From: a virus
Lineage: Duplodnaviria; Heunggongvirae; Uroviricota; Caudoviricetes; Demerecviridae
Strand: one strand, 5' to 3'
IMG/VR virus record: IMGVR_UViG_2974655058_000001
Coordinates: 7,652-71,651 of that record
Length of the DNA: 64,000 bases
This document shows, in pieces, positions 1 through 64,000 of this stretch. The notes under the pieces were generated by a model. It saw only the letters and a program-made list of their open reading frames with translations, was not told the origin of the DNA and made no database searches. Both the position numbers and the translations under genes were made by a program. Every line of letters starts with the position of its first letter. Positions within the stretch are counted from its first letter, which is position 1.

Positions 1-46
1 ATAACGGGGCGTTACTTTCGCCCCACTAACTAGGGGAGTAGTACAA

Positions 47-196
47 ATGGTTATTTTTCGGGCTATTTTAGCTGGTATCTTGGGCGCCATTTTATCATTG
101 TTTGCAATAGCTTTCGGTGTTCACGCCGTTATTATCGGCGCGGGTATCGCCGCATTTTCTTATCTGCTGGGCTGCATGACTGGTAAAGGAGAATAA
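47..196 (+). CDS. small hydrophobic membrane peptide (49 aa)
   Basis: ATG after GGGGAG RBS; single TM-like stretch; below the ORF-track cutoff. Confidence 0.4.
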   Translation: MVIFRAILAGILGAILSLFAIAFGVHAVIIGAGIAAFSYLLGCMTGKGE

Positions 197-198
197 AA

Positions 199-411
199 AT
201 GATCCGCAACGTTTCTCTTGCACGTTCGAAAGGCTTTAAGCTGGTGGATGTTAACACGTTCGAGCGGGAAGATTGTAAAATCGAATATGTAGCACGTAAC
301 AAAAATGCCTTTCGTGTTACCGAGAAAAAATTTGACAAGCGCGGCAACGTGATCGCTGAAACGGTTAAACACTTTGCCACCTTTTACGCTGCGTTTCGGG
401 GAGTGTTATAA
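199..411 (+). CDS. hypothetical protein (70 aa)
   Basis: AAGGAG RBS 8 nt upstream of the ATG; ORF track. Confidence 0.55.
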   Translation: MIRNVSLARSKGFKLVDVNTFEREDCKIEYVARNKNAFRVTEKKFDKRGNVIAETVKHFATFYAAFRGVL

Positions 412-412
412 A

Positions 413-757
413 ATGGTTATTTATGAAGGCAATCGCTTTGTTGCTAATTGCCGTCCGGCATTATTAGCAAACTATTTAAATCAGCTTTCCCCAGCTTATA
501 AGGGCGTTATTAATATTTATGAGGGCAAGGCGCATTATAAAATTAATGCGGTCGTTGCCCGTGAACTAGCGTTTCAATTTTTGACCTTTGCATCTTGTGA
601 TATTCAGGTTATGGGTGAAGCATTAATTGCAGAAAATGAAGATGATTTTATTAATATTTTCCGCAAGGTATGCACTGAGCGCCTGATAATGAAAGGCGCA
701 TATATTCAATCAACTGCGGAAAGTATTGAAACAGCTTTCAGAAAGGTGGCGCAATGA
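413..757 (+). CDS. hypothetical protein (alternative start at 374)
   Basis: internal ATG at 413 preceded by GGAG, abutting the stop of the upstream gene; longer ORF 374..757 in the track. Confidence 0.5.
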   Translation: MVIYEGNRFVANCRPALLANYLNQLSPAYKGVINIYEGKAHYKINAVVARELAFQFLTFASCDIQVMGEALIAENEDDFINIFRKVCTERLIMKGAYIQSTAESIETAFRKVAQ

Positions 758-912
758 AAAAGTTTTTAATAGCTGGCATGTTTCCGTTGTTGCCTTATGT
801 AATTTGCTGGGCTTTATACGCTCATGGTGCTAGTGTTCCCGGTGTGGCTTCATTTGGTGTATCGGCGGGCTTTCTAGCGGGACTATTGGCAAATGTATAC
901 TTACGCAAATAA
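754..912 (+). CDS. small membrane protein (52 aa)
   Basis: ATGA start/stop overlap with the upstream gene; hydrophobic. Confidence 0.4.
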   Translation: MKKFLIAGMFPLLPYVICWALYAHGASVPGVASFGVSAGFLAGLLANVYLRK

Positions 913-931
913 TTAATAACGGAGCGTTATT

Positions 932-1126
932 ATGAGCAATAAAATTGTTGTAACCAAAATCAGTACAATGGTTGATGTTTTTTACGTGCCCGATACGCCG
1001 GAAAACCGACAAGCGGTCGAGCGTGGCGAGTATGATAAAGTGATTTATGATCACGATGGCTATTATCAACATTTGGTGGATTCCTACGGGGAAGAGGAAA
1101 AAATCACGCACCGACTACCAGACTAA
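932..1126 (+). CDS. hypothetical protein (64 aa)
   Basis: GGAG RBS; followed by a terminator hairpin. Confidence 0.55.
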   Translation: MSNKIVVTKISTMVDVFYVPDTPENRQAVERGEYDKVIYDHDGYYQHLVDSYGEEEKITHRLPD

Positions 1127-1133
1127 TAATCAC

Positions 1134-1167
1134 GGGGCGCAACTATCAGGGAGTGCCCCCAATTTTC
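1134..1167 (+). terminator. rho-independent terminator closing the plus-strand gene block
   Basis: GGGGC...GCCCC stem followed by AATTTTC. Confidence 0.6.
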
Positions 1168-1188
1168 AAATGAGAATGATTCTCATTT
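1168..1188. repeat. perfect 21-bp palindrome AAATGAGAAT-G-ATTCTCATTT
   Basis: read directly from the sequence. Confidence 0.8.
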
Positions 1189-1382
1189 GACCGCGCCCGC
1201 GATGGTTAGCCTGCTAATGGTTAGGGTGTTACGTGTCGCCTTGTGTGATCGTTAGCTCGCTAACTAATTTCTAAGCCTCCTCCAATTTTACCCTTGTTTT
1301 AGTATCCCCACCAAAATTAAACGCGTTAGAATGCGATTCAGGACGTTTTAGGCCTATATTAGAATTATTCACTGCATAGGAA

Positions 1383-1402
1383 TACTGTATATTTATACAG
1401 TG
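1383..1402. promoter_or_regulatory. LexA (SOS) box-like site TACTGTATATTTATACAGTG
   Basis: CTGT-N8-ACAG with an AT-rich centre, near-perfect match to the E. coli SOS-box consensus. Confidence 0.55.
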
Positions 1403-1414
1403 GAATAACCTGGG

Positions 1415-1432
1415 GATAAGTCTGTGGATAAC
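1415..1432. promoter_or_regulatory. 18-bp direct repeat copy 1 containing a consensus DnaA box TGTGGATAA
   Basis: GATAAGTCTGTGGATAAC; the reverse complement contains TTATCCACA. Confidence 0.55.
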
Positions 1433-1475
1433 GCTTCAAAATGGCTAGGATTTTGTCAAGTCAAATCGTGCTGTT

Positions 1476-1493
1476 GATAAGTCTGTGGATAAC
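1476..1493. promoter_or_regulatory. 18-bp direct repeat copy 2 with a DnaA box TGTGGATAA, plus a 1-mismatch box TGTTGATAA upstream
   Basis: identical 18-mer 61 bp downstream of copy 1. Confidence 0.55.
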
Positions 1494-1499
1494 TTAAAT

Positions 1500-1712
1500 A
1501 ACAGTGTTTCTCACTTCCATTTTTAAATGCGAATCATTATCATTTGCATTTCACTGTCTAACTGATAATCATTCCACTTTTTAAATGAGAATCATTTCAC
1601 TTCTTGAATAGTTCTCATTCCCTTTCTTAAATGCAAATCATTCCGCTTTTTAAATGAGAATAATTATCATTCGCATTCCGCTTTTTAAATGATAATGCTT
1701 CTCATTCAAAGT
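1500..1712. repeat. about five degenerate tandem copies of the AT-rich motif TTTTTAAATGAGAATCATT (Fur-box-like GAGAAT..ATTATC cores)
   Basis: visible periodic repeats of 35-45 bp. Confidence 0.6.
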
Positions 1713-1713
1713 C

Positions 1714-1740
1714 GCAGGGCAATTGCCCTGCGCTTTTGTG
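1714..1740 (+). terminator. hairpin GCAGGGC-AATT-GCCCTGC followed by GCTTTTGTG
   Basis: GC stem followed by a T-run. Confidence 0.5.
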
Positions 1741-1959
1741 CAAATCCGACATTGCTCCACGGGTGTTACGTGCGGGCATGTATGTGCGAATCCGACAATT
1801 TTTGGTAGTGTGCAAATCCGACCCGAAAAATTTTTATAGTGTGCAAATCCGACAATGAATTTTCCCAAAAACTCCAGCAATCACGAACTGCGTTCGAATC
1901 CTGTGGAATTAGCTAGAATATGTGCAAATCCGACATGTGTTGAGATGTGCGAATCCGAC
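1738..1959. repeat. iteron cluster: six copies of GTGC(A/G)AATCCGAC
   Basis: copies at 1738, 1784, 1810, 1841, 1922 and 1947. Confidence 0.8.
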
Positions 1960-2289
1960 AAGATTTTTATGACTTCGATGAGAGGGTGTGTGATTGTATA
2001 GGTTTGAGGAAAAGATGAGAGAGCGAGAGAAATTTTGGTACTAGAAGGGTGTGGGCGCAGGATTGGTGCGGAGCACCTGATTTGCGGGGATTTTGGGGAA
2101 GAGTTGAGATAATTTGGGGAAATTTGAGATAGGTGCAGAAAAAGTAAAATTTTATTAGCAAAACGGGGCAAAATAGCTTGACAAGTGAAAATTCTTGTGG
2201 CTCTAAAAACTCAGGCAATCATGGGCCTTCGGCCCGAAATAATGCTGCTATTTTCAGGAGAGTAAGAGTTCCTAAAAACTTAGGCGTTT

Positions 2290-2337
2290 GTGCAAATCCG
2301 ACCAGTTTTTAAACTCCTGTCAGTGTGCAAATCCGAC
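2290..2337. repeat. two further GTGCAAATCCGAC iterons
   Basis: copies at 2290 and 2325. Confidence 0.8.
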
Positions 2338-2339
2338 AG

Positions 2340-2800
2340 TAATTTCTGGAAATGTGTTTTCAAAAAATGTCTCCTAGAAATAACCGCCCTCCCTATAACC
2401 GCCCTGTATTAACCGCCTATTGCTAGAGTTTCTAGGAATATGAAAACCGCCTGAGTTGACTAGAGAAACAGATTTAAAGTTTAATGTAAACTCTAGAGTT
2501 AGTGCTCAACTATTCCTAGAAACTTAGGAGTCTAGAAGAAAGTGTTGTGCCATCCTAGCAGATGAGCGGCAACAGGTGTATCATCTTGAACACAGATATT
2601 GCCATTAAAAATATTTAAATAATATAAAGAAAAAGAGACCCCCAATTTCATGAGAGTCTCTCCTGGGGGGCGCGTGATTAATTACGTGAGTACTCATGCC
2701 GTCATACCGCTGTTGCTAGGCCGCAAGCTATACGAGACATTCGTGTAATAATCATCGCCCCTAGAGTTAATCAACTAGAGTAGTTGTTAATCTATGAGAT
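2340..2800. repeat. region with four (T)AACCGCC repeats and more than ten CTAGA/CTAGAG motifs
   Basis: AACCGCC at about 2383, 2398, 2412 and 2446; CTAG-containing hexamers recur. Confidence 0.5.
2633..2680. terminator. bidirectional hairpin CCCCCA...TGGGGGG
   Basis: inverted repeat with flanking A/T runs. Confidence 0.4.
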
Positions 2801-2848
2801 TATTATAACATGTTTGGGTATGAGAATGCAAGAACTTTTTGTTAACTT

Positions 2849-3562
2849 TTATTCCTCCTTCTTGGATTTGAGTTTGATACCTAAGGATGCGAAGTAGATA
2901 TAAGTTGCTAAATAGGAAGCAGTGGATCCTGTATCATCGTAATCCATAGTTCCGCGAGCTGCTCTAGTATACTCAGGAGCGTAGTTTAATATCGTGTAAC
3001 TTGGCATTCCTAGCGACTTACATAGTTCTTTAAATGTATCCTCATATTTATGGCACATGAAATGCACAGCATTTTCTAGGGGCGTTAACTCTAGATCTTT
3101 ATGTAGAGCTACAGTCAAACTCGCTAACATCGTGCCAATCCCACGATAAACTTCATCTTTAACTAGAGTTGGTTTCTCTTTTTCTAGTGGAGGAAGGTGG
3201 GCATATTTGCCGTGTTTGAAAGGAATAAGATCTTCACTAGCTAATGCTTCTTTAAATGATGCTTCCTTAAATCTTGGGAGATCTTCATCGATTAGGATAT
3301 GAATAGCATTAGAAGAGAAACCCTTTGCTTCAGGATCTAAAGCTTTCAACGCTTTATTCACCTCTACATATGAGCCTGACCAAACAACTTGTTTTGCATC
3401 ACGATCATATTTGATCTTACCTTTATCCCACCTAGCAGGATAATGATCTCCTAAAAACATTACTGCATATTTTTCTTCATCAGTTAGCTGGGAAAGACTC
3501 TTTTGTGTAGCACCACGTGCTAACTGGATGAGACGTTTTAATTTTTCAGCTTCTTTAATCAT
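2849..3562 (-). CDS. hypothetical protein (237 aa)
   Basis: ORF track; the first minus-strand early gene. Confidence 0.6.
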   Translation of the reverse strand: MIKEAEKLKRLIQLARGATQKSLSQLTDEEKYAVMFLGDHYPARWDKGKIKYDRDAKQVVWSGSYVEVNKALKALDPEAKGFSSNAIHILIDEDLPRFKEASFKEALASEDLIPFKHGKYAHLPPLEKEKPTLVKDEVYRGIGTMLASLTVALHKDLELTPLENAVHFMCHKYEDTFKELCKSLGMPSYTILNYAPEYTRAARGTMDYDDTGSTASYLATYIYFASLGIKLKSKKEE

Positions 3563-3906
3563 ATATCAGACGCTTGCTCCCCTGTTTCTTTCTTTTCTGG
3601 CTTAGGTTTTCTTGCAATCTCTGCAAAGGTTCCTTTAGTTCTTTCTTTAGCTGGAAGATCTACTTTATACCATAGGATTCCTAATTGTTGTGCTAAGTGA
3701 GCTATATTCTTTGGTGTTATACTTGGAATATCTTCCCTATCAGAAACTTTAGAAATTATATCAAATAACTCTCCTATTTTTGGCTTATTAGTAGTTATTA
3801 GAATATATTCTAATGTTTCTATTTCTACATTTTCATCTTTATAGTAAAGACTAAGAGTAATTAAATCGTCACCAGCAGAAGTTATTTTTGTTTTACCAAA
3901 TATCAT
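3559..3906 (-). CDS. hypothetical protein
   Basis: ORF track; ATGA overlap with the downstream gene. Confidence 0.55.
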   Translation of the reverse strand: MIFGKTKITSAGDDLITLSLYYKDENVEIETLEYILITTNKPKIGELFDIISKVSDREDIPSITPKNIAHLAQQLGILWYKVDLPAKERTKGTFAEIARKPKPEKKETGEQASDI

Positions 3907-3964
3907 TAACTGCCTCTCTTATCTTCATTAATAGCAGCTCCCAATGCTTCCATAATTGCATCTT

Positions 3965-4519
3965 CTAGACTTCCACTCTTACAGGATTGTTCATAGGAAT
4001 AGTATAAACAGACTTATTAAAAACTCCGGAGTCCACAGGCGCTACGCTTTTCATGTCAGATTCAAAAGCTTCTTGGGTGTGTTTCAACTGTACAGAAGGC
4101 CCATAATCTTCACCAACTCGATATGAGGAATTATTTTCTATAACGCCACCGCATGGAACATTGTGCAAATCCGACGTTATTTTAGGACTGTTCCACATTG
4201 TAATTGGCCCTGACTGCCACGGATCTCGAATAGTCACAGGGGTACTAGGACGGTTAACCTCAGTCTTCACAAGTTTATAACCAGCATCGATTAGTGTATT
4301 AATTATATTATCAGCTGGGATGCGAGCTTTGCCAAAGATCTTACGAGCGTTGTTGAGCCTACCTTCAAAATCTTTACATGCTTTAATATTAGTGTGTGCA
4401 AAGGTTAGCTTCATAGATTTGAACTGTACAGTGGCAGTTAAATCTTTAAAGCTATAATCCCACGTATTTAGTTCATGATCGGGTACTACTTGAATAGATT
4501 GTTGTGCATATAAAGTCAT
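3965..4519 (-). CDS. hypothetical protein (184 aa)
   Basis: ORF track. Confidence 0.55.
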   Translation of the reverse strand: MTLYAQQSIQVVPDHELNTWDYSFKDLTATVQFKSMKLTFAHTNIKACKDFEGRLNNARKIFGKARIPADNIINTLIDAGYKLVKTEVNRPSTPVTIRDPWQSGPITMWNSPKITSDLHNVPCGGVIENNSSYRVGEDYGPSVQLKHTQEAFESDMKSVAPVDSGVFNKSVYTIPMNNPVRVEV

Positions 4520-4704
4520 TACTTATTCTCCAGTTTGTCTAGCAGTTTATGAGCTGCTAGATTATATTGTTTAAGCTCACGGTTAAGGATTTGGTTCTCA
4601 CACTTTAACTCTAAATTCTTATTATTAAGAATATTGCAGATTAGTAGAAGTGCTAGTATAACTAGTAGCGAACCTACAAGCATTAAAAGAAAAAGAGTTT
4701 CCAT
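4519..4704 (-). CDS. small membrane protein with one TM and a coiled coil
   Basis: N-terminal TM helix followed by a heptad-like segment. Confidence 0.5.
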   Translation of the reverse strand: METLFLLMLVGSLLVILALLLICNILNNKNLELKCENQILNRELKQYNLAAHKLLDKLENK

Positions 4705-4937
4705 TATTTAATTCCCATGTAACGTTTGAGATACGTGATGAAGTCTTCTGTTGTATGTTCTATGCTACCCTGAACCACAAACAACTTTAAAGCCTCACGC
4801 TGTAATTTAAGAGCAGCTAACTCACCACGTAATTTTGTTAGATCTTCCGCTAGTTCTCTAGCTCTGCGCATAATAGCAAATGATACTAATGTTACAATAA
4901 ATAACATAACTGCTAAAATAATTACTATGATTTCCAT
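4704..4937 (-). CDS. small membrane protein with one TM and a coiled coil
   Basis: TM helix then RARELAEDLTKLRGELAALKLQ coiled coil. Confidence 0.5.
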   Translation of the reverse strand: MEIIVIILAVMLFIVTLVSFAIMRRARELAEDLTKLRGELAALKLQREALKLFVVQGSIEHTTEDFITYLKRYMGIK

Positions 4938-5215
4938 ATTAACATCCAGCTCTTATCGTATACTTGGGCATGTTCTACTAATTCATTTATCGATATAGAA
5001 TTATCGTAGATACCCTCTAGTAAACGTTTTCTGTCAAATTTATCAACCAAATACTCTGTGTCATTTATTACTACCCTATACAGCTCTGGAACTAAGGGGT
5101 GTTTGTTTGGTATTGGGCGACTACCTAAGTCTATTTCATTATACCCCCACGTTGTTTTAAATAGTTTATTACTAAGTGCTGCTAGTGGGTTTGACCATAC
5201 AATATAGCTACTCAC
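4925..5215 (-). CDS. hypothetical protein
   Basis: ORF track. Confidence 0.5.
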   Translation of the reverse strand: MSSYIVWSNPLAALSNKLFKTTWGYNEIDLGSRPIPNKHPLVPELYRVVINDTEYLVDKFDRKRLLEGIYDNSISINELVEHAQVYDKSWMLIWKS

Positions 5216-5654
5216 TATTTATCTCCATTCTTAGCTTTGAAAACTTATTATACCAAACTATATGATTATCGTCAATTACAAATTTATGGTAACATGCTGG
5301 TACGGTATAAGTTCCATAATCCGTGACACGCTGCACAACCTTGTGTGCACACAGTCGACAACCATGCCCTTCTAAATGAGATCTAGCAGTCTGCCAGTAA
5401 TAACCATCATGGTCTGGACAATAGATCTCGACTTGCTGTTGCATTGTCTTATAATTTACACGCTCATACCCAAAGAAAGCCCCGTGAGCTGCAATGGCTT
5501 TCTTGATAAATATAAGGTTTAGCGCCTCTTGTTGAAAATCGGGATGTAGCTGTTTAATCTTAGTTCTATTAATAGATCCATCCGATTTGATGAACCTATT
5601 TATTGGAAAGTTGTTAGCTTCCTCGATTAATAGTTCATTTACTTTCTCTCTCAT
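5208..5654 (-). CDS. hypothetical protein with a Cys/His cluster (possible Zn-finger or HNH-like)
   Basis: CPDHDG...H...GHGCRLCAH; start trimmed to an internal ATG that abuts the stop of the upstream gene. Confidence 0.45.
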   Translation of the reverse strand: MREKVNELLIEEANNFPINRFIKSDGSINRTKIKQLHPDFQQEALNLIFIKKAIAAHGAFFGYERVNYKTMQQQVEIYCPDHDGYYWQTARSHLEGHGCRLCAHKVVQRVTDYGTYTVPACYHKFVIDDNHIVWYNKFSKLRMEINSE

Positions 5655-5655
5655 A

Positions 5656-5859
5656 TTAGATACTCTCACAACTAAGGTAGAAACATTCGTAAGCATCCCC
5701 AGTAAACTCTTTATCCTGTAGTAAACACTTAGCTTGGTCTTCCGGTACTCCAGCATCTAATAATTGTTGTTTACTTGGCTTTTCAGCGAATACTTTTACA
5801 AAATACTCACCATCCTGATTATATTCATTTATATCTCTAGTAAGGACATATACTTGCAT
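5656..5859 (-). CDS. hypothetical small protein
   Basis: ORF track; tightly coupled to the downstream gene. Confidence 0.45.
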   Translation of the reverse strand: MQVYVLTRDINEYNQDGEYFVKVFAEKPSKQQLLDAGVPEDQAKCLLQDKEFTGDAYECFYLSCESI

Positions 5860-5880
5860 TTGAAGTTCCTTGAAAACATA

Positions 5881-5912
5881 AAAGGCCAGAACAATTAAGT
5901 CCTGGCCTCCTA
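5881..5912 (-). terminator. rho-independent terminator (minus strand)
   Basis: GGCCAGG...CTGGCC stem followed by TTTTATGTTTTC on the minus strand. Confidence 0.55.
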
Positions 5913-5915
5913 AAA

Positions 5916-6287
5916 TTAATGAAGTTGTTTACCACTTCTTAACATAGTGGCCGTTTCCATAAGACCTAGCGTAGTATCACGCTTATTGATCTGTTTACCA
6001 AGTTCATCAGTACGTTTACTGATGTAAGCATTAATAGCCATATTCATAGCTGTAGCGAGATCTTCTTTGGTTATCTCTTCATCGTCTAAAGCTAATTTAG
6101 CCAAAGAATCAAATGTGCTAGAGAGTCCTATAAGATCTGAGGTTTCTCCAGCCAAAATAGGATTAATATTATCTACTGTTACTTCTAGCATGGAGTTAAC
6201 AATATCTTCACCGTCTATTAGACCAAATTCAATATTACTCTCCCACTCCTTCATCTGTTCCAGCAATGGATTTTTCTTTTCTGTCAT
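5916..6287 (-). CDS. hypothetical protein (longer ORF extends to 6353)
   Basis: ORF track; internal start chosen to reduce overlap. Confidence 0.4.
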   Translation of the reverse strand: MTEKKNPLLEQMKEWESNIEFGLIDGEDIVNSMLEVTVDNINPILAGETSDLIGLSSTFDSLAKLALDDEEITKEDLATAMNMAINAYISKRTDELGKQINKRDTTLGLMETATMLRSGKQLH

Positions 6288-6696
6288 GGTAGAGGTTTCC
6301 TGTATCTGTGGGTAAGAAGGATGATTGCGTTTTAGGTGGATGTTGCTTAGCAATCCAGTTAAGAATCAGCACGCGACTAGGAACAATATCGGTGTTATAC
6401 CAAAAATCGTGAACCCATTGACGAGCATCTTCAAACTTACCAAATTTATACGCTTTCTTAAACAATTCAAATCCAAAACAATCTGGTGTAAAGTCTACTT
6501 CGCGATATTGAATTACTTTAGAACCTGTTAAGTCTTGAATCGCTGCATTAATTTCTGTATGTGAGAACTTTGTTTCATGAAACTTATTAAAGAATCGGTA
6601 ATTGAAGCGTCCATTCGTTTCGACAAATAACTGGATGAAGAGATCGTTAAATTGGTTATCAAACCAGTAATTCTGTAGTTGTTGTAGTGCTGTCAT
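6235..6696 (-). CDS. hypothetical protein (153 aa)
   Basis: ORF track. Confidence 0.55.
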   Translation of the reverse strand: MTALQQLQNYWFDNQFNDLFIQLFVETNGRFNYRFFNKFHETKFSHTEINAAIQDLTGSKVIQYREVDFTPDCFGFELFKKAYKFGKFEDARQWVHDFWYNTDIVPSRVLILNWIAKQHPPKTQSSFLPTDTGNLYHDRKEKSIAGTDEGVGE

Positions 6697-6893
6697 TTAC
6701 GAACCCCGTTAATTGCCATAATGATGCCTTCGTACATAAAAGGAAGTAACCCAGAAGTATAGAATATATTTTCCGTTATTCCTAGATGTCGAAAAAGTAT
6801 ATTAAACAATGCTGTTAGAAATACAACCTGAGGCAGTAATACAAAATACTCAGTTACAATCTTTGGTGCCTGATAAACAAGACGTTTTATCAT
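6693..6893 (-). CDS. small membrane protein
   Basis: two hydrophobic segments. Confidence 0.45.
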   Translation of the reverse strand: MIKRLVYQAPKIVTEYFVLLPQVVFLTALFNILFRHLGITENIFYTSGLLPFMYEGIIMAINGVRK

Positions 6894-6992
6894 TGTTTTT
6901 AAGTCTCCTTATTACTTTGGCCTGCTCCACAATAATGAAAACTGCGAGCACTAATAGTGCTATTAGTCCCGCAGTAACTGGTACTAGATCAA

Positions 6993-7319
6993 TCATGGGA
7001 GACGCCATACATAATTAGCTGTCTGTAGAACTTCGGAAACACCATCATGTTGCATCACTACAGACGTTGGAGAGTAACTATTCGCCAGTTCTGTACGAAC
7101 CATCTCACGTTCTTCTCCAGTTTCAATATTTTTAACAACCACCTTCATTTTGAGAGGTGTCAGTTCAGAGAGCGGTTTCCAAGAGTCCTCAATTTCAATT
7201 CCTACCTTTTTCTCGATTACCATGAGAACTTCTAGTGTGTCATCTGGAATACTAATATTATTATTTACAAACTGTAACAGCTCATGCAAAGTATTTAATT
7301 CGTTAAAATTAAGTTTCAT
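6993..7319 (-). CDS. hypothetical protein
   Basis: ORF track; start trimmed to the MKLNF ATG just after the upstream stop. Confidence 0.5.
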   Translation of the reverse strand: MKLNFNELNTLHELLQFVNNNISIPDDTLEVLMVIEKKVGIEIEDSWKPLSELTPLKMKVVVKNIETGEEREMVRTELANSYSPTSVVMQHDGVSEVLQTANYVWRLP

Positions 7320-7554
7320 CTTTAAGAATATCCTCAACCATATCACAGGACTGTTGCAATTCGTCAGCAATGCGCTTAATATCGGTCTTTGTTACTTTAC
7401 CAATTAACATCACCAGTAACATAGAAAAGATAATAAGTGGAACTGGAATAACAAATAATGCTACCTTAGCTACATTCTTTGGTGCCCATGTGTGGTACTT
7501 AGTAACTAGAACTCCCACCACGATTAGATAAAATGCTAGAATAAACATCATCAT
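7309..7554 (-). CDS. membrane protein (2 TM)
   Basis: hydrophobic helices. Confidence 0.5.
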   Translation of the reverse strand: MMMFILAFYLIVVGVLVTKYHTWAPKNVAKVALFVIPVPLIIFSMLLVMLIGKVTKTDIKRIADELQQSCDMVEDILKDET

Positions 7555-7832
7555 TTTTTAATCTCCGTGATTATCTGTGTACGCATTACTTTAGCGGGTA
7601 ATTTATTATTACCAATTATTGCCTCGATATTATTTAATTTTTCTTTAAGAATATCTGAGCGTCTTTGTGCTAATTCAATATCTTGCTCTTGCTCTAGCAA
7701 GCGGTGGTGTAGCCCATCATTAGTAATGAGCATACTTTCCATGTTTTTCCGTGCATTCACAATCCCAATAACTCCACCAATCGCTACTAGCGTAGTAAGA
7801 ATTAGTAACCCAATAAGAATTTCTATAATCAT
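7551..7832 (-). CDS. membrane protein (TM plus coiled coil)
   Basis: N-terminal TM helix. Confidence 0.5.
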   Translation of the reverse strand: MIIEILIGLLILTTLVAIGGVIGIVNARKNMESMLITNDGLHHRLLEQEQDIELAQRRSDILKEKLNNIEAIIGNNKLPAKVMRTQIITEIKK

Positions 7833-8365
7833 TTATTTAGTTCCTCTAAAGTAGGAAAGAGTTTTGTATGATCAAAAGTTTCTACAACAGCGTTAGACCC
7901 ATGTAGCTCTAAACGAAGTTTATTAGCTCTTTGAACCACTAATTCTAGATCTAAGAAATCAAAATACCCACCATGTACTAACTTTTTGTATGAATCTACA
8001 ACCCTTACTTCCCATTTTTGCTTTTGTTTATGCCAAAAGATTCCCAAATACCCTGATTTGCTCCTTGCTGTTCTATTTCTAGAATTTTCTTGGTTGTTAG
8101 ATTCTCTAAGGTTAGCCCACCTATTATCACTCCGTATACGATTTACGTGGTCTATTACTTCGGGAATATAACCTTCCATATAGAGGAAGGCTAGTCGATG
8201 TGCTTTGTAACCTACTTTATCTACTCTTATCTCTAGATACCCAGTCTTTCTTAGACAGCCAGCAATACTACCAGCTTTTTGATTACCTATACTTACTAAT
8301 CTAATAAACTCGCCCGTTTCCGGGCGGTATTCCAATAATTCTTTTAATCTTTCTTGTGTTATCAT
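7829..8365 (-). CDS. HNH homing endonuclease (AP2/HNH_3-type), paralog 1
   Basis: shares the MITQERLKEL..PETGEF N-terminus and the H..N..H core with three other ORFs. Confidence 0.75.
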   Translation of the reverse strand: MITQERLKELLEYRPETGEFIRLVSIGNQKAGSIAGCLRKTGYLEIRVDKVGYKAHRLAFLYMEGYIPEVIDHVNRIRSDNRWANLRESNNQENSRNRTARSKSGYLGIFWHKQKQKWEVRVVDSYKKLVHGGYFDFLDLELVVQRANKLRLELHGSNAVVETFDHTKLFPTLEELNK

Positions 8366-8655
8366 TTTTTCTTTAATTGCTTAACTTCACGCTCAAAGCT
8401 AGCTGCTCGGCGTTCTGCCACTGCTTGATGCTCCTTAGCAAAGCGTGCCTCTTGTTTTGCTAAGTTAAATGCCATAGCGTTCTTGTTAAGAGAATCGTAC
8501 ATCTTTTTCATTGCTGGGATGGACATTTTCATCAGTTGCCCCTCAAATCCTTGCATGTCGAGGAGAATTGCTAATACATTGGCCATTTCAGTCTTGGTAA
8601 GGTTAGAGGCGTCGAAGTCTTTAGTCATGTTTTCCATTAGAATTTCCTCTCTCAT
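8362..8655 (-). CDS. hypothetical protein
   Basis: ORF track; preceded by the conserved promoter module. Confidence 0.55.
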   Translation of the reverse strand: MREEILMENMTKDFDASNLTKTEMANVLAILLDMQGFEGQLMKMSIPAMKKMYDSLNKNAMAFNLAKQEARFAKEHQAVAERRAASFEREVKQLKKK

Positions 8656-8669
8656 TAATTTATGAACTT

Positions 8670-8698
8670 ATTATACAGAATTTTAAGGATTAAAGCAA
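8670..8698 (-). promoter_or_regulatory. sigma70 early promoter (conserved module)
   Basis: minus strand: TTGCTT-17-TATAAT followed by the ATAAATTAATGAGAGG leader. Confidence 0.6.
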
Positions 8699-8715
8699 CT
8701 GAATTTTTTAATTAC

Positions 8716-9147
8716 TTACCAATCGTTAACAACACCAGAGAACTCAGAAGCAAAAACTTTCTCAAATTTTTCTGCAATTTCAGGATGATCTTTACAGATT
8801 AACTCAATGCATGCTTCTGGAGTCATTCCTTCGTCTTCAGGATCACCGTAATATTTGTCCCAAAGATCATCAGGGATGATGTGCTCTGCCAAATCTTGGA
8901 AAGAGATTAACTGATAACGTTCTGCTTCCTCGGCGATAAGGATTTCACAAAGATCTTTATCTATATCACTACGGTAATCAGCAATTAGTAGGGCATTGCA
9001 AGCATGACACTCCCAAACCATCAAGCGTTCAGAAATAGGATTAGACTTATCCTGAACGTAGGACTGAAACAGGGTTCGGAAAGTAGCTTTAACTTGTTCA
9101 AACTTATCTGCTGCTGCGAAAACTAGGGCTTTATCAACTTTGTTCAT
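8716..9147 (-). CDS. hypothetical protein (143 aa)
   Basis: ORF track plus an upstream promoter module. Confidence 0.55.
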   Translation of the reverse strand: MNKVDKALVFAAADKFEQVKATFRTLFQSYVQDKSNPISERLMVWECHACNALLIADYRSDIDKDLCEILIAEEAERYQLISFQDLAEHIIPDDLWDKYYGDPEDEGMTPEACIELICKDHPEIAEKFEKVFASEFSGVVNDW

Positions 9148-9306
9148 TTTTATTCCTTCTCATCAATTTATAAAGTAATTATACAGAAACTTAGGCATTT
9201 TAGCAAATAAAACTTTTAATTAAAATGCCTAGTCCTGTACCAATAGCAATACAAATGATTATAAGTATTGCTACTGCTTGTATGATTCGTTTAATAATAG
9301 CCATGA

Positions 9307-9897
9307 TTAGACATTTATATCACCACGCAATACGGCAGCTACATCTTCCCCTATCTGTAATACTTCACCAGTAGTGCAGTTGACTACTCTATCATAGCTA
9401 GTAAACTTACCTGATACAATATCTTCTAGAGGGATAGGAGTTTTGCTCATTTCAAATGAGACATTGATGTAACGAGGGTCACGTAGAGAAGTAGCATGTG
9501 CGTGCCCGTGAATATTTAACTTGCCTCGAAGTTCGTTGGGGTGCAAAGGACAGTGAGATAACCAAAACTTTTTACCACCACCAGTCTGTTTACCTAGAGC
9601 CTGAATATCATCGTAAACTTCTACTAAATCTTTAATACAGAGTCCTTGACGTTCCGCATCGTGGTTGCCCATAATAAGTTGATTAGGAACATTGTGGATA
9701 ACCGACTTTAGCTTGGCCAAGCCTTCACGACCTACTGCAATGTCTCCTAACAAGATGAGTTTAGTACGTTTGCCAATGTGCTTGGAAAGGGTATCCAGAA
9801 TATACTCATCATGCTCTTTCATGTTCTTAAACCACGGGCGGAAACGTAGTGCTCCGGGATGGTCTAAGTGCAAATCTGACCAAAATTTAACTTTCAT
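9307..9897 (-). CDS. calcineurin-like metallophosphoesterase
   Basis: DLHLDH...GDIAVG...GNHD motifs. Confidence 0.7.
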   Translation of the reverse strand: MKVKFWSDLHLDHPGALRFRPWFKNMKEHDEYILDTLSKHIGKRTKLILLGDIAVGREGLAKLKSVIHNVPNQLIMGNHDAERQGLCIKDLVEVYDDIQALGKQTGGGKKFWLSHCPLHPNELRGKLNIHGHAHATSLRDPRYINVSFEMSKTPIPLEDIVSGKFTSYDRVVNCTTGEVLQIGEDVAAVLRGDINV

Positions 9898-10177
9898 TAT
9901 TCTTTCCTTTATTCAGAATAATATTATCAACCCAAGTGGTTAATACTCTAGCTTTAAAATCTTCGGGAGTTTCTGTTTTCTTAAAGGCCTCCTCATTAAG
10001 GAGGAAAATACTAAGTCTTGTTTCTACCTCTATCTCAGTAGGGGAGTCAAAACAAAAATTGGCTGATACTCCAGAGTACCATACTCCAGTATCCCCCTTA
10101 CTGAAGGCATTAACTAGTGCCCTCCAACGAAGGGCATCAAGATGTGTTGAACTTGATTGTTCTTGTTTACTATCCAT
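9887..10177 (-). CDS. hypothetical protein
   Basis: ORF track. Confidence 0.5.
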   Translation of the reverse strand: MDSKQEQSSSTHLDALRWRALVNAFSKGDTGVWYSGVSANFCFDSPTEIEVETRLSIFLLNEEAFKKTETPEDFKARVLTTWVDNIILNKGKNNES

Positions 10178-11040
10178 TAAAGAATCCTCTGTATGCCACA
10201 GCTATCTTCTCGAAGCGTGGTAAATGTTGTGATTTTCCCAGTTTCATCATTAACTTGCGCAACCGTCAACTGCCCGTTGAAGACACCGCCAGTATCTAGG
10301 TAAACACGATTCTGGTATAAAATAGGGTAAGGTACTCCGGTATGTCCGTGAAACACAAAGTCTACCCCACTAACTGGAGGTACTTCTACCATGTATTTTT
10401 CTTTAAATCCTGCATAACGCTGGAAATACGAGTGTTCCTCACCATTTTTGGACAAATGGAAGCCTATTTCTTGGATTACATCTCGATCCCATAAGTATGG
10501 TTCAACATGGTATCCAGGATGGTCATGTGGGTCTTCCTTAGCTGCTTCTACTTGTGCAATAAGGTTATCCCATACTGGGATTTCTACTTCGTTACCACAT
10601 TCTTTGTACGTAAAAGGTACACCACCATGAACAACACCATATTTCTTGCCACGATGCAGCACAGTCAGAAATACTGGAAGTTTTTCAGCCATGTCTTCGG
10701 CAATATTTTTAATGGTATCTGCATCTAGTTCATTCATAGCCCACATACCACCGTTATACATCCAGTTAGCCCAATCTCCCACAATCATAAACTGGTCATG
10801 ATTTCCACGAACGCTACAGAAACGTGGATTATATAAGAATTTAGCTAGAACTTGTAGGTTCTGCGTGCCTCGGTCAATTAAGTCACCAACACATACTACG
10901 CAATCTTTCTTGCCGTTATATCCAGCTAATTGTAGGGCATCTTCTAGCAAATCATTGCATCCATGAATATCGCCAACAAAGAATAAGTTAACATCATCAG
11001 GTACTACTAGTGTTTTATGCACATTAAATTCTTTTTTCAT
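10177..11040 (-). CDS. Ser/Thr protein phosphatase (PPP family, lambda-PPase-like)
   Basis: GDIHGC, GDLIDRG and GNHD motifs. Confidence 0.8.
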   Translation of the reverse strand: MKKEFNVHKTLVVPDDVNLFFVGDIHGCNDLLEDALQLAGYNGKKDCVVCVGDLIDRGTQNLQVLAKFLYNPRFCSVRGNHDQFMIVGDWANWMYNGGMWAMNELDADTIKNIAEDMAEKLPVFLTVLHRGKKYGVVHGGVPFTYKECGNEVEIPVWDNLIAQVEAAKEDPHDHPGYHVEPYLWDRDVIQEIGFHLSKNGEEHSYFQRYAGFKEKYMVEVPPVSGVDFVFHGHTGVPYPILYQNRVYLDTGGVFNGQLTVAQVNDETGKITTFTTLREDSCGIQRIL

Positions 11041-11042
11041 AA

Positions 11043-11288
11043 TTATTCCCAGATAACATTTAAAATAGTTGTGCCATATTCATTAGATAGTTGGAGAGTA
11101 TAACCCTCTTTATAGAGGGCTTTTATAGCTTCATAACTAATTTCGTCACGATTAAGCTGTACAAAAGAACCTCCAATCTCTACAGAAGATACTATCCTCC
11201 GCTTAACCCATCTATACGTTTTCTTTTGGCTCTTAAGGGACGCGGCTCTATTTATCCTAGCTAAACGTTTTGCTTGTTCCGCTAACAT
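11043..11288 (-). CDS. hypothetical protein
   Basis: ORF track. Confidence 0.5.
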   Translation of the reverse strand: MLAEQAKRLARINRAASLKSQKKTYRWVKRRIVSSVEIGGSFVQLNRDEISYEAIKALYKEGYTLQLSNEYGTTILNVIWE

Positions 11289-11292
11289 TTAA

Positions 11293-11670
11293 TTATCTCC
11301 AATGGTTAGTATGTTTTTCAGCCTCTTCATCATTAGGCTCAAATACTACGTGGCAATCTACAGCTTCCCAAAAGGCTTCACGGATTAAGGAGTTTTTAGC
11401 TGAGATATCTAACTCTTCCCACTCCTCCAAAGTCTCTAAGTCTGTATCAACTTCGGTATCACAGCCAACCAAACCCAGAGACACAACAAGAGTAAGACGA
11501 TCTCCACGTTCTTCGGGATAAACCTCAGCATACTCCCAAGCAGCTTCTTCAACATAATATTGTTGTTCCTTTTCTGGAAGTGACTTATACTTTTCCTCTG
11601 TAATACCCATCTCAACAGCGCGAGTACCACAAACTACGTTATTATTAATAATTAGATATGCATAGTTCAT
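11293..11670 (-). CDS. acidic hypothetical protein
   Basis: ORF track. Confidence 0.5.
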   Translation of the reverse strand: MNYAYLIINNNVVCGTRAVEMGITEEKYKSLPEKEQQYYVEEAAWEYAEVYPEERGDRLTLVVSLGLVGCDTEVDTDLETLEEWEELDISAKNSLIREAFWEAVDCHVVFEPNDEEAEKHTNHWR

Positions 11671-11764
11671 TGGAATACTCCTATTTCTTGTAGTGCGTAG
11701 ATAGCCTTCTCATCAATTTATATAAGTATTATACCAAAATTTTTAGCAAAAAGCAAGTAAAATA

Positions 11765-11797
11765 AAAGCCTGATCCGCTAAGATCAGGCTTGGTTTA
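11765..11797 (-). terminator. rho-independent terminator (minus strand)
   Basis: AGCCTGATC...GATCAGGCT stem followed by TTTTATTTT. Confidence 0.6.
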
Positions 11798-12088
11798 TTA
11801 ATCCTCTGGATTATCATCCAGGAAATTTTTAATAGCTTCGTGCATAGTTTCTTTACGAAGCTGACGTCCAATCAAAATATGGTTAGCTTCTACTCGACCA
11901 TTAGGTAAGCGATCCGCCAGAACTACTACAGGAACTTGGCGTACACCAAATTTCTGCATTAATTCTGTATTATCAGTCTCTTTATGGATTTCCAAATTAT
12001 AGTCATTGACTACTTTATCAAATACTGGCTCAAACATTTTGCAGGGATTGCAAGTAGAACCTTTCAATAGGTATACTAATTTACTCAT
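11798..12088 (-). CDS. thioredoxin
   Basis: CNPC active site, CKMFEP and VPVVVL resemble Trx WCGPCKMIAP. Confidence 0.75.
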   Translation of the reverse strand: MSKLVYLLKGSTCNPCKMFEPVFDKVVNDYNLEIHKETDNTELMQKFGVRQVPVVVLADRLPNGRVEANHILIGRQLRKETMHEAIKNFLDDNPED

Positions 12089-12512
12089 AGTTATTAATGG
12101 CCTCTAAGAAGTTTTTCATAGTTTTTACGGTTGCGGTGCTCAGATCAAGATTTACACCCAAACACTCGGTTAATGCTTCCTGATAAGGAGCCTTTAATCT
12201 GCCTTCTGGGACTTCTACCTTCTTATATTCTTTATTTTTGACCTTTTTAATCATAGTCTCTAGTACAAGAAGTGGTAATTTAGCACCTTCAATATCAGTA
12301 CCCAAAAGTTCAGTTAAAATTTTATTAAGATCAAGACGAGTTAACTTTTTGCCTTTAGACATAGGAGCACCTACCTTTGTATCAATAGATTTTTCCGCTT
12401 TCTTTTCGAGCTTTTTGTACTCAGGAGAGTCATGATCGCGGAGTGCAATGTTTAGCTCGTAATGTGGTATACGAAAATGTTCCGCCATTTGAGTGTAGAA
12501 ACGATCAGACAT
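12081..12512 (-). CDS. hypothetical protein
   Basis: ORF track. Confidence 0.5.
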   Translation of the reverse strand: MSDRFYTQMAEHFRIPHYELNIALRDHDSPEYKKLEKKAEKSIDTKVGAPMSKGKKLTRLDLNKILTELLGTDIEGAKLPLLVLETMIKKVKNKEYKKVEVPEGRLKAPYQEALTECLGVNLDLSTATVKTMKNFLEAINNYE

Positions 12513-12587
12513 AATATATACCTCTCTTAACTAATTTATGTATATATTATATAATAACTAGGGCTAAAAGTCAACTACTTTTTTATC

Positions 12588-13004
12588 TTAATCTACTGCA
12601 TGTATAAATCTTTTCCTAACTAGATACATAGTTATTGGGTAAATTGAGTACATAAGTATCGGGGAGAAAAGGGTGAAATACGCTGTAACTCCCCCAGCTA
12701 ACATCAAAGGTATTAATGCTAGAGTAAGGGCCATAAGAATCATACCGAATGAAACAGCCAAAGCTATGGATATAGGATTCTCTAGTTCCATCCATAACCA
12801 ACAATATTTCGTATCTCTATGGCAATTGCATTTACAAACGCCGAATGAACCCATAATTATATACTCTAGTCCGTGAATAACCTTTATTAATAAGCTATTT
12901 CGGGTAGTTAATGCAACGATAGTAAAGACTATCATTAAAACGAATACTACTAGACTTATTTTCCAGATACCTAGTAGCATCATAGTGAATAGTTCTGCAA
13001 ACAT
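12588..13004 (-). CDS. multi-pass membrane protein downstream of the endolysin
   Basis: 4-5 hydrophobic helices. Confidence 0.5.
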   Translation of the reverse strand: MFAELFTMMLLGIWKISLVVFVLMIVFTIVALTTRNSLLIKVIHGLEYIIMGSFGVCKCNCHRDTKYCWLWMELENPISIALAVSFGMILMALTLALIPLMLAGGVTAYFTLFSPILMYSIYPITMYLVRKRFIHAVD

Positions 13005-13081
13005 GGCTTTCTCCTATCTTCAAAAGTTATTAAAGCCCCCTTTGCCTAAAAAGGCGGGAATATTCCCGCCTCAGTTATTAA

Positions 13082-13495
13082 TTAAACTAGTTCGACATGA
13101 CCGCCATCATAGGTACCACGTTTTATTTCATCGTGATAATCTCCCGAAGCATTCCAATCAGCACCAAAACGAAGTTTAATGCCTAGTTCTTTACCTGCTT
13201 GTTCAAAAGCCTTTTTAACTGCCCAAAATGCTTCTAAATCATTCCAATCAATCTTACCATTAATGTATGGAGCAAAATCAAGAGCATCCCCAGTAATATG
13301 CTTGCTTTTACTAGGATCTTTTAAGAATGAAGTACCATTAGCAATATTCTGGGCACTTTGTGCTACTGTACGAATACCCTGTACGATCGTGAAATCATAA
13401 GGAGATAATTCTAAAGCTCTACGAGCTACTTTTTGTAGCTCTGGCTTAACGGTAGCTAATTGTTTTTCGCTATTTTTACCAAATTTAAAACTCAT
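13082..13495 (-). CDS. endolysin, peptidase M15 (L-alanyl-D-glutamate peptidase-like)
   Basis: VanY/M15 H..D..H signature (HITGDALDF...DGGHVE); T5 Lys is of this class. Confidence 0.8.
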   Translation of the reverse strand: MSFKFGKNSEKQLATVKPELQKVARRALELSPYDFTIVQGIRTVAQSAQNIANGTSFLKDPSKSKHITGDALDFAPYINGKIDWNDLEAFWAVKKAFEQAGKELGIKLRFGADWNASGDYHDEIKRGTYDGGHVELV

Positions 13496-14148
13496 ATTGA
13501 TCTACCTAAAGATCTCTGTTGTGGGGAACAGAGCTTTGTTAAATACTCGTTAAATTTCTCAGAATCGGCTGCATCTACAGGATTATCTTTCCAAGCAATA
13601 CCAATATATCCAGCATAGATATTGTTTAGATTGAAGTACGGACAAGTGTATATGTAATTAAAAGTAACGTTCTTAAACGCAGGTATATTTAACCCCATGT
13701 ATTTATTTACTTTTACACTTAAATCCGATGCGTAGTTAAAGCCGTCTAAGTGACGTCTATATAGCTCAGACGTCTTATTTACCGCTTTATCGGCCAAGTC
13801 AGCCCTATCTAATTGCGCATTGCTTTCCCATGCAATAATGTTAGAATAATCATTAATGGCATCGGGTTTATACTTGACTACAAAAACAGCATCCGCACCC
13901 GTTTGGGAAAAAAGCACCATGCTCTTTTCTCTAGCTACGTTAGGAAAATTACTTATCCTTTGAGTTTGAACATCCTGTAGAACCGCAGACGTGGAGAAAG
14001 TCTTTAAGAACGACATCACTTCACTAGTATTACTAACAAATAAGAAAATAATGACAGCAACTAAGATAGTTAGCAGACGTTTAAGAAGCGATGCTGGATC
14101 TTTCGCTTCTTGGAGCAGTACCGTTAATAATTGTAAGAACTTTTCCAA
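13492..14148 (-). CDS. putative holin (218 aa, N-terminal TM), translationally coupled to the endolysin
   Basis: ATGA overlap with the endolysin gene; single TM near the N-terminus. Confidence 0.5.
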   Translation of the reverse strand: MEKFLQLLTVLLQEAKDPASLLKRLLTILVAVIIFLFVSNTSEVMSFLKTFSTSAVLQDVQTQRISNFPNVAREKSMVLFSQTGADAVFVVKYKPDAINDYSNIIAWESNAQLDRADLADKAVNKTSELYRRHLDGFNYASDLSVKVNKYMGLNIPAFKNVTFNYIYTCPYFNLNNIYAGYIGIAWKDNPVDAADSEKFNEYLTKLCSPQQRSLGRSI

Positions 14149-14266
14149 TTGTAACCTCCTCTAACCAGTACCATTATACTAATTTTGGAGGAAAATTACA
14201 ATGTGTTTTTAAAGATCACTTCTGGAGCATAAAATTTTGTCGTTGTCAAGAAGAATTTTAGATAAA

Positions 14267-14300
14267 AGAAAAGCCAGGGTCGTTAAACCCTGGCTTAAAA
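14267..14300 (-). terminator. rho-independent terminator (minus strand)
   Basis: AGCCAGGG...CCCTGGCT stem followed by TTTCTTTT. Confidence 0.6.
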
Positions 14301-14304
14301 TTAC

Positions 14305-14904
14305 TTACTCTTCGTTATGCTCCTCGGATTGAGGTAACTGGGCTTTATTATATTGCTCAGATCGATATTTTGCCAAGATTTCAATACGCTTATGGATTTC
14401 TTTGCTATCTAGATAGATATTTTTGTTGTCTTTTACCATCTCGTCGATTTCGTCTATAGAGAAGAACGGATAGTAGACATCTAGCATCATATCTTCTACG
14501 AACTTGTTGTAAGATTCATAGGCTTTCTTGATTTCTTGACCCTTCTCACAGAATCCGCCAGAGAACGTGTGTCCCATTAGCGTAGCATGTGGATGTACTA
14601 CCCATCCATGACAGGATAGGAAAATTGTGCAGTAAGCAGAAGCACTAGGACCAATCAGGTGTCCTATAACTGTTCCACGGCAATTAGCAATTAAGTTAGA
14701 TAACTGTGCAGCAGTATCAACATAACCACCAGGGCCATTAATCATCAGATTAATTTCGTCGTCCTCATTTGCTTGCATAAGCACCATTGATAAATCACGG
14801 TATTCATCCGGCGGGCCTAATTCTTCATCAAAGAAAAAGGTATACTCATTAGATTGGCGAATGGAGTGAAACAGGTTAGTCTTTTCTTCTTTTTTATTAG
14901 TCAT
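14305..14904 (-). CDS. ClpP-like serine protease
   Basis: INGPGGYVDTAAQLSN resembles the ClpP INSPGG motif. Confidence 0.65.
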   Translation of the reverse strand: MTNKKEEKTNLFHSIRQSNEYTFFFDEELGPPDEYRDLSMVLMQANEDDEINLMINGPGGYVDTAAQLSNLIANCRGTVIGHLIGPSASAYCTIFLSCHGWVVHPHATLMGHTFSGGFCEKGQEIKKAYESYNKFVEDMMLDVYYPFFSIDEIDEMVKDNKNIYLDSKEIHKRIEILAKYRSEQYNKAQLPQSEEHNEE

Positions 14905-14916
14905 AGCGATCCTTGA

Positions 14917-15669
14917 TTATCCAACTAGTGGTTCTAGCTCTAAGTCACAGAAGTTATAAACTTCTAGTTTAAGGTTATTGATACCATCGAATTTATTAAC
15001 TAATTCGTGAGTAATATATTTTGCAGGAATACCACTTTCAGATGGATGATCTGATTTAATAGTGAACTTCTGCTCAGCGGGTACTACATTTACTATCAAA
15101 GAAGCCATATCTAAATGGTTTGTTTCTCTGAGTAACTCTCCTTCATTGGGGAATCTAACATCTGTTATTACGGCGACATCTGGGTCGTCTTTAGCGATGG
15201 ATTGCTCCAGAATTATGAGCCAAATGCGTTCATGTACCAGCTGCCTTCCTAGCTCTGTTCCTACGAGCTGTAACATTTTTCTCGGAGAAATAAATAAACT
15301 ATAAAGTCCGTCTTCTTTATTCTCTGAGATAAGTTGTTGAGGATTAAGATATTTTTCCTCAAAAATCGGCCAAACGTACGAGAAGTCTTCAAACTTATCG
15401 ATACCGTATTTAAACCATACGTCTCTAGCTCGCTCCAATTGAGATTGTGTGACCGTAAACCATTGGTCAATCTCTTTTCCCCTGCGCTCTCCTAGAAACT
15501 CTGGAGTTACACCGAGGATTACGGATGCAAGTTCATAAACGGGCTTAGCAAAACTATAACGACGGGCTAAATACATTGGATACGTGTCATTACACCAATC
15601 GATAATTAATTTTGCAACGGTATCTTTTCCCGAACCAGCTTCACCATGTAAACCGACTAATACTGACAT
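14917..15669 (-). CDS. deoxynucleoside monophosphate kinase-like P-loop protein
   Basis: GEAGSGKDT Walker A; size and context like a phage dNMP kinase. Confidence 0.55.
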   Translation of the reverse strand: MSVLVGLHGEAGSGKDTVAKLIIDWCNDTYPMYLARRYSFAKPVYELASVILGVTPEFLGERRGKEIDQWFTVTQSQLERARDVWFKYGIDKFEDFSYVWPIFEEKYLNPQQLISENKEDGLYSLFISPRKMLQLVGTELGRQLVHERIWLIILEQSIAKDDPDVAVITDVRFPNEGELLRETNHLDMASLIVNVVPAEQKFTIKSDHPSESGIPAKYITHELVNKFDGINNLKLEVYNFCDLELEPLVG

Positions 15670-16022
15670 TAATCTTTCCTATTGTTAATTGGTGGATAAT
15701 ATACTAAACAACGTTTTTCTTGCAAATCTTGGCGGTAGAAGCAAACCATACTTGTCAGTCGTGAGATATATGAATATTCTGCCTCACGGCATTTTGCCAA
15801 CATATTCCAATCTTTATATGGTACGACTACTACTACGCCATCTTCTCCATTTGTAGCTAATTTCTTTTCAAACTTAAAGTCAAAGCTACAAGGTTGAAGC
15901 CCTTTAGGCCAGTCCACATGAGCTGTTGGTAGTTCATGTGTAGGTTCTGGCTTTATTTCCTGTGCACAGCCTGTGATTGTGATTGCGGCTGCGAGCAGTA
16001 TTCCAAGTTTCCAGTTAAACAT
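15669..16022 (-). CDS. outer-membrane lipoprotein (o-spanin candidate)
   Basis: signal peptide plus ITGC lipobox; overlaps the upstream TM/coiled-coil gene. Confidence 0.55.
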   Translation of the reverse strand: MFNWKLGILLAAAITITGCAQEIKPEPTHELPTAHVDWPKGLQPCSFDFKFEKKLATNGEDGVVVVVPYKDWNMLAKCREAEYSYISRLTSMVCFYRQDLQEKRCLVYYPPINNRKD

Positions 16023-16402
16023 GCTAATCTTTCCTCGAACTCCTTACTCTGCTTTTTAGCAATTAATGTTACCAATCCAGGCTTTGCAGCTATAATGTCT
16101 TGACGACTAAGTGCTTTATCAAGCTGACTAATTTTCTTATCTAGATCTGCTTGGGAAACATTATTCATTGTGAAATACTGATTCATACGAGTCTCACGAA
16201 GTTCACTCTCAGCTTTCACCTTGTTAAGGGAAGTCTCTAGAGAAGAGATCTTTTTAGTAGCTACCGCAAGATCTCCCGCCAAAGTCTCCACTTTATTTAT
16301 TAAGTGATAAGCACCGAACCCGATGCCTATCGCTAGACCTGCTCCCAGGATATACCACTTACCGCGCCATATTCCTGAAAGAAGTTTTTGTATCAAATCC
16401 AT
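15953..16402 (-). CDS. i-spanin candidate (N-terminal TM, periplasmic coiled coil)
   Basis: TM helix then coiled coil; overlapped arrangement with the lipoprotein gene. Confidence 0.5.
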   Translation of the reverse strand: MDLIQKLLSGIWRGKWYILGAGLAIGIGFGAYHLINKVETLAGDLAVATKKISSLETSLNKVKAESELRETRMNQYFTMNNVSQADLDKKISQLDKALSRQDIIAAKPGLVTLIAKKQSKEFEERLACLTGNLEYCSQPQSQSQAVHRK

Positions 16403-17057
16403 GCGCTGCTAACCTGTCTTTATCTGATACTTTAATCATATCAGGCTCACCAGTTCCTAGTACACCGAAGATATACTGTTCGAGAACTTGGTGTAAACGG
16501 TATAAGTTACTTTCAATTTCCTGCCACGGAATACCGGACTGATGGAAACGAATGTTAGTCTGAATTACGAAGTTACGAACATCATCGTTATCGTTCTTTT
16601 TAATACCTTTCACATATGCAATCGGTACACGCAGTTCGGATAAGATACGTTCTGCTTTAGGTTTTGCTTCAGCTAGCAGATCACGCATTGTTTCACGAAC
16701 ATCTCCACGACTCTTATCCATTAAGTAAGAGCGAGCATGTAATCCCATCTCTTCCATTTTATCGAACATAGTGTCGAGATTAAACGTTTTGAAGCTAAAT
16801 GCTGGATGCCAGCAGTACAGCTCGTGTAACCAGTAAACTTCACCTGCAACAAATAGGGGGTTTACGAAGTATTCGAAATCACCACGGAAAGATAGCGAAC
16901 CATCACGAAATACCTGGCGAGTATGCACAATGTTCTTTTCTGCATCATCGGTTACTTTAACCAGTAACTCCTCAGTTTTACGTTCCCACACACGATCTGG
17001 GTCGAACAAACTGTTCTGCAAATCATACACATCGGCGAACTTAGAAATAATCCTCAT
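16359..17057 (-). CDS. hypothetical protein (232 aa)
   Basis: ORF track. Confidence 0.55.
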   Translation of the reverse strand: MRIISKFADVYDLQNSLFDPDRVWERKTEELLVKVTDDAEKNIVHTRQVFRDGSLSFRGDFEYFVNPLFVAGEVYWLHELYCWHPAFSFKTFNLDTMFDKMEEMGLHARSYLMDKSRGDVRETMRDLLAEAKPKAERILSELRVPIAYVKGIKKNDNDDVRNFVIQTNIRFHQSGIPWQEIESNLYRLHQVLEQYIFGVLGTGEPDMIKVSDKDRLAAHGFDTKTSFRNMAR

Positions 17058-17138
17058 ATTTAATCCTCTTGCCTCAATCTATAAACATATTATACAAAAG
17101 TTTGGGCATCTAAGCAACTAAAATTTTATTATAAAAAT

Positions 17139-17175
17139 AGCCCAGTCGCAAAAGTGCAGGCTGGGCTTTGTCATT
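17139..17175. terminator. bidirectional terminator hairpin
   Basis: AGCCCAG...CTGGGCT stem flanked by T-runs. Confidence 0.55.
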
Positions 17176-17211
17176 ATTTGCTTTTGCTAGTAAGTTGATT
17201 TAGTATCAATC

Positions 17212-17592
17212 TTATGTAATATTAGTTTCTCTAGCTTTACGTAGTACCCCTGCATTTCTCCACAATTTGATGTCAGCAACTGTTTCTTTATATGGAGCAA
17301 TGGTAGGACCAATTGGGCCAGCAACTAATAGCCCAAAGAACCCTACAATACGCATGTAGAACAAGCATTCTTTGGCTGTCATATTATTTACTGCTTTTTT
17401 CTGCTTTTCATCTTTAAACTTCTGTTCTTGATCATCAATACGTAGATACTTAATAAACCATTCAGCAGAATATTCGTCCAAATGTCTAATAATAGCTATC
17501 GCATATCCAGCACCGATTAAAAACCAAGTTGTAACAAGAATTAGTAATATAGTCATATTATCTCCAGTTAGGGCTAGCAGCCACCTCACCAC
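17212..17592 (-). CDS. membrane protein
   Basis: hydrophobic helices; the start is possibly the internal MTILLIL. Confidence 0.5.
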   Translation of the reverse strand: MVRWLLALTGDNMTILLILVTTWFLIGAGYAIAIIRHLDEYSAEWFIKYLRIDDQEQKFKDEKQKKAVNNMTAKECLFYMRIVGFFGLLVAGPIGPTIAPYKETVADIKLWRNAGVLRKARETNIT

Positions 17593-17666
17593 TTACCGCA
17601 CTAAGGGGCACGACTCCCTTATCCGTAACAGTTGCAGGTGACGCAACTCGGTCCTACGCGAGTTCT

Positions 17667-17951
17667 TTAATTATTCTGCATTTCTGCTTTAAATTTTTTC
17701 ATATTACGAGTTTTTCGGTAATAGAAAAATACAGATGCTGGTCCTAGCAGAATATCCATAATAAATATCACAGACATACCACATCTTAATAGTGTTTTAT
17801 CATCAAGAGGTGCTAGATCTAGTGGACGTGTTTTATGTATAACATATAAAAGTACATCTTTGTTCTTAGAGATATACAGATCATCAATCAAGCTGTAAAT
17901 AGCTACTATGGATCCAATGACGAACCAAAGAGCAAAGGGAGAGATAATCAT
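17667..17951 (-). CDS. membrane protein
   Basis: hydrophobic helices. Confidence 0.5.
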   Translation of the reverse strand: MIISPFALWFVIGSIVAIYSLIDDLYISKNKDVLLYVIHKTRPLDLAPLDDKTLLRCGMSVIFIMDILLGPASVFFYYRKTRNMKKFKAEMQNN

Positions 17952-18256
17952 TTCAGATCCTTTTCATTAATTAGAATATTTGTAAACAGTGGAGTAAATC
18001 CTAGACTCATAGTAGGTCCAAACGTATTCATGGCTACCCACAATTGCATAGTGATCATCCCATCTTTAATCTCTGGATCTTTATATTCTTCGATACGTTT
18101 TTTGGCAAAGGCAACTACATCTGGGTTATTTTTATTTTTCTGGATATAGTCATGCCAAAACTGGGCATTCTCACTACGTAGGAATGTTAAAATATCCTTA
18201 GTTGCTGGGATCTGCACTGTGCTATTAATATTTAGTCTTTTCACGTTCTTTTCCAT
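17948..18256 (-). CDS. hypothetical protein
   Basis: start trimmed to the ATG behind an AAGGAG RBS, 1 nt after the upstream stop. Confidence 0.5.
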   Translation of the reverse strand: MEKNVKRLNINSTVQIPATKDILTFLRSENAQFWHDYIQKNKNNPDVVAFAKKRIEEYKDPEIKDGMITMQLWVAMNTFGPTMSLGFTPLFTNILINEKDLK

Positions 18257-18257
18257 G

Positions 18258-18560
18258 TTACTCTTCTCCTTCAAAGTCGCAATCATAACGACAAGTAAAA
18301 GAATCGGAACTATTAGTACGTTGAGTGGTTATTTCACCGCGTTTGCTAATAGTAACGGCTGGAGTAGAGAAGTTTTTGTTAGTGTATATTTCTACTTTAC
18401 CATTACGTTCCTTAACATCACGTACTTTACCATACTCGGTAATAATGCCGTTCTGTTGGACTTTAACATTACCATTTTTCATAGAAACTTTGGTAGATGC
18501 CAGAGAACCGAAACTAACTGCGGAGATCATCAGTGCAATAATAAACTTATTCATCTTCAT
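18258..18560 (-). CDS. secreted/periplasmic protein with a signal peptide
   Basis: MKMNKFIIALMISAVSFGSLAS signal peptide behind a GGAGG RBS. Confidence 0.55.
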   Translation of the reverse strand: MKMNKFIIALMISAVSFGSLASTKVSMKNGNVKVQQNGIITEYGKVRDVKERNGKVEIYTNKNFSTPAVTISKRGEITTQRTNSSDSFTCRYDCDFEGEE

Positions 18561-18828
18561 CCTCCCCACTACAATCACGACATACATCATAATCGTTGAA
18601 AGAACGTTCGTGAGCTTCACACCACCAAGAACAAGAATCGCAGAGGAACATTTCGGTTTTTTCCAGTGCTTGACCTAAAAGATCATCAGCTTCCTCAGCA
18701 GTAATCTTCAATCCACACACATCTGCCACACGTTCTTTAATTAAACGACCTGCTTCGTGGTAAGACATACAGGTTCCCACAACATCATGTTCAAGAACAT
18801 GAATGGCACAGTCTAGGCGATTTTTCAT
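18547..18828 (-). CDS. Cys-rich hypothetical protein
   Basis: multiple CxxC pairs. Confidence 0.5.
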   Translation of the reverse strand: MKNRLDCAIHVLEHDVVGTCMSYHEAGRLIKERVADVCGLKITAEEADDLLGQALEKTEMFLCDSCSWWCEAHERSFNDYDVCRDCSGEDEDE

Positions 18829-18904
18829 TTCAAACCTCTCTCATCAATTTATAAATATATTATAGCAAGAAAAGAGAGGTTTAGCAAATGAATTATTTCA
18901 GAAT

Positions 18905-19252
18905 TTAGTCATAGCACCACCATAATCCACGCTTACGCATGTCATGATCGCGATTATAGTCGTAATTTTCCGGATCTTTCATCACGCGGTGGAGTTCTTG
19001 ACGATTCCCTTGACGAACCATTTTATTAGAGTGCCACTTAACATTCTTACTAATGGAATTCCAGTTATAACCATCCTTTTTCTCATTACGAATGGTTGCT
19101 TCCTTCATTTCCTGTTCTACATCATCCCAGGATTTAGCATAAATAACACGAATCCAGTAGCCATTTTCTTTGAGGAAAGAATATTCTTGAGAGAATTGTT
19201 CTTTAGACTTCCACCACTGATCACCAGATTGTCTACGATAAGTACGGCTCAT
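18905..19252 (-). CDS. hypothetical protein (Trp-rich)
   Basis: ORF track. Confidence 0.5.
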   Translation of the reverse strand: MSRTYRRQSGDQWWKSKEQFSQEYSFLKENGYWIRVIYAKSWDDVEQEMKEATIRNEKKDGYNWNSISKNVKWHSNKMVRQGNRQELHRVMKDPENYDYNRDHDMRKRGLWWCYD

Positions 19253-19335
19253 ATTACCTCCATTAAGTCTTTTAAATTAACCTAATGTGGATGAATTTTA
19301 TTATACATAAACTATTTTCCTGTACACAGAAAAAC

Positions 19336-19373
19336 CCCAGACTACTTATTCAATAGCTGGGGTTTGTTATTAA
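19336..19373. terminator. bidirectional terminator hairpin CCCCAG...CTGGGG
   Basis: stem with T-runs on both sides. Confidence 0.55.
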
Positions 19374-19688
19374 TTACAGATCGGGGCGTTCATCTTCGAA
19401 ACAGCCTGAGCTAATTCCTTCTCCGAATCCTACAAAGCCATCAAATTCGTCATTTGAGATGCCCATAATCATTGCTTCCATTTTCCTAATCTCCGAGATT
19501 TTCATGCCTGCTTTACTATTCTTATAGTACTTGCGAGGGTTCCCACACATCCAACAAGAACAGATGCAAGGAGTAGTAGTAATAATACCTAACCGTTTAG
19601 GGCTTTCTTCATGTGGGAAGACTGTCCAATACTTTTTGCGATTGTTCTTCACACGTTGCCGGTGATGGCGTCTCAATGCTCGATCCAC
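19374..19688 (-). CDS. basic Cys-containing hypothetical protein
   Basis: ORF track. Confidence 0.5.
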   Translation of the reverse strand: MDRALRRHHRQRVKNNRKKYWTVFPHEESPKRLGIITTTPCICSCWMCGNPRKYYKNSKAGMKISEIRKMEAMIMGISNDEFDGFVGFGEGISSGCFEDERPDL

Positions 19689-19769
19689 ACATTTCTCCTA
19701 AAACTTGGGAGATAAATGGAGTTTGCTCGACTACCTTGCGTAGCTGGGAGAAATCGTATCCAAACCCCA

Positions 19770-20138
19770 TTACATCGCCTGAGTAAATGTACGACTAATA
19801 ACGTCGTTCTGTTGTTCACGAGTCAGTGCGTTAAAACGTACAGCGTACCCTGAAACACGGATAGTTAATTGAGGGTATTTTTCAGGATGTTTCTGGGCAT
19901 CCAAAAGCTGATCACGACTTAACACATTGACATTTAAGTGCTGACCTCCCTCTATTTGAGGAACTACTTCCACCTTGACTTCACGAAAGGACTCTGGGTC
20001 AAAATGGGGTGTAATACCCTCTAGATCCTCAACCAGAACTTTTTGTTTAAGTTCGCCATTTTTAGAGTACAGTTGAATAATCTGATTATCATGAACAAGG
20101 TTAATTACGCCAGACTTAAGATTTTGATATGCTTTCAT
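19770..20138 (-). CDS. grcA: autonomous glycyl-radical cofactor (GrcA/YfiD-like)
   Basis: [11 protein letters not shown]...[20 protein letters not shown] matches E. coli YfiD, including the RVSGY glycyl-radical motif. Confidence 0.8.
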
Positions 20139-20180
20139 TAGATCTCCCTGATGTTAGAAATTGGCTCAGCTCTTTATTCT

Positions 20181-20375
20181 CTATAGTTTACCACGATATA
20201 CAGAAACTGTCTTACCAGTTTGGTTCATAACGTATGCTACTTCATCTTCTTTTAAGAAGATTGCTTGATCTATTCCAGAAATAGCTATGCTTTTATTTCT
20301 GGGATTAAACCCTACGCTTTTACCAACATGAATCTGCTCACCACCATCAGTGGACATTATTTTAACTGTTAACAT
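20181..20375 (-). CDS. hypothetical small protein
   Basis: ORF track. Confidence 0.45.
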   Translation of the reverse strand: MLTVKIMSTDGGEQIHVGKSVGFNPRNKSIAISGIDQAIFLKEDEVAYVMNQTGKTVSVYRGKL

Positions 20376-20412
20376 AATTGCTCCTATATTTAGCTATCTC
20401 TAGCTCTGTTAA

Positions 20413-20488
20413 TGGTAGTTAGTAGTGGATTTGAACCACTGTAGTCGCTCCGTATGAAGGAGGTGCATAACCACTCTGCCAACTAACT
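20413..20488 (-). tRNA. tRNA (anticodon CAT; Met/fMet/Ile-lysidine type)
   Basis: cloverleaf with T-arm GGTTCAAATCC, CCA encoded, anticodon loop TTCATAC. Confidence 0.7.
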
Positions 20489-20584
20489 ATTATGTTTTAT
20501 TAGACTAAGTAAGTATTCTTTATACTCTATAGACCAATTAGCTTTTTTAAACTTTCCTGGACGCATAGTCTTAATTCCTAAATT

Positions 20585-20661
20585 TGGTACTCCGGGAGGG
20601 ATTTAAACCCCCGATCTCTCGGTTATCAGCCGAGTGCTTTAGATCGCTAAGCTACCGAAGC
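20585..20661 (-). tRNA. tRNA-Ile (GAT)
   Basis: acceptor GCTTCGG/CCGGAGT, anticodon loop CTGATAA, CCA encoded. Confidence 0.75.
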
Positions 20662-20662
20662 A

Positions 20663-20869
20663 TTAACATTTAATTGCAGAACGTTTACCATTTCTAGGCG
20701 CACCTGGAAGTCGTGCACGTTCTGCCATTCTTCGCTTAATCTTTGAGATATTTTCTAGTGTTTGTTCTTCAGGCTTAATACCTGAAACACTACACCACTG
20801 ATTACCATCCCATGCGGTAATGATCATAACACCATTACCCGTAATCTTTTCTGTGAAAGTAATTCTCAT
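20663..20869 (-). CDS. hypothetical small protein
   Basis: ORF track; start trimmed to the TAATG overlap. Confidence 0.45.
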   Translation of the reverse strand: MRITFTEKITGNGVMIITAWDGNQWCSVSGIKPEEQTLENISKIKRRMAERARLPGAPRNGKRSAIKC

Positions 20870-21162
20870 TATAGCAACTCGTCTAAGCAAGAGGTATATT
20901 TAAGTTTACCATCTTTATCTACTTTGATTTCGACTTCCGCCCGTGGTACTTGACGAACTACACCATGAATCATCTTATAGTTAATAGACTTAGACGGTTC
21001 ATAATCTTTTGGAAAGACTTGCTTAACCGTTACTACCTTGTACCCATCACGCGGTGTTAGTACAACTACTTGATCGCCTTCTTTGATTTTCCAAGAAGAT
21101 GGAAATTCATAGGTATAGCGTTGACCACCAGTTTGGAACATAACAGAAAGATAACGTTTCAT
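20869..21162 (-). CDS. hypothetical protein
   Basis: ORF track plus an upstream promoter module. Confidence 0.5.
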   Translation of the reverse strand: MKRYLSVMFQTGGQRYTYEFPSSWKIKEGDQVVVLTPRDGYKVVTVKQVFPKDYEPSKSINYKMIHGVVRQVPRAEVEIKVDKDGKLKYTSCLDELL

Positions 21163-21236
21163 TTGGCTTCCCTCTCGTTAATTTATATAAATATTATAAC
21201 AATAAATAAGAGAGAAAGCAAATGAATTTTTAAATT

Positions 21237-21312
21237 TGGTGCTCCCACCAGGAATCGAACCCGGTTCAGATGCTTACAAGGCAACTGCATCGCCAACAAT
21301 GCTTTAGGAGCA
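21237..21312 (-). tRNA. tRNA-Thr (TGT)
   Basis: T-arm GGTTCGATTCC, anticodon loop CTTGTAA. Confidence 0.65.
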
Positions 21313-21477
21313 AAAACCCGTTATTTCAACGGGATTTCTTTTTCAATAACAGGAGACTTATCAGTCATAACTGTCATTGCCATTTGTTGTAGAAATTCAA
21401 AGGTGAAGGCTACACGTTCTTCACCAATCTCTACTTCTACACGTTTCTTTTGTTTATCGATCTTGACTTTTAGGTTA

Positions 21478-21729
21478 TCAGCCATTAGAGAGTACAGTAC
21501 TGGTAGTTGGCAATACTACAGATGAAGCAACAGTGTTTAAATGCTTTCTCCAGTCTAGGTTAAATTGTTTTCGAAACTCTTCATAAGGTTCTTCTGGATA
21601 AAAGCTAAAACCTCCTTTCTCGTCATTCAGGATAACAGAGCCGTCAGTTTGTTCGTATGCTCGGTATGTTTCTCCAATAACAATAATTCGTTTATCGGTA
21701 CTTTTATTACGAAACTCAAAAACGTGCAT
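21478..21729 (-). CDS. hypothetical protein
   Basis: ORF track. Confidence 0.5.
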   Translation of the reverse strand: MHVFEFRNKSTDKRIIVIGETYRAYEQTDGSVILNDEKGGFSFYPEEPYEEFRKQFNLDWRKHLNTVASSVVLPTTSTVLSNG

Positions 21730-21745
21730 AATGTTTCCTTAAAGT

Positions 21746-21821
21746 TGGAGCGGCTAGAGGGAATCGAACCCTACTCAGCGAGGCTTGGAAGGCCTGCGAC
21801 ACAACCCGTGTGCTTAACCGC
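21746..21821 (-). tRNA. tRNA-Gly (TCC)
   Basis: acceptor GCGGTTA/TAGCCGC, loop CTTCCAA. Confidence 0.65.
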
Positions 21822-21829
21822 TTATTATT

Positions 21830-21905
21830 TGGCTGGAGAAGGAGGAATCGAACCTACCATTAACGGAGTCAAAGGCCGTTGTGCTAACCGTTACACTACT
21901 CTCCA
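21830..21905 (-). tRNA. tRNA-Gln (TTG)
   Basis: acceptor TGGAGAG/TTCTCCA, loop CTTTGAC. Confidence 0.7.
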
Positions 21906-21911
21906 ATAATT

Positions 21912-21987
21912 TGGCTGGGATGCCACGGATCGAACGTGGAACCTTCGGAGTCAGAGGCCGACGATCTGCCAATTGATCTACATCCCA
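21912..21987 (-). tRNA. tRNA-Gln (CTG)
   Basis: acceptor TGGGATG/CATCCCA, loop CTCTGAC. Confidence 0.7.
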
Positions 21988-22000
21988 ATAATTCTTTACT

Positions 22001-22195
22001 CTATGGAAATAGAGTAACTGGCTCAGGTTCTTCAAGGCGCTTACCTTCATGATCTACTCGAATGACTCCGCATCCTTCGCAAACCACAACTGCACCATAA
22101 CCTTCTTTGACTTCGGCTTCTGTAATCAGACCAGATAAGTCACCAGTATCTCTGCCCCACATATCAATGGAGCATTGTTTGCAGAAATCAGCCAT
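22001..22195 (-). CDS. small Zn-ribbon-like protein
   Basis: CKQC...CEGC pairs. Confidence 0.45.
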   Translation of the reverse strand: MADFCKQCSIDMWGRDTGDLSGLITEAEVKEGYGAVVVCEGCGVIRVDHEGKRLEEPEPVTLFP

Positions 22196-22220
22196 AGTTT
22201 ATTTCCTATTTAAGTTAATT

Positions 22221-22297
22221 TGGGGTGGCTAGTGGAATTCGAATCCACATAGGCCTGATTCACAATCAGGATCATTAACCAATTATGATATAGCCAC
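22221..22297 (-). tRNA. tRNA-His (GTG)
   Basis: anticodon stem CCTGA/TCAGG, loop TTGTGAA. Confidence 0.75.
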
Positions 22298-22525
22298 AAT
22301 TGAAAACTCGCAGGGTTAGCGAAACCATCCTCAATTAGCATGTTCTAGAATACTAATCAAGTTATCTCCTATTGCACGCAGCTCAAGACGAGTACGAATT
22401 TTCAATTGTGGCGGCTCTCAGAAACTCTTCTATTCTAGCCTCAGAAGCTTACCCCGAACGCATGTCGGGAAAGTCTTTCCAAGCGCATCAAATAGCACCG
22501 TTACACTTTGAGCCATTGATGTATC

Positions 22526-22610
22526 AAGGAACAGAAGGAGTTGAACCTTCACGAGATAGACCATTTATCTCAACCGCTTTTAAGGTATATTTCTAGGAGT
22601 GGATGTTCCT
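22526..22610 (-). ncRNA. tRNA-like RNA (85 nt, complementary AGGAACA/TGTTCCT termini, T-arm GAAGGTTCAACTCCTTC, no clear anticodon arm)
   Basis: T-arm and acceptor pairing are present but the D and anticodon arms are not canonical. Confidence 0.3.
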
Positions 22611-22857
22611 AGTAAACCTATTCGGCAGTCCCGTCTACCAATTCCGGCATATTCCAAGAATTTTTATAAACCAGCAGAAGCCTCATTTAAGGCATCAACA
22701 ATAGCTTCACGTTGGGTCATTCCATACCCAGTGGAATCTAGGTGTGGCAAATAAGCCATCCATCCCTTATCTGTTTCATGAAGGCATGCTTTAAATTTTT
22801 TACCGTCCTTCATTGTTACAGTAACTGTTTTGCTCATAATGATTCCTTATAGTTAAT

Positions 22858-22947
22858 TGGAGGAAGGTAATGGAGTCGAACCATCACCGTATCACTACAG
22901 CGGGCTAGTTTTCAAGACTAGTTGCGTACCACTACGCCCTACCTTCC
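22858..22947 (-). tRNA. tRNA-Ser (TGA), class II
   Basis: 90 nt, long variable arm, loop CTTGAAA. Confidence 0.7.
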
Positions 22948-22954
22948 ATTTGTT

Positions 22955-23045
22955 TGGCGGAAGAGGAGAGATTTGAACTCTCAAGCCGTTTTACCAGTCA
23001 GCCACTTTCCAAGCGGTTTTCGTCGCCAATTCGATTTGCTCTTCC
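22955..23045 (-). tRNA. tRNA-Ser (GGA), class II
   Basis: 91 nt, loop TTGGAAA. Confidence 0.65.
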
Positions 23046-23157
23046 AATAATAAGATGATGCCTCTATCACACCAGGCAGTTACGCCTCGCTGGGATTCGA
23101 ACCCATTAAAACAGCTCAACCGAGATAGTAGGTTTAATTTACTCTGACCATCAAATT
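23046..23157 (-). ncRNA. tRNA-derived element: canonical T-arm (ATGGGTTCGAATCCCAG) without a matching acceptor stem
   Basis: T-loop motif at 23088-23104 flanked by tRNA genes; no 7-bp acceptor pairing found. Confidence 0.3.
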
Positions 23158-23234
23158 TGGTGCGTGACAAGGGATTCGAACCCTCAAAACCCGACTTCTA
23201 AGGACGGTATGTATGCCAATTCCATCAATCACGC
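23158..23234 (-). tRNA. tRNA with anticodon TAG (a Leu anticodon) but class-I architecture
   Basis: 77 nt, 5-nt variable loop, loop CTTAGAA, discriminator A73. Confidence 0.55.
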
Positions 23235-23239
23235 GTATT

Positions 23240-23318
23240 TGGTGGAGGATAACGAATTCGAATCGTTCTGATGTCCTCGGTGCAAGCGAGGTGTCCACCC
23301 CTAGCAGACCCATCCCCC
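23240..23318 (-). tRNA. tRNA-Ala (TGC)
   Basis: anticodon stem CCTCG/CGAGG, loop CTTGCAC. Confidence 0.7.
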
Positions 23319-23691
23319 AAATTCTTTAGTTTACTAAGGCTATTGGCTCGGCGTAACTACAGCACCTTCACTTCGAGCGGAAGGAACCGCGTCATCTCGC
23401 AAACCCGATACACTATTCAGTTGCCACTGAATCTAGTGGACTAATCTAGAACCTCTCCCAAATAGTAGGGATCGTGCTTTTTGGCAGCCAGTCCTAGGTC
23501 GAGCTAATACCTTAGTGAACTATGATGAGGATTTCTCCTCATCAATTTATATAAATATTATATCAAGAAATTAAGCATTAAGCAACTGCGTTTTTGAAAT
23601 TTCTTGGACTTGGTACTCGGTGATAGAATCTAACTATCGCTACCGCCGTGTAAAGACGGGGTTCTCTCATTAAACTAACCGAGCAAAAATT

Positions 23692-23769
23692 TGGTGGATT
23701 GCCTGGGATTCGAACCCAGAACTGACGGATTAAAGGTCCGCTACTCTTATCCAGTTGAGCTAGCAATCC
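23692..23769 (-). tRNA. tRNA-Lys (TTT), tentative
   Basis: acceptor GGATTGC/GCAATCC; loop CCTTTAA (position 33 is unusual). Confidence 0.55.
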
Positions 23770-24233
23770 AAATTCTCTACTAATAGTTTAAAAGCGTCTA
23801 ACAGAGGTACTTCAAACCATTCTCCTGATACTTTGTAGTCTTTCAGAAGATTATGTAATGCTTTTTCAGTTCTTCTCTTGTCCGAGGAGAATCTAAAATG
23901 GTATAACTTGTAATCACGATAGGGCGAATATGTTTGATAACTAGACAGTCTTTCATTTACGTCTACTGTCATACCTATCTTATAGAGTCCAGGCCACGCT
24001 GGGTTACCTATTACATATACAAACCCTTCTGTTATAGGGATTTTATGCTCCCTTTTATACTTCAGTAAGTTTAACGCTGCCATTCTATAACAGAACTTAA
24101 ACTCTGAGGATTTTAGTTTACCTTCTTTACCGGATATTTCGTTATACTTCTCCATATACCTACGTATTAAGGAGTCAGTAATAGTAAAGTGCTTTGGAAG
24201 ATCCAGGGCTTGAAGTACACGGTTAATAAGCAT
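23760..24233 (-). CDS. T5orf172 / GIY-YIG-like domain protein
   Basis: GLYKIGMT...NERL...YHFRF motif block of the T5orf172 domain; the gene end overlaps the tRNA-Lys gene by a few nt. Confidence 0.6.
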   Translation of the reverse strand: MLINRVLQALDLPKHFTITDSLIRRYMEKYNEISGKEGKLKSSEFKFCYRMAALNLLKYKREHKIPITEGFVYVIGNPAWPGLYKIGMTVDVNERLSSYQTYSPYRDYKLYHFRFSSDKRRTEKALHNLLKDYKVSGEWFEVPLLDAFKLLVENLDC

Positions 24234-24407
24234 AAACTTCCTTAATAGAATGGACTTTTAAGTAAGAATGATTAATCCCAAACTCCGCCATTACTTCTTT
24301 TTCATCTTTTCCATAATGTGCAAGTAAGGATCTTGAGGTATTATTACCTAAACGTTTGTCACTTACTACTAATCGAAATACTTTCATTTCGAAATCCTCT
24401 ATTAAAA

Positions 24408-24485
24408 TGGAAGCGGGTGCAGGAATCGAACCTACCTCTTTCTAGCTTATGAGACTAGCGATCTCTACCAGAGATCTAACCCGCA
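24408..24485 (-). tRNA. tRNA (anticodon CAT) with a 1:72 mismatch (initiator-like feature)
   Basis: loop CTCATAA; T1 is unpaired with T72. Confidence 0.6.
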
Positions 24486-24491
24486 ATTGTT

Positions 24492-24569
24492 TGGTCTCCG
24501 TGGGAGGATTTGAACCCCCGACCCTATCGCCCCAAACGAAACGCTCTGGCCAAACTGAGCTACACGGAG
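24492..24569 (-). tRNA. tRNA-Pro (TGG)
   Basis: acceptor CTCCGTG/CACGGAG, loop TTTGGGG. Confidence 0.65.
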
Positions 24570-24942
24570 AATATTATTTCTTCAACCACAACAAAGATAA
24601 GCCCAGCATACTAAAGCCGCTAACTAATCCGATACATTTTTCTTCTATAGTAAAAGTATCTAGATTAAATGCTGTTATAGCTATGGGCATACACCATAAT
24701 GCCATAAAAACTTGAGCTATCTTGTGTTTCATTTTGCTTTCCTTCTCTTCACTTTATAAAATATATTATAAAGATAATTAAGCTGAATAGCAAATGAATT
24801 TTTAATAAATTTACTTATTGTGTAGGCTACCTGGAGGCTACCAACCCCACGGCTGACAAAGAAGTTTGCGAGACCTCTCTTAAATGTCAGAATAGACCCA
24901 CCGATCTATCGGAACCTACATAATAAGTAGACTTTATAGTGT

Positions 24943-25063
24943 CATTCTAGACAGGACTCGAACCTGTTATCACTTGTGCGGACTTACGAGAACCATTCTT
25001 TCACTCGAATCGAACGAGCTTCTGCCCTCGCCAAGCTGGTTTCCCCATCAACCACGCTAGAAT
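24943..25063 (-). ncRNA. 121-nt tRNA-like stable RNA candidate (perfect ATTCTAG/CTAGAAT termini, two T-arm-like hairpins)
   Basis: termini pair over 7 bp like an acceptor stem; internal T-arms ACAGGTTCGAGTCCTGT and GCTCGTTCGATTCGAGT; too long and irregular for a tRNA. Confidence 0.4.
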
Positions 25064-25185
25064 GTTTGATTGTTTTCAGTGCAAGAGTCCGAGTCTTGGA
25101 CACGACCGCTTCGCAAGTACATAGGCAGCTTATCATGAGTCAGCACTTCCGAATTGCTAGCTCCGTGTTCTGCACTGAAATTCTG

Positions 25186-25542
25186 TTAGTTTAACCGTAA
25201 AGTATTATCTACTTCACCATTAATTGTTCGGCAATCCTCTGGGATTGCTGGGGTGGCCTTGTATTCCCACCACTCAGCACCATCATATTCCCCACGTTCT
25301 AGCCAAGTTCCATCGGCAAACCATACATTACCATAAAGTAATTGTCCACCGTATCCAGAATCATACTCAAAGTCTAGATTATTAAGAAAATCCTCAATAT
25401 CTTCTTCTGTATAGCCTAAAGGTAATACCCAGACTTTTTTATCCCCATAATACCCAAATTCTATTTTAATACACTTAACTTCAGAATTAGTATTTTTTAA
25501 GGCAAGTAACAACTCTTCTTTAGCATTACGCATATTACGCAT
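25186..25542 (-). CDS. hypothetical protein
   Basis: ORF track. Confidence 0.5.
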   Translation of the reverse strand: MRNMRNAKEELLLALKNTNSEVKCIKIEFGYYGDKKVWVLPLGYTEEDIEDFLNNLDFEYDSGYGGQLLYGNVWFADGTWLERGEYDGAEWWEYKATPAIPEDCRTINGEVDNTLRLN

Positions 25543-25567
25543 AGTATATTCTCATACTGAATTAATT

Positions 25568-25644
25568 TGGCGCGACCGATGGGATTTGAACCCACATTCT
25601 CTCCCGTGACAGGGGAGTACCATTACCAAGCCAGCCCCGGTCGC
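25568..25644 (-). tRNA. tRNA-Asp (GTC)
   Basis: anticodon stem CTCCC/GGGAG, loop CTGTCAC. Confidence 0.75.
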
Positions 25645-25653
25645 ATGATCTGT

Positions 25654-25839
25654 TTATTCAGCTTTGAGTTTTTCAATAGCTGCATTAAGTTCTTTAAGAA
25701 ACTCTTTTCGTACATTAAGACGATTGAGACTTACTAGTATATCATGTTTAAGTTCTTCTATGTATTTCTTCTCAACTTCAATATTGTTGATAGTGCTATC
25801 ACGATGAACTTCTAGTTGCGCAATCACATTCTTGGACAT
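25654..25839 (-). CDS. small coiled-coil protein
   Basis: ORF track. Confidence 0.45.
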   Translation of the reverse strand: MSKNVIAQLEVHRDSTINNIEVEKKYIEELKHDILVSLNRLNVRKEFLKELNAAIEKLKAE

Positions 25840-25941
25840 GCTTGTTTCCTCAGTTATTAATGAAAATGGTATCTGTGGCTGAATTCGATGTCAGCAATGA
25901 TAGCTGGTTGGCTACCGGTTTACTTAACTCTACACAGAATT

Positions 25942-26024
25942 TGGCGGGCCGTGTAGGATTCGAACCTACGTTGTCTTTCGACACGGATTAACAATCCGCC
26001 GCCAAACCGCTTGGCTAACGACCC
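25942..26024 (-). tRNA. tRNA with anticodon GTT (an Asn anticodon) and a long class-II-like variable arm
   Basis: 83 nt; loop TTGTTAA; variable hairpin GTC-GAAA-GAC. Confidence 0.5.
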
Positions 26025-26033
26025 TAAGTTTGT

Positions 26034-26174
26034 GTTGCTGACTAGGATTTTCACCTAGACGGAGTTAGCACCGTAGCGTGTAGCGGCATACCTCTCCAAA
26101 CCGTGCCTCATCTTTCAATTACGGAGACAGTGTTCCTACGCGTGCCTGAATTGATTTAACAATTCTTTCAGCAA
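26034..26174 (-). ncRNA. 141-nt structured RNA candidate (perfect TTGCTGA/TCAGCAA termini, non-canonical T-arm-like hairpin CTAGGTGAAAATCCTAG)
   Basis: complementary 7-nt termini plus internal hairpins; sits between tRNA genes. Confidence 0.35.
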
Positions 26175-26176
26175 AT

Positions 26177-26253
26177 TGGACGACCGCATGAGATTTGAAC
26201 TCACATAAAAAGGATTTGCAATCCTTCGCCTAAGCCATTCAGCCAACGGTCGG
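26177..26253 (-). tRNA. tRNA-Cys (GCA)
   Basis: anticodon stem AAGGA/TCCTT, loop TTGCAAA. Confidence 0.75.
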
Positions 26254-26430
26254 TTTATCTTGTTTTTCGAGATCTTCAAATTCTAGATCATTGAAGTTCC
26301 CTAGAGTACGGGTATAGAACCCATCCCCTGAGTCATAGCCTGATTTACCACAATCACACATTTTAAATTCACGAAGATGTGTGAAAATATGCTCAGAACC
26401 ACAACACTTAAATTTAACTAACTTTCTCAT
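26239..26430 (-). CDS. small Cys-rich Zn-binding-like protein
   Basis: CCGSEH...CDCG; the gene end overlaps the tRNA 5' region by a few nt. Confidence 0.4.
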   Translation of the reverse strand: MRKLVKFKCCGSEHIFTHLREFKMCDCGKSGYDSGDGFYTRTLGNFNDLEFEDLEKQDKPTVG

Positions 26431-26669
26431 TTAACACGCTCCGGTAGATCTTCTAGTTTATATTCAGTAGCCACATTAGCAGCATCTAAAAGTAATCCCA
26501 TGTGTTTAAGGATTTTAGTGATAGATTCGCCTTCGGCTTCTTCTACGAAAGAACGTAGATGAACAAAGTCAATTCCACCGTCCATACCAGAGAAAATATT
26601 TAGTAAGCGAAGCATTACCAGCTTACGTTCATTCAATTCTTGTTCTGTCATGTTGCTTCTCCAGTTCAA
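26427..26669 (-). CDS. hypothetical protein
   Basis: ORF track plus a promoter module upstream. Confidence 0.5.
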   Translation of the reverse strand: MNWRSNMTEQELNERKLVMLRLLNIFSGMDGGIDFVHLRSFVEEAEGESITKILKHMGLLLDAANVATEYKLEDLPERVK

Positions 26670-26701
26670 TTTATGTAATAATTATATAGAACTTTAAGCA
26701 G

Positions 26702-26989
26702 TTAAGCAACCACATTTTTTAAAAATTTGATGCCTTTCTTTTTCTTCTTATATTTCCACGTTAAGGGATTCTGTCGATTATGAACGCTTGAGATCTTCGT
26801 CTCGTCAAAGTTCTTCAATATCATGTAATCACAAGATAATTGTTCTAATGGAATGTGATCACCGTCAAAAGCGTATACATAAGGCTGTTGACTAGCACGA
26901 TAATGATAGACTTTGTTAATTCTACGTTTCAGCGACTTATCCGCGCAGTAAATAAAGAAGTTTTCAGGATGCATCAGCAGCTCCTTCAA
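26702..26989 (-). CDS. hypothetical protein
   Basis: ORF track. Confidence 0.5.
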   Translation of the reverse strand: MKELLMHPENFFIYCADKSLKRRINKVYHYRASQQPYVYAFDGDHIPLEQLSCDYMILKNFDETKISSVHNRQNPLTWKYKKKKKGIKFLKNVVA

Positions 26990-26991
26990 TT

Positions 26992-27066
26992 TGGTGCACC
27001 CTGTTCGTATCGAACGAACCTCTCAAGCTCTTCAGGCAAGCGCTAATCCATCTCAGCTAAAGGTGC
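26992..27066 (-). tRNA. tRNA-Phe (GAA), tentative
   Basis: T-arm GTTCGTTCGATACGAAC, loop CTGAAGA, anticodon stem with 2 mismatches. Confidence 0.5.
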
Positions 27067-27072
27067 AAATTT

Positions 27073-27143
27073 TGGCAGGGGTAAAGGTATTCGAAACCTT
27101 TTCATGGGTTTTGGAGGCCCATTTGCAACCTATGCGTACCCCA
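27073..27143 (-). tRNA. tRNA-Trp (CCA), short 71 nt
   Basis: loop CTCCAAA; T-arm AAGGTTTCGAATACCTT. Confidence 0.55.
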
Positions 27144-27152
27144 ATTATTAAT

Positions 27153-27227
27153 TGGCACACCCAACGAGGATCGAACTCGTGTTCCCACTGTGAAAGAGTG
27201 GTGTCCTAACCGCTAGACGATAGGTGC
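27153..27227 (-). tRNA. tRNA-Glu (TTC)
   Basis: anticodon stem CCACT/AGTGG, loop CTTTCAC. Confidence 0.75.
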
Positions 27228-27234
27228 ATTAAAT

Positions 27235-27322
27235 TGGTGGGGAAAGATGGAGTCGAACCACCCGAGTCGCAATGACAACTGATTTACAGTCAGCTCTGCT
27301 ACCACTTACAGAATATTTCCCC
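27235..27322 (-). tRNA. tRNA-Tyr (GTA), class II
   Basis: 88 nt, long variable arm, loop CTGTAAA. Confidence 0.7.
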
Positions 27323-27452
27323 ATATTTAGAAGTATTCAAAAATTCTCATTTAAACACTTTTAAATATGTTTCCAAATTAGATAAATATTATATCAAGTT
27401 TTATAGTATTGGGCAAGTCAAATTTTAAAGAACTTGCCCAATGCTGTATTAG

Positions 27453-27728
27453 TTAGTCGAACTTAGGAGTGACAGTTAAGGAGAACGGAAGTTCAAAAAC
27501 TTCTTCACCCTCATCACTAACAGTGATTACACGACCTTTAAGTTCAGACATTGAAATATCAATGTCAGCTTTTGCATCTGGAGCCATGCCAGCTTCAACA
27601 CATTTAGCTTTAATTTCCGGCAGAAGTTCTACATCGTAGAAATAAAGCCACTCAATCTCACCTTCCCAGCCTTCCCAGGATTTACAGATTGCACTTTCAA
27701 TACCAGTTGCTATAACACGATTTTGCAT
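27453..27728 (-). CDS. hypothetical protein
   Basis: ORF track plus a promoter module. Confidence 0.5.
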   Translation of the reverse strand: MQNRVIATGIESAICKSWEGWEGEIEWLYFYDVELLPEIKAKCVEAGMAPDAKADIDISMSELKGRVITVSDEGEEVFELPFSLTVTPKFD

Positions 27729-27818
27729 TCGTTAACTCCTTCATCAATTTATACAACTATTATATCAGAAATTTAAAGCAAAAGGCAAGTACATTTTTAA
27801 AAATTCTGTTCGGAGGAG

Positions 27819-28025
27819 CTAAACTCCAGATTCTTCGGCCAAGTCTAGACTAATAAGAGTTATAGCCATAATTGCCGCACCGTGTTCTTTTTCTCCGGTG
27901 TTTTTAGCAGAGTCTATAATATCCTTAATCTGTTCGTAATAACTTTTTACTTCTTGTTCAATGCCTGCCTCGGCTATCATGCCTTTAGTCATGAGTCGTT
28001 GCATGGTAATTTCAGGATTAGCCAT
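27819..28025 (-). CDS. hypothetical small protein
   Basis: ORF track. Confidence 0.45.
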   Translation of the reverse strand: MANPEITMQRLMTKGMIAEAGIEQEVKSYYEQIKDIIDSAKNTGEKEHGAAIMAITLISLDLAEESGV

Positions 28026-28200
28026 GTTGTTTCTCCAGTTTCATTTTTAATAGTTTACAAATGAAATCAACGTCTTCATCTGTGCCTAAGTCTCTATCCT
28101 CAAGGTTTGCCTTGAAGTTTTTCGTCAACTCCATAAGGATGACTTCCCTAGAACGACGTGTTGGTGGCGGAGGAGGTCTATACATCTTAATTCCTTAATT

Positions 28201-28277
28201 TGGTAGGGGTGGTGGGATTCGAACCCACAAAACCTGAATTTTAAGTCCAGTACCTATGCCAATTCGATTACACCCCC
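28201..28277 (-). tRNA. tRNA with anticodon TAA (a Leu anticodon) but class-I architecture
   Basis: 77 nt, 5-nt variable loop, loop CTTAAAA, A73. Confidence 0.55.
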
Positions 28278-28378
28278 ATGTAATCAGTTTATTAGTTGAT
28301 ACATATTATAGCCTAGAGAAAACCCTACTACTAATCCTACGAACCAACCAATATAATAATCTTTTAGTTTCACGGGTA

Positions 28379-28564
28379 TCAACCTCGCTCAATATCTAGA
28401 GAAATACCACAGGTAGGATTAATGCCTGTGCCTTTGCATGTATGACAAACCCAGATATTGCAAAAAGTATCTCCTGCTTCTGCATCAGAGGCTTCCCCAA
28501 CTCCTAGACAGTCAGGACAGGCACATTCTTCTAGCTCTTGCTTGAGTTCTTGAAACTTAGACAT
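28379..28564 (-). CDS. mini protein with two DnaJ-type CxxCxGxG zinc-finger motifs
   Basis: CPDCLGVG ... CHTCKGTG. Confidence 0.5.
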   Translation of the reverse strand: MSKFQELKQELEECACPDCLGVGEASDAEAGDTFCNIWVCHTCKGTGINPTCGISLDIERG

Positions 28565-28573
28565 ATAGTTTCC

Positions 28574-28762
28574 TTATTCAATTACTTTTGAGGCTTCAAG
28601 GGAGTCGATATAGTGTACGTTTTCTACCATAATCATATAATCTGCCACTTTATCCATAGCCTGAGCTTCAGAGGTAGCCCTAGCTAACCTATATCCTTTT
28701 TTATATTCATCCGGGTATTCCCTATCTGGAATAAACACAACACAAACTAGGTATAGTTTCAC
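28574..28762 (-). CDS. hypothetical small protein
   Basis: ORF track. Confidence 0.45.
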   Translation of the reverse strand: MKLYLVCVVFIPDREYPDEYKKGYRLARATSEAQAMDKVADYMIMVENVHYIDSLEASKVIE

Positions 28763-28783
28763 TTGTAACCTCTCTAATTAAGC

Positions 28784-28861
28784 TGGTGGCTCCCCGAGGA
28801 TTCGAACCTACGTACCTTCCGGTTATGAGCCGGGTGCTCATACCATATGAGCTTGAGAACC
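28784..28861 (-). tRNA. tRNA (anticodon CAT), third CAT species
   Basis: acceptor GGTTCTC/GGGAGCC with G-U pairs, loop CTCATAA. Confidence 0.6.
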
Positions 28862-28867
28862 AGAATT

Positions 28868-28956
28868 TGGCGGAAGAAGTGGGAATCGAACCCGCAAGGC
28901 TATATTTCAAACCGACAGATTAGCAATCTGCTGCAATACCGTTATGCTATTCTTCC
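28868..28956 (-). tRNA. tRNA-Ser (GCT), class II
   Basis: 89 nt, loop TTGCTAA. Confidence 0.7.
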
Positions 28957-29067
28957 GAATTTATAAATATATTATATTAGAAATTTAGCTTCATAGCAAG
29001 AAAATTTTTCAAGTTTTCGGTAGACATCTCATCCACATCTACAGGAGAAACAAATCCATTTAATTGT

Positions 29068-29496
29068 CTAGCAAATTTTTTCACCAGCAGGATCATTATC
29101 TCCGATAGCTACCAATTTAAAAGGTAGTAGCTTTAGTTGCTTTAATAGGGCTTTTCCTGGAGAAGAACCCAACATTGCTAGGGCGGGATAACCAGCGTTA
29201 TGTAACGCAACTGCCTTAAATACAGATTCAGCAATCAATACTACTTTTTCATCTCCAGTGAGGGTTTCTAGTCCCCATACACACTGTGTAGTAGAATAAG
29301 TAAAATATCTAGCTTCAAAGGGACACTTACCATGACCTTTTGGAGCAGAAGGATTATACGTCTGATAGCCTCTCAACATCCCAGAGAAGTCATACAATGG
29401 GACTGTTAGCCATCCTTCCGGGCTTAACCAGCAATGATATTTATCTGTATCAAACCCTCTAGATAAGAGGTGTTCTGTTAGTTCATCAACAGTCAT
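29068..29496 (-). CDS. TOPRIM-domain protein (primase C-terminal-like paralog lacking the Zn finger)
   Basis: VVLIAESVF...VAIGDNDPAG matches the TOPRIM E...DxD signature, similar to the C-terminus of the primase at 62556..63446; start placed at the MTVDEL ATG after a promoter module. Confidence 0.55.
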   Translation of the reverse strand: MTVDELTEHLLSRGFDTDKYHCWLSPEGWLTVPLYDFSGMLRGYQTYNPSAPKGHGKCPFEARYFTYSTTQCVWGLETLTGDEKVVLIAESVFKAVALHNAGYPALAMLGSSPGKALLKQLKLLPFKLVAIGDNDPAGEKIC

Positions 29497-29671
29497 ACTA
29501 GATTCCTCTCTCAAATTTATAAATATATTATACAGAGAATTTAGCATTCAAGCAATTGAATTTTTTAACTTTTTAGAGGAAAATCACAGGATGCTTAAGG
29601 GTAGCAGGTAAGTGGTCAGGACCGAAATTTGTGACCCCACTAAAAATCTGTGGGCAATTTTTAAAGACCCC

Positions 29672-29700
29672 TTGACATTTTTGCTGGGGTAGTGTAAAGT
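29672..29700 (+). promoter_or_regulatory. consensus sigma70 promoter for the plus-strand cassette
   Basis: TTGACA, 17-nt spacer, TAAAGT. Confidence 0.65.
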
Positions 29701-29762
29701 ATATGTTATGGATGAGTGATCAAAGAGACACACATTTTCTATATACTAGGAGGTGTCAAAAA

Positions 29763-30743
29763 ATGACAGAAGAAGTAGCTAAGAGTCCTGAAACCGTCGC
29801 TAGCGTAGCAGCAGAACTGCATCGTCACGAGGAATCAGATAAGAAAAAGTGGGAGAAAGTCAAAGCCTACGAAGAAGAACATCGTGAACACGATGAAGAT
29901 GATGAAGAAGATGACGATGATGAACATTGTCATAAATATGGAAAACATAAAATGCAAGAACCAGTAAACGTATTTACTAACGGCTTCCCTGGCATGGGTG
30001 CATTCCCAGCTAACGCAAGTGCTTTCGGTGGAGAAGGTATGGGTCTATTCGGAGCTATCTTAATCGGTGCTCTATTAACAGGCGGATTTGGTGGGTTTGG
30101 TGGTTTTGGTCGCGGTGCTGGCGTTGCCGCTGAAGGAACTGCTGTGGACGCGATCCTTTCTAACCAAGATACTGCAAGTATTCTAGCTGCAATTAACACT
30201 ACTCGTACAGAAGCTAACCAGGGCACTGGGGCTGTTCTAAGTGCAGTAAACGGTGTGGGAGCTGCTCAAGCTGCTAGCACTCAGCAAGTTCTGACTACTA
30301 TCTACGGTACAGGTGCTAATCTGTCAAACCAGATCTGTGCTGAAACTCGTAACGTTATTCAGGGTCAGTTCGATCTTTCTCGTCAGATGGATCAATCTTT
30401 CGCTGCTAACCAGATAGCACGTGCTCAAGATAAGTTTGACTCTGCTCAGATTGCTTTCCAGCAGTCTATTCAGACCAACAACCAGTTTGCCGCTGTTCAG
30501 GCTCAGATGTGCGCTAACCAGAACGCTATCGAACGTCAGCTTGCGGAATGTTGCTGTGAGCTTCAGACTGCGATCGCTGGTGTAACTACTGCACGTATCC
30601 AGGACGAACTGAATGAATGCCGTCTGCGCGAAGCAATCGCTGCAGGTAGCGGTGCAAATGGTCAGGTAATCAACCAAATCGCTGTAAGTCTTGGTGCTAT
30701 CACTCAGACTCTGGCTGGTCTGCAGGCTAAACTGCCGGCTTAA
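29763..30743 (+). CDS. low-complexity G/A/Q-rich protein (His/acidic N-terminus, GFGGFGGFG hydrophobic segment)
   Basis: AGGAGG RBS 7 nt before the ATG at 29763 (the ORF track starts at an upstream in-frame ATG, 29703); host-like codon usage. Confidence 0.6.
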   Translation: MTEEVAKSPETVASVAAELHRHEESDKKKWEKVKAYEEEHREHDEDDEEDDDDEHCHKYGKHKMQEPVNVFTNGFPGMGAFPANASAFGGEGMGLFGAILIGALLTGGFGGFGGFGRGAGVAAEGTAVDAILSNQDTASILAAINTTRTEANQGTGAVLSAVNGVGAAQAASTQQVLTTIYGTGANLSNQICAETRNVIQGQFDLSRQMDQSFAANQIARAQDKFDSAQIAFQQSIQTNNQFAAVQAQMCANQNAIERQLAECCCELQTAIAGVTTARIQDELNECRLREAIAAGSGANGQVINQIAVSLGAITQTLAGLQAKLPA

Positions 30744-30764
30744 AATTAAGGGGAGGAGCCCATT

Positions 30765-31193
30765 ATGAGTAAATATGGTTTTGTGAACAACGGATTTAAT
30801 CAACCAATGGGCTCCCAGCAGCCCGTTCCGGGTCTGGATAATCCTTACCTACAACAGTTGCAACAGCGTTTAGCAGAAGCGCAACAGATGCAGCAACAAC
30901 TCCAGCAAAACCCTGGAAGTGTGAGTCCTATGCAAATGATGCAGCAAATGAGCGGGCAGTCGCAAATGCCTCAACAAATGCATCAACAGGTGGCTCAGCA
31001 ACAAGTTCAGCAGCAAGTTCAGCAGCAAACCCAACAACCGCAGGTTTCTGCGGAAGGACAGGCAGTACTAGCCCTTTTCGAAGACTTCGCAAAGACAGAG
31101 GATGGGAAGCAGCTTGTATCACTTATGGGTAAGTTTAATAGCTTCTGCCAAAGCCAAATTGCAAAAGCTCAAAATAGCGGTAATAACTCCTAA
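30765..31193 (+). CDS. Q/N-rich prion-like low-complexity protein
   Basis: GGGGAGGAG RBS; poly-Q/QQ-V repeats. Confidence 0.6.
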   Translation: MSKYGFVNNGFNQPMGSQQPVPGLDNPYLQQLQQRLAEAQQMQQQLQQNPGSVSPMQMMQQMSGQSQMPQQMHQQVAQQQVQQQVQQQTQQPQVSAEGQAVLALFEDFAKTEDGKQLVSLMGKFNSFCQSQIAKAQNSGNNS

Positions 31194-31202
31194 GGAGGAA
31201 TT

Positions 31203-31397
31203 ATGTGTTGCAGAAAATCTGTTTCGTGCTGCCCAATGCATGTAGCACGTTGTTGCTCTCCAGCAATGTTTACGCAAATACCGGCGTTCAATCCGTTTGC
31301 CTTTAAGCCTACTCTTATCCTGCCCCCTAGAGTAGATTTTCAGTCAAGATTGGCCTCCCGTATGGGTGGTTGCTGTAACAAGAGTATATGGTTCTAA
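31203..31397 (+). CDS. Cys-rich peptide with four CC doublets (64 aa)
   Basis: AAGGAGG RBS 5 nt before the ATG; MCC..SCC..RCC..GCC. Confidence 0.45.
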   Translation: MCCRKSVSCCPMHVARCCSPAMFTQIPAFNPFAFKPTLILPPRVDFQSRLASRMGGCCNKSIWF

Positions 31398-31410
31398 GGA
31401 ACCAAACAAT

Positions 31411-31447
31411 AAAGCCCCTAGTCGAAAGACTTAGGGGCTTTTCTTTT
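31411..31447 (+). terminator. rho-independent terminator ending the plus-strand cassette
   Basis: AAGCCCCTAGTC-GAAA-GACTTAGGGGCTTTTCTTTT. Confidence 0.7.
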
Positions 31448-31462
31448 ATCTTAAATACAGAA

Positions 31463-31500
31463 AAGCCCGCGCTCTCGGAGGAAACGCGGGCTTGGTTCGA
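31463..31500 (-). terminator. rho-independent terminator for the SPFH gene (minus strand)
   Basis: GCCCGCG...CGCGGGC stem followed by TTTTCTGTATTT on the minus strand. Confidence 0.65.
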
Positions 31501-31516
31501 AGATTACGTGTAACTA

Positions 31517-32464
31517 TTACTTGTTACGCATATCCATGATCATTTGACCATCGTAGCCAGTACCTACTACAGTCTGAGGCACACCACCTTGATATTTCTG
31601 AGCACGAATCATCTCAACTTCCAGTTGTTTCCAACGAATCATCTCAGGAGTAATGGTACGTTGCAGTGCGGCGTTAGCTTCAGCTTCTTTCTTAGCTGCG
31701 TACAGTTTAGCATCTGCGTCACGTTCATTAGCGATAGCTTGGTTGTTGCGAGCTTCACGATCTGCTTCTGCTTGTTTAACTTTTTGCTGTGCTTCCTGTT
31801 CAACACGAGCTAATTCAGCTTTAGCAGCATTAACCTGTTCTTCACGAACTTTGGTATTCTGTACCTGTTCCATGATTACCGGTGGCAAAGTAATATCCTG
31901 AAGGAATACCTGCTTAACTGTGTAACCATATGGGCGTGCATACTCTTCAACTTCCTGTTGAATTGCAGTTTGCAATTGAGCCTGAATTTTAGCATCAAAC
32001 AAATCTTGTGCTTTAGGTACAGACTTACCAAACTCACGAATAGTAGACAGTAATTTTTCAGTTACATACTTGTCTAGTGCCTGATCCTGAGTACCTGCAT
32101 TAATACGGTTAATCGGTGCCTTAGAACCATCAAACTGCAACATAACAGTCAGGTCAACAGTGGATTTAAACTTATCCTGACTAGGAACCTGAAGTTTATC
32201 TAATTTTACAGCAATATCTTTTGTACTGAAAGTATCGAAAGATGCAAACGGGTTTACAATATGGAAACCAGGTAATACTGGATTAGGGTCTACTTTACCC
32301 AGGAATGTTTGAGTTTTAACCGTACCATCAGAAACAATAGTATATGAATTAAAAGCTAGGATTAAACCTGCTAAACCAACTACAGCACCAATCCCCCAAC
32401 GTTTAATAGTACGAATTACTTTCTGCTCAGAAGTTAGTTCTTTCATATTTTTAGTATTAAACAT
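31517..32464 (-). CDS. SPFH/band-7 (prohibitin/HflK/C-like) membrane protein
   Basis: N-terminal TM, SPFH core, long C-terminal coiled coil EAQQKVKQAEADREARN... Confidence 0.7.
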   Translation of the reverse strand: MFNTKNMKELTSEQKVIRTIKRWGIGAVVGLAGLILAFNSYTIVSDGTVKTQTFLGKVDPNPVLPGFHIVNPFASFDTFSTKDIAVKLDKLQVPSQDKFKSTVDLTVMLQFDGSKAPINRINAGTQDQALDKYVTEKLLSTIREFGKSVPKAQDLFDAKIQAQLQTAIQQEVEEYARPYGYTVKQVFLQDITLPPVIMEQVQNTKVREEQVNAAKAELARVEQEAQQKVKQAEADREARNNQAIANERDADAKLYAAKKEAEANAALQRTITPEMIRWKQLEVEMIRAQKYQGGVPQTVVGTGYDGQMIMDMRNK

Positions 32465-32498
32465 ATATTTCCTTTGTTTTAGTTACAGTTAATAAAAT

Positions 32499-32573
32499 TG
32501 GCCGAGGTGACAGGATTCGAACCTGCATAAAGGAATTTAGAAGACTCCTGCCTCTCCCTTAGACTACACCCCG
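32499..32573 (-). tRNA. tRNA-Arg (TCT)
   Basis: anticodon stem GGAGT/ATTCC, loop CTTCTAA. Confidence 0.7.
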
Positions 32574-33075
32574 TTTAAGTATTTTTAAGAACTCTCGTAA
32601 AAACTCTTAAAAATACAGACGATACCGGGAGAGTCATAAGTCTCACTCATTAAGTATTTCAAGACAAAATACAGTAACGTCTATTATTTTCCAGTTTAAG
32701 TCAGGGTGACTTAGTGGTTATGTCCTGCGGTATATTGAGGACTCGGTTAGGCTTGGGGTCATGACTTCCCGCCTTTTGCTGCTACTCAACAGGAGTTATC
32801 GCGAATTACCTGTGCTATTGTGCACCATTAGTGACATCTCTCATGTCAGCATTTCCCACTTTGTGGATAGCTTGAAAAACTACTCCGATATGGAGAAAGA
32901 ACTTCACTATCCTAGAATACCTTCTAAAGTTCTTCTTTAGCCTGGACATAGTTAAATCGTAATAAAACTATTCAGCAGACTGGTTGGTTAGTCTGGAACC
33001 AACTACCGCGTGGTTTAGGCAGTGCGCAACTAACCTCGGAAGCTTTTACGTTAAAAGCATCAGTTATCCAGTTCT

Positions 33076-33147
33076 TACCGACCGTAGGATTCGAACCTAC
33101 ATCTTCCACCAGTTACGGCTTGATAATACCAATTATACTAGGACGGC
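33076..33147 (-). pseudogene. degenerate tRNA-like sequence (canonical T-arm and acceptor-like termini, no anticodon arm, no CCA)
   Basis: GTAGGTTCGAATCCTAC T-arm; GCCGTCC/GGTCGGT termini with one mismatch. Confidence 0.35.
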
Positions 33148-33407
33148 AGTGTTACTACATAAGTGATTTCCACACCCCACTATTTATAAATTAGAGAAGA
33201 GTTTAGGGGAGAGGTTTCAGACGCCTCATTTTACACGTTCTAGCCACTAACCGGGATTGCCGCCCCCTGTGTACTAGTTTTACAACTAACCCACCGACTC
33301 TATTCAATGCGCTCCGGTTGGGATTCTGCACTCAGCGTAATCGGCTCGCTGTTCCCTAATTTATGAATATATTATACAGAATTTATAAGCATTTAGCAAA
33401 TAAATTT

Positions 33408-33851
33408 TTAATTAAATTCGCCAGCAATCTGAGCAGCAGTACCACCATCATAACGCCCAGGAAATTCTTCCTTAATCGCTTTCATCAGCATACCTTTTGT
33501 AATTCCAGGGTTTAGCTTAACTAATTCTGCAAAGTATTTACGAATCTCAGTATCAGATAACTGAGGAGGCAGATACTCCTGCAACCACTTATTTAGAATG
33601 TATTCATACTGAGCGGACTGCAAGCTATAACTATCAAGATCTTGACCATGAAGTTTAGCTTTCATCTGGTTAATGCTTTTTAGTTGAGCTTTGAGATAAG
33701 ACACAAATTGTTCAGAAGTGACGAAATCTTTATCAATACGCTGAAGATCCCCGATTATGGTCTGATAGCTTTTAGCGACTTCTTTATCAGAACCATTAAA
33801 CTTAGAATCCTGCAAAGCTCTACGCAAAACATCTAAAATATTCTCTTCCAT
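33408..33851 (-). CDS. GatB/YqeY-domain protein
   Basis: YqeY-like helical domain, C-terminal EEFPGRYDGGTAAQIAGE. Confidence 0.65.
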   Translation of the reverse strand: MEENILDVLRRALQDSKFNGSDKEVAKSYQTIIGDLQRIDKDFVTSEQFVSYLKAQLKSINQMKAKLHGQDLDSYSLQSAQYEYILNKWLQEYLPPQLSDTEIRKYFAELVKLNPGITKGMLMKAIKEEFPGRYDGGTAAQIAGEFN

Positions 33852-34021
33852 TATTTCATTCCTAACGCTTGGTTAAAAGATTGTTCTGTCATAACTGCTG
33901 AGACTTTGGCGAAATCAAACTTTTTAGGGTTCGTAGTGATCTCAGCAACGTTAGAAGTTTTAACAGTTTTCGTAGTACGAATACCGCGAGTGTTAACACC
34001 AATAATTACAACTGATTTCAT
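33851..34021 (-). CDS. small protein (56 aa), translationally coupled (TAATG) to the yqeY-like gene
   Basis: ATG after a promoter module; below the ORF-track cutoff. Confidence 0.35.
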   Translation of the reverse strand: MKSVVIIGVNTRGIRTTKTVKTSNVAEITTNPKKFDFAKVSAVMTEQSFNQALGMK

Positions 34022-34089
34022 ATTTCGCTTCCTCTCATTAATTTATGGAAGTATTATACGGAAATTTAAGTATTTAAGCAAGTAAATTT

Positions 34090-34557
34090 TTAAGTTTTAG
34101 TGACAACAGGTTTATAAAACGTATGTCCCTTAATCTTAGTTGTTTTCTTAAACTTCTTTGTCCAGTAAGGTTTATCTTTACCACTATGGAAGTATAGTGC
34201 TCCATATGTAGGATCTTGTGGTAAATCAACGTAGTATATCACTCTAGCTAAATTCTTAGCGGTTTGCCAAGCCTCATCAGTTTTATCAACTTTTGGTCTC
34301 TTAGATACCCAAGAGAACTGGTTAGACTGATATACTACTTTACAGTAGGAATCTGGGAATTTACCGGAGTTTACACGGTTTTTAGTAACATGTGCAATCG
34401 CCGTCATTCCCTTTATGCCCTCACCACGACTTTCGAAATAGATATTTTTAGCAATGCAATCTATTTCTCTTGCATCGTGCGATGCCTGACTACTAAAGCT
34501 GAAGGTAAGGGCAGCTACTAAAAGCAAAGCTGCCTTCATTCTTTTTACTCCTGCCAA
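34090..34557 (-). CDS. SleB-like cell-wall hydrolase with a signal peptide
   Basis: signal peptide plus the NIYFESRGE...AHVTKNR Hydrolase_2 signature. Confidence 0.65.
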   Translation of the reverse strand: MAGVKRMKAALLLVAALTFSFSSQASHDAREIDCIAKNIYFESRGEGIKGMTAIAHVTKNRVNSGKFPDSYCKVVYQSNQFSWVSKRPKVDKTDEAWQTAKNLARVIYYVDLPQDPTYGALYFHSGKDKPYWTKKFKKTTKIKGHTFYKPVVTKT

Positions 34558-34862
34558 TCATATTCAACACGATTGGGATTTTCTTTGTACCCTAAGTCAA
34601 GCAAATCATTACGCATAGTTTGCTTAGCTACGGGATTCGAGGTTACTAGTACCACTTTCTTTGGTCTCTGCCCAAATTCTAAGAGTAAACGAAGAATTTG
34701 ATAACCTTCCATACCATCTACAGCCAAGTCATTATCCATATAAACGAAGTGGCCTGTGGTATCAGTTTTATTCAGAAACTCGACAGCGGCTTCGGGGGTT
34801 CGAATGATAATGTCCATTCCGTGAAGATTACGCACATCATCAATCAAAATATGAAAAGTCAT
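34545..34862 (-). CDS. CheY-like receiver-domain-like protein (orphan)
   Basis: ILIDD...YMDNDLAVDGMEG...VLVTSN...K pattern resembles the receiver fold. Confidence 0.45.
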   Translation of the reverse strand: MTFHILIDDVRNLHGMDIIIRTPEAAVEFLNKTDTTGHFVYMDNDLAVDGMEGYQILRLLLEFGQRPKKVVLVTSNPVAKQTMRNDLLDLGYKENPNRVEYDWQE

Positions 34863-35304
34863 AATAGCCTCGTTTCATCAATTTAAAAATATATTATACA
34901 GAAAACTTAATAAATTAGCAAATACATTTTTAAATTGTGAAACTAGTAAACCGATAAACAGCCTAGAGGCGCCACAGGCCATATCTTACGAGCCATGTAC
35001 CTTTGATCTAGGGTTTGGATCATCAACGAATACTTTGCATCTTTTAGCTTTAGAAGTTTAGAAGTTTGAGTTCTTTAAACTTTTCAGCTTTCATACTTAA
35101 ATGTTGATCTTTGAAGTTGTGTCGGTAATATCAACGACTCTTTGTTTTTACGTGTCAGATTAAATGTCTGATGTAATAAACATAATCTCCAATAGATTAT
35201 ACTTTATAGTATGGTCAGCGGTCTTATTTAACCTCGTATTTCAACCGCTGCTGCGAGGTAAGATGCTTGGGCTTTCGTCTACCGATTTACTAGCTTTTAA
35301 ATTA

Positions 35305-35943
35305 TTACTCTACTTCAATGAAAGTAGAGGCGTTAGACTCGGACAGAACAAAATCAACATTTGTTGCAAAGTCCTGGTATTCCTCGTCATGCTGTTTAAT
35401 CAGCTTCTCCAGTTCCAGCGGATCAATCAAGAATGGAGTATTCTTGAGTTCCAACAGGTTGAGCTGCATTTTAACTTCATCTTCGGAAGTTTTCTTATCG
35501 CGGGTAGCCATGCTATCCTGCAAACGCTCATATTTAGCATCAAACTGTGCTTTCTGCGTATTAAACTTAACCGTAGCGGCATGGAACTGCTTACGCATGT
35601 TAGCCAGCAGTTGAGCTTTAAGTTCCATAGAACGCTTAGCTTCAATTGCTTCCGCAACAGTCATCTTACGAGAGCCAATCTCAACGATTGTTTCCGCATT
35701 GCTTTTAATCAGAGCAGCTTTGATACGATCACGCTGGGACATCATATCCAGCAGAGACTGGAAATCAGTCTTAATACGAGTAGACAGATCAGCTACTTCG
35801 ATTGCAGCGCCAACTACAACCTGGTTTTTATCCTTACCTTCACCAACAGCGATCAGAAGCTGCTGTTCAGTAGCTTTACGGATTTTAGCTTCCAGAGATT
35901 TGATAGTTGCTAGAGCACGAGTTTTAGAAATACGAGTGGTCAT
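35305..35943 (-). CDS. coiled-coil hypothetical protein with host-optimal codon usage
   Basis: ORF track; rich in ctg/gct/cgt codons. Confidence 0.6.
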   Translation of the reverse strand: MTTRISKTRALATIKSLEAKIRKATEQQLLIAVGEGKDKNQVVVGAAIEVADLSTRIKTDFQSLLDMMSQRDRIKAALIKSNAETIVEIGSRKMTVAEAIEAKRSMELKAQLLANMRKQFHAATVKFNTQKAQFDAKYERLQDSMATRDKKTSEDEVKMQLNLLELKNTPFLIDPLELEKLIKQHDEEYQDFATNVDFVLSESNASTFIEVE

Positions 35944-35995
35944 TGTTTCTTCCTTATATGAAGTTTAAGATTTGAATTTGTTTAAATTTGATCTA

Positions 35996-36178
35996 TTACA
36001 GACCCATTGCCAGTAAGGTACGCAGAACAGTATCTTTACTGTTATCAATTTTAGGATTAGCACGATTTAGCATATCAAAGATTTTCTGGACACCTGATTG
36101 ACGTTCAGCCATACGACGAATACCCAGATTACGAGTAGCTTTCTTACCATTTTTACGAACATTTTTAGATACTGGCAT
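35996..36178 (-). CDS. small basic protein
   Basis: ORF track. Confidence 0.45.
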   Translation of the reverse strand: MPVSKNVRKNGKKATRNLGIRRMAERQSGVQKIFDMLNRANPKIDNSKDTVLRTLLAMGL

Positions 36179-36248
36179 ATTTGTTTTCCTTTTATTGTTT
36201 TCTCAAATTTATGAATATATTATACAGAATTTTGGAGCCGGAAGCAAA

Positions 36249-36950
36249 TCAAATTTTCATTTTTTCGATCATAGCTGCAACACAATAGCTCTCAACTAAG
36301 GCATCGAATGCTGGATCATGCTTAACCGGATAGATTCCATAACGAATAGTGTCCATTTTCTCCATTTTAGCGGTTGCCCAGCTAATACCTTCAGCTTCTA
36401 GCTCTTTGTAACTATATCCAGCTTGCATCCAGAGATTACGAAGAGATCGAACATTACCTAAGTTCCAGAATTTCCACGGAACTATCTCTTCATTGGTTCC
36501 AGCATGAAAAGTGTTTGCAGAGTAGATAGTCATATCGAACTCTGGGCCATTGCCATAATACAAAGCATTATCACCTAGAGCCAACTCCATAATATTTTGG
36601 GCCTTAGAGTAGGCAGCATAGTTAGAGCCGAGTTTACTAGTACAATGATGTTTACCGTTTTGGAATGCAATCAGCTTTGGATTACGCTCGTTCGTAGCTT
36701 CCATAATGTGGATAGCAGACGGGCTATGCTTAGCTTGATCCATCCAGAATGCTAGAGTAGACGCTGTAACTTTAGCACCAGAATTAAGCTGATCTTGTAC
36801 ATCCAAAGTAACAAATACTAGATCAGGGTCTTTATCAATTCCATGCATAGCCACAAAAGCGAATGAAGGCATTGCGATATGAGTAGTACCACAATCTCCT
36901 GGAGTTCCTAGAGATTCAATATCTAGCATACCAAATGGTTTTACTTTCAT
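36249..36950 (-). CDS. DEDDh 3'-5' exonuclease (DnaQ/DexA-like)
   Basis: DIESLG (DxE) motif plus a C-terminal H-x4-D motif. Confidence 0.65.
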   Translation of the reverse strand: MKVKPFGMLDIESLGTPGDCGTTHIAMPSFAFVAMHGIDKDPDLVFVTLDVQDQLNSGAKVTASTLAFWMDQAKHSPSAIHIMEATNERNPKLIAFQNGKHHCTSKLGSNYAAYSKAQNIMELALGDNALYYGNGPEFDMTIYSANTFHAGTNEEIVPWKFWNLGNVRSLRNLWMQAGYSYKELEAEGISWATAKMEKMDTIRYGIYPVKHDPAFDALVESYCVAAMIEKMKI

Positions 36951-36977
36951 AACTTATCCTTATTGTGTAGAAAACTA

Positions 36978-37214
36978 TTAAAGAGCTGTCTCTTTAATAG
37001 ACTCCCACTTCTTGGGGTCTTTAAAACCAGGAAGCATATCCTCACTAACATCCCAGTTCTCTTCCATAGAGAAGTCGGGCCATTCATTCCAGCTACCTTC
37101 CAGCTCTTCATAACAGGTGTCCATTACCTCATGACTAGAAAGTCGTGTATAATCTCTAGCGGACTTATGAGTGCTAGCACGGTTAAAATCATTCTTTGCT
37201 ACAAAATTACGCAT
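36978..37214 (-). CDS. acidic hypothetical protein
   Basis: ORF track. Confidence 0.5.
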   Translation of the reverse strand: MRNFVAKNDFNRASTHKSARDYTRLSSHEVMDTCYEELEGSWNEWPDFSMEENWDVSEDMLPGFKDPKKWESIKETAL

Positions 37215-37255
37215 AGTTTCTCCAAATAAGAGGGGCTTTCGCCCCCTGATTTAAA

Positions 37256-37471
37256 TCACTTGCCCAGCAGTTTAAGGATATTTTCCATAATAGTTTGGGC
37301 AGATTTTTCACTCTTGTTGGTTTCAGCCAACTTTAAAGCGAGTTCTTCCTGCTGTTTCTGAATATCAGCAGCAATTTTCTGATCAGCCTCAATACGAGCT
37401 TGAAGTTCATCAGTGATAGTAGTAAAGGAAGCAACGATTTCAGTAACGGAACGTGGTTTCTTAGAGAACAT
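37256..37471 (-). CDS. small coiled-coil protein
   Basis: ORF track. Confidence 0.45.
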   Translation of the reverse strand: MFSKKPRSVTEIVASFTTITDELQARIEADQKIAADIQKQQEELALKLAETNKSEKSAQTIMENILKLLGK

Positions 37472-37530
37472 AAAAATATCCTGGATTGGTTAGAGAATTA
37501 GTTGACTGTAGGGGCTAAAGCCCCTATCTA

Positions 37531-38046
37531 TTACTTCGCTTTACGCTTGCGAGCTGGTTTAGCAGATTTACGAGCAGAATCGCCTGTGAATTTAATCCCT
37601 ACACCATAGCACAGAGCACGAACGTTATCTTTGCTATATTCTACACCAAAGATATTTGGTTTAACAGAACCGAACTGTCCACGAGTATCACGCAGTACAT
37701 CTGCCGTTGGTTTACGCTTCTGGTTAACTGCCTTCTCATAGTCTTTCATAGACATACCATTACGAGAGAACAATTCAGCCCCAGCGTTGAAGCTCAGGGA
37801 AACTGGGACAGATTTGTGGCCGTAATTTTCTACATACATAACCATTTTGTAGGATTTACGGGTGGCATTTTTAGCTTTAGGCTTCTGACGAATCGGAGCC
37901 GGATTATTCAGTGCTTGCGCAGCCTGAGCATCGGTAGGATGCTTACGCAGGTGACGTTCCAGGCGAGCTTTGCGATTAGCCTCAGTCTTCGGGAAAGTTT
38001 TAACTGCCGGAGCTGCTTGAGTTTTTGCGTTTTTCTGCTTAGCCAT
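37531..38046 (-). CDS. basic (Lys/Arg-rich) protein, possibly nucleic-acid binding
   Basis: K/R-rich termini; host-optimal codons. Confidence 0.55.
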   Translation of the reverse strand: MAKQKNAKTQAAPAVKTFPKTEANRKARLERHLRKHPTDAQAAQALNNPAPIRQKPKAKNATRKSYKMVMYVENYGHKSVPVSLSFNAGAELFSRNGMSMKDYEKAVNQKRKPTADVLRDTRGQFGSVKPNIFGVEYSKDNVRALCYGVGIKFTGDSARKSAKPARKRKAK

Positions 38047-38084
38047 TATTTGTTTTCCTTTTTGTTTATCAATTTATGAAGTAT

Positions 38085-38113
38085 ATTATACGAGAATTTG
38101 AAGCGTTTAGCAA
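38085..38113 (-). promoter_or_regulatory. sigma70 early promoter (conserved module)
   Basis: minus strand: TTGCTA-17-TATAAT followed by ATACTTCATAAATTGATAAACAAAAAGG. Confidence 0.6.
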
Positions 38114-38129
38114 ATGAATTTTTTAAAAA

Positions 38130-38408
38130 TTATCTACCAACCATCTTAGCTTGTTCGGCATCTGAGACATATTGATACGCTCCTTTATTATACGCTGGAG
38201 CAGTACACATTTTCTTACGCTCAATCTCTTCTTGAGCTTTTCTTTCGCGTTCAGCTAATTCTTCGTCTAGGTAAACTAAACGTTGTTCTGGAGGGGGTGG
38301 AAGACGTGTTTCTGGCTCACCAATATTAGCCTTTCTTATTTGACGAGGTGATTGTGCACGTTTTCTCAATGGTTTAAATCCTAGTGAATTTGAGTTATAA
38401 ATACGCAT
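38130..38408 (-). CDS. hypothetical protein
   Basis: ORF track. Confidence 0.5.
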   Translation of the reverse strand: MRIYNSNSLGFKPLRKRAQSPRQIRKANIGEPETRLPPPPEQRLVYLDEELAERERKAQEEIERKKMCTAPAYNKGAYQYVSDAEQAKMVGR

Positions 38409-38485
38409 AAAGCCCTCCTCACTTTCAATACGAATATTATACTAAATTAGAGGGCTTTAAGCAAGAGAATTTTTTAATTTATTTA

Positions 38486-38962
38486 TTACATCTCAGCCAT
38501 TTCAGCTTCAGTAATAACTGTGTTACACAATGCATCTACAGCTTCATTACCACTAATACCAGAATGCCCTTTAACCTTAATAAAGGTAGGATTAGTATTA
38601 TGAAAGTTGATATACTGCTGTGTTAATTTAAATGCTTCCTGCCAAAGTTCTAGATTAAGAGGGACTTCACCATCTGCTTTCTTCCAGCCTTTCCTTTGCC
38701 AAGAAAACATCCAACTTTCCATACCATTTTTGCAATAAGCAGAATCAGTATAGATAACAATTGGTCTATTATCTTTTTTAACTGACCAACGTAGAGCCTC
38801 TACAATAGCCGTGAGTTCCATCTCATTATTTGTAGTTTTAGGACTATACCCAGATTTAGAACCTAAACGATCGTCGTTATCATCATAGACAATAAAACCC
38901 CAAGCGCCTGGACCTGGATTAGACTTACAAGCACCATCTGTATAAATGTGGAAAACGCTCAC
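38486..38962 (-). CDS. rnhA: ribonuclease H
   Basis: IYTDGAC...GxGxWG... full RNase HI fold motifs. Confidence 0.85.
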   Translation of the reverse strand: MSVFHIYTDGACKSNPGPGAWGFIVYDDNDDRLGSKSGYSPKTTNNEMELTAIVEALRWSVKKDNRPIVIYTDSAYCKNGMESWMFSWQRKGWKKADGEVPLNLELWQEAFKLTQQYINFHNTNPTFIKVKGHSGISGNEAVDALCNTVITEAEMAEM

Positions 38963-39507
38963 TTATTAAGTTCCTCTACTGGTGGGTAATAGTTAGTATA
39001 GAAATCTTCTATAACTGCTTCGCTACCATGAAGTGTTTTTCTCAGTTCATTAGCCTTTATGACCGCACTTTCTAGGTCTAAGTAGTCAAAAATACCCCCA
39101 TAAATATTTTTACCCTTATTATCAATCACCTGTACTTGCCATTTCTGTAGTTGTTTGTTCCAGTGTACACCTAGATATCCAGATTTACTCGATGCGGTAC
39201 AGTTTCTATTATTAGACTGGCTTGTAGCTTCTCTTAGGTTTATCCACCTATTATCTGACCTAATCCTATTTTTGTGGTCTATTAAATCTGGTATTGATCC
39301 TGTCATGTATAGAAAGGCTAGTCTATGTGCTAAATAATCTATTTTATCTATCTTAATAGTTATATAGCCATCTTTTCTTAGGTATCCAGCGGGTGAACCT
39401 GCTTTTCCTCCCCTACCACGACTTACCTTATTAGTAAATATACCGGTATCTGGATCATAGATTAATAATTCTTTTAATCTTTCTTGGCTAGGTAACTTTT
39501 TATTCAT
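38959..39507 (-). CDS. HNH homing endonuclease (AP2/HNH_3-type), paralog 2
   Basis: paralog of 7829..8365; ATGA-coupled. Confidence 0.75.
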   Translation of the reverse strand: MNKKLPSQERLKELLIYDPDTGIFTNKVSRGRGGKAGSPAGYLRKDGYITIKIDKIDYLAHRLAFLYMTGSIPDLIDHKNRIRSDNRWINLREATSQSNNRNCTASSKSGYLGVHWNKQLQKWQVQVIDNKGKNIYGGIFDYLDLESAVIKANELRKTLHGSEAVIEDFYTNYYPPVEELNK

Positions 39508-39883
39508 CTAACCATCCTATATCTATACTAAGTAATGCTTTTATTCCTGTAATACCTGTACCATAAGTATTATACCGAATAGCACTTCTGCTCTTTACTT
39601 CAAGTATATTTTCATGCTCTGTATTTTCTAGAATTTCTGTAGATATACCTAAATATCCTACTTGATCTTCCTCATCCCAACCCATATCTTCTAGGAGATT
39701 TAGACATAACTCTACCTTCTCATCTCCATTGCCTACAGAGTAGTAGTCTTCTAAAGTCCTGAATTTAGAAGTGATAGAGTCTAGTATTAATAATACCTGT
39801 TCCTTAGTAATAGTTTCTTTATCACCCTGCAAGTAATTGGAGTAATTCAGAAGGGCTTGTTCTAATTCAATTTCTTTACTCAT
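39500..39883 (-). CDS. hypothetical protein
   Basis: ORF track. Confidence 0.5.
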   Translation of the reverse strand: MSKEIELEQALLNYSNYLQGDKETITKEQVLLILDSITSKFRTLEDYYSVGNGDEKVELCLNLLEDMGWDEEDQVGYLGISTEILENTEHENILEVKSRSAIRYNTYGTGITGIKALLSIDIGWLDE

Positions 39884-39982
39884 TTTATTATCCTTTTGTA
39901 CTTATTGAGTATATTATATTTGAAATTGTACTTAATAAGCAAGTACAATTTCAAATATAATAGCCCCGAAGGGCTATTTAAG

Positions 39983-40822
39983 TTAAGAAGACATCTTAGC
40001 TTTAAGAGCTGGGTGAGGATCGTACCCCTCTAAATGGAGTGACCAAGCTGCCGTATTATTTTCTAATAAATCGTAAAGATCTACAAACTCTGGCATTACT
40101 AGAGTAGGTAAAGCACGAGGTTTACGTTTTACTTGTTCTTCTACCTGTTCCATGTGGTCATTATAGATATGAGTATCACCGCCACTAAAGATAAGATAAC
40201 GAGGTTTTAATCCTGTCAGTTTTGCTAATATATGCGTTAATAAAGCATAACTAGCAATATTGAAAGGTAGGCCTAGAAAACAGTCTACAGAACGTTGTGT
40301 CCATTTAAGGTCTAAGTATCCATCATTACTTACGTAACACTGAAAACCATAATGACATGGTGGTAGTGCCATCTTATCCAGTTCAGCAACGTTCCATGCG
40401 GATACTAGGTGTCTACGACCATGTGGATTATTCTTGAGTCCCTCAATGAGTTCTAAAATCTGATCTCGTCCGCCAAAGTTGCGCCATTGTTTACCATATA
40501 CTGGTCCTAGATTACCCTTATCATACCCCATACTTATGGCTTGGTCTTCATAATTTGGAGTCCAGATGGTCCACTGTCCTTCGTCACGACCAAATGTGAA
40601 TACACGTAGATCATGAAGATTTGTGGAACCAGACAAGAACCATAAAAGTTCTCCTACTACTGATTTCCAGGCCAGGCGTTTGGTAGTTACAGCCGGGAAC
40701 CCTTCACGTAGGTCGAACTTAGCATAGGAATCAAAAATTGAAACTGTGCCTGTTCCTGTACGGTCATTACGGGGTTCACCTAGTAAAATTACATCTGTCA
40801 AAATTTTTAAATATTGTTGCAT
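39983..40822 (-). CDS. thyA: thymidylate synthase
   Basis: NDRTGTGT, KRLAWKSV..ELLWFL, PPCH motifs. Confidence 0.9.
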   Translation of the reverse strand: MQQYLKILTDVILLGEPRNDRTGTGTVSIFDSYAKFDLREGFPAVTTKRLAWKSVVGELLWFLSGSTNLHDLRVFTFGRDEGQWTIWTPNYEDQAISMGYDKGNLGPVYGKQWRNFGGRDQILELIEGLKNNPHGRRHLVSAWNVAELDKMALPPCHYGFQCYVSNDGYLDLKWTQRSVDCFLGLPFNIASYALLTHILAKLTGLKPRYLIFSGGDTHIYNDHMEQVEEQVKRKPRALPTLVMPEFVDLYDLLENNTAAWSLHLEGYDPHPALKAKMSS

Positions 40823-41355
40823 TAATAAGTAACCAATTCCTGTACAAATCGCAGGCTGTTATCACTGTTTGCGCCAACTGCATAGACTAATCGGGTGGAT
40901 TCATAGTTATAATCCAGTATCATACTATCTAGGTGTGTATCTGCCTCTAGCTTCTGTTCGCTAAAGATTGTAGATACAAAAGCACTTTCTATATGCCCAT
41001 GTTGGTACATTTCTAGAAGAAGATTAGCTCCACCTAGAACTACTGTTTGCTGATCTTTTAGAAAAGTAGGTAATGTATCACCTATCATTGATATGGGAGT
41101 GTAAATATCATGTGTAATATCGTCTGGCAGTGGACGATCAGCACGAATAAATAGGTCAGAAGCTCCAATCATACGTTCCCTAACGGCGTATGGGAGAGCT
41201 AAATAAGTACACGCCCCAATAATAATATTATCAGGATTTAGTACATCTAATTGTGAATAAAAAGCATCTAGTTCTTCTTTAAAAGAACCCCAGGGGAGCT
41301 TACCTCGGAGGCCGAACTCCCCATTCGGCCCAACTGCATACATTGCTGTAATCAT
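40822..41355 (-). CDS. dihydrofolate reductase
   Basis: MITAMYAVGPNGEFGLRGKLPW DHFR N-terminus. Confidence 0.85.
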   Translation of the reverse strand: MITAMYAVGPNGEFGLRGKLPWGSFKEELDAFYSQLDVLNPDNIIIGACTYLALPYAVRERMIGASDLFIRADRPLPDDITHDIYTPISMIGDTLPTFLKDQQTVVLGGANLLLEMYQHGHIESAFVSTIFSEQKLEADTHLDSMILDYNYESTRLVYAVGANSDNSLRFVQELVTY

Positions 41356-42497
41356 AGGAAATCTCCAAATTCATTGCCCAGATCTTTCAGAGTATCAGTA
41401 GAGGTCTCAGTTACCTGACCTACACGGTAAGCTGCACCAATCTGGATTTCTTGTGGAGCAGGCTGTAGAGAAGTAGTATCCAACCAGTTCATGATCCACG
41501 GAATAGGGTTTTTGGTGATTACTGGTAAGTGACTAGGCCATTCTACACCAATGTGCATAAATGCGTTACGTCCCACAAAGTACAAGTATTCTTCTAGAAG
41601 TTCTGCATTCAAACCAATCAGACTACGACCTTTGAAGATGAAATGACCCCATTCAATTTCAGTTTTCAGAGTTTTCAGGAGCTGTGCTGGTGCTTTAGCC
41701 ACTGCTTCATCTACCAGATCTTTGTCAAACTGCTGGAACATAATCTGGATGATTGTTTTAGACATCTGAGTATGTAGGGCTTCATCTTTAGCAATCAATT
41801 GCAGATTTTTAGCAATACCTTGCAGAATATCGTTCTCTGCTAACGCAAAGGTACATGCAAAGGATGCGTAGAACTGCATTGCTTCCAGACCGTAGATTGC
41901 AAAATAAGCATCTAACAGTTTAGCCTGAGTTTCACGCTTAACTTCAGGGAACTCAGTTTCTGGATATGTATTGTCACCACGATGATCACGTACCGCGATG
42001 AAATACTGACCTAACTGGTACAGTTCATCGAACAGCTCAACAGAATCAGCGATACGTGCGAATGCTTCTTGGTTTTTGGTTACAGAATCAATAAATTCTG
42101 CTGGATCAGTCAGCACATTACGAATAATATTACTATAAGCACGACTATGCAGGTCTTCAAAATAGCTCCACTGCTTGAGCATACCTTCCAACTCTGGACG
42201 ACTTACAAGTGGCATAATAGCTGCTTCAGGAGCACGACTGATAAAGGAATCTGTTTGAGTCTGCCATGCTAAGTTCAGGAGTGTAATTTCCTGAATTTCA
42301 CGCGGGAGATTAGGCCATTGTTTCTTATCTGCTTCCAGACTGATTTCAGTTTCAGTCCAAAATTGAGAACGCTGTAATAGCGCTAAACGTTCTAATTCTG
42401 GATGGGCTACACGTACGTAGTCTGCGATACCAAGAGAGTCTCCCAGGAAAAGATCAGCGTTAGTATGATCCCAATTCAGGTTTAGTAAAGTAGTCAT
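41352..42497 (-). CDS. nrdB: ribonucleotide reductase class Ia small subunit
   Basis: di-iron/tyrosyl-radical motifs (EALH, FYASFA). Confidence 0.85.
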   Translation of the reverse strand: MTTLLNLNWDHTNADLFLGDSLGIADYVRVAHPELERLALLQRSQFWTETEISLEADKKQWPNLPREIQEITLLNLAWQTQTDSFISRAPEAAIMPLVSRPELEGMLKQWSYFEDLHSRAYSNIIRNVLTDPAEFIDSVTKNQEAFARIADSVELFDELYQLGQYFIAVRDHRGDNTYPETEFPEVKRETQAKLLDAYFAIYGLEAMQFYASFACTFALAENDILQGIAKNLQLIAKDEALHTQMSKTIIQIMFQQFDKDLVDEAVAKAPAQLLKTLKTEIEWGHFIFKGRSLIGLNAELLEEYLYFVGRNAFMHIGVEWPSHLPVITKNPIPWIMNWLDTTSLQPAPQEIQIGAAYRVGQVTETSTDTLKDLGNEFGDFL

Positions 42498-42603
42498 TGA
42501 TTTTCCTCTTTCTCACTATTTCAGGAATATTATAGCAAATCAGGCAGCGATTAGCAAGTAAAATTTCAAAGAAAAAGGAGACCCGAAGATCTCCTTATTT
42601 TTA

Positions 42604-44934
42604 TTAGATAGTACAACCACCAGAAGCACAACCCGCTGCTTCTTCTCCAGCTCCACCACCATTTGCGGTATTGAAGTTAGCGTAATACCAAGTCTTCCAA
42701 CCGTATTTAACAGCAGTCATGAAATCACGAACTACTACTGGGCCAGGAATGATTTCATTCTCAAACTTGGTGTAGTCGTAGTACATATTAGTACTGATAG
42801 ACTGGCTGAAGAATTTCTGCATAGTTGCTACCCATTTGATCCACTCAATACGATCTACATCATAAGCCAGTTTATAGCTCATTAAAGTTTCCCAATCGGT
42901 TGCACCTGGGGCAATTGCAATTACTTTATTCACTGCACTACCCTTTATAGATACAATCTTACGAGGTGGTTCGATAGAGTTAGTAACACCTAACAGAACA
43001 GAGGAACTTTCTCCTGGCATCTGAGCAGTCAGAACAGAGTTACGCATACCGTATTTCAGAATATCTGCACGCAGAGATTCCCAATCCATTTCTAGATCTA
43101 CAGATACCAGCTCATCAACAGTTTTCTTATACGTGTCGATTACCAGAGTTCCTTTGGATGGTTTAGTACGATTAAACCATTCACATGCACCTTGTTCTTT
43201 AGCCAGACGTACAGAGGCTTTATGCAGGAAGTAGGATAGTTTTTCAGCTTCACGATGAATCCAGTTACGTGCTTCAACGCCTTCATAAGCCAGACCTTCT
43301 GCTGCCATTGCACCTGCTGCGTTCATAAGGCCAATACCAACGTTACGACGTTTCTTAGCTGTATATTCCATAGTTGGGAACGGATAATCCTGAATTTCAA
43401 TAATTGTATCAACGAATTTCAAAAGAATATAGCAAGTTTTTTCCCACTCAGCCAGAGATTCCATGCGCCCAAGTACAACACCCCCTAAGTTACACAGAGA
43501 TACTTCACCAATATCCTCCGGCTTCATTTGATCAAGCTGCTCTTTTGTTTTATACAGTTCCGTGATATGATGGAACGGGCGTGTAGGTTGAGTAATTTCA
43601 ACACAAAGGTTTGTCATACGGATCGGATCAAGGAAGTTACCGTGACGATTAGATTCCCCAATGTGGTGAGCATACATACGTCCTGTTTCCATTCGGATAC
43701 GTAGCCAAGTATCTAGGATTTCTTTTGAAGAGACTTTAGGAGCTGCAGGAACTGTTTTTCCTTCGTGGTCGATCTTTGTAAGAGATGCCACACGTTTCTC
43801 CGCTGCCACGTAGATTTCTTCAAATTTAGCCTCGTCATCACTATAAAACGCTTCATGAACTTCTGGAGCATAGAAGTATGACATTAGCGTAATATCTTCG
43901 TTTTTAAGATAACGTTTTAACAAAAGATTGTTGAAGCTCAGAGAATAATCCATCTTATCGATTTTATTCTCATCTGTAGCACGTTGTTGCTTAACCTGCA
44001 TCAATTGAATGATTTCAGGGTCGAAGTATGGATAAGACACTGTAGCAGAACCACCACGAGTTTGCTGAGTATTGGCCTTTACTGAGCGGTCAATGTGTCG
44101 ATAATATGGCAGTTTTCCGGAATGCGGGAATGCCCCATTTCGCACCGGATCAGCAATTGATCGGCTTTCAAGATGATACCCGATTCCCGCTCTGGCTGCG
44201 ACCATTTTGAAGACGATGTGCTCGGCGGTGTCGATTGAATCCAACGTGTCAGTGGAATCCACGAGACAGCAACTAGCAAATCCACGGTCACTAGAGCGCA
44301 GACCAACCAGTGGCGGCGTAGGAACGTTGATTTTGTGGAGTGACATTGCGTTGTAGAGGTCGATTGCATCTAGAATTGTCCAGTTAGGTTGAGAAAGCAT
44401 CGCCATTGCCATACCCATGTAGGCAAACTGCGGGGTTTCATAAATTTCACCAGTGGCTATATTACGACGGGAATACTTATCAAAGAACTGCTTCAGCCCA
44501 CCACTAGTAAAAAGACGGTCACGATCATGGTCGATAACCTGATTCAGAGCCTCAAATTGCTCATCGGTAATCCATGCACTCATGTCTTCCCATGCACCTA
44601 CGCTAACCATGTGGTCATGGAAGAAGCGTAGAGAAGGTGGTTCGAAGGAATCATAAAGGCGTTTACGCATCTGCGCAAGACGTAATTCCTTTGCAGGCAC
44701 GTCGTATGCTGGATTATCTTTGATAAGACTTTCAGCAGCTTTAATTAACGCATCCATCAGAGTATCGGAATCTACAACCCCTTTAGGCAGAGTTTTTTGA
44801 GCAGCCATAGTAATGGCTGACCAACTTACATCAACTGTTTTGCAACCATACTCTGTCCAACCATTGAGTTTTTCAGGAGCAAAGTCTTCTACAGTACCGT
44901 CACGTTTAATTACTTTTTCAATGCGATGGCTCAT
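42604..44934 (-). CDS. nrdA: ribonucleotide reductase class Ia large subunit
   Basis: ATP-cone KVIKRDG, NLCVEITQPT; start placed at MSHRIEKV with an AAGGAAA RBS (the longer ORF extends to 45039). Confidence 0.85.
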   Translation of the reverse strand: MSHRIEKVIKRDGTVEDFAPEKLNGWTEYGCKTVDVSWSAITMAAQKTLPKGVVDSDTLMDALIKAAESLIKDNPAYDVPAKELRLAQMRKRLYDSFEPPSLRFFHDHMVSVGAWEDMSAWITDEQFEALNQVIDHDRDRLFTSGGLKQFFDKYSRRNIATGEIYETPQFAYMGMAMAMLSQPNWTILDAIDLYNAMSLHKINVPTPPLVGLRSSDRGFASCCLVDSTDTLDSIDTAEHIVFKMVAARAGIGYHLESRSIADPVRNGAFPHSGKLPYYRHIDRSVKANTQQTRGGSATVSYPYFDPEIIQLMQVKQQRATDENKIDKMDYSLSFNNLLLKRYLKNEDITLMSYFYAPEVHEAFYSDDEAKFEEIYVAAEKRVASLTKIDHEGKTVPAAPKVSSKEILDTWLRIRMETGRMYAHHIGESNRHGNFLDPIRMTNLCVEITQPTRPFHHITELYKTKEQLDQMKPEDIGEVSLCNLGGVVLGRMESLAEWEKTCYILLKFVDTIIEIQDYPFPTMEYTAKKRRNVGIGLMNAAGAMAAEGLAYEGVEARNWIHREAEKLSYFLHKASVRLAKEQGACEWFNRTKPSKGTLVIDTYKKTVDELVSVDLEMDWESLRADILKYGMRNSVLTAQMPGESSSVLLGVTNSIEPPRKIVSIKGSAVNKVIAIAPGATDWETLMSYKLAYDVDRIEWIKWVATMQKFFSQSISTNMYYDYTKFENEIIPGPVVVRDFMTAVKYGWKTWYYANFNTANGGGAGEEAAGCASGGCTI

Positions 44935-45078
44935 TTGGTTTTCCTTTTTATAGTTATCAGGATTTAGGAAATAGTTTACTTTATTCTCAGTCATTTGGCA
45001 AATAAAATTTTCTGATAGAAAAGGCCCGAGTATTTTCATACCCAGGCCTTCTGTGTTGTCAGTCTAGTTTTTGGCCAC

Positions 45079-45276
45079 TTAAGTTCTCAGCAGAATATCT
45101 ATTGAGGTACTTAGTTCATTATAATTGAAGGGCCGATTTGGATTTGAGGTTACAATTTTCCACGCTAGGGTAGTCTTAGGACTATCTTCCCCTTCCTTAC
45201 GTGTAATCATATTAGCAGCACTCAGTGAAGTACGATGTATTTTTGTTTTACGGTGTAGATGTACGACGTTTCCCAT
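45079..45276 (-). CDS. small hypothetical protein between phoH and nrdA
   Basis: ORF track; abuts the phoH stop. Confidence 0.4.
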   Translation of the reverse strand: MGNVVHLHRKTKIHRTSLSAANMITRKEGEDSPKTTLAWKIVTSNPNRPFNYNELSTSIDILLRT

Positions 45277-45277
45277 A

Positions 45278-46039
45278 TTACACCTTCCCCATGTCTTTAA
45301 AAATATCGTAGAATGCTTTAGACTCAGCAGAACGAACGTTATCGATCAATTCGATCATTGAGAATGGAGCATTTTCATATTTCTCATAAACTTCCATAAG
45401 AAGTGCTAGACCTGAGTCACCTTTAATGTCTTTCTGAGCTATATCTCCGCAGATAATTAAACGGCAGTCTTGTCCTACACGAGTTAGGAGACAAACCATT
45501 GCCTCAACGGAAATATTCTGAGCTTCATCGACAATTACATAGGAGTTGTTGAAAGTTCTGCCACGAGCATGTTCTATAGCCAAAAATTTAATTTTCTGGC
45601 GTTCGACATATCCCTTATAGGCATGATCACCGATGGCCCATTTCATACCATCAGCTATTGGCTCCAACCAAGGCTCTAGCTTTTCTGCTAGATCACCAGG
45701 AAGCATACCAAGAGACTTACCTAGAGGTTCATTAGGACGTACGAGAATCACTTGCTCAATATCTGAGTGAATGTCTACGAGTTCCTGAGCTGCAAGAACG
45801 GACGGGATAAAGGTTTTACCTGTACCTGGTTCACCGATACCTACAGTCACTGTGTTGTTCTTGATCATATTGATATATGATTTTTGCTCTCGGTTTTTAC
45901 CTACTAGGGATTTAGCAACTGGGTTAGCGTAATCATTAGAAAAATCAGCCTGAATTACGTTATTCTCATATTTGTTGCCACGCTTTCTTGAACCATTGCG
46001 GTTCTCTCTTTTTTGACGTGCTTTTCCCATAAATAACAC
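45278..46039 (-). CDS. phoH: PhoH-like ATPase
   Basis: GEPGTGKTF Walker A, PhoH family. Confidence 0.85.
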   Translation of the reverse strand: MLFMGKARQKRENRNGSRKRGNKYENNVIQADFSNDYANPVAKSLVGKNREQKSYINMIKNNTVTVGIGEPGTGKTFIPSVLAAQELVDIHSDIEQVILVRPNEPLGKSLGMLPGDLAEKLEPWLEPIADGMKWAIGDHAYKGYVERQKIKFLAIEHARGRTFNNSYVIVDEAQNISVEAMVCLLTRVGQDCRLIICGDIAQKDIKGDSGLALLMEVYEKYENAPFSMIELIDNVRSAESKAFYDIFKDMGKV

Positions 46040-46342
46040 TCCTATAGTGTACTTCGCTAACAGAGGATCAACAAAAAGATCTTGTTTATCAACTTACAAA
46101 TATATTATACCAGTATATGCAGTAAAAAGCAACTACAATTTTAAATAAGCCTATGATATTGCATTTAAATAAAAAATTTGCTTGCTTTTAACGGGAAATG
46201 TATGGTATTAGATAATCATTTTATACCGCGTACATAGGCGCGTGATTATACTATTTTAAGTACAAAATAGCAAATAAATTTTTTAACAATTTGCTAACCT
46301 TTTAGCACAGATCAAAATACACTATCTAAGAGAAAAATTATA

Positions 46343-46371
46343 TTGACATTTGCCCTTGAATAAGCTATAAT
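46343..46371 (+). promoter_or_regulatory. perfect-consensus sigma70 promoter upstream of nrdD
   Basis: TTGACA, 17 nt, TATAAT. Confidence 0.7.
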
Positions 46372-46400
46372 AGTAGTCTTAGCTAGAGAAGGAGAGTATA

Positions 46401-48275
46401 ATGAATCGCAATGATGAACTAAAGTACAAGGAAATGCAGTCCTTGATTAGAAACTGCAAAGAAATTATTGAGGGTTCTGCTGATGAAGAGCTTCTCTTTA
46501 ATAATGCGAATAAACCCTCTGAGCGTTTCCCTACACAAAGGGATATGCTTGCAGGGGAATTGAGTAAATATCTGATTCTAGAAGAAATGCCAATTCAGAT
46601 TCGAAATGCTCATATGATTGGTGATATTCACTTTCATGATGCTGATTACGCTGCTTTAGGCATGACTAACTGTTGCCTAGTAGCCCTGGAAGATATGTTG
46701 AAAAATGGTATGAAAGTTGGTAATGCTGAAATTAGCACTCCAAACTCTATCACTACTGCGGCTGCTATTACAGCTCAGATTATCACACAGGTTAGTTCCC
46801 ATCAGTATGGAGGTACTTCTGTAGACCGATTAGATGAAGTATTGGCTCCTTATGTTCGTAAGTCTTATGATAAGAATCATGCGTTTGCAAAACGTTGGAC
46901 TAAGGATGAAGCCAAAGCATCAGTAATGGCTACGGAGATGACTGAAAAAGAAGTCTATGATGCTTGTCAGGGTCTAGAGTATGAAATCAATACGATGTTC
47001 AACTCTAATGGTCAGAGTCCATTTATTACCTTTGGTTTTGGTCTAGGAACTTCTTGGGAATCACGTCTAGTACAGAAAGCAATACTGAAAGTACGTATGG
47101 ATGGCCTAGGCATCAATAAACGTACAGCTATCTTTCCGAAACTGGTGTTTGTTCTGCGTGATGGCGTAAATATGAAGCCAGGGGATGTTAATTATGACAT
47201 CAAGAAGTTAGCTATGAAATGTACTGCTGAACGTATGTATCCAGACTATATCAGCTATGATAAGGTTGTGGAAGTTACTGGTGACTATAAAGTTTCTATG
47301 GGTTGCCGTTCATTCCTAGCTGCTACAGAAGATGGTGAAACTGCCGGTCGTAATAACTTAGGTGTTGTTTCTGTAAACTTGCCTAGAATTGCTATCGAAG
47401 CTGAAGGGAATATTGATCTATTCTTTGACTTGCTTGAGTTACGTGTGGATACAGCGTTAAAAGTATTGGAGTGGAGAGTTGATCGCTTAAAATACATTCA
47501 AGCTAAAGCCGCACCCATCCTCTATATGTCAGGAGCCTTTGGATTACGCTTGGGGCCTGATGAATATGTATTCGATCATTTCTATAACCGTGCTTCTGTA
47601 TCTCTAGGGTATATTGGTTGCCATGAAATGCTACAGTTCATGTTTGGCAAAGATGTAGACACAATGTCCGAGACCTGCATCAAGTTTGTTCAGCGTGTAT
47701 TGCAGTACATGCGAGATAGAGTCGATCAGAAGAAGGAAGAGACTAAGTTAGGTTATAGCCTGTATGCTACACCATCAGAGTCCCTATGTGATCGCTTTTG
47801 TCGTCTAGACCGTGAATATTTCCCGGAGCATGAAGATATTCTGTCCAAAGGATACTACACCAACTCTCACCACCTTGATGTGGAACGTAAAGTTGCTCCT
47901 AACGTGAAATTTGATTATGAATCTAACTTTACTCCTATTGCTTCTGGTGGGTGTATTTCCTATGTAGAACTACCAGATATGAAACGATTCCCAGATGCAC
48001 TGGAATGGGTTATTAATTATGCTGCTAGTAAAGTTCATTACTTCGGTATTAATACTCCAGTGGATTCTTGCGGTAAATGTGGATTCTTAGGTGAAACAGT
48101 AGCATCCGAAGATGGGTTTAAGTGCCCTATCTGTGGTAATCATGACCCCGAAACTCTTGAAGTAACTCGTCGAGTTTGTGGGTATCTTGGAAATCCAGGT
48201 GCTCGTCCATTTAACCCCGGCAAACAGCACGAGGTTATGGGCAGGGTGAAACATCAGGATATTCGAGCTAAATAA
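46401..48275 (+). CDS. nrdD: anaerobic ribonucleoside-triphosphate reductase (class III)
   Basis: glycyl-radical RVCGYLG and a C-terminal CxxC...CxxC Zn site. Confidence 0.9.
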   Translation: MNRNDELKYKEMQSLIRNCKEIIEGSADEELLFNNANKPSERFPTQRDMLAGELSKYLILEEMPIQIRNAHMIGDIHFHDADYAALGMTNCCLVALEDMLKNGMKVGNAEISTPNSITTAAAITAQIITQVSSHQYGGTSVDRLDEVLAPYVRKSYDKNHAFAKRWTKDEAKASVMATEMTEKEVYDACQGLEYEINTMFNSNGQSPFITFGFGLGTSWESRLVQKAILKVRMDGLGINKRTAIFPKLVFVLRDGVNMKPGDVNYDIKKLAMKCTAERMYPDYISYDKVVEVTGDYKVSMGCRSFLAATEDGETAGRNNLGVVSVNLPRIAIEAEGNIDLFFDLLELRVDTALKVLEWRVDRLKYIQAKAAPILYMSGAFGLRLGPDEYVFDHFYNRASVSLGYIGCHEMLQFMFGKDVDTMSETCIKFVQRVLQYMRDRVDQKKEETKLGYSLYATPSESLCDRFCRLDREYFPEHEDILSKGYYTNSHHLDVERKVAPNVKFDYESNFTPIASGGCISYVELPDMKRFPDALEWVINYAASKVHYFGINTPVDSCGKCGFLGETVASEDGFKCPICGNHDPETLEVTRRVCGYLGNPGARPFNPGKQHEVMGRVKHQDIRAK

Positions 48276-48283
48276 GCTAATCA

Positions 48284-48320
48284 GCCGGGTTGCTAGTCGA
48301 CCTGGCTTTTATTTTATTTG
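48284..48320 (+). terminator. rho-independent terminator after nrdD
   Basis: AGCCGGG...CCTGGCT stem followed by TTTTATTTTATTT. Confidence 0.6.
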
Positions 48321-48346
48321 CTTTCAGCCAAAAATTTATATATAAT
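48318..48346 (+). promoter_or_regulatory. T5 early-promoter-like module (PN25-family-like)
   Basis: TTGCTT-17-TATAAT then TAGATTTATAAATTTGAGAGGAG. Confidence 0.6.
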
Positions 48347-48374
48347 AGATTTATAAATTTGAGAGGAGAAAGAT

Positions 48375-48587
48375 ATGAGAGTTCACAAGGTAGATAAAGA
48401 ACGTATCTATTTTATTATGGATTCTGGGGCATATGGTTCCATTCTCCGTGAGGATATAACTAAATTATGTTTAGTAAATACTTGGATGGACGAAGAGAAG
48501 ATTGATCCTAGGGCGGGATTGTGCTTATCTGAGCCCGCCCTTTCTATTGCTAATGCAGAAATTGAAATGTTTGAGGAACAAGAATGA
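48375..48587 (+). CDS. hypothetical small protein
   Basis: ORF track; follows the promoter module. Confidence 0.5.
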   Translation: MRVHKVDKERIYFIMDSGAYGSILREDITKLCLVNTWMDEEKIDPRAGLCLSEPALSIANAEIEMFEEQE

Positions 48588-48787
48588 AAAACGTAAAACA
48601 TCTTAAATATCGCTTAATTTACAACGGACGTATGGAAACAGAAGATCTGGCCCAACTAGCTATTAATTCTAATGAGGTTACAGTGCGTGCACTGGCAATT
48701 GAAAAGTTGCGTGCTTCTTATGAAAATCGTGTTATGGAACTAGAGGAGAAACTTTATGGACTTCTTGAATCAGAATCTAAAAAGTAA
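48584..48787 (+). CDS. hypothetical small protein
   Basis: ORF track, ATGA-coupled. Confidence 0.45.
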   Translation: MKNVKHLKYRLIYNGRMETEDLAQLAINSNEVTVRALAIEKLRASYENRVMELEEKLYGLLESESKK

Positions 48788-48950
48788 TCCAGAAAACATG
48801 CTTATTGAGCAGTGGAACTTTGGTTATAATGCTGGTGTAGCTACTTGTATTGCTAGATTGGATATGCTTATTAAACAAGAAAAGGTACGCCCGGAGGAAG
48901 CAATTTTACTCCGAAATATTATCGAAGGATTTAAGCAAGGAATCGTATAG
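48756..48950 (+). CDS. hypothetical small protein
   Basis: ORF track. Confidence 0.45.
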   Translation: MDFLNQNLKSNPENMLIEQWNFGYNAGVATCIARLDMLIKQEKVRPEEAILLRNIIEGFKQGIV

Positions 48951-49786
48951 TGCGTAGATTAATTATTATTAGCGGTGCGGGTTTGAGTGTTGAAAGTGGT
49001 GTACGAGCTTTTCGTACTGATACTGCTAGTGGTAAAGCATTGTGGGATGATTATGATCTAGAAGAAGTATGTAATATTCATGCCTTTCGTGGTAATTTTT
49101 ACCATAAAACCCATATGTTTTACAACAAGCGACGTGAAGAGCTAAAAACTGTTGAACCTAACCTTGCGCATCTTCGTATTGGTGAGTGGTATAAACAATA
49201 CCCAGGTCAAGTAGTAAATTTGACTACTAACGTTGATGACCTTATTGAGCGTGCTGGTGTTCCCCATAATGATATTCTCCACATTCATGGATACTTAAAG
49301 GAGGTTGTTGTAGCTGATAGCTACAATAGTAGTAATAAACGAATTATTGATGTTGGGTATAGTTCTATTGACCCCGATGACTTTGACTGGGTTAAACCTA
49401 ATGTAATTTTCTTTGGGGAACATGCTCCAGCGTACAAAACAATGTATGAGATTTTTGATGGCATTACCAGTCAAGATATGATCATTGTGGTTGGTTGCTC
49501 TAACCAAGTAATTAACTTCTATTGGGAATTATTTCCTGTTCTTAATTTGACTGCTGCGAAACTTATGGTTGTTAACTATTATGATAGTGTCCTCGCAGCG
49601 GAACCGGGCTATCAAGGTATGACTCGTAGTGAGATGTACCAGCTGGAAGAACGTGGTGTCCCTTACTGGAGTAAAGGTGCGGTAGATGCTTTCAGTGACC
49701 CTGATTTTATTGCTCGTGTAGAAGCCCATTTAGAGGGTAGACCTTATGTGACGGAGAGAAGGGGAAACAGATATGTCCATAGTTAA
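48950..49786 (+). CDS. Sir2-family (sirtuin-like) NAD-dependent protein
   Basis: ISGAGLSVESGVRAFR, TTNVDDLIERAG and HIHG motifs; GTG start overlaps the upstream TAG. Confidence 0.7.
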   Translation: MRRLIIISGAGLSVESGVRAFRTDTASGKALWDDYDLEEVCNIHAFRGNFYHKTHMFYNKRREELKTVEPNLAHLRIGEWYKQYPGQVVNLTTNVDDLIERAGVPHNDILHIHGYLKEVVVADSYNSSNKRIIDVGYSSIDPDDFDWVKPNVIFFGEHAPAYKTMYEIFDGITSQDMIIVVGCSNQVINFYWELFPVLNLTAAKLMVVNYYDSVLAAEPGYQGMTRSEMYQLEERGVPYWSKGAVDAFSDPDFIARVEAHLEGRPYVTERRGNRYVHS

Positions 49787-49955
49787 ATCCGTTTATACAC
49801 ATCCCGATGATATATTTGTATGGGCGGACGGTAGTTGGTGCTATCGCTGTGAGCTGTGGGAAATGGACTATAAATCCGATGACTATGGTGTCATATATGT
49901 TGATACGGCTGAGTATGATACGTTCTTAGAAAGGAACAAAAATGGAAATAAGTAA
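49773..49955 (+). CDS. hypothetical small protein
   Basis: ORF track; GGGGAA RBS. Confidence 0.45.
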   Translation: MSIVKSVYTHPDDIFVWADGSWCYRCELWEMDYKSDDYGVIYVDTAEYDTFLERNKNGNK

Positions 49956-50448
49956 TACTCCAATTATTTTTCTAGACATTGATGGGGTGCTCAATTCGAG
50001 CATCTCCCATCATCATGCACCTGATGATGAAAAGATTTTCTTTGGAAGTGACTGGGTTTTCAAACCGCTTCTCAAGGCTTTTCAGGATTTTATTCGTCCT
50101 TCTCGGATAATGATTGTTGGAATATCCTCATGGTTCTCTGTTAGGAATGAGATGGAGAACGTTCAGATTATGACCGGATTAGATCTTATCGATCGTTTTC
50201 TTGGTACAACGGATTTTACTGGTGGTGGATTATCTAGGGGTAATTCTGTTCTTCGCTTCGTTGAAAAGCATAAGCTCAAACATTGGTGTGTGCTGGATGA
50301 CGCCGGTGCTATGATGTATCAGTATCCAACGGTTATAGTCAATGGTAGAACTGGAATAAATCTTCAAGATTTAAGAGCTGTTAGCTATATGTTAGAATTT
50401 AGTCCAGATCTTGAAATGTGTAAAGCCCTACAACAATTTAAGGTGTAA
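49942..50448 (+). CDS. HAD-superfamily phosphatase-like protein
   Basis: IFLDIDGVLN (DxDG) motif I. Confidence 0.45.
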   Translation: MEISNTPIIFLDIDGVLNSSISHHHAPDDEKIFFGSDWVFKPLLKAFQDFIRPSRIMIVGISSWFSVRNEMENVQIMTGLDLIDRFLGTTDFTGGGLSRGNSVLRFVEKHKLKHWCVLDDAGAMMYQYPTVIVNGRTGINLQDLRAVSYMLEFSPDLEMCKALQQFKV

Positions 50449-50450
50449 AT

Positions 50451-50879
50451 ATGTTCAATAATGTATTCTCTAAAGAGGCTAACCCAATTTTGGTTAACTT
50501 TTGGCGTACTCTCCCAGCTAGCCTGTATAATGAGGCTATTAACTCCTTGAAAATATGGTGTGAGAATAGCGAAATCTCCTTTGCTTTTAAAGATGATATT
50601 GATGAGGCTCCCTGTATTGGTTTAATTGTGCAGGTAGAGGAGGGTCTTGAAGAGATTGTGGGCTGGAAAGAGTTAGACGAAATGGGCTTAGTTTTTGCGT
50701 TAAATTATAAGCTGTTTATGCCTGCTAAGCATCGCCTTGTTGTTAACTATAAAACTAGTGAATCTCCTGGTTTTCAGGTTAATGAACGTTACGGTTGGTC
50801 TTACTCACCGGAAGAAGTAAATGAGGGGATTCAGAAACTTCGACGTTTCGGGTATATGATCCCAGGTTTAACTGCTTAA
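50451..50879 (+). CDS. hypothetical protein, paralog A of a tandem pair
   Basis: shares ELDxMGLxxALNxxLFxP...IPGL with the next ORF. Confidence 0.55.
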   Translation: MFNNVFSKEANPILVNFWRTLPASLYNEAINSLKIWCENSEISFAFKDDIDEAPCIGLIVQVEEGLEEIVGWKELDEMGLVFALNYKLFMPAKHRLVVNYKTSESPGFQVNERYGWSYSPEEVNEGIQKLRRFGYMIPGLTA

Positions 50880-50888
50880 GGAGGCAGA

Positions 50889-51281
50889 ATGGAACAAGTA
50901 TATTGGCGTCAGATTGATCCTAGTTTGGTGAAACGTGGGGAGAAGCTGCTACAACGTTGGTTGGGGGTAAGACAAGCTTCCTTCACTTTTCCGGAGCAGC
51001 AAATAGATGATCCCTGTGTTGGTGTTTTCCTATCCGGCTACGCGGGGGAATGGGAATTGGATTGGAATGAATTGTCTGCTATGGGTTTAATTGTTGCCCT
51101 AAATTTCTCTTTGTTCCATCCACGTGGTTTTGCCATATGTCGTGTGCCTGATGACGGTTGTTCGCCCCATCTTTTACAGGTGGAAGATGATATTTGGGAG
51201 TACACTCCAGATATTCTCAAAGAAGCCAAAGAACAATTAAACCGTGTTGGGATCTATGTTCCGGGGCTAAATGATAAATGA
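50889..51281 (+). CDS. hypothetical protein, paralog B of the tandem pair
   Basis: paralogous to 50451..50879. Confidence 0.55.
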   Translation: MEQVYWRQIDPSLVKRGEKLLQRWLGVRQASFTFPEQQIDDPCVGVFLSGYAGEWELDWNELSAMGLIVALNFSLFHPRGFAICRVPDDGCSPHLLQVEDDIWEYTPDILKEAKEQLNRVGIYVPGLNDK

Positions 51282-51304
51282 TTTTTATTAGTTGACCTCT
51301 GATT

Positions 51305-51333
51305 ACCGAGTCATTTTGGCTCGGTTTTCTCTA
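51305..51333 (+). terminator. rho-independent terminator
   Basis: CCGAG...CTCGG followed by TTTTCTCT. Confidence 0.55.
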
Positions 51334-51898
51334 TGCTCAAAGACACTGATAGCACCATCCGGAAAATTTTACTTGCAGGATGCCCAAAATCTTGATATAA
51401 TATTTATATTGAATTGAGAGACATTAGTAAAAATTGATTTTGCTAATTTTTCTTGTTTACAATCCGCGATACGGAACAGTTAGGCTGCCCCATTAAGGGT
51501 TGTTTTAACTATTACTAGTGTTTATATTGCATTAGTTAATCTTCAATTAAGTGATCTGTGTACCCTGAATTCGGAAAGGTAAATCCAAACCGTGCATATT
51601 TAGCTCGTTATATAGGCAGAGTTTTATATGGGGGTGCGAACGAAAAGAGCAGCGAATGGCGGCACGTACAGTAGTCACCTACCAATAGGATAGTGAGGAC
51701 AAATAGAATCGGCTTAGCGGCCAATGACCTAGGTTCTATTCTGTATATGAGCGAAGAGAGCACAGCACTGAGATATGATAACTTATTCATATTGTTTGAT
51801 GATAATTGATGTTTACGTAAATAGTAGTAATAGTTGTTCTATTCTTTCTGAATAGTCCTAAAGAAAAGATTTCGATTAATCAACACAGGAGTATTGTT

Positions 51899-54688
51899 GT
51901 GTTTTCTATCCTCCAAGGTCACGCTGGGTTTTCTCGTGATTTAGCAACAGGTATTTGGCGAGAAATCAAAGCGGAAGATTATACCTTTGCCAAACGATTC
52001 TCGAAAGAGCATCCAGAAGGTAAACCAGCTTCTATGCCCTTCAAATTTGATGTAATAGAAGAGCACGACCCACAAAGCCTTGCCGAAATGTTACCACTTA
52101 TGAGACGTTTAACGTCTGACCCTCATATCGTTGCGGTACGAGGTCGATGTCTTGCACCTAAAAATAATGTGCGACGTAAGAAAGGTAACTTTAATGTATC
52201 CAACCCTAGCAATATTATTGCTATGGACGTGGACGGTATCCTAGATACCGGTGGGTACGACAAGTTTAATCTTGTAGGTATGGCCCGCCACATTATTAAG
52301 ATGTTGAATAGTATTAGTGAGGACATGTTCCCTCTTGATGCAGGGTTTATTGCTCATGCATCGTCTTCGGCTGGCCTAAAACCAGGTATCCGAATGCACT
52401 TAATGCTAGAATCTAACGTCAAGGTAACTCAAGGTCAGTTAAAGTTCTTATTTACGTCTATCAATGATAGTAGTAAGCAAAAATTTGGTTTTGATATTGC
52501 CGACTTAGCTTATTATTCATCTGTCCAGCTCCACTATTTTGCCGACCCTTTATTTAGCGATGGTATTGTTGATCCGTTTAAAGCGGAGAGTAAGCCACGT
52601 CTGGTGTATGTTAAAGGTTCGAAGGTAAATTTGCCTAATAATCTGGTTGACTATGAAACAACTAGAGGGGAGTTTAAGGAAGAGTTTTATTCTTTACTTG
52701 ATCAAATTAAAGGCAAAAAGATTGCTTCTGATAAAGTAGAAGAAACCATCAGCGAATTGGAAGAAGCTGAGGATGGGGTGTACTTGCGTATTATCCCCAA
52801 ACTCTACCATAGAGCATTAGAGGATGGTGTTGATTTCGCATGGCTAGAACGTGAGATTAAACCCGCTTTATCTGAATATATTGCAACTAAAGATAACAGT
52901 CGTAATATTCAAGATTACTTTAATAACGGTCGTAAGCAGGCTCTCAAAGCGTTTGTTAATAATTCTAAACGTGAGATCCCATTAAATCTGAAGGGTGTTC
53001 CACTCAAGAAATTAGAAGTGGATTCTCCACCAGAAGTTCCATACCTGAAGATTAACATTGTGCCCCCAAAAGGCCATATAACATTTGTTAAGGCAAGTCT
53101 TGGTACTGGTAAAACTACGGCAGTAACTAAATGGCTGGACGCAGGAGTTCTTCCTGGCAACTTTTTAGCAGTTACAAATACTAGAGCGCTGGTATCTTCA
53201 AACGCTAAGAAATTTAGCGCAGGACAATACGATAAGTCTGTAGATATGCTCAACTTTAAACGTGGAGCTATTGATCGTATGTCCACAACTATTCACTCTT
53301 TGCATAGGTTCAAAAGTTTTATTGGTCAAATAGACACCATTTTTATTGATGAGTGTGACGCTGTAATGAATGATCTGTTATTCGCCCCCGTTGTTAAACA
53401 ACGTCGTGAATGTATTCAAGTTCTACGTGACATCCTCATGACAGCTAAAACTGTAATTCTATCAGATGGTGATATTAGTGCCGAAACTATTGAAGCATAT
53501 GGTTCTCTAATTGATTTTGATAAACCAGTAGCATTTTATAATCATCACCGTAAGATGCTATCAAAAGCTCATGCTTATGAGTTTCCTGATGAATCCAGTA
53601 TTTGGGTTGCACTTCAGACTTCTCTAGAGATGGGGGAGAAATCTATCCTAGTATCTGACTGTGGGCCGGATGAACTGAATGAGAAGGGCATGGCATTGCG
53701 TCGTAATACGGGTGCGTTAGTTAAGGAAATCCACTCAAATTCTACATCCGATGTAGATATTCGACGTATTCTGGATTACACAACTAATGAGCTAATTGAC
53801 CAACAAATTGATTGCTTATTATGTAGTCCATCCGTAACGAGTGGTGTTGACTTCAATTACTTTGATAACGTATTTGTTATTACTAGAACTAGTAACCAAG
53901 CGCCAAACATGCGTTTTCAAGCAATCAGGCGCGACCGTGGTGCTCAGAATATCTATTATTTTATTGATAAATCCACTAGTGGGTTCTCCGCAGGTTCTGA
54001 ACAATATAATATTGATGAAGGTTGGCTGGAGTTAGCACAGCAATTATACGCACGTCGCAGGGAGCTGGAATCTAGGAACTATACTAGTACTTTACGTTAT
54101 TACTTGCTTGATCAAGGTGCAACTATTGATATTTTCAGCGAAAGCTGGGGAACTATTGAAGGTGCTGGTAAAGAGTACACAGAAGAGCGAATCAAAGCTA
54201 TTCTACATTCAACTCCGGATTATTGTGCTCCACGTCATGCGGATGCGTACGAGGCTAAACTACTTCTTGTTCGCTATTATCATCTTGAGTCTATTAAAGA
54301 TGTAACAGTTGAGCATGTTGAACAATATATCAAAGATAAACCCAATGATCGAGCTGCATTCTTCCATAAGATGCATGAGATGTTCTGGGAAGATATTAAG
54401 AAGTGTTCAAATGTCACTATCAAACCATTCATAGAGGCTCTGAAAGGTAAGAAGAAAGATTTCTTCCTTAAAACAGGTCAGAGTGCTAACCCAAAATATG
54501 CCAGAATGTATCTTGGTATGATGGGTATTGGTAAGGATATGAACACGGAGAATATTGTAGACTGGTACAGAACCTATTGTAAAATCGAGTGTATGCCAAT
54601 CCCGTATAAGTTTATGACTGAGGAGGAGAAACATATGCATGATGAAGCAATGGCAGAGCTAGGTGCTAGAAATGACAGTGAAGAATAA
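51899..54688 (+). CDS. 929-aa P-loop NTPase/helicase-like protein (candidate replication origin-binding protein, UL9-like)
   Basis: Walker A LGTGKTT and Walker B FIDECD; GTG start after AGGAG; sits before the replication genes. Confidence 0.5.
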   Translation: MFSILQGHAGFSRDLATGIWREIKAEDYTFAKRFSKEHPEGKPASMPFKFDVIEEHDPQSLAEMLPLMRRLTSDPHIVAVRGRCLAPKNNVRRKKGNFNVSNPSNIIAMDVDGILDTGGYDKFNLVGMARHIIKMLNSISEDMFPLDAGFIAHASSSAGLKPGIRMHLMLESNVKVTQGQLKFLFTSINDSSKQKFGFDIADLAYYSSVQLHYFADPLFSDGIVDPFKAESKPRLVYVKGSKVNLPNNLVDYETTRGEFKEEFYSLLDQIKGKKIASDKVEETISELEEAEDGVYLRIIPKLYHRALEDGVDFAWLEREIKPALSEYIATKDNSRNIQDYFNNGRKQALKAFVNNSKREIPLNLKGVPLKKLEVDSPPEVPYLKINIVPPKGHITFVKASLGTGKTTAVTKWLDAGVLPGNFLAVTNTRALVSSNAKKFSAGQYDKSVDMLNFKRGAIDRMSTTIHSLHRFKSFIGQIDTIFIDECDAVMNDLLFAPVVKQRRECIQVLRDILMTAKTVILSDGDISAETIEAYGSLIDFDKPVAFYNHHRKMLSKAHAYEFPDESSIWVALQTSLEMGEKSILVSDCGPDELNEKGMALRRNTGALVKEIHSNSTSDVDIRRILDYTTNELIDQQIDCLLCSPSVTSGVDFNYFDNVFVITRTSNQAPNMRFQAIRRDRGAQNIYYFIDKSTSGFSAGSEQYNIDEGWLELAQQLYARRRELESRNYTSTLRYYLLDQGATIDIFSESWGTIEGAGKEYTEERIKAILHSTPDYCAPRHADAYEAKLLLVRYYHLESIKDVTVEHVEQYIKDKPNDRAAFFHKMHEMFWEDIKKCSNVTIKPFIEALKGKKKDFFLKTGQSANPKYARMYLGMMGIGKDMNTENIVDWYRTYCKIECMPIPYKFMTEEEKHMHDEAMAELGARNDSEE

Positions 54689-54905
54689 AAAGTGGGAAAC
54701 AAGGAAGTTTCCAGTAAAAGAACGTAAAGTTCCTGTTTACGACACTTCGGAAAAGCTATGTAGGGTGGTACCGCATAGATTAGCTGGCATCCCTAACATA
54801 TCCGAGTGGTTACTTAAGCAACGGAAAACTAACGTGTCTCTTCGCATCGGCTTTGAGTTAGATAAAGTCTATGCTGAGCTTGCTTCTTTGCTCAAGGAAT
54901 CGTAA
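54672..54905 (+). CDS. hypothetical small protein
   Basis: ORF track (alternative start 54663). Confidence 0.4.
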   Translation: MTVKNKKWETRKFPVKERKVPVYDTSEKLCRVVPHRLAGIPNISEWLLKQRKTNVSLRIGFELDKVYAELASLLKES

Positions 54906-54913
54906 AAATTTAT

Positions 54914-54943
54914 TTGCATAGTGCAAAAAATTTTCTGTATAAT
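54914..54943 (+). promoter_or_regulatory. T5 early promoter, PN25-like
   Basis: AAAATTTATTTGC...TTTTCTGTATAATAGATTCATAAATTTGAGAGAGGAGTT; matches PN25 as recalled from CTGTATAAT onward. Confidence 0.6.
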
Positions 54944-54974
54944 AGATTCATAAATTTGAGAGAGGAGTTTAAAT

Positions 54975-55679
54975 ATGGCTGGTTCTCGCAGAAAGAAACA
55001 TATCCATGAAATCCCGGATGAAGTCTTTAAAAAGGTTATAGAGCATCTGGAGAACGGTGGTACTAAGAAAGCAGCATGTGAAATGCTCGGCGTATCATCC
55101 AATCCAACTATGGAAAGGATGATTGAAGAGTGGCAAGATCGCCAAATTCAAGTTGCCGAAATGAAGAAAAAGAAACGTGGCACACTCATTGAAGGCATTG
55201 AGTTAGCTAACGTTATTGAGCAGTATTTATCTGGTGATTCTTTTGAAGAAATTGCCGATCGTAATTATCGCTCTGTAGCAATGGTTAAATCTGTTCTGGA
55301 ACGATATGGTGCTCTACTTCGTTTGAATGATATTGTAGACCCATTGAATCCTCCGATTATTCCTGATGATGCTGTAGCAGAAGAATTTGCAGTTGGTGAG
55401 CTTGTTTGGGTTCCTGGATACCAGTGTATCGGTGAAATCAAAAAAGCAATGGATAATCCTGTTGGTTGCTACCGTGTATGGCTTCTATCAGAAGGCAAAC
55501 AACAGAACGTCCATTATATGAATTATGAATTAGCTTCTGTAAAGCATTTGGAAAAGCTAGGGGTAGACGTAAAATCTCTGGGATATAAATGGTCCCGGGA
55601 AGAAGTTATCACACTGATTAACGAAGCTGTTAAGGCCGCCCTGAAACTTGATAAAGAAAAAGGTAAACGTCGTGAGTAG
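54975..55679 (+). CDS. HTH DNA-binding protein (candidate early/late transcription regulator)
   Basis: GGTKKAACEMLGVSS helix-turn-helix. Confidence 0.55.
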   Translation: MAGSRRKKHIHEIPDEVFKKVIEHLENGGTKKAACEMLGVSSNPTMERMIEEWQDRQIQVAEMKKKKRGTLIEGIELANVIEQYLSGDSFEEIADRNYRSVAMVKSVLERYGALLRLNDIVDPLNPPIIPDDAVAEEFAVGELVWVPGYQCIGEIKKAMDNPVGCYRVWLLSEGKQQNVHYMNYELASVKHLEKLGVDVKSLGYKWSREEVITLINEAVKAALKLDKEKGKRRE

Positions 55680-55923
55680 ACTAACTGATTTACTTAAAGA
55701 TGGAGAAGTAAAAACGCTATATCGTAGAAGCTGGGATAACGATAATAACGGCTTAGTGTTACTAACTTTAGATGCTGACTCGGATGTAGCTACTCAGCAT
55801 ACCTGGGTAGCCGGTAACTATCCATATAGCGAGGTTGTTTCATTAACAGTATGCGAAGCTATTGCAGACGATTGGGAGGTTGCCAGCATTGATGATATGC
55901 TCGCTGTTGGCCTGGTGGAGTAA
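55648..55923 (+). CDS. hypothetical protein (alternative GTG start at 55672)
   Basis: ORF track. Confidence 0.45.
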   Translation: MIKKKVNVVSRLTDLLKDGEVKTLYRRSWDNDNNGLVLLTLDADSDVATQHTWVAGNYPYSEVVSLTVCEAIADDWEVASIDDMLAVGLVE

Positions 55924-56026
55924 CTACTTAAAAATTTCAGTTGCTTAATCCTACAATTCTTGATATAATATTCTCATAGTTTGAAAGAACTATTCTGTTT
56001 AATTCTTAATTAAGGAAATATAAAAT

Positions 56027-56437
56027 ATGACTACTCCAACTCAGTGGACTGATGAACTGTTCGAAAAAATGTCTTCCGAATACGTTGCTCGTATGGAGCA
56101 ATTCCCAGAGGATGAACGTCCGGGTGTTAGCATGGAAATTGTTAGTGAAATTGCCCAGGAAAATGGTGTAACTCCGAACGGTTTTCGTATGAAGCTGACT
56201 AAAGCAGGTGTGTATATCAAGAAAGCTGCTGGCTCTGCTTCTAAATCTAGCGCATCTACTGGAGAAAAAGCTTCCGGTGGTTCTCGTACCTCCAAAGCCC
56301 AGGCTCATGCTGACCTTCGTTCAGCGTTCTCTGATGCTGGCTTAGTACCAGATTTTCTGGATGATGCAATTATCGACAAACTGACCGGTAAAGCGGCTGC
56401 TCATCTGGCAGAAGCAATCCGAGCTATCACTAAGTAA
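56027..56437 (+). CDS. hypothetical protein
   Basis: ORF track; follows a promoter module. Confidence 0.55.
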   Translation: MTTPTQWTDELFEKMSSEYVARMEQFPEDERPGVSMEIVSEIAQENGVTPNGFRMKLTKAGVYIKKAAGSASKSSASTGEKASGGSRTSKAQAHADLRSAFSDAGLVPDFLDDAIIDKLTGKAAAHLAEAIRAITK

Positions 56438-56472
56438 TTTTAGATAAATCCACCACAAAAGGAACTATAGCT

Positions 56473-56769
56473 ATGACTAAAGCTGAAATTATTGCACAGT
56501 GCGAAAAATTTGGTGAGTTTTATCTTCATTACGAGAAACTTCGTCAGAAAGGAACCACGTACCTTCAGGGTACAATGGAATTTGATCCAGCCCAGGATAA
56601 ATATCTGGCTGAGCGTATTAAACGTGAACGTATTCGTAAAGCGAAAGATGATGAAATCCTTGTCTTCTCTCGTACTAATGATAGCTTCCGTTTTATTCCT
56701 GTCGAGAAAGTTCGTCGTGTGACTAGCCTCCAATCAGAGTTAGATCGTGCTTCTCCAGTAGGCCGATAA
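56473..56769 (+). CDS. hypothetical protein
   Basis: ORF track. Confidence 0.55.
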   Translation: MTKAEIIAQCEKFGEFYLHYEKLRQKGTTYLQGTMEFDPAQDKYLAERIKRERIRKAKDDEILVFSRTNDSFRFIPVEKVRRVTSLQSELDRASPVGR

Positions 56770-56779
56770 GAAAACAATT

Positions 56780-56803
56780 AGCCCCTATATGGGGCTTTTT
56801 GTG
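56780..56803 (+). terminator. rho-independent terminator
   Basis: AGCCCC-TATAT-GGGGCT followed by TTTTGTG. Confidence 0.6.
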
Positions 56804-56819
56804 TATTTGGGATATGTAA

Positions 56820-57128
56820 ATGAGCGAACAGGTAAATCAAAACTATGAAGGACACGTTGATGACCAGTCCATCATACTTTGGGAGAAGGAGGGGGAACAA
56901 GTAAGATTAACAGTATCTGAATTTCGTGGGAATCTATACATGGGTATTCGTTACTGGCTTCTTGATATTAATGATGAATGGTTTCCAACGAAATCTGGCT
57001 TCTCTTTTCCTTACACCCTAGAAACAACATCACAGCTTTTCTATGCGTTTACACAGATTCTTAGCGAATCTGAGGTTTTACATGAAGTACAGAAACGAGC
57101 TGAAGAACTCAAAGCCAAGAATGCCTAG
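56820..57128 (+). CDS. hypothetical protein
   Basis: ORF track; terminator hairpin GCCAAGAA...TTCTTGGC follows. Confidence 0.55.
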   Translation: MSEQVNQNYEGHVDDQSIILWEKEGEQVRLTVSEFRGNLYMGIRYWLLDINDEWFPTKSGFSFPYTLETTSQLFYAFTQILSESEVLHEVQKRAEELKAKNA

Positions 57129-57155
57129 TTCTTGGCTTTTTCTTTATAAATGTAT

Positions 57156-57184
57156 TTGCTTTCAACTCAGTTTTGTTATATAAT
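57156..57184 (+). promoter_or_regulatory. sigma70 early promoter module
   Basis: TTGCTT-17-TATAAT then ATTTATATAAATTGATGAGAG. Confidence 0.6.
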
Positions 57185-57215
57185 ATTTATATAAATTGAT
57201 GAGAGATATAAATAA

Positions 57216-58187
57216 ATGGCTAATGTAAAAGAATTTATTAAACGCTGTCAAGAAGCATATTATCAAGGCATGTCTTTAATCTCTGATGAAGAATATGATC
57301 GTCTTATTAAAAGATTCCCACTAGAGGAAGAGATCGGGCCTAAGGGTGATATCCCACATCTGTATCGTATGTATTCTTTACAGAAAGTTTATTATAATCG
57401 TGGAGATAAACCTCCGTTTAACCCATTAGGTCAGGTAGAAACTGATAAGTTAGATGGTTGTGCGATTTCTCTGTTATATATTAATGGTGAATTTGTTCAA
57501 GCATTAACTCGTGGTAATGGCATTCTAGGGAATGATGTCACAAGCAACGTAAGATTGCTGAACATCCCTAAAAAGATTTCCCAAAAAGTACCTACTCAAA
57601 TCACTGGTGAAGTTCTAATTACAAAAGAAGTAGAAAATAAACGTAACTTTGCCTCTGGTGCTATTAACCTCAAGGATAGCGATGATTTCGTACAACGTAT
57701 CGGGGAAGGTGGTTTAATCTTCGTTGCATATGGTATCCAGTGTTCTGCTGAATCTGTAGGTATTACAGAAGCGTATTTAAAAGATATGCTTTGGCTGGAG
57801 AATGAGAACTTCTTAACAGTTGTTAATGTGCGTTCCTTCTTTAAATGGATTCCGACTGACGGTAAAGTTGTTCGTATTAATGACAACAACAAATTCTTCC
57901 GTGAAGGCTGGACTAATAAATTCCCTCGTGGAGCATTCGCCATTAAAGAGGATGAAGAAGGCGAGATTACAACTCTTACTAAAGTTGAATGGCAGATAGG
58001 GGCTTCTGGTAAAGTAACTCCAGTCGGTTATTTTGAACCAGTAATTATTGATGATGCTACAATTGTTAAAGCGACTCTTAATAACGTTGATTATATTAAC
58101 TCTCTTGATCTAGAGATCGGTTGCCAGATTCGAGTGATTCGTGCTGGTGGTGTAATCCCGTGCATAGTAGAGCGAGTATACGATTAA
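57216..58187 (+). CDS. NAD-dependent DNA ligase, adenylation-domain subunit (split ligase, part A)
   Basis: LigA N-terminal domain with the KxDG motif (TDKLDGCAI). Confidence 0.8.
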   Translation: MANVKEFIKRCQEAYYQGMSLISDEEYDRLIKRFPLEEEIGPKGDIPHLYRMYSLQKVYYNRGDKPPFNPLGQVETDKLDGCAISLLYINGEFVQALTRGNGILGNDVTSNVRLLNIPKKISQKVPTQITGEVLITKEVENKRNFASGAINLKDSDDFVQRIGEGGLIFVAYGIQCSAESVGITEAYLKDMLWLENENFLTVVNVRSFFKWIPTDGKVVRINDNNKFFREGWTNKFPRGAFAIKEDEEGEITTLTKVEWQIGASGKVTPVGYFEPVIIDDATIVKATLNNVDYINSLDLEIGCQIRVIRAGGVIPCIVERVYD

Positions 58188-58240
58188 TACATAACCCTTT
58201 GCTACCCATCTACCATATCGGAATTATAAAGTGGTTATTG

Positions 58241-58270
58241 ACATTTTCGCCGCTTAGGTATATACTATTA
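58241..58270 (+). promoter_or_regulatory. sigma70 promoter in the ligase intersubunit gap
   Basis: TTGACA-17-TATACT. Confidence 0.5.
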
Positions 58271-58330
58271 TCATTCAGTTGAGGGATAGAAAGTTATGGC
58301 GAGGGTAAGCAAAGTTAGTTAAAATTGTAG

Positions 58331-58359
58331 TTGCTAAATGCTTAAATACTTGCTATAAT
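58331..58359 (+). promoter_or_regulatory. sigma70 early promoter module
   Basis: TTGCTA-17-TATAAT then ATTTATATAAATTGATAAGGAAG. Confidence 0.6.
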
Positions 58360-58386
58360 ATTTATATAAATTGATAAGGAAGAAAT

Positions 58387-59169
58387 TTGATGAAAATCGA
58401 AATTCCAACACAATGCCCCTCTTGTGGTTCTAAGCTAGATCTTGTCAACGGACAATTATTCTGTCGTAATAAGTCCAACTGTCCAGCGCAATCAAGTAAG
58501 TTAATTGAGAACTTCTGTACAAAAATGAAGCTAAAGGGCTTTGGCCCAAAAACTATTGAGAAGCTGGAGCTGACGAAGATTTCAGAACTATTTTACCTAA
58601 CCGAAGAAGATTTGGTTAGAGCCGTGGGTAGCAAGGTTGCCGCTAAGTTAATTAGCGAATTAAATACTAAAGTTCGCGGAGACATTGACTTTGGTTCAGT
58701 TCTCGGTTCTTTAGGAATCCCTCTAATTGGAGAGGTTGCAGCAAAGAAATTATCCCAAAATTGCACCAGTTTTCACGATGTGAAGGCTGATGGCAAAGCT
58801 GGAGAAAACTATAAAGCCTGGCTAAATTCCCCACAAGGCAAGGATGTTATCGAATTACCGTGGAAATTCACAACTGGTATTAAAGGTGCTAAAGCTGAGG
58901 TCATCATCACTGATGGTCTAGTAGCCCAACCAAATGGAATAACGGTATGTATTACCGGGTCTTTGCAAGATTTTGCAAATAGAACGGATGCAACAAATTA
59001 TTTAGAAGGTCTAGGGTATACTGTTAAAAAATCAGTTACCAAAGACGTTAAATACCTAATCTGTGAGGATGAATCGAAGCGTTCTTCCTCATCTTATAAG
59101 AAAGCCGAAACGAATGGGATAGAAATCCTGTCGATCAAAGAACTATTGGAGAAAAATAATAATGTCTAA
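58387..59169 (+). CDS. NAD-dependent DNA ligase, Zn-finger/HhH/BRCT subunit (split ligase, part B)
   Basis: CPSCGSKL...C Zn finger and HhH-like segments typical of the LigA C-terminal half. Confidence 0.75.
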   Translation: MMKIEIPTQCPSCGSKLDLVNGQLFCRNKSNCPAQSSKLIENFCTKMKLKGFGPKTIEKLELTKISELFYLTEEDLVRAVGSKVAAKLISELNTKVRGDIDFGSVLGSLGIPLIGEVAAKKLSQNCTSFHDVKADGKAGENYKAWLNSPQGKDVIELPWKFTTGIKGAKAEVIITDGLVAQPNGITVCITGSLQDFANRTDATNYLEGLGYTVKKSVTKDVKYLICEDESKRSSSSYKKAETNGIEILSIKELLEKNNNV

Positions 59170-59929
59170 ACTGAACTGGAACGTAGAAGGTGTAACCGAG
59201 TCTCTGAAAGCAAAAGCCACTGCTCTGGGTGTTGCTGTAATCTCTCAAGAACAAGTAGCGGCTATCGCTGCTGAACTGGCTGCTGAAACTGGCAAAGACG
59301 TTACCGCTCGCTCTGTTGGCTCTAAGCTGCGTAAAGAAGGTTTCGAAGTACAGAAAGCTAACGAAGTACAGAAATCCCCATGGACTCCTGAGCAGGAAGC
59401 TGAACTGGTTGATTTCCTGAACGCTCATGCTGGTCAGTATACTTATGCTGAAATTGCTGCTGCTGTAGCTGGTGGTCAGTTCGGGGCTAAACAGGTACAG
59501 GGTAAGATCCTGAGTCTGGAAATGACAGCATCTGTTAAACCAACTGAAAAAGCTGCTGCTGTTCGTTCCTTCACTCCGGATGAAGAAACTGACTTTGTTA
59601 ATCAGGTTGTTGCTGGGGCTACTATTGAAGCTATCGCTGCTCACTTTGGTCGTAATATCAAGCAGATCCGTGGTAAAGCTCTGAGTCTGCTTCGCGAAGG
59701 TCGTATCGCTGCTATGCCGGTACAGGAAACCTCAAGTGCTAAAACTCGTGAAGATCTGTTAGAAGGTCTGGATCTGGTTAACATGACTGTTGCTGAGATC
59801 GCTGAGAAAACTGGTAAATCTGAGCGCGGTGTTAAATCTATGCTGTCTCGTCGTGGTCTGGTTGCTAAGGACTATGATGGTGCCGCTAAGCGTGCTAAAC
59901 TGGATGCAAAAGCTGCGGCTGCTGAATAA
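59162..59929 (+). CDS. protein with three tandem sigma70-region-4-like HTH repeats; host-optimal codons
   Basis: repeats TYAEIAAAVAGG..KQVQGKILSL, TIEAIAAHFGRNIKQIRGKALSLL and TVAEIAEKTGKSERGVKSML. Confidence 0.6.
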   Translation: MSKLNWNVEGVTESLKAKATALGVAVISQEQVAAIAAELAAETGKDVTARSVGSKLRKEGFEVQKANEVQKSPWTPEQEAELVDFLNAHAGQYTYAEIAAAVAGGQFGAKQVQGKILSLEMTASVKPTEKAAAVRSFTPDEETDFVNQVVAGATIEAIAAHFGRNIKQIRGKALSLLREGRIAAMPVQETSSAKTREDLLEGLDLVNMTVAEIAEKTGKSERGVKSMLSRRGLVAKDYDGAAKRAKLDAKAAAAE

Positions 59930-59944
59930 TTAGAAGGCAGATAA

Positions 59945-59970
59945 GGAGAACTTCGGTTCTCCTTTCTTGT
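59945..59970 (+). terminator. rho-independent terminator
   Basis: GGAGAAC-TTCG-GTTCTCC followed by TTTCTTGT. Confidence 0.65.
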
Positions 59971-59988
59971 ATATTAGAAGGCTACATA

Positions 59989-60570
59989 ATGGGGGAGATT
60001 ACCCAGCAGTATCTTAAAACATTATTAAGATATGAGCCTGATACTGGAAATTTTTACTGGCTACCTAGAGAAAATAATCCTGCGTTCAATGCTAAGCACG
60101 CTAACAAACCTGCAGGCTATATGCATTCATCGGGCTACATTTATATAAAGATAACCTTAGAGTCAGGTATACAAAAATCTATGGGAGCACATAGGTGGGC
60201 CTTTCTATACATGGAAGGAGAAATTCCTGACAAGGTAGATCATAAAAATAGAATTAAAACTGATAATACTTGGAATAACTTACGTGAAGTTACTTCCTCT
60301 CAAAATTCCGCTAATAGCTTTATAGGTAACAAGCTAGGCATTCGTAATATAGAAGTAACAAAAAATAACACATTTAAAGTAACCATATCTAAAAACTCCA
60401 AAGTATTTAGAAAAACCCTAAAAACTCTAGGAGAAGCTCTGTGGTATAGAGATAAGCTGCTTTTAGCCCTGTATGGAGATTTCGCAGCTCTAGATGCTCT
60501 AGATATAGAGAGGGTTAAACCGCAGAATATAGCGGATAACTTTACAGAGGAGCTGCTAGATAATGTTTAA
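59989..60570 (+). CDS. HNH homing endonuclease (AP2/HNH_3-type), paralog 3
   Basis: HRWAFLYMEG...DHKNRIKTDN motif; lies between the ligase and helicase genes. Confidence 0.7.
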   Translation: MGEITQQYLKTLLRYEPDTGNFYWLPRENNPAFNAKHANKPAGYMHSSGYIYIKITLESGIQKSMGAHRWAFLYMEGEIPDKVDHKNRIKTDNTWNNLREVTSSQNSANSFIGNKLGIRNIEVTKNNTFKVTISKNSKVFRKTLKTLGEALWYRDKLLLALYGDFAALDALDIERVKPQNIADNFTEELLDNV

Positions 60571-62029
60571 CGTGCAAGCTGTAGTGTTGAAGATGCTTCT
60601 AGCTTCCGAACAGAAGCAAATAGCATTGGAAACATTCTCAAAACTGCATAAAGATCATTTTAATGACGCTTTCTCCTCAATTTACCAAGCCGTCCAGAAT
60701 TATTATAAAAAATATAACACAATGCCGTCCATTGACGCACTGATGCTTGAGGCTAATAGGAACGCCCGCCTTTCTCAAGCTCTAGTCGTTTTAGCTAACA
60801 CTCAAATTCCAGAAGTTAGCATGGAACAGGCACTTGAAGTCCTAGAGGCCGAGTATACACAGGACTTATTCCTGAAGCTTCTAGAAACAGACGTGCTTCA
60901 AGATTTAACAATGCTGGATCAGGGAGAAATTCTTAACCGAGTTGCCTCCCTTCACTTAAAATTAGAAGAGAAAGTAACGAATACTGGAAAAGTATTCAAC
61001 GCAGATAACATGCGTATTTTCCAGAGAGAAGAAGATACCAAACTGAACTTAATCGCTCTTGGTATTTGTAATGAGTTCGACGCTCAAATTGGTTTAGCTC
61101 GTACAGAAACGTTACTGCTTGGTGGTTGGCGTGGTACTGGTAAATCCATTATCTGTTCAAACATACAGGTTCAGCAATATTTGAATGGAGATATTGCTCC
61201 ATACTTCTCAATTGAGATGAAAGAACATGAAGTATTTAGACGTAATCTAGCCATGTTAGCTGGTGTATCAGCATTAGCAATGCGTAATAATACTCTAGAA
61301 GGTGCAGCTCTGTTGAGATTAGCCAGAACTAGAGCTAGAATGTTTAATGGTGGTGAAGAGCTTTTCGACAACTTCGTTAAACAGTACACAATGGCTAAGA
61401 TGAGTGATTTCTACGATATGGAAAGTAAGCTAATAGAAGGGTATGAACTACATACTCCTATGATTATTGTTTATGATCCTGAGCTGTCTATTACAACAGT
61501 TGACGTAGAATTAAATAAATTAGTTGCTAGATATGGGGATAAAGTTACAGTAGCTTTACTGGACTATATTAACCAAACCCGACTTCCAGACTCTAAAACC
61601 ATTGATATGTATGACTGGAAAGAACAGATGGTTGTTAGCTCGTCTTTCAAATCTATCTGCCAGAAACATAACGTGGCTGGTGTAGCTCCTTACCAGATTG
61701 ATCAAGATGGTAGAACACGTATGTCAAAGGGGATTCTTGATTCCGCAGACATGGCTGCTAATCTTAATGCTGCAAAAGCTGATAATGGTCAAGGTGCTAT
61801 TATGTTTGACTTCGTTAAGACTCGTTCTTCTGATAGTGTGAAGTTTATGCCTAAAATGAACTGGGAAACCCTGCGGATGGATAACACTACCAACCTAGCA
61901 ATGGAAGATATATCTCAAATGGAAGCTGAGTTCGTTATCCCTATTGAGAAGGATAAGCCGGCTCAATCTAAACGTGCTAAGAAAGACAAAGCTGAAAATT
62001 CAACAGGTGAACAGGCCAGCGATATATGA
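60563..62029 (+). CDS. DnaB-like replicative DNA helicase
   Basis: RecA-like core with Walker A GGWRGTGKS; the N-terminal domain is DnaB-like. Confidence 0.75.
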   Translation: MFNVQAVVLKMLLASEQKQIALETFSKLHKDHFNDAFSSIYQAVQNYYKKYNTMPSIDALMLEANRNARLSQALVVLANTQIPEVSMEQALEVLEAEYTQDLFLKLLETDVLQDLTMLDQGEILNRVASLHLKLEEKVTNTGKVFNADNMRIFQREEDTKLNLIALGICNEFDAQIGLARTETLLLGGWRGTGKSIICSNIQVQQYLNGDIAPYFSIEMKEHEVFRRNLAMLAGVSALAMRNNTLEGAALLRLARTRARMFNGGEELFDNFVKQYTMAKMSDFYDMESKLIEGYELHTPMIIVYDPELSITTVDVELNKLVARYGDKVTVALLDYINQTRLPDSKTIDMYDWKEQMVVSSSFKSICQKHNVAGVAPYQIDQDGRTRMSKGILDSADMAANLNAAKADNGQGAIMFDFVKTRSSDSVKFMPKMNWETLRMDNTTNLAMEDISQMEAEFVIPIEKDKPAQSKRAKKDKAENSTGEQASDI

Positions 62030-62559
62030 TAACACAGGAAAGGCTAAAAGAGTTATTTGATTACTCCCCAGAAACTGGGGAGTTTACTAGAAAAGTATCT
62101 AGAGGTAATCAGAAAGCTGGTAGTATAATAACCAGAAAAGACTCTAACGGTTATATAATTATTGGTATAGATGGCAAGGATTACAAAGCCCATCGGATGG
62201 CTTTTCTATTTATGGAAAATACATTGCCAGAAAAAGTAGACCATGTAAACAGAATACCTTTTGATAATAGGTGGTGTAATCTAAGAGACGCCACAGCTCA
62301 GGAAAATAGTAGAAATAAAACCGCATGTAGTAAGTCTGGATATTTGGGAGTTGCTTGGGATATCGAAAAACAAAGATGGAGAGTTCAAGTAAGAGACTCT
62401 AATAGCACTCTTAAAAATGGGGGCAGATTTAAGTATGAAGAGCTAGAGCTAGCTGTAAATTCAGCAAATATATTAAGGACTAAGTTACATGGAGAACGTG
62501 CTGTTATAGAAATTTTTGATACATCTAATTATCCTTCACTGGAGGAGTTAAATTCATGA
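62026..62559 (+). CDS. HNH homing endonuclease (AP2/HNH_3-type), paralog 4
   Basis: the MITQERLKEL..PETGEF N-terminus is nearly identical to paralogs 1 and 2. Confidence 0.75.
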   Translation: MITQERLKELFDYSPETGEFTRKVSRGNQKAGSIITRKDSNGYIIIGIDGKDYKAHRMAFLFMENTLPEKVDHVNRIPFDNRWCNLRDATAQENSRNKTACSKSGYLGVAWDIEKQRWRVQVRDSNSTLKNGGRFKYEELELAVNSANILRTKLHGERAVIEIFDTSNYPSLEELNS

Positions 62560-63446
62560 GTCGAATAACAGAATTACTTGATCTTAAGGGAATTGATTAT
62601 AAAGATACTGGTGGAGATATTTTAATCTGTTGTCTCAATCCAGATCATGATGATAAACACCCAAGTTTGCGTATTGACCCTGAAACAGGTATTATGCACT
62701 GCTTGAGTTGTGGCTTCGGTAAAGGTATACCGAGCATTTACCATTATTTTAATGAGACTCAGTACCGACAGTCCCCAAGACTATCGCAAGTACGTAAAAA
62801 GATTTCAGAGATTAGGAATGGATCAACGAATCTTGCAATTCCTGAATCTGCTTACCTTTTCGAAGGTGATTTCCGAGGCATAAGTTCTAAGACCTTGAAG
62901 AAATATTTTGCTTTCCAACACCAAGCAGACTGGGAAGGCAGAATTGTATTCCCAATCACAGATGCTGTTGGACGCAATATCCTATTTTTGGGTCGTTCTA
63001 TAAACAGTTCTGCCCCTCCTAAATACTTAGTAAAACCAAAACAAGTTTCACCGCCAATTTTTCCTGTACGATATAATACTCCGGTTCTTATTCTAGTTGA
63101 AGGCATCTTTGATATGCTGAACCTAGAGGATAATGGTATAGACTATGCTTCTTGCTGCTTTGGTACACATCAGTTTACTTCGGATAACATTGCAGATAAG
63201 TTCAGTCCTTATATTATTGCCGGTGTAAAAGTTGTTGTTATCCTACTAGATAATGATGCTTCCGGTAATAAAGCTGCGCAAGCACTGGCTAAACTAATCC
63301 GTACAAAAACGCGTTTAACGCCTGTAGTTGCTAACTTTCTTCTTCCTGAAGGTAAAGACCCTGGTGACTTAAATAAAGAAGAGATTGATATGTTAGCAAA
63401 ACGTATTGAAATTTTAGTTGCTGAATCGCTTAAAGATTTGGTATAA
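62556..63446 (+). CDS. DNA primase (CHC2 zinc finger plus TOPRIM)
   Basis: CCLNPDHDDKHPSLRID...HCLSCG Zn finger; TOPRIM VEGIFD...LDNDASG. Confidence 0.8.
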   Translation: MSRITELLDLKGIDYKDTGGDILICCLNPDHDDKHPSLRIDPETGIMHCLSCGFGKGIPSIYHYFNETQYRQSPRLSQVRKKISEIRNGSTNLAIPESAYLFEGDFRGISSKTLKKYFAFQHQADWEGRIVFPITDAVGRNILFLGRSINSSAPPKYLVKPKQVSPPIFPVRYNTPVLILVEGIFDMLNLEDNGIDYASCCFGTHQFTSDNIADKFSPYIIAGVKVVVILLDNDASGNKAAQALAKLIRTKTRLTPVVANFLLPEGKDPGDLNKEEIDMLAKRIEILVAESLKDLV

Positions 63447-63508
63447 TATAGTGGTAAGTTAGAGAAGAAACACTGAAGTTATACTTACTTACCAAGAGGA
63501 GATTAAAT

Positions 63509-64000
63509 TTGAAAATCGCAGTAGTTGATAAAGCTCTAAACAACACTCGTTATGATAAACATTTCCAGCTATACGGCGAGGAAGTTGATGTATTCCATAT
63601 GTGTAACGAGAAGTTGTCCGGTCGTTTGCTCAAAAAGCATATTACTATCGGGACTCCGGAAAACCCATTTGATCCGAATGATTATGATTTTGTTATACTG
63701 GTAGGTGCAGAACCTTTCCTGTACTTTGCAGGTAAGAAAGGTATTGGTGATTATACCGGTAAACGTGTAGAGTATAATGGATATGCTAACTGGATTGCGA
63801 GTATCAGCCCAGCCCAGTTACACTTTAAACCTGAAATGAAACCAGTTTTTGATGCAACAGTAGAGAATATCCACGATATTATTAATGGTCGTGAGAAGAT
63901 TGCAAAAGCTGGTGATTACCGTCCTATTACTGACCCTGATGAGGCAGAAGAATATATCAAGATGGTGTATAATATGGTTATCGGACCTGTCGCATTCGAC
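63509..64000 (+). CDS. 5' part of a large replication gene, probably the DNA polymerase N-terminal extension (partial, runs off the window)
   Basis: TTG start after a GGAG RBS; open to the window end; lies after the primase. Confidence 0.45.
   Translation, partial: MKIAVVDKALNNTRYDKHFQLYGEEVDVFHMCNEKLSGRLLKKHITIGTPENPFDPNDYDFVILVGAEPFLYFAGKKGIGDYTGKRVEYNGYANWIASISPAQLHFKPEMKPVFDATVENIHDIINGREKIAKAGDYRPITDPDEAEEYIKMVYNMVIGPVAFD

Follow-up and report, generated by a model that had tools for sequence, protein, structure and literature searches.

What does a lytic phage gain from an SPFH protein of its own? The question is raised by an open reading frame located on the minus strand of the window (the whole 64-kb stretch of DNA analysed here) at positions 31517..32464. 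It starts with ATG and codes for a 315-aa SPFH/Band-7 protein, as recognised from the ORF list, Pfam, PHROG 200 and synteny with phage T5. An AAGGA ribosome-binding site (32470..32474, minus strand) lies 5 nt before the ATG, and in phage Lindwurm an RBS is annotated at the equivalent place. The window is 100% identical to Salmonella phage VSe12, and the ORF is 100% identical to NC_048794 39168-40115 (HWC50_gp143). In T5 the syntenic position is that of T5.080, and the VSe12 gene is the orthologue of phage T5 gene 080. The gene has long been catalogued and is already known as annotation. Its T5-like versions are labelled as SPFH protein, transmembrane protein, or lipoprotein, the last of these in both PHROG 200 (E=2e-86) and RefSeq, and a close homologue in Pantoea phage Phynn is called 'prohibitin family protein' by one source. 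A literature search for T5.080 or any homologue returned annotation-level mentions and no functional study; according to one mention, the reason for an SPFH protein in a phage 'remains unclear'.

The assignment as an SPFH protein and T5.080 orthologue is virtually certain. The Pfam Band_7 model (PF01145) matched residues 52-225 with 64.4 bits against a cut-off of 23.6 bits (E=1.8e-17), and hydropathy analysis revealed one hydrophobic segment at about residues 23-39, with the peak at 20-44. The structure was predicted as an AlphaFold2 (AF2) single-chain model with a pLDDT of 79. It consists of a helix (residues 12-38), an alpha/beta SPFH core (41-192), a single helix (195-270), a further helix (273-291), and two short terminal strands. 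The signal-anchor TM helix (32348..32398, minus strand) is indicated by hydropathy, by the flanking charges and by the first AF2 helix. The core (31889..32344, minus strand) was delimited by AF2 secondary structure, Foldseek and conserved motifs, which in the family alignment are VPSQDK, GK..P.AQDLF, and YGY. The long helical region (31592..31882, minus strand) comprises CC1 (195-270) and CC2 (273-291), which are predicted to form the wall and roof of a cage. The CC1 helix of 76 residues is rich in Ala, Glu, Lys and Gln; the 71 residues from 205 to 275 include 18 A, 11 E, 7 K, 7 Q and 6 R. This helix is highly conserved, and family indels within it are of exactly +11 or +22 residues, so the helical register is preserved, which we count in favour of an oligomeric helical wall. 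The conserved C-terminal segment (KYQGGVPQTVVG..GYDGQMIMDMR; 31520..31591, minus strand) was defined by the alignment and by AF2 strands 299-302 and 308-311, whose pLDDT of about 50 means low confidence in the monomer. In the AF2 model, the protein has the full architecture of cage-forming SPFH proteins, that is TM, SPFH, CC1, CC2 and C-terminal parts. The first-pass annotation had claimed that the phage encodes an SPFH/band-7 protein, that it begins with a TM helix and that it contains a long Ala/Gln/Glu-rich helix, and all of this was borne out.

The model was compared with solved cage subunits by Foldseek, which gave full-length matches (270-305 columns) at a probability of 1.00 to erlin (2e-14), PHB (6.6e-13) and HflK/C (6.6e-12, over about 300 columns). 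The same model also matched stomatin (2e-11), QmcA (1.4e-10) and flotillin (2e-8), so that erlin and PHB rank first by small margins. The profile search against the PDB, which the first-pass annotation had advised, placed QmcA (1.9e-7) ahead of PHB1/2 (about 5e-5) and HflC (7e-3), and HflK was not listed. Similarity in sequence and fold is thus about equal to QmcA, prohibitin, erlin and HflK/C. When the protein was searched against the HflK/HflC NCBIfam models, no family was matched at E<=0.01, and an HflK/HflC equivalog was rejected. In the earlier description, 'HflK/C-like' is too specific for a single gene with no NCBIfam match and no favoured class.

To which side of the membrane the SPFH domain faces was judged from charge. 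The tail before the TM segment (residues 1-22) has 6 K/R versus 2 D/E, and the flank after it is neutral. This bias is kept in 19/19 aligned family members, and in distant relatives with two TMs the loop joining these is rich in K/R. By the positive-inside rule, the one basis used here, it is highly probable that the N-terminus is cytoplasmic and the SPFH domain periplasmic. The same orientation is found in HflK/C and mitochondrial prohibitin.

The phage protein resembles HflK/HflC (PDB 7vhq, 7wi3, 9cz2) in the N-terminal TM, the predicted orientation, the SPFH core, the long CC helix, the C-terminal cap, and the lack of an NfeD partner. It differs in that HflK and HflC are an operon-encoded paralogue pair, whereas the phage has one gene and a predicted homo-oligomer. 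The long cytoplasmic N-terminal extension of HflK is missing, and in sequence the phage protein is less similar to HflK/HflC than to any other SPFH class; at 16-19% identity, the residues that contact FtsH cannot be mapped. Prohibitin PHB1/PHB2 (PDB 8rrh, 9o9z) is similar in length (about 270-315 aa), in its short N-terminal anchor, and in a domain facing the space that, at the mitochondrial inner membrane, is topologically equivalent to the periplasm. In contrast to prohibitin, the phage protein has a single subunit type, and identity is only 16-19%. The SPFH domain of QmcA faces the cytoplasm, and the charge bias of the phage protein predicts the opposite. Stomatin-type QmcA-YbbJ of E. coli (PDB 8z5g) is the best PDB match at the sequence level and is similar in length. 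Its structure contains 26 copies of the QmcA chain, which fits a large ring built from a single kind of SPFH subunit. QmcA is paired with an NfeD protein, and none was found for the phage protein. No NfeD Pfam match was obtained in the immediate neighbours, in ten ORFs of the window that look like membrane proteins, around the gene in four other phages (leB, Aeromonas, Vibrio, SE131), or in two bacterial contexts (Morganella, Methylophaga). The gene is flanked by a tRNA upstream and convergent genes downstream. The first-pass annotation was thus right in that no NfeD gene adjoins the SPFH gene. Other viral SPFH proteins, from Vibrio phage pVa5, Rhizobium and Streptomyces phages, and giant viruses, are 14-22% identical and represent separate acquisitions of the fold; BFVD contains 31 viral SPFH-fold models at E<=1e-3.

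The gene is located in the early/tRNA region of T5, behind the early promoter P16-17. In the window, the equivalent of this promoter is a sigma70-type sequence, TTGCTA-17-TATAAT (33371..33399, minus strand), found by a consensus scan (10/12 matches) and by the T5 promoter annotation. It is the likely start of the unit whose last gene is the SPFH gene. Next comes a tRNA-like element (33076..33147, minus strand) in the region that T5 annotates as stable 'RNAX'. It scored 35.5 bits with Rfam RF00005 against a gathering score of 29 and is a pseudo 'tRNA-OTHER' in RefSeq; ARAGORN did not call it. A tRNA-Arg(UCU) (32499..32573, minus strand), syntenic with T5 tRNAR, was identified by ARAGORN and by the Rfam tRNA model (49.3 bits). 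It lies on the strand of the SPFH gene, 34 nt before the ATG, and is therefore taken to be co-transcribed with that gene. Since the gap leaves no room for a promoter, the terminators downstream close a longer, tRNA-containing unit. The SPFH gene is the last gene of this unit, which runs from the promoter through the tRNA-like element and tRNA-Arg to two terminators.

RNA folding gave two tandem hairpins for the 126-nt 3' region (z = -5.9). The proximal one (31463..31493, minus strand) is an intrinsic terminator, as indicated by a terminator scan, RNA folding and compensatory changes. It has a 12-bp stem with 7 G-C pairs (31493..31463, minus strand), then TTCTGTATTT, and its U-rich tail is present on the minus strand only. 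Between T5 and VSe12 the stem is kept through compensatory changes. The GCGC at 31469-31472 within this hairpin is homologous to the T5 32.6% major nick site (misc_feature 39746-39747). The second hairpin (31412..31441), T-rich on both sides and assigned to neither strand, was recognised from the T5 annotation, the Lindwurm terminators and RNA folding. It is common to the SPFH unit and a convergent plus-strand cassette, and in T5 it carries the annotation of an efficient bidirectional rho-independent terminator (regulatory feature 39678-39720). The 'private terminator' suggested earlier is accordingly a real and strong intrinsic terminator, but it is shared with the upstream tRNA unit, and the second hairpin with the cassette. 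Anti-hemB and leader-like Rfam matches in this region were far below the gathering scores and were discarded as generic hairpin matches.

The gene was found by tblastn in 726 phage records, at one place per record. About 448 of these are T5-like, compared with 441 for the adjacent genes, so it is near-universal in T5-like phages. The other carriers are RB43-like and Aeromonas T4-like phages, 7-11-like phages and, more distantly, N4-like phages. The gene of SE131 (7-11-like) is 72% identical, and the T4-like homologues RB43ORF139c, 44RRORF098c and Aeh1ORF064c are direct relatives with 60-79% identity. The dN/dS ratio against T5 is 0.013 at a dS of 0.32, and it is 0.008-0.013 within T5-likes; the gene is under very strong purifying selection (dN/dS about 0.01). 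Its presence in so many records, together with the ratio against T5, shows that the ORF is not a chance one. The first-pass annotation would have been withdrawn for a gene conserved universally and already annotated with a different role; this one is near-universal in T5-likes and already annotated, but no different role has been established.

Relatives are also found on the chromosomes of Morganella/Providencia and of methylotrophs. The Methylophaga relative adjoins folC and the Morganella one is chromosomal, which are housekeeping contexts; they favour a generic membrane role over a role in the virion. In the natural isolate NG_S8, whose record is labelled as a complete sequence, the gene carries an internal deletion that fuses residues 1-18 to 274-315, and the convergent cassette is also missing. 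This deletion suggests that the gene is accessory and dispensable for plaque formation. An all-against-all neighbourhood comparison of five phage lineages revealed no partner gene common to all. Only two neighbours are shared, both between T5-likes and SE131, namely a 212-aa protein that resembles T5.085 and has no Pfam domain, and a SleB-like hydrolase. The neighbourhoods vary between lineages and point to no partner.

We propose, with a probability of roughly 60%, that the protein is an accessory factor that forms a periplasm-facing, homo-oligomeric SPFH cage, with FtsH or its membrane substrates as the candidate client. It would be a single-pass inner-membrane protein with its short basic N-terminus in the cytoplasm. 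Subunits would stand side by side in a homo-oligomeric ring, their TM helices would fence a patch of the inner membrane, and the long helices would close into a dome over it. Such assembly is probable. A homo-oligomer is assumed because no second SPFH gene emerged when the six-frame ORFs of the 64-kb window were all searched by profile, and each phage record has the gene in one place. The protein would be synthesised early, after the shut-off of host gene expression, and until the end of the cycle the cage would then govern a membrane microdomain or the quality control of membrane proteins.

The same architecture and topology would equally suit a scaffold that stabilises membrane integrity and energetics without acting through FtsH. 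Such a scaffold would hold the proton-motive force until the programmed time and, since holins trigger on depolarisation, would indirectly set the timing of lysis. SPFH proteins linked to flotillin or PspA are the model for this explanation, and in Bacillus, SPFH proteins have been linked to Psp membrane-stress systems. In Pseudotevenvirus leB, the SPFH gene directly follows the rI antiholin (PF24205, E=7e-26) and rI.-1, and about 3 kb separates it from both in an Aeromonas T4-like phage. T5-likes and T4-likes have a T-type holin with a large periplasmic domain, which in the window is encoded at 13492-14148 (PF11031, E=5e-113). However, this holin gene is 17 kb from the SPFH gene, the rI adjacency lies in tk-rI, a region known to be plastic, and does not hold in the Aeromonas phage, and SE131 has the SPFH gene while no T-type holin was found in it by tblastn. 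With SE131 lacking the holin and synteny lost in the Aeromonas phage, a direct link to T-type holin/rI lysis inhibition was set aside as a minor rival, and the stabilising scaffold as a whole is unlikely.

Three further explanations are less probable still. T4 Imm and Sp are early membrane proteins that act in exclusion, and the phage SPFH protein, an early-expressed envelope protein named 'lipoprotein' in PHROG 200 and RefSeq, might be thought to exclude superinfecting phages or block a receptor, as Llp of T5 blocks FhuA. An Llp-like function has indeed been suggested (PMC12887010). However, the protein contains no cysteine anywhere, and neither do 16/19 relatives. A lipobox is thus impossible, a bacterial lipoprotein was rejected, and both databases carry a wrong label, which has already misled at least one paper into equating the protein with FhuA-blocking Llp. 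That word in the databases is the only likeness, as Llp has another fold and is about five times smaller, and no sequence similarity to it was found. The predicted anchor is in the inner and not the outer membrane, the chromosomal relatives are in housekeeping contexts, and no family of the PADLOC defence models was matched at E<=0.01, by which membership in a defence system was also rejected. Exclusion is therefore improbable. The first-pass annotation had also suggested joint action with the antisense cassette at 29.7-31.4 kb, which consists of T5.077-079 homologues. The SPFH gene adjoins it and shares the terminator region, the T5.077-like protein has a Gly-rich hydrophobic segment and may be membrane-associated, and NG_S8 has lost both. 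Against a single functional module, the cassette is convergent, on the plus strand, with its own promoter, and the co-occurrence search by tblastn of both its proteins found homologues in 223 phage records, half the number of T5-likes with the SPFH gene. No cassette lies beside the SPFH gene of leB, the Aeromonas phage, the Vibrio N4-like phage or SE131, and the T4-like, 7-11-like and N4-like carriers lack its homologues; partial homologues occur in Pseudomonas phages KPP23/RSP. On this distribution the partnership was rejected, and a common module is very improbable. The least credible explanation is a virion-associated protein acting in adsorption or DNA entry, as proposed for a Schitoviridae homologue (PMC13239085). 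Three spectra of an SPFH protein were recorded in a Vi01-like phage proteome, a number consistent with contamination; in T5 the gene belongs to the early, non-structural region, the TM anchor is of cellular type, and cellular relatives exist.

Returning to the periplasm-facing cage, FtsH or its membrane substrates are the leading candidate client by analogy, although this part of the proposal is tentative. HflK/C and prohibitin cages are regulators of FtsH-family proteases (FtsH, m-AAA). Without HflKC, the stability of IspG, TonB and other proteins is reported to be lower (PMC12005517). If FtsH is the client, the phage cage would restrict the protease in reaching membrane proteins of the phage or the host. 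Why an additional FtsH modulator would be needed is not evident, as the hosts have HflK/C of their own. A more speculative and rather doubtful extension is that at least four virulent phage families carry a cage with no close E. coli counterpart, which would capture a host machine, with FtsH as the most attractive candidate, or corral the phage's holin or other envelope proteins. The families considered here are the T5-like, the RB43-like together with Aeromonas T4-like, the 7-11-like, and the more distant N4-like phages. Were FtsH captured, the protein would be a viral structural mimic of HflK/C that reprograms membrane proteolysis after host shut-off.

The cages of HflK/C, prohibitin, stomatin, erlin and flotillin have all been solved since 2022, and their choice of client and their action are debated. 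A small, single-subunit, virus-encoded predicted cage from a model phage of E. coli/Salmonella would be a convenient handle on the client question. The protein would also bear on how a lytic phage manages the host inner membrane after host shut-off.

The window represents Salmonella phage VSe12, a Tequintavirus; its positions 31300-32700 match NC_048794 38951-40351 at 100% identity. The SPFH gene occupies 31517..32464 on the minus strand, with the ribosome-binding site AAGGA 5 nt ahead of it, and codes for a protein of 315 aa. Its orthologue T5.080 has the same position in T5, between tRNA-Arg and a convergent cassette. The protein matched Pfam Band_7 (64.4 bits, E = 1.8e-17) and PHROG 200 (E = 2e-86), and no match was found among the NCBIfam and PADLOC models. 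An AlphaFold2 model was built from a 19-sequence family alignment (mean pLDDT 79). It consists of a helix (residues 12-38), an alpha/beta core (41-192), a single unbroken helix (195-270), and a second helix (273-291) followed by two short, poorly defined terminal strands. Foldseek aligned the model almost end to end (270-305 columns) with subunits of solved SPFH cages. The values obtained were 2e-14 for erlin1/2, 6.6e-13 for PHB1/2, 6.6e-12 for HflK/C, 2e-11 for stomatin, 1.4e-10 for QmcA, 2e-8 for flotillin, and 2e-6 for major vault protein. The family profile matched QmcA (1.9e-7), PHB1 and PHB2 (~5e-5), and, weakly, HflC (7e-3). Based on these matches and the lack of an NCBIfam or PADLOC model, the protein is a bona fide SPFH member that has every element of the cage-subunit architecture, but its assignment to a characterised subfamily is not possible. 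The first-pass annotation had described it as HflK/C-like; fold and Band_7 confirm the SPFH part of this description, and the HflK/C-specific part is not supported by the HflC value or by NCBIfam.

The 22 residues ahead of the hydrophobic segment contain six K/R and two D/E, and the 15 residues past it are net neutral. All 19 aligned relatives keep this charge bias. Under the positive-inside rule, it predicts an SPFH domain that faces the periplasm. N-terminally extended distant relatives have an extra TM and then a strongly basic loop, which would place the domain outside there too. The predicted orientation is the same as in HflK/C, whose SPFH domain is periplasmic, and topologically equivalent to that of prohibitin, whereas the SPFH domain of QmcA has the opposite one. 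The protein contains no cysteine, like 16 of its 19 relatives. Consequently, PHROG 200, RefSeq, and the T5 record cannot be right in labelling it a "lipoprotein", and a lipoprotein identity was ruled out. The label has misled the authors of PMC12887010 into likening the band-7 protein to the FhuA-blocking Llp.

Only one SPFH gene is present in the 64-kb window, and each phage record holds one homologous place, so any ring would be homo-oligomeric. Within the family, the long helix belongs to the best-conserved parts (ANERDADAKLYAA.KEAEAN..LQ.TITPEM). Length differences inside it are always exactly 11 or 22 residues, the fixed anchors being 17, 28, or 39 residues apart, so that the helical register is preserved. 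Such steps are indirect evidence for a ring, since they would be expected of a helix that packs side by side with others in the wall of a barrel.

A promoter, TTGCTA-17-TATAAT, was found at 33399..33371 on the minus strand, as the counterpart of the T5 early promoter P16-17. Between this promoter and tRNA-Arg lies a ~0.7-kb region annotated in T5 as a stable "RNAX", with no function assigned there. It includes a second tRNA-like element (33076-33147, minus strand; Rfam tRNA 35.5 bits against a gathering score of 29), which was not called by ARAGORN and is labelled "tRNA-OTHER" pseudo in RefSeq. The tRNA-Arg(UCU) ends 34 nt ahead of the SPFH ATG. Two tandem hairpins follow the SPFH stop codon (RNA fold z = -5.9). 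The proximal one (31463-31493, minus strand) combines a 12-bp stem with a U-rich tail, the latter on the minus strand only; the distal one (31412-31441) is annotated in T5 as an efficient bidirectional terminator. Terminators are also placed in this region in the record of Lindwurm, a T5-like phage. The terminator, earlier read as private to the SPFH gene, is thus real and strand-specific, but what it closes is a tRNA-containing early unit and not a transcript of the SPFH gene alone. The proximal hairpin also contains GCGC (31469-31472, minus strand), homologous to the site of the "major DNA single-chain interruption" in the T5 record (39746/7 of 121750 bp, 32.6%; consensus Pu|GCGC). Both GCGC and the hairpin are kept in T5 and VSe12, with compensatory changes maintaining the stem (CCCTG/CAGGG in T5, CCCGCG/CGCGGG in VSe12). 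This suggests that the element may be a transcription terminator and nick site in one.

Using tblastn, SPFH homologues were found in 726 phage records, T5-likes among them. The identity was 73-79% in Pseudotevenvirus and related Klebsiella, Cronobacter, and Enterobacter phages, 72% in 7-11/SE131-like Grimontviridae, ~60% in Aeromonas T4-likes, and ~31-35% in N4-like Vibrio phages. In megablast of T5-likes, the SPFH locus was present in 448 records and the adjacent YqeY-like and hydrolase genes in 441, with identical host breakdowns; therefore, the gene is near-universal in this group. The dN/dS of the VSe12 gene was 0.013 against T5 (dS 0.32) and 0.010 against Lindwurm. The natural Epseptimavirus isolate NG_S8, an E. 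coli phage (LC788711; record L005, 3750-4400), carries an in-frame internal deletion, which fuses residues 1-18 to 274-315 and removes 19-273. The DNA corresponding to window 29610-31365, which holds the cassette, is missing from this isolate as well. The deletion indicates that the SPFH gene is dispensable for propagation. When 1.84 billion proteins were searched exhaustively with a profile, the number of representative clusters was 84 at E<=1e-30 and 368 at E<=1e-10, and rose to only 2048 at E<=1e-3; the family is a distinct SPFH clade. BFVD holds 31 more viral SPFH-fold proteins, including giant-virus ones. Chromosomal homologues in settings that look non-prophage were found in Morganella morganii (L020, 4968-5939), Providencia vermicola (L012), and Methylophaga (L044, 4977-5870). 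The copies of Morganella and Providencia share 90% identity and are neighboured by ordinary metabolic and transport genes. Their identity to the phage protein is 57-59%, and 50-59% across the phage proteins, versus 34% to other bacterial copies, which suggests an old phage-host transfer in either direction. Identity to the phage protein falls to 35-41% for the copies of Methylophaga and Methylococcaceae; one of the Methylophaga genes comes immediately after trpF-trpB-trpA-accD-folC.

No gene common to all SPFH neighbourhoods was found across lineages, and, in agreement with the first-pass annotation, NfeD was not found in any place examined. In both the T5-likes and SE131, a 7-11-like phage (record L069), a T5.085-like protein and a SleB-like hydrolase are encoded near the SPFH gene. 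The hydrolase (Hydrolase_2, with a signal peptide; window 34090-34557, minus strand; L069 20545-21033) is 37% identical between the two. The T5.085-like protein, of 212 aa, labelled "tail fiber protein" and with no Pfam domain (window 35305-35943, minus strand; L069 15057-15698), is 30% identical. Both genes are a few kb from the SPFH gene in the T5-likes and the unrelated SE131, and may have been transferred together as a block of early genes directed at the envelope. In SE131, a gene for a 402-aa AAA/STAND-like ATPase (11904-13112) is directly upstream of the SPFH gene; it was not seen there in the other lineages. A 105-aa small early protein of the window (34545-34862, minus strand), the T5.084 homologue, is hypothetical in RefSeq and matches Pfam cREC_REC (PF20274, cyclic-phosphate processing receiver domain; E = 1.4e-14). 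The "DNA primase"-labelled ORF at 29068-29547 (minus strand) has just 159 aa, covers only the Toprim-containing middle of primase PHROGs (143-302 of 435), and falls below the Pfam Toprim thresholds. It is a stand-alone Toprim-like fragment and no full primase.

The best-supported reading is that the SPFH protein would be made early, anchored in the inner membrane facing the periplasm, and assembled into a homo-oligomeric cage that partitions off a patch of membrane. For what is enclosed, the leading, though rather doubtful, guess is FtsH or its substrates, by analogy with HflK/C-FtsH and prohibitin-m-AAA. Without HflKC, several membrane-related proteins are less stable (PMC12005517). The main rival is a membrane-stabilising or lysis-timing role. 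In leB, a Pseudotevenvirus phage, the SPFH gene follows the rI antiholin (PF24205) and rI.-1, which hints at lysis timing, and the window encodes a T-type holin (13492-14148, minus strand; PF11031, E = 5e-113). This T4-type holin has a single TM and a large periplasmic domain, and its family, common to T5-likes and T4-likes, occurs in 1980 phage records. However, SE131 has the SPFH gene and no T-type holin, and in an Aeromonas phage ~3 kb of unrelated genes separate the SPFH gene from rI. The lysis-timing link is therefore weak.

A partnership with the cassette had also been proposed. Its three convergent genes (29703-31397, plus strand) contain no Pfam domains. In the T5.077-like protein (346 aa), an acidic N-terminus is accompanied by a hydrophobic segment rich in Gly, a region rich in Q and A, and a CCC motif; the T5.078-like protein, with 142 aa and many Gln residues, is mislabelled "cAMP-dependent protein kinase" in some records; the third ORF (64 aa) is Cys-rich. 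Pseudomonas phages KPP23/RSP carry homologues of the C-terminal parts. The T5.077/078 homologues occur in only 223 records, all of them T5-likes except for three Pseudomonas phages. The cassette is carried by only about half of the T5-likes, and it was absent beside the SPFH gene in every non-T5-like lineage examined. On this distribution the cassette was rejected as an obligate partner, and a single module of SPFH gene and cassette is unlikely. A part for the SPFH protein in exclusion is improbable as well, and so is one in the virion.

As an annotation, the SPFH finding is correct but already known. The domain of T4-like homologues was tabulated in 2006 (PMC1524935), the T5 record remarks on the SPFH similarity and single TM of T5.080, and "SPFH domain protein" is the label in many GenBank records. 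Our literature search found no functional work on the family, and a 2026 paper still calls the reason for an SPFH protein in phages unclear. The value of the finding lies in the biology ahead and in the corrections to earlier readings: the protein is no lipoprotein, its domain is predicted to be periplasmic, its ring would be homo-oligomeric, it has no tie to the cassette, and its terminator is common to the tRNA unit.
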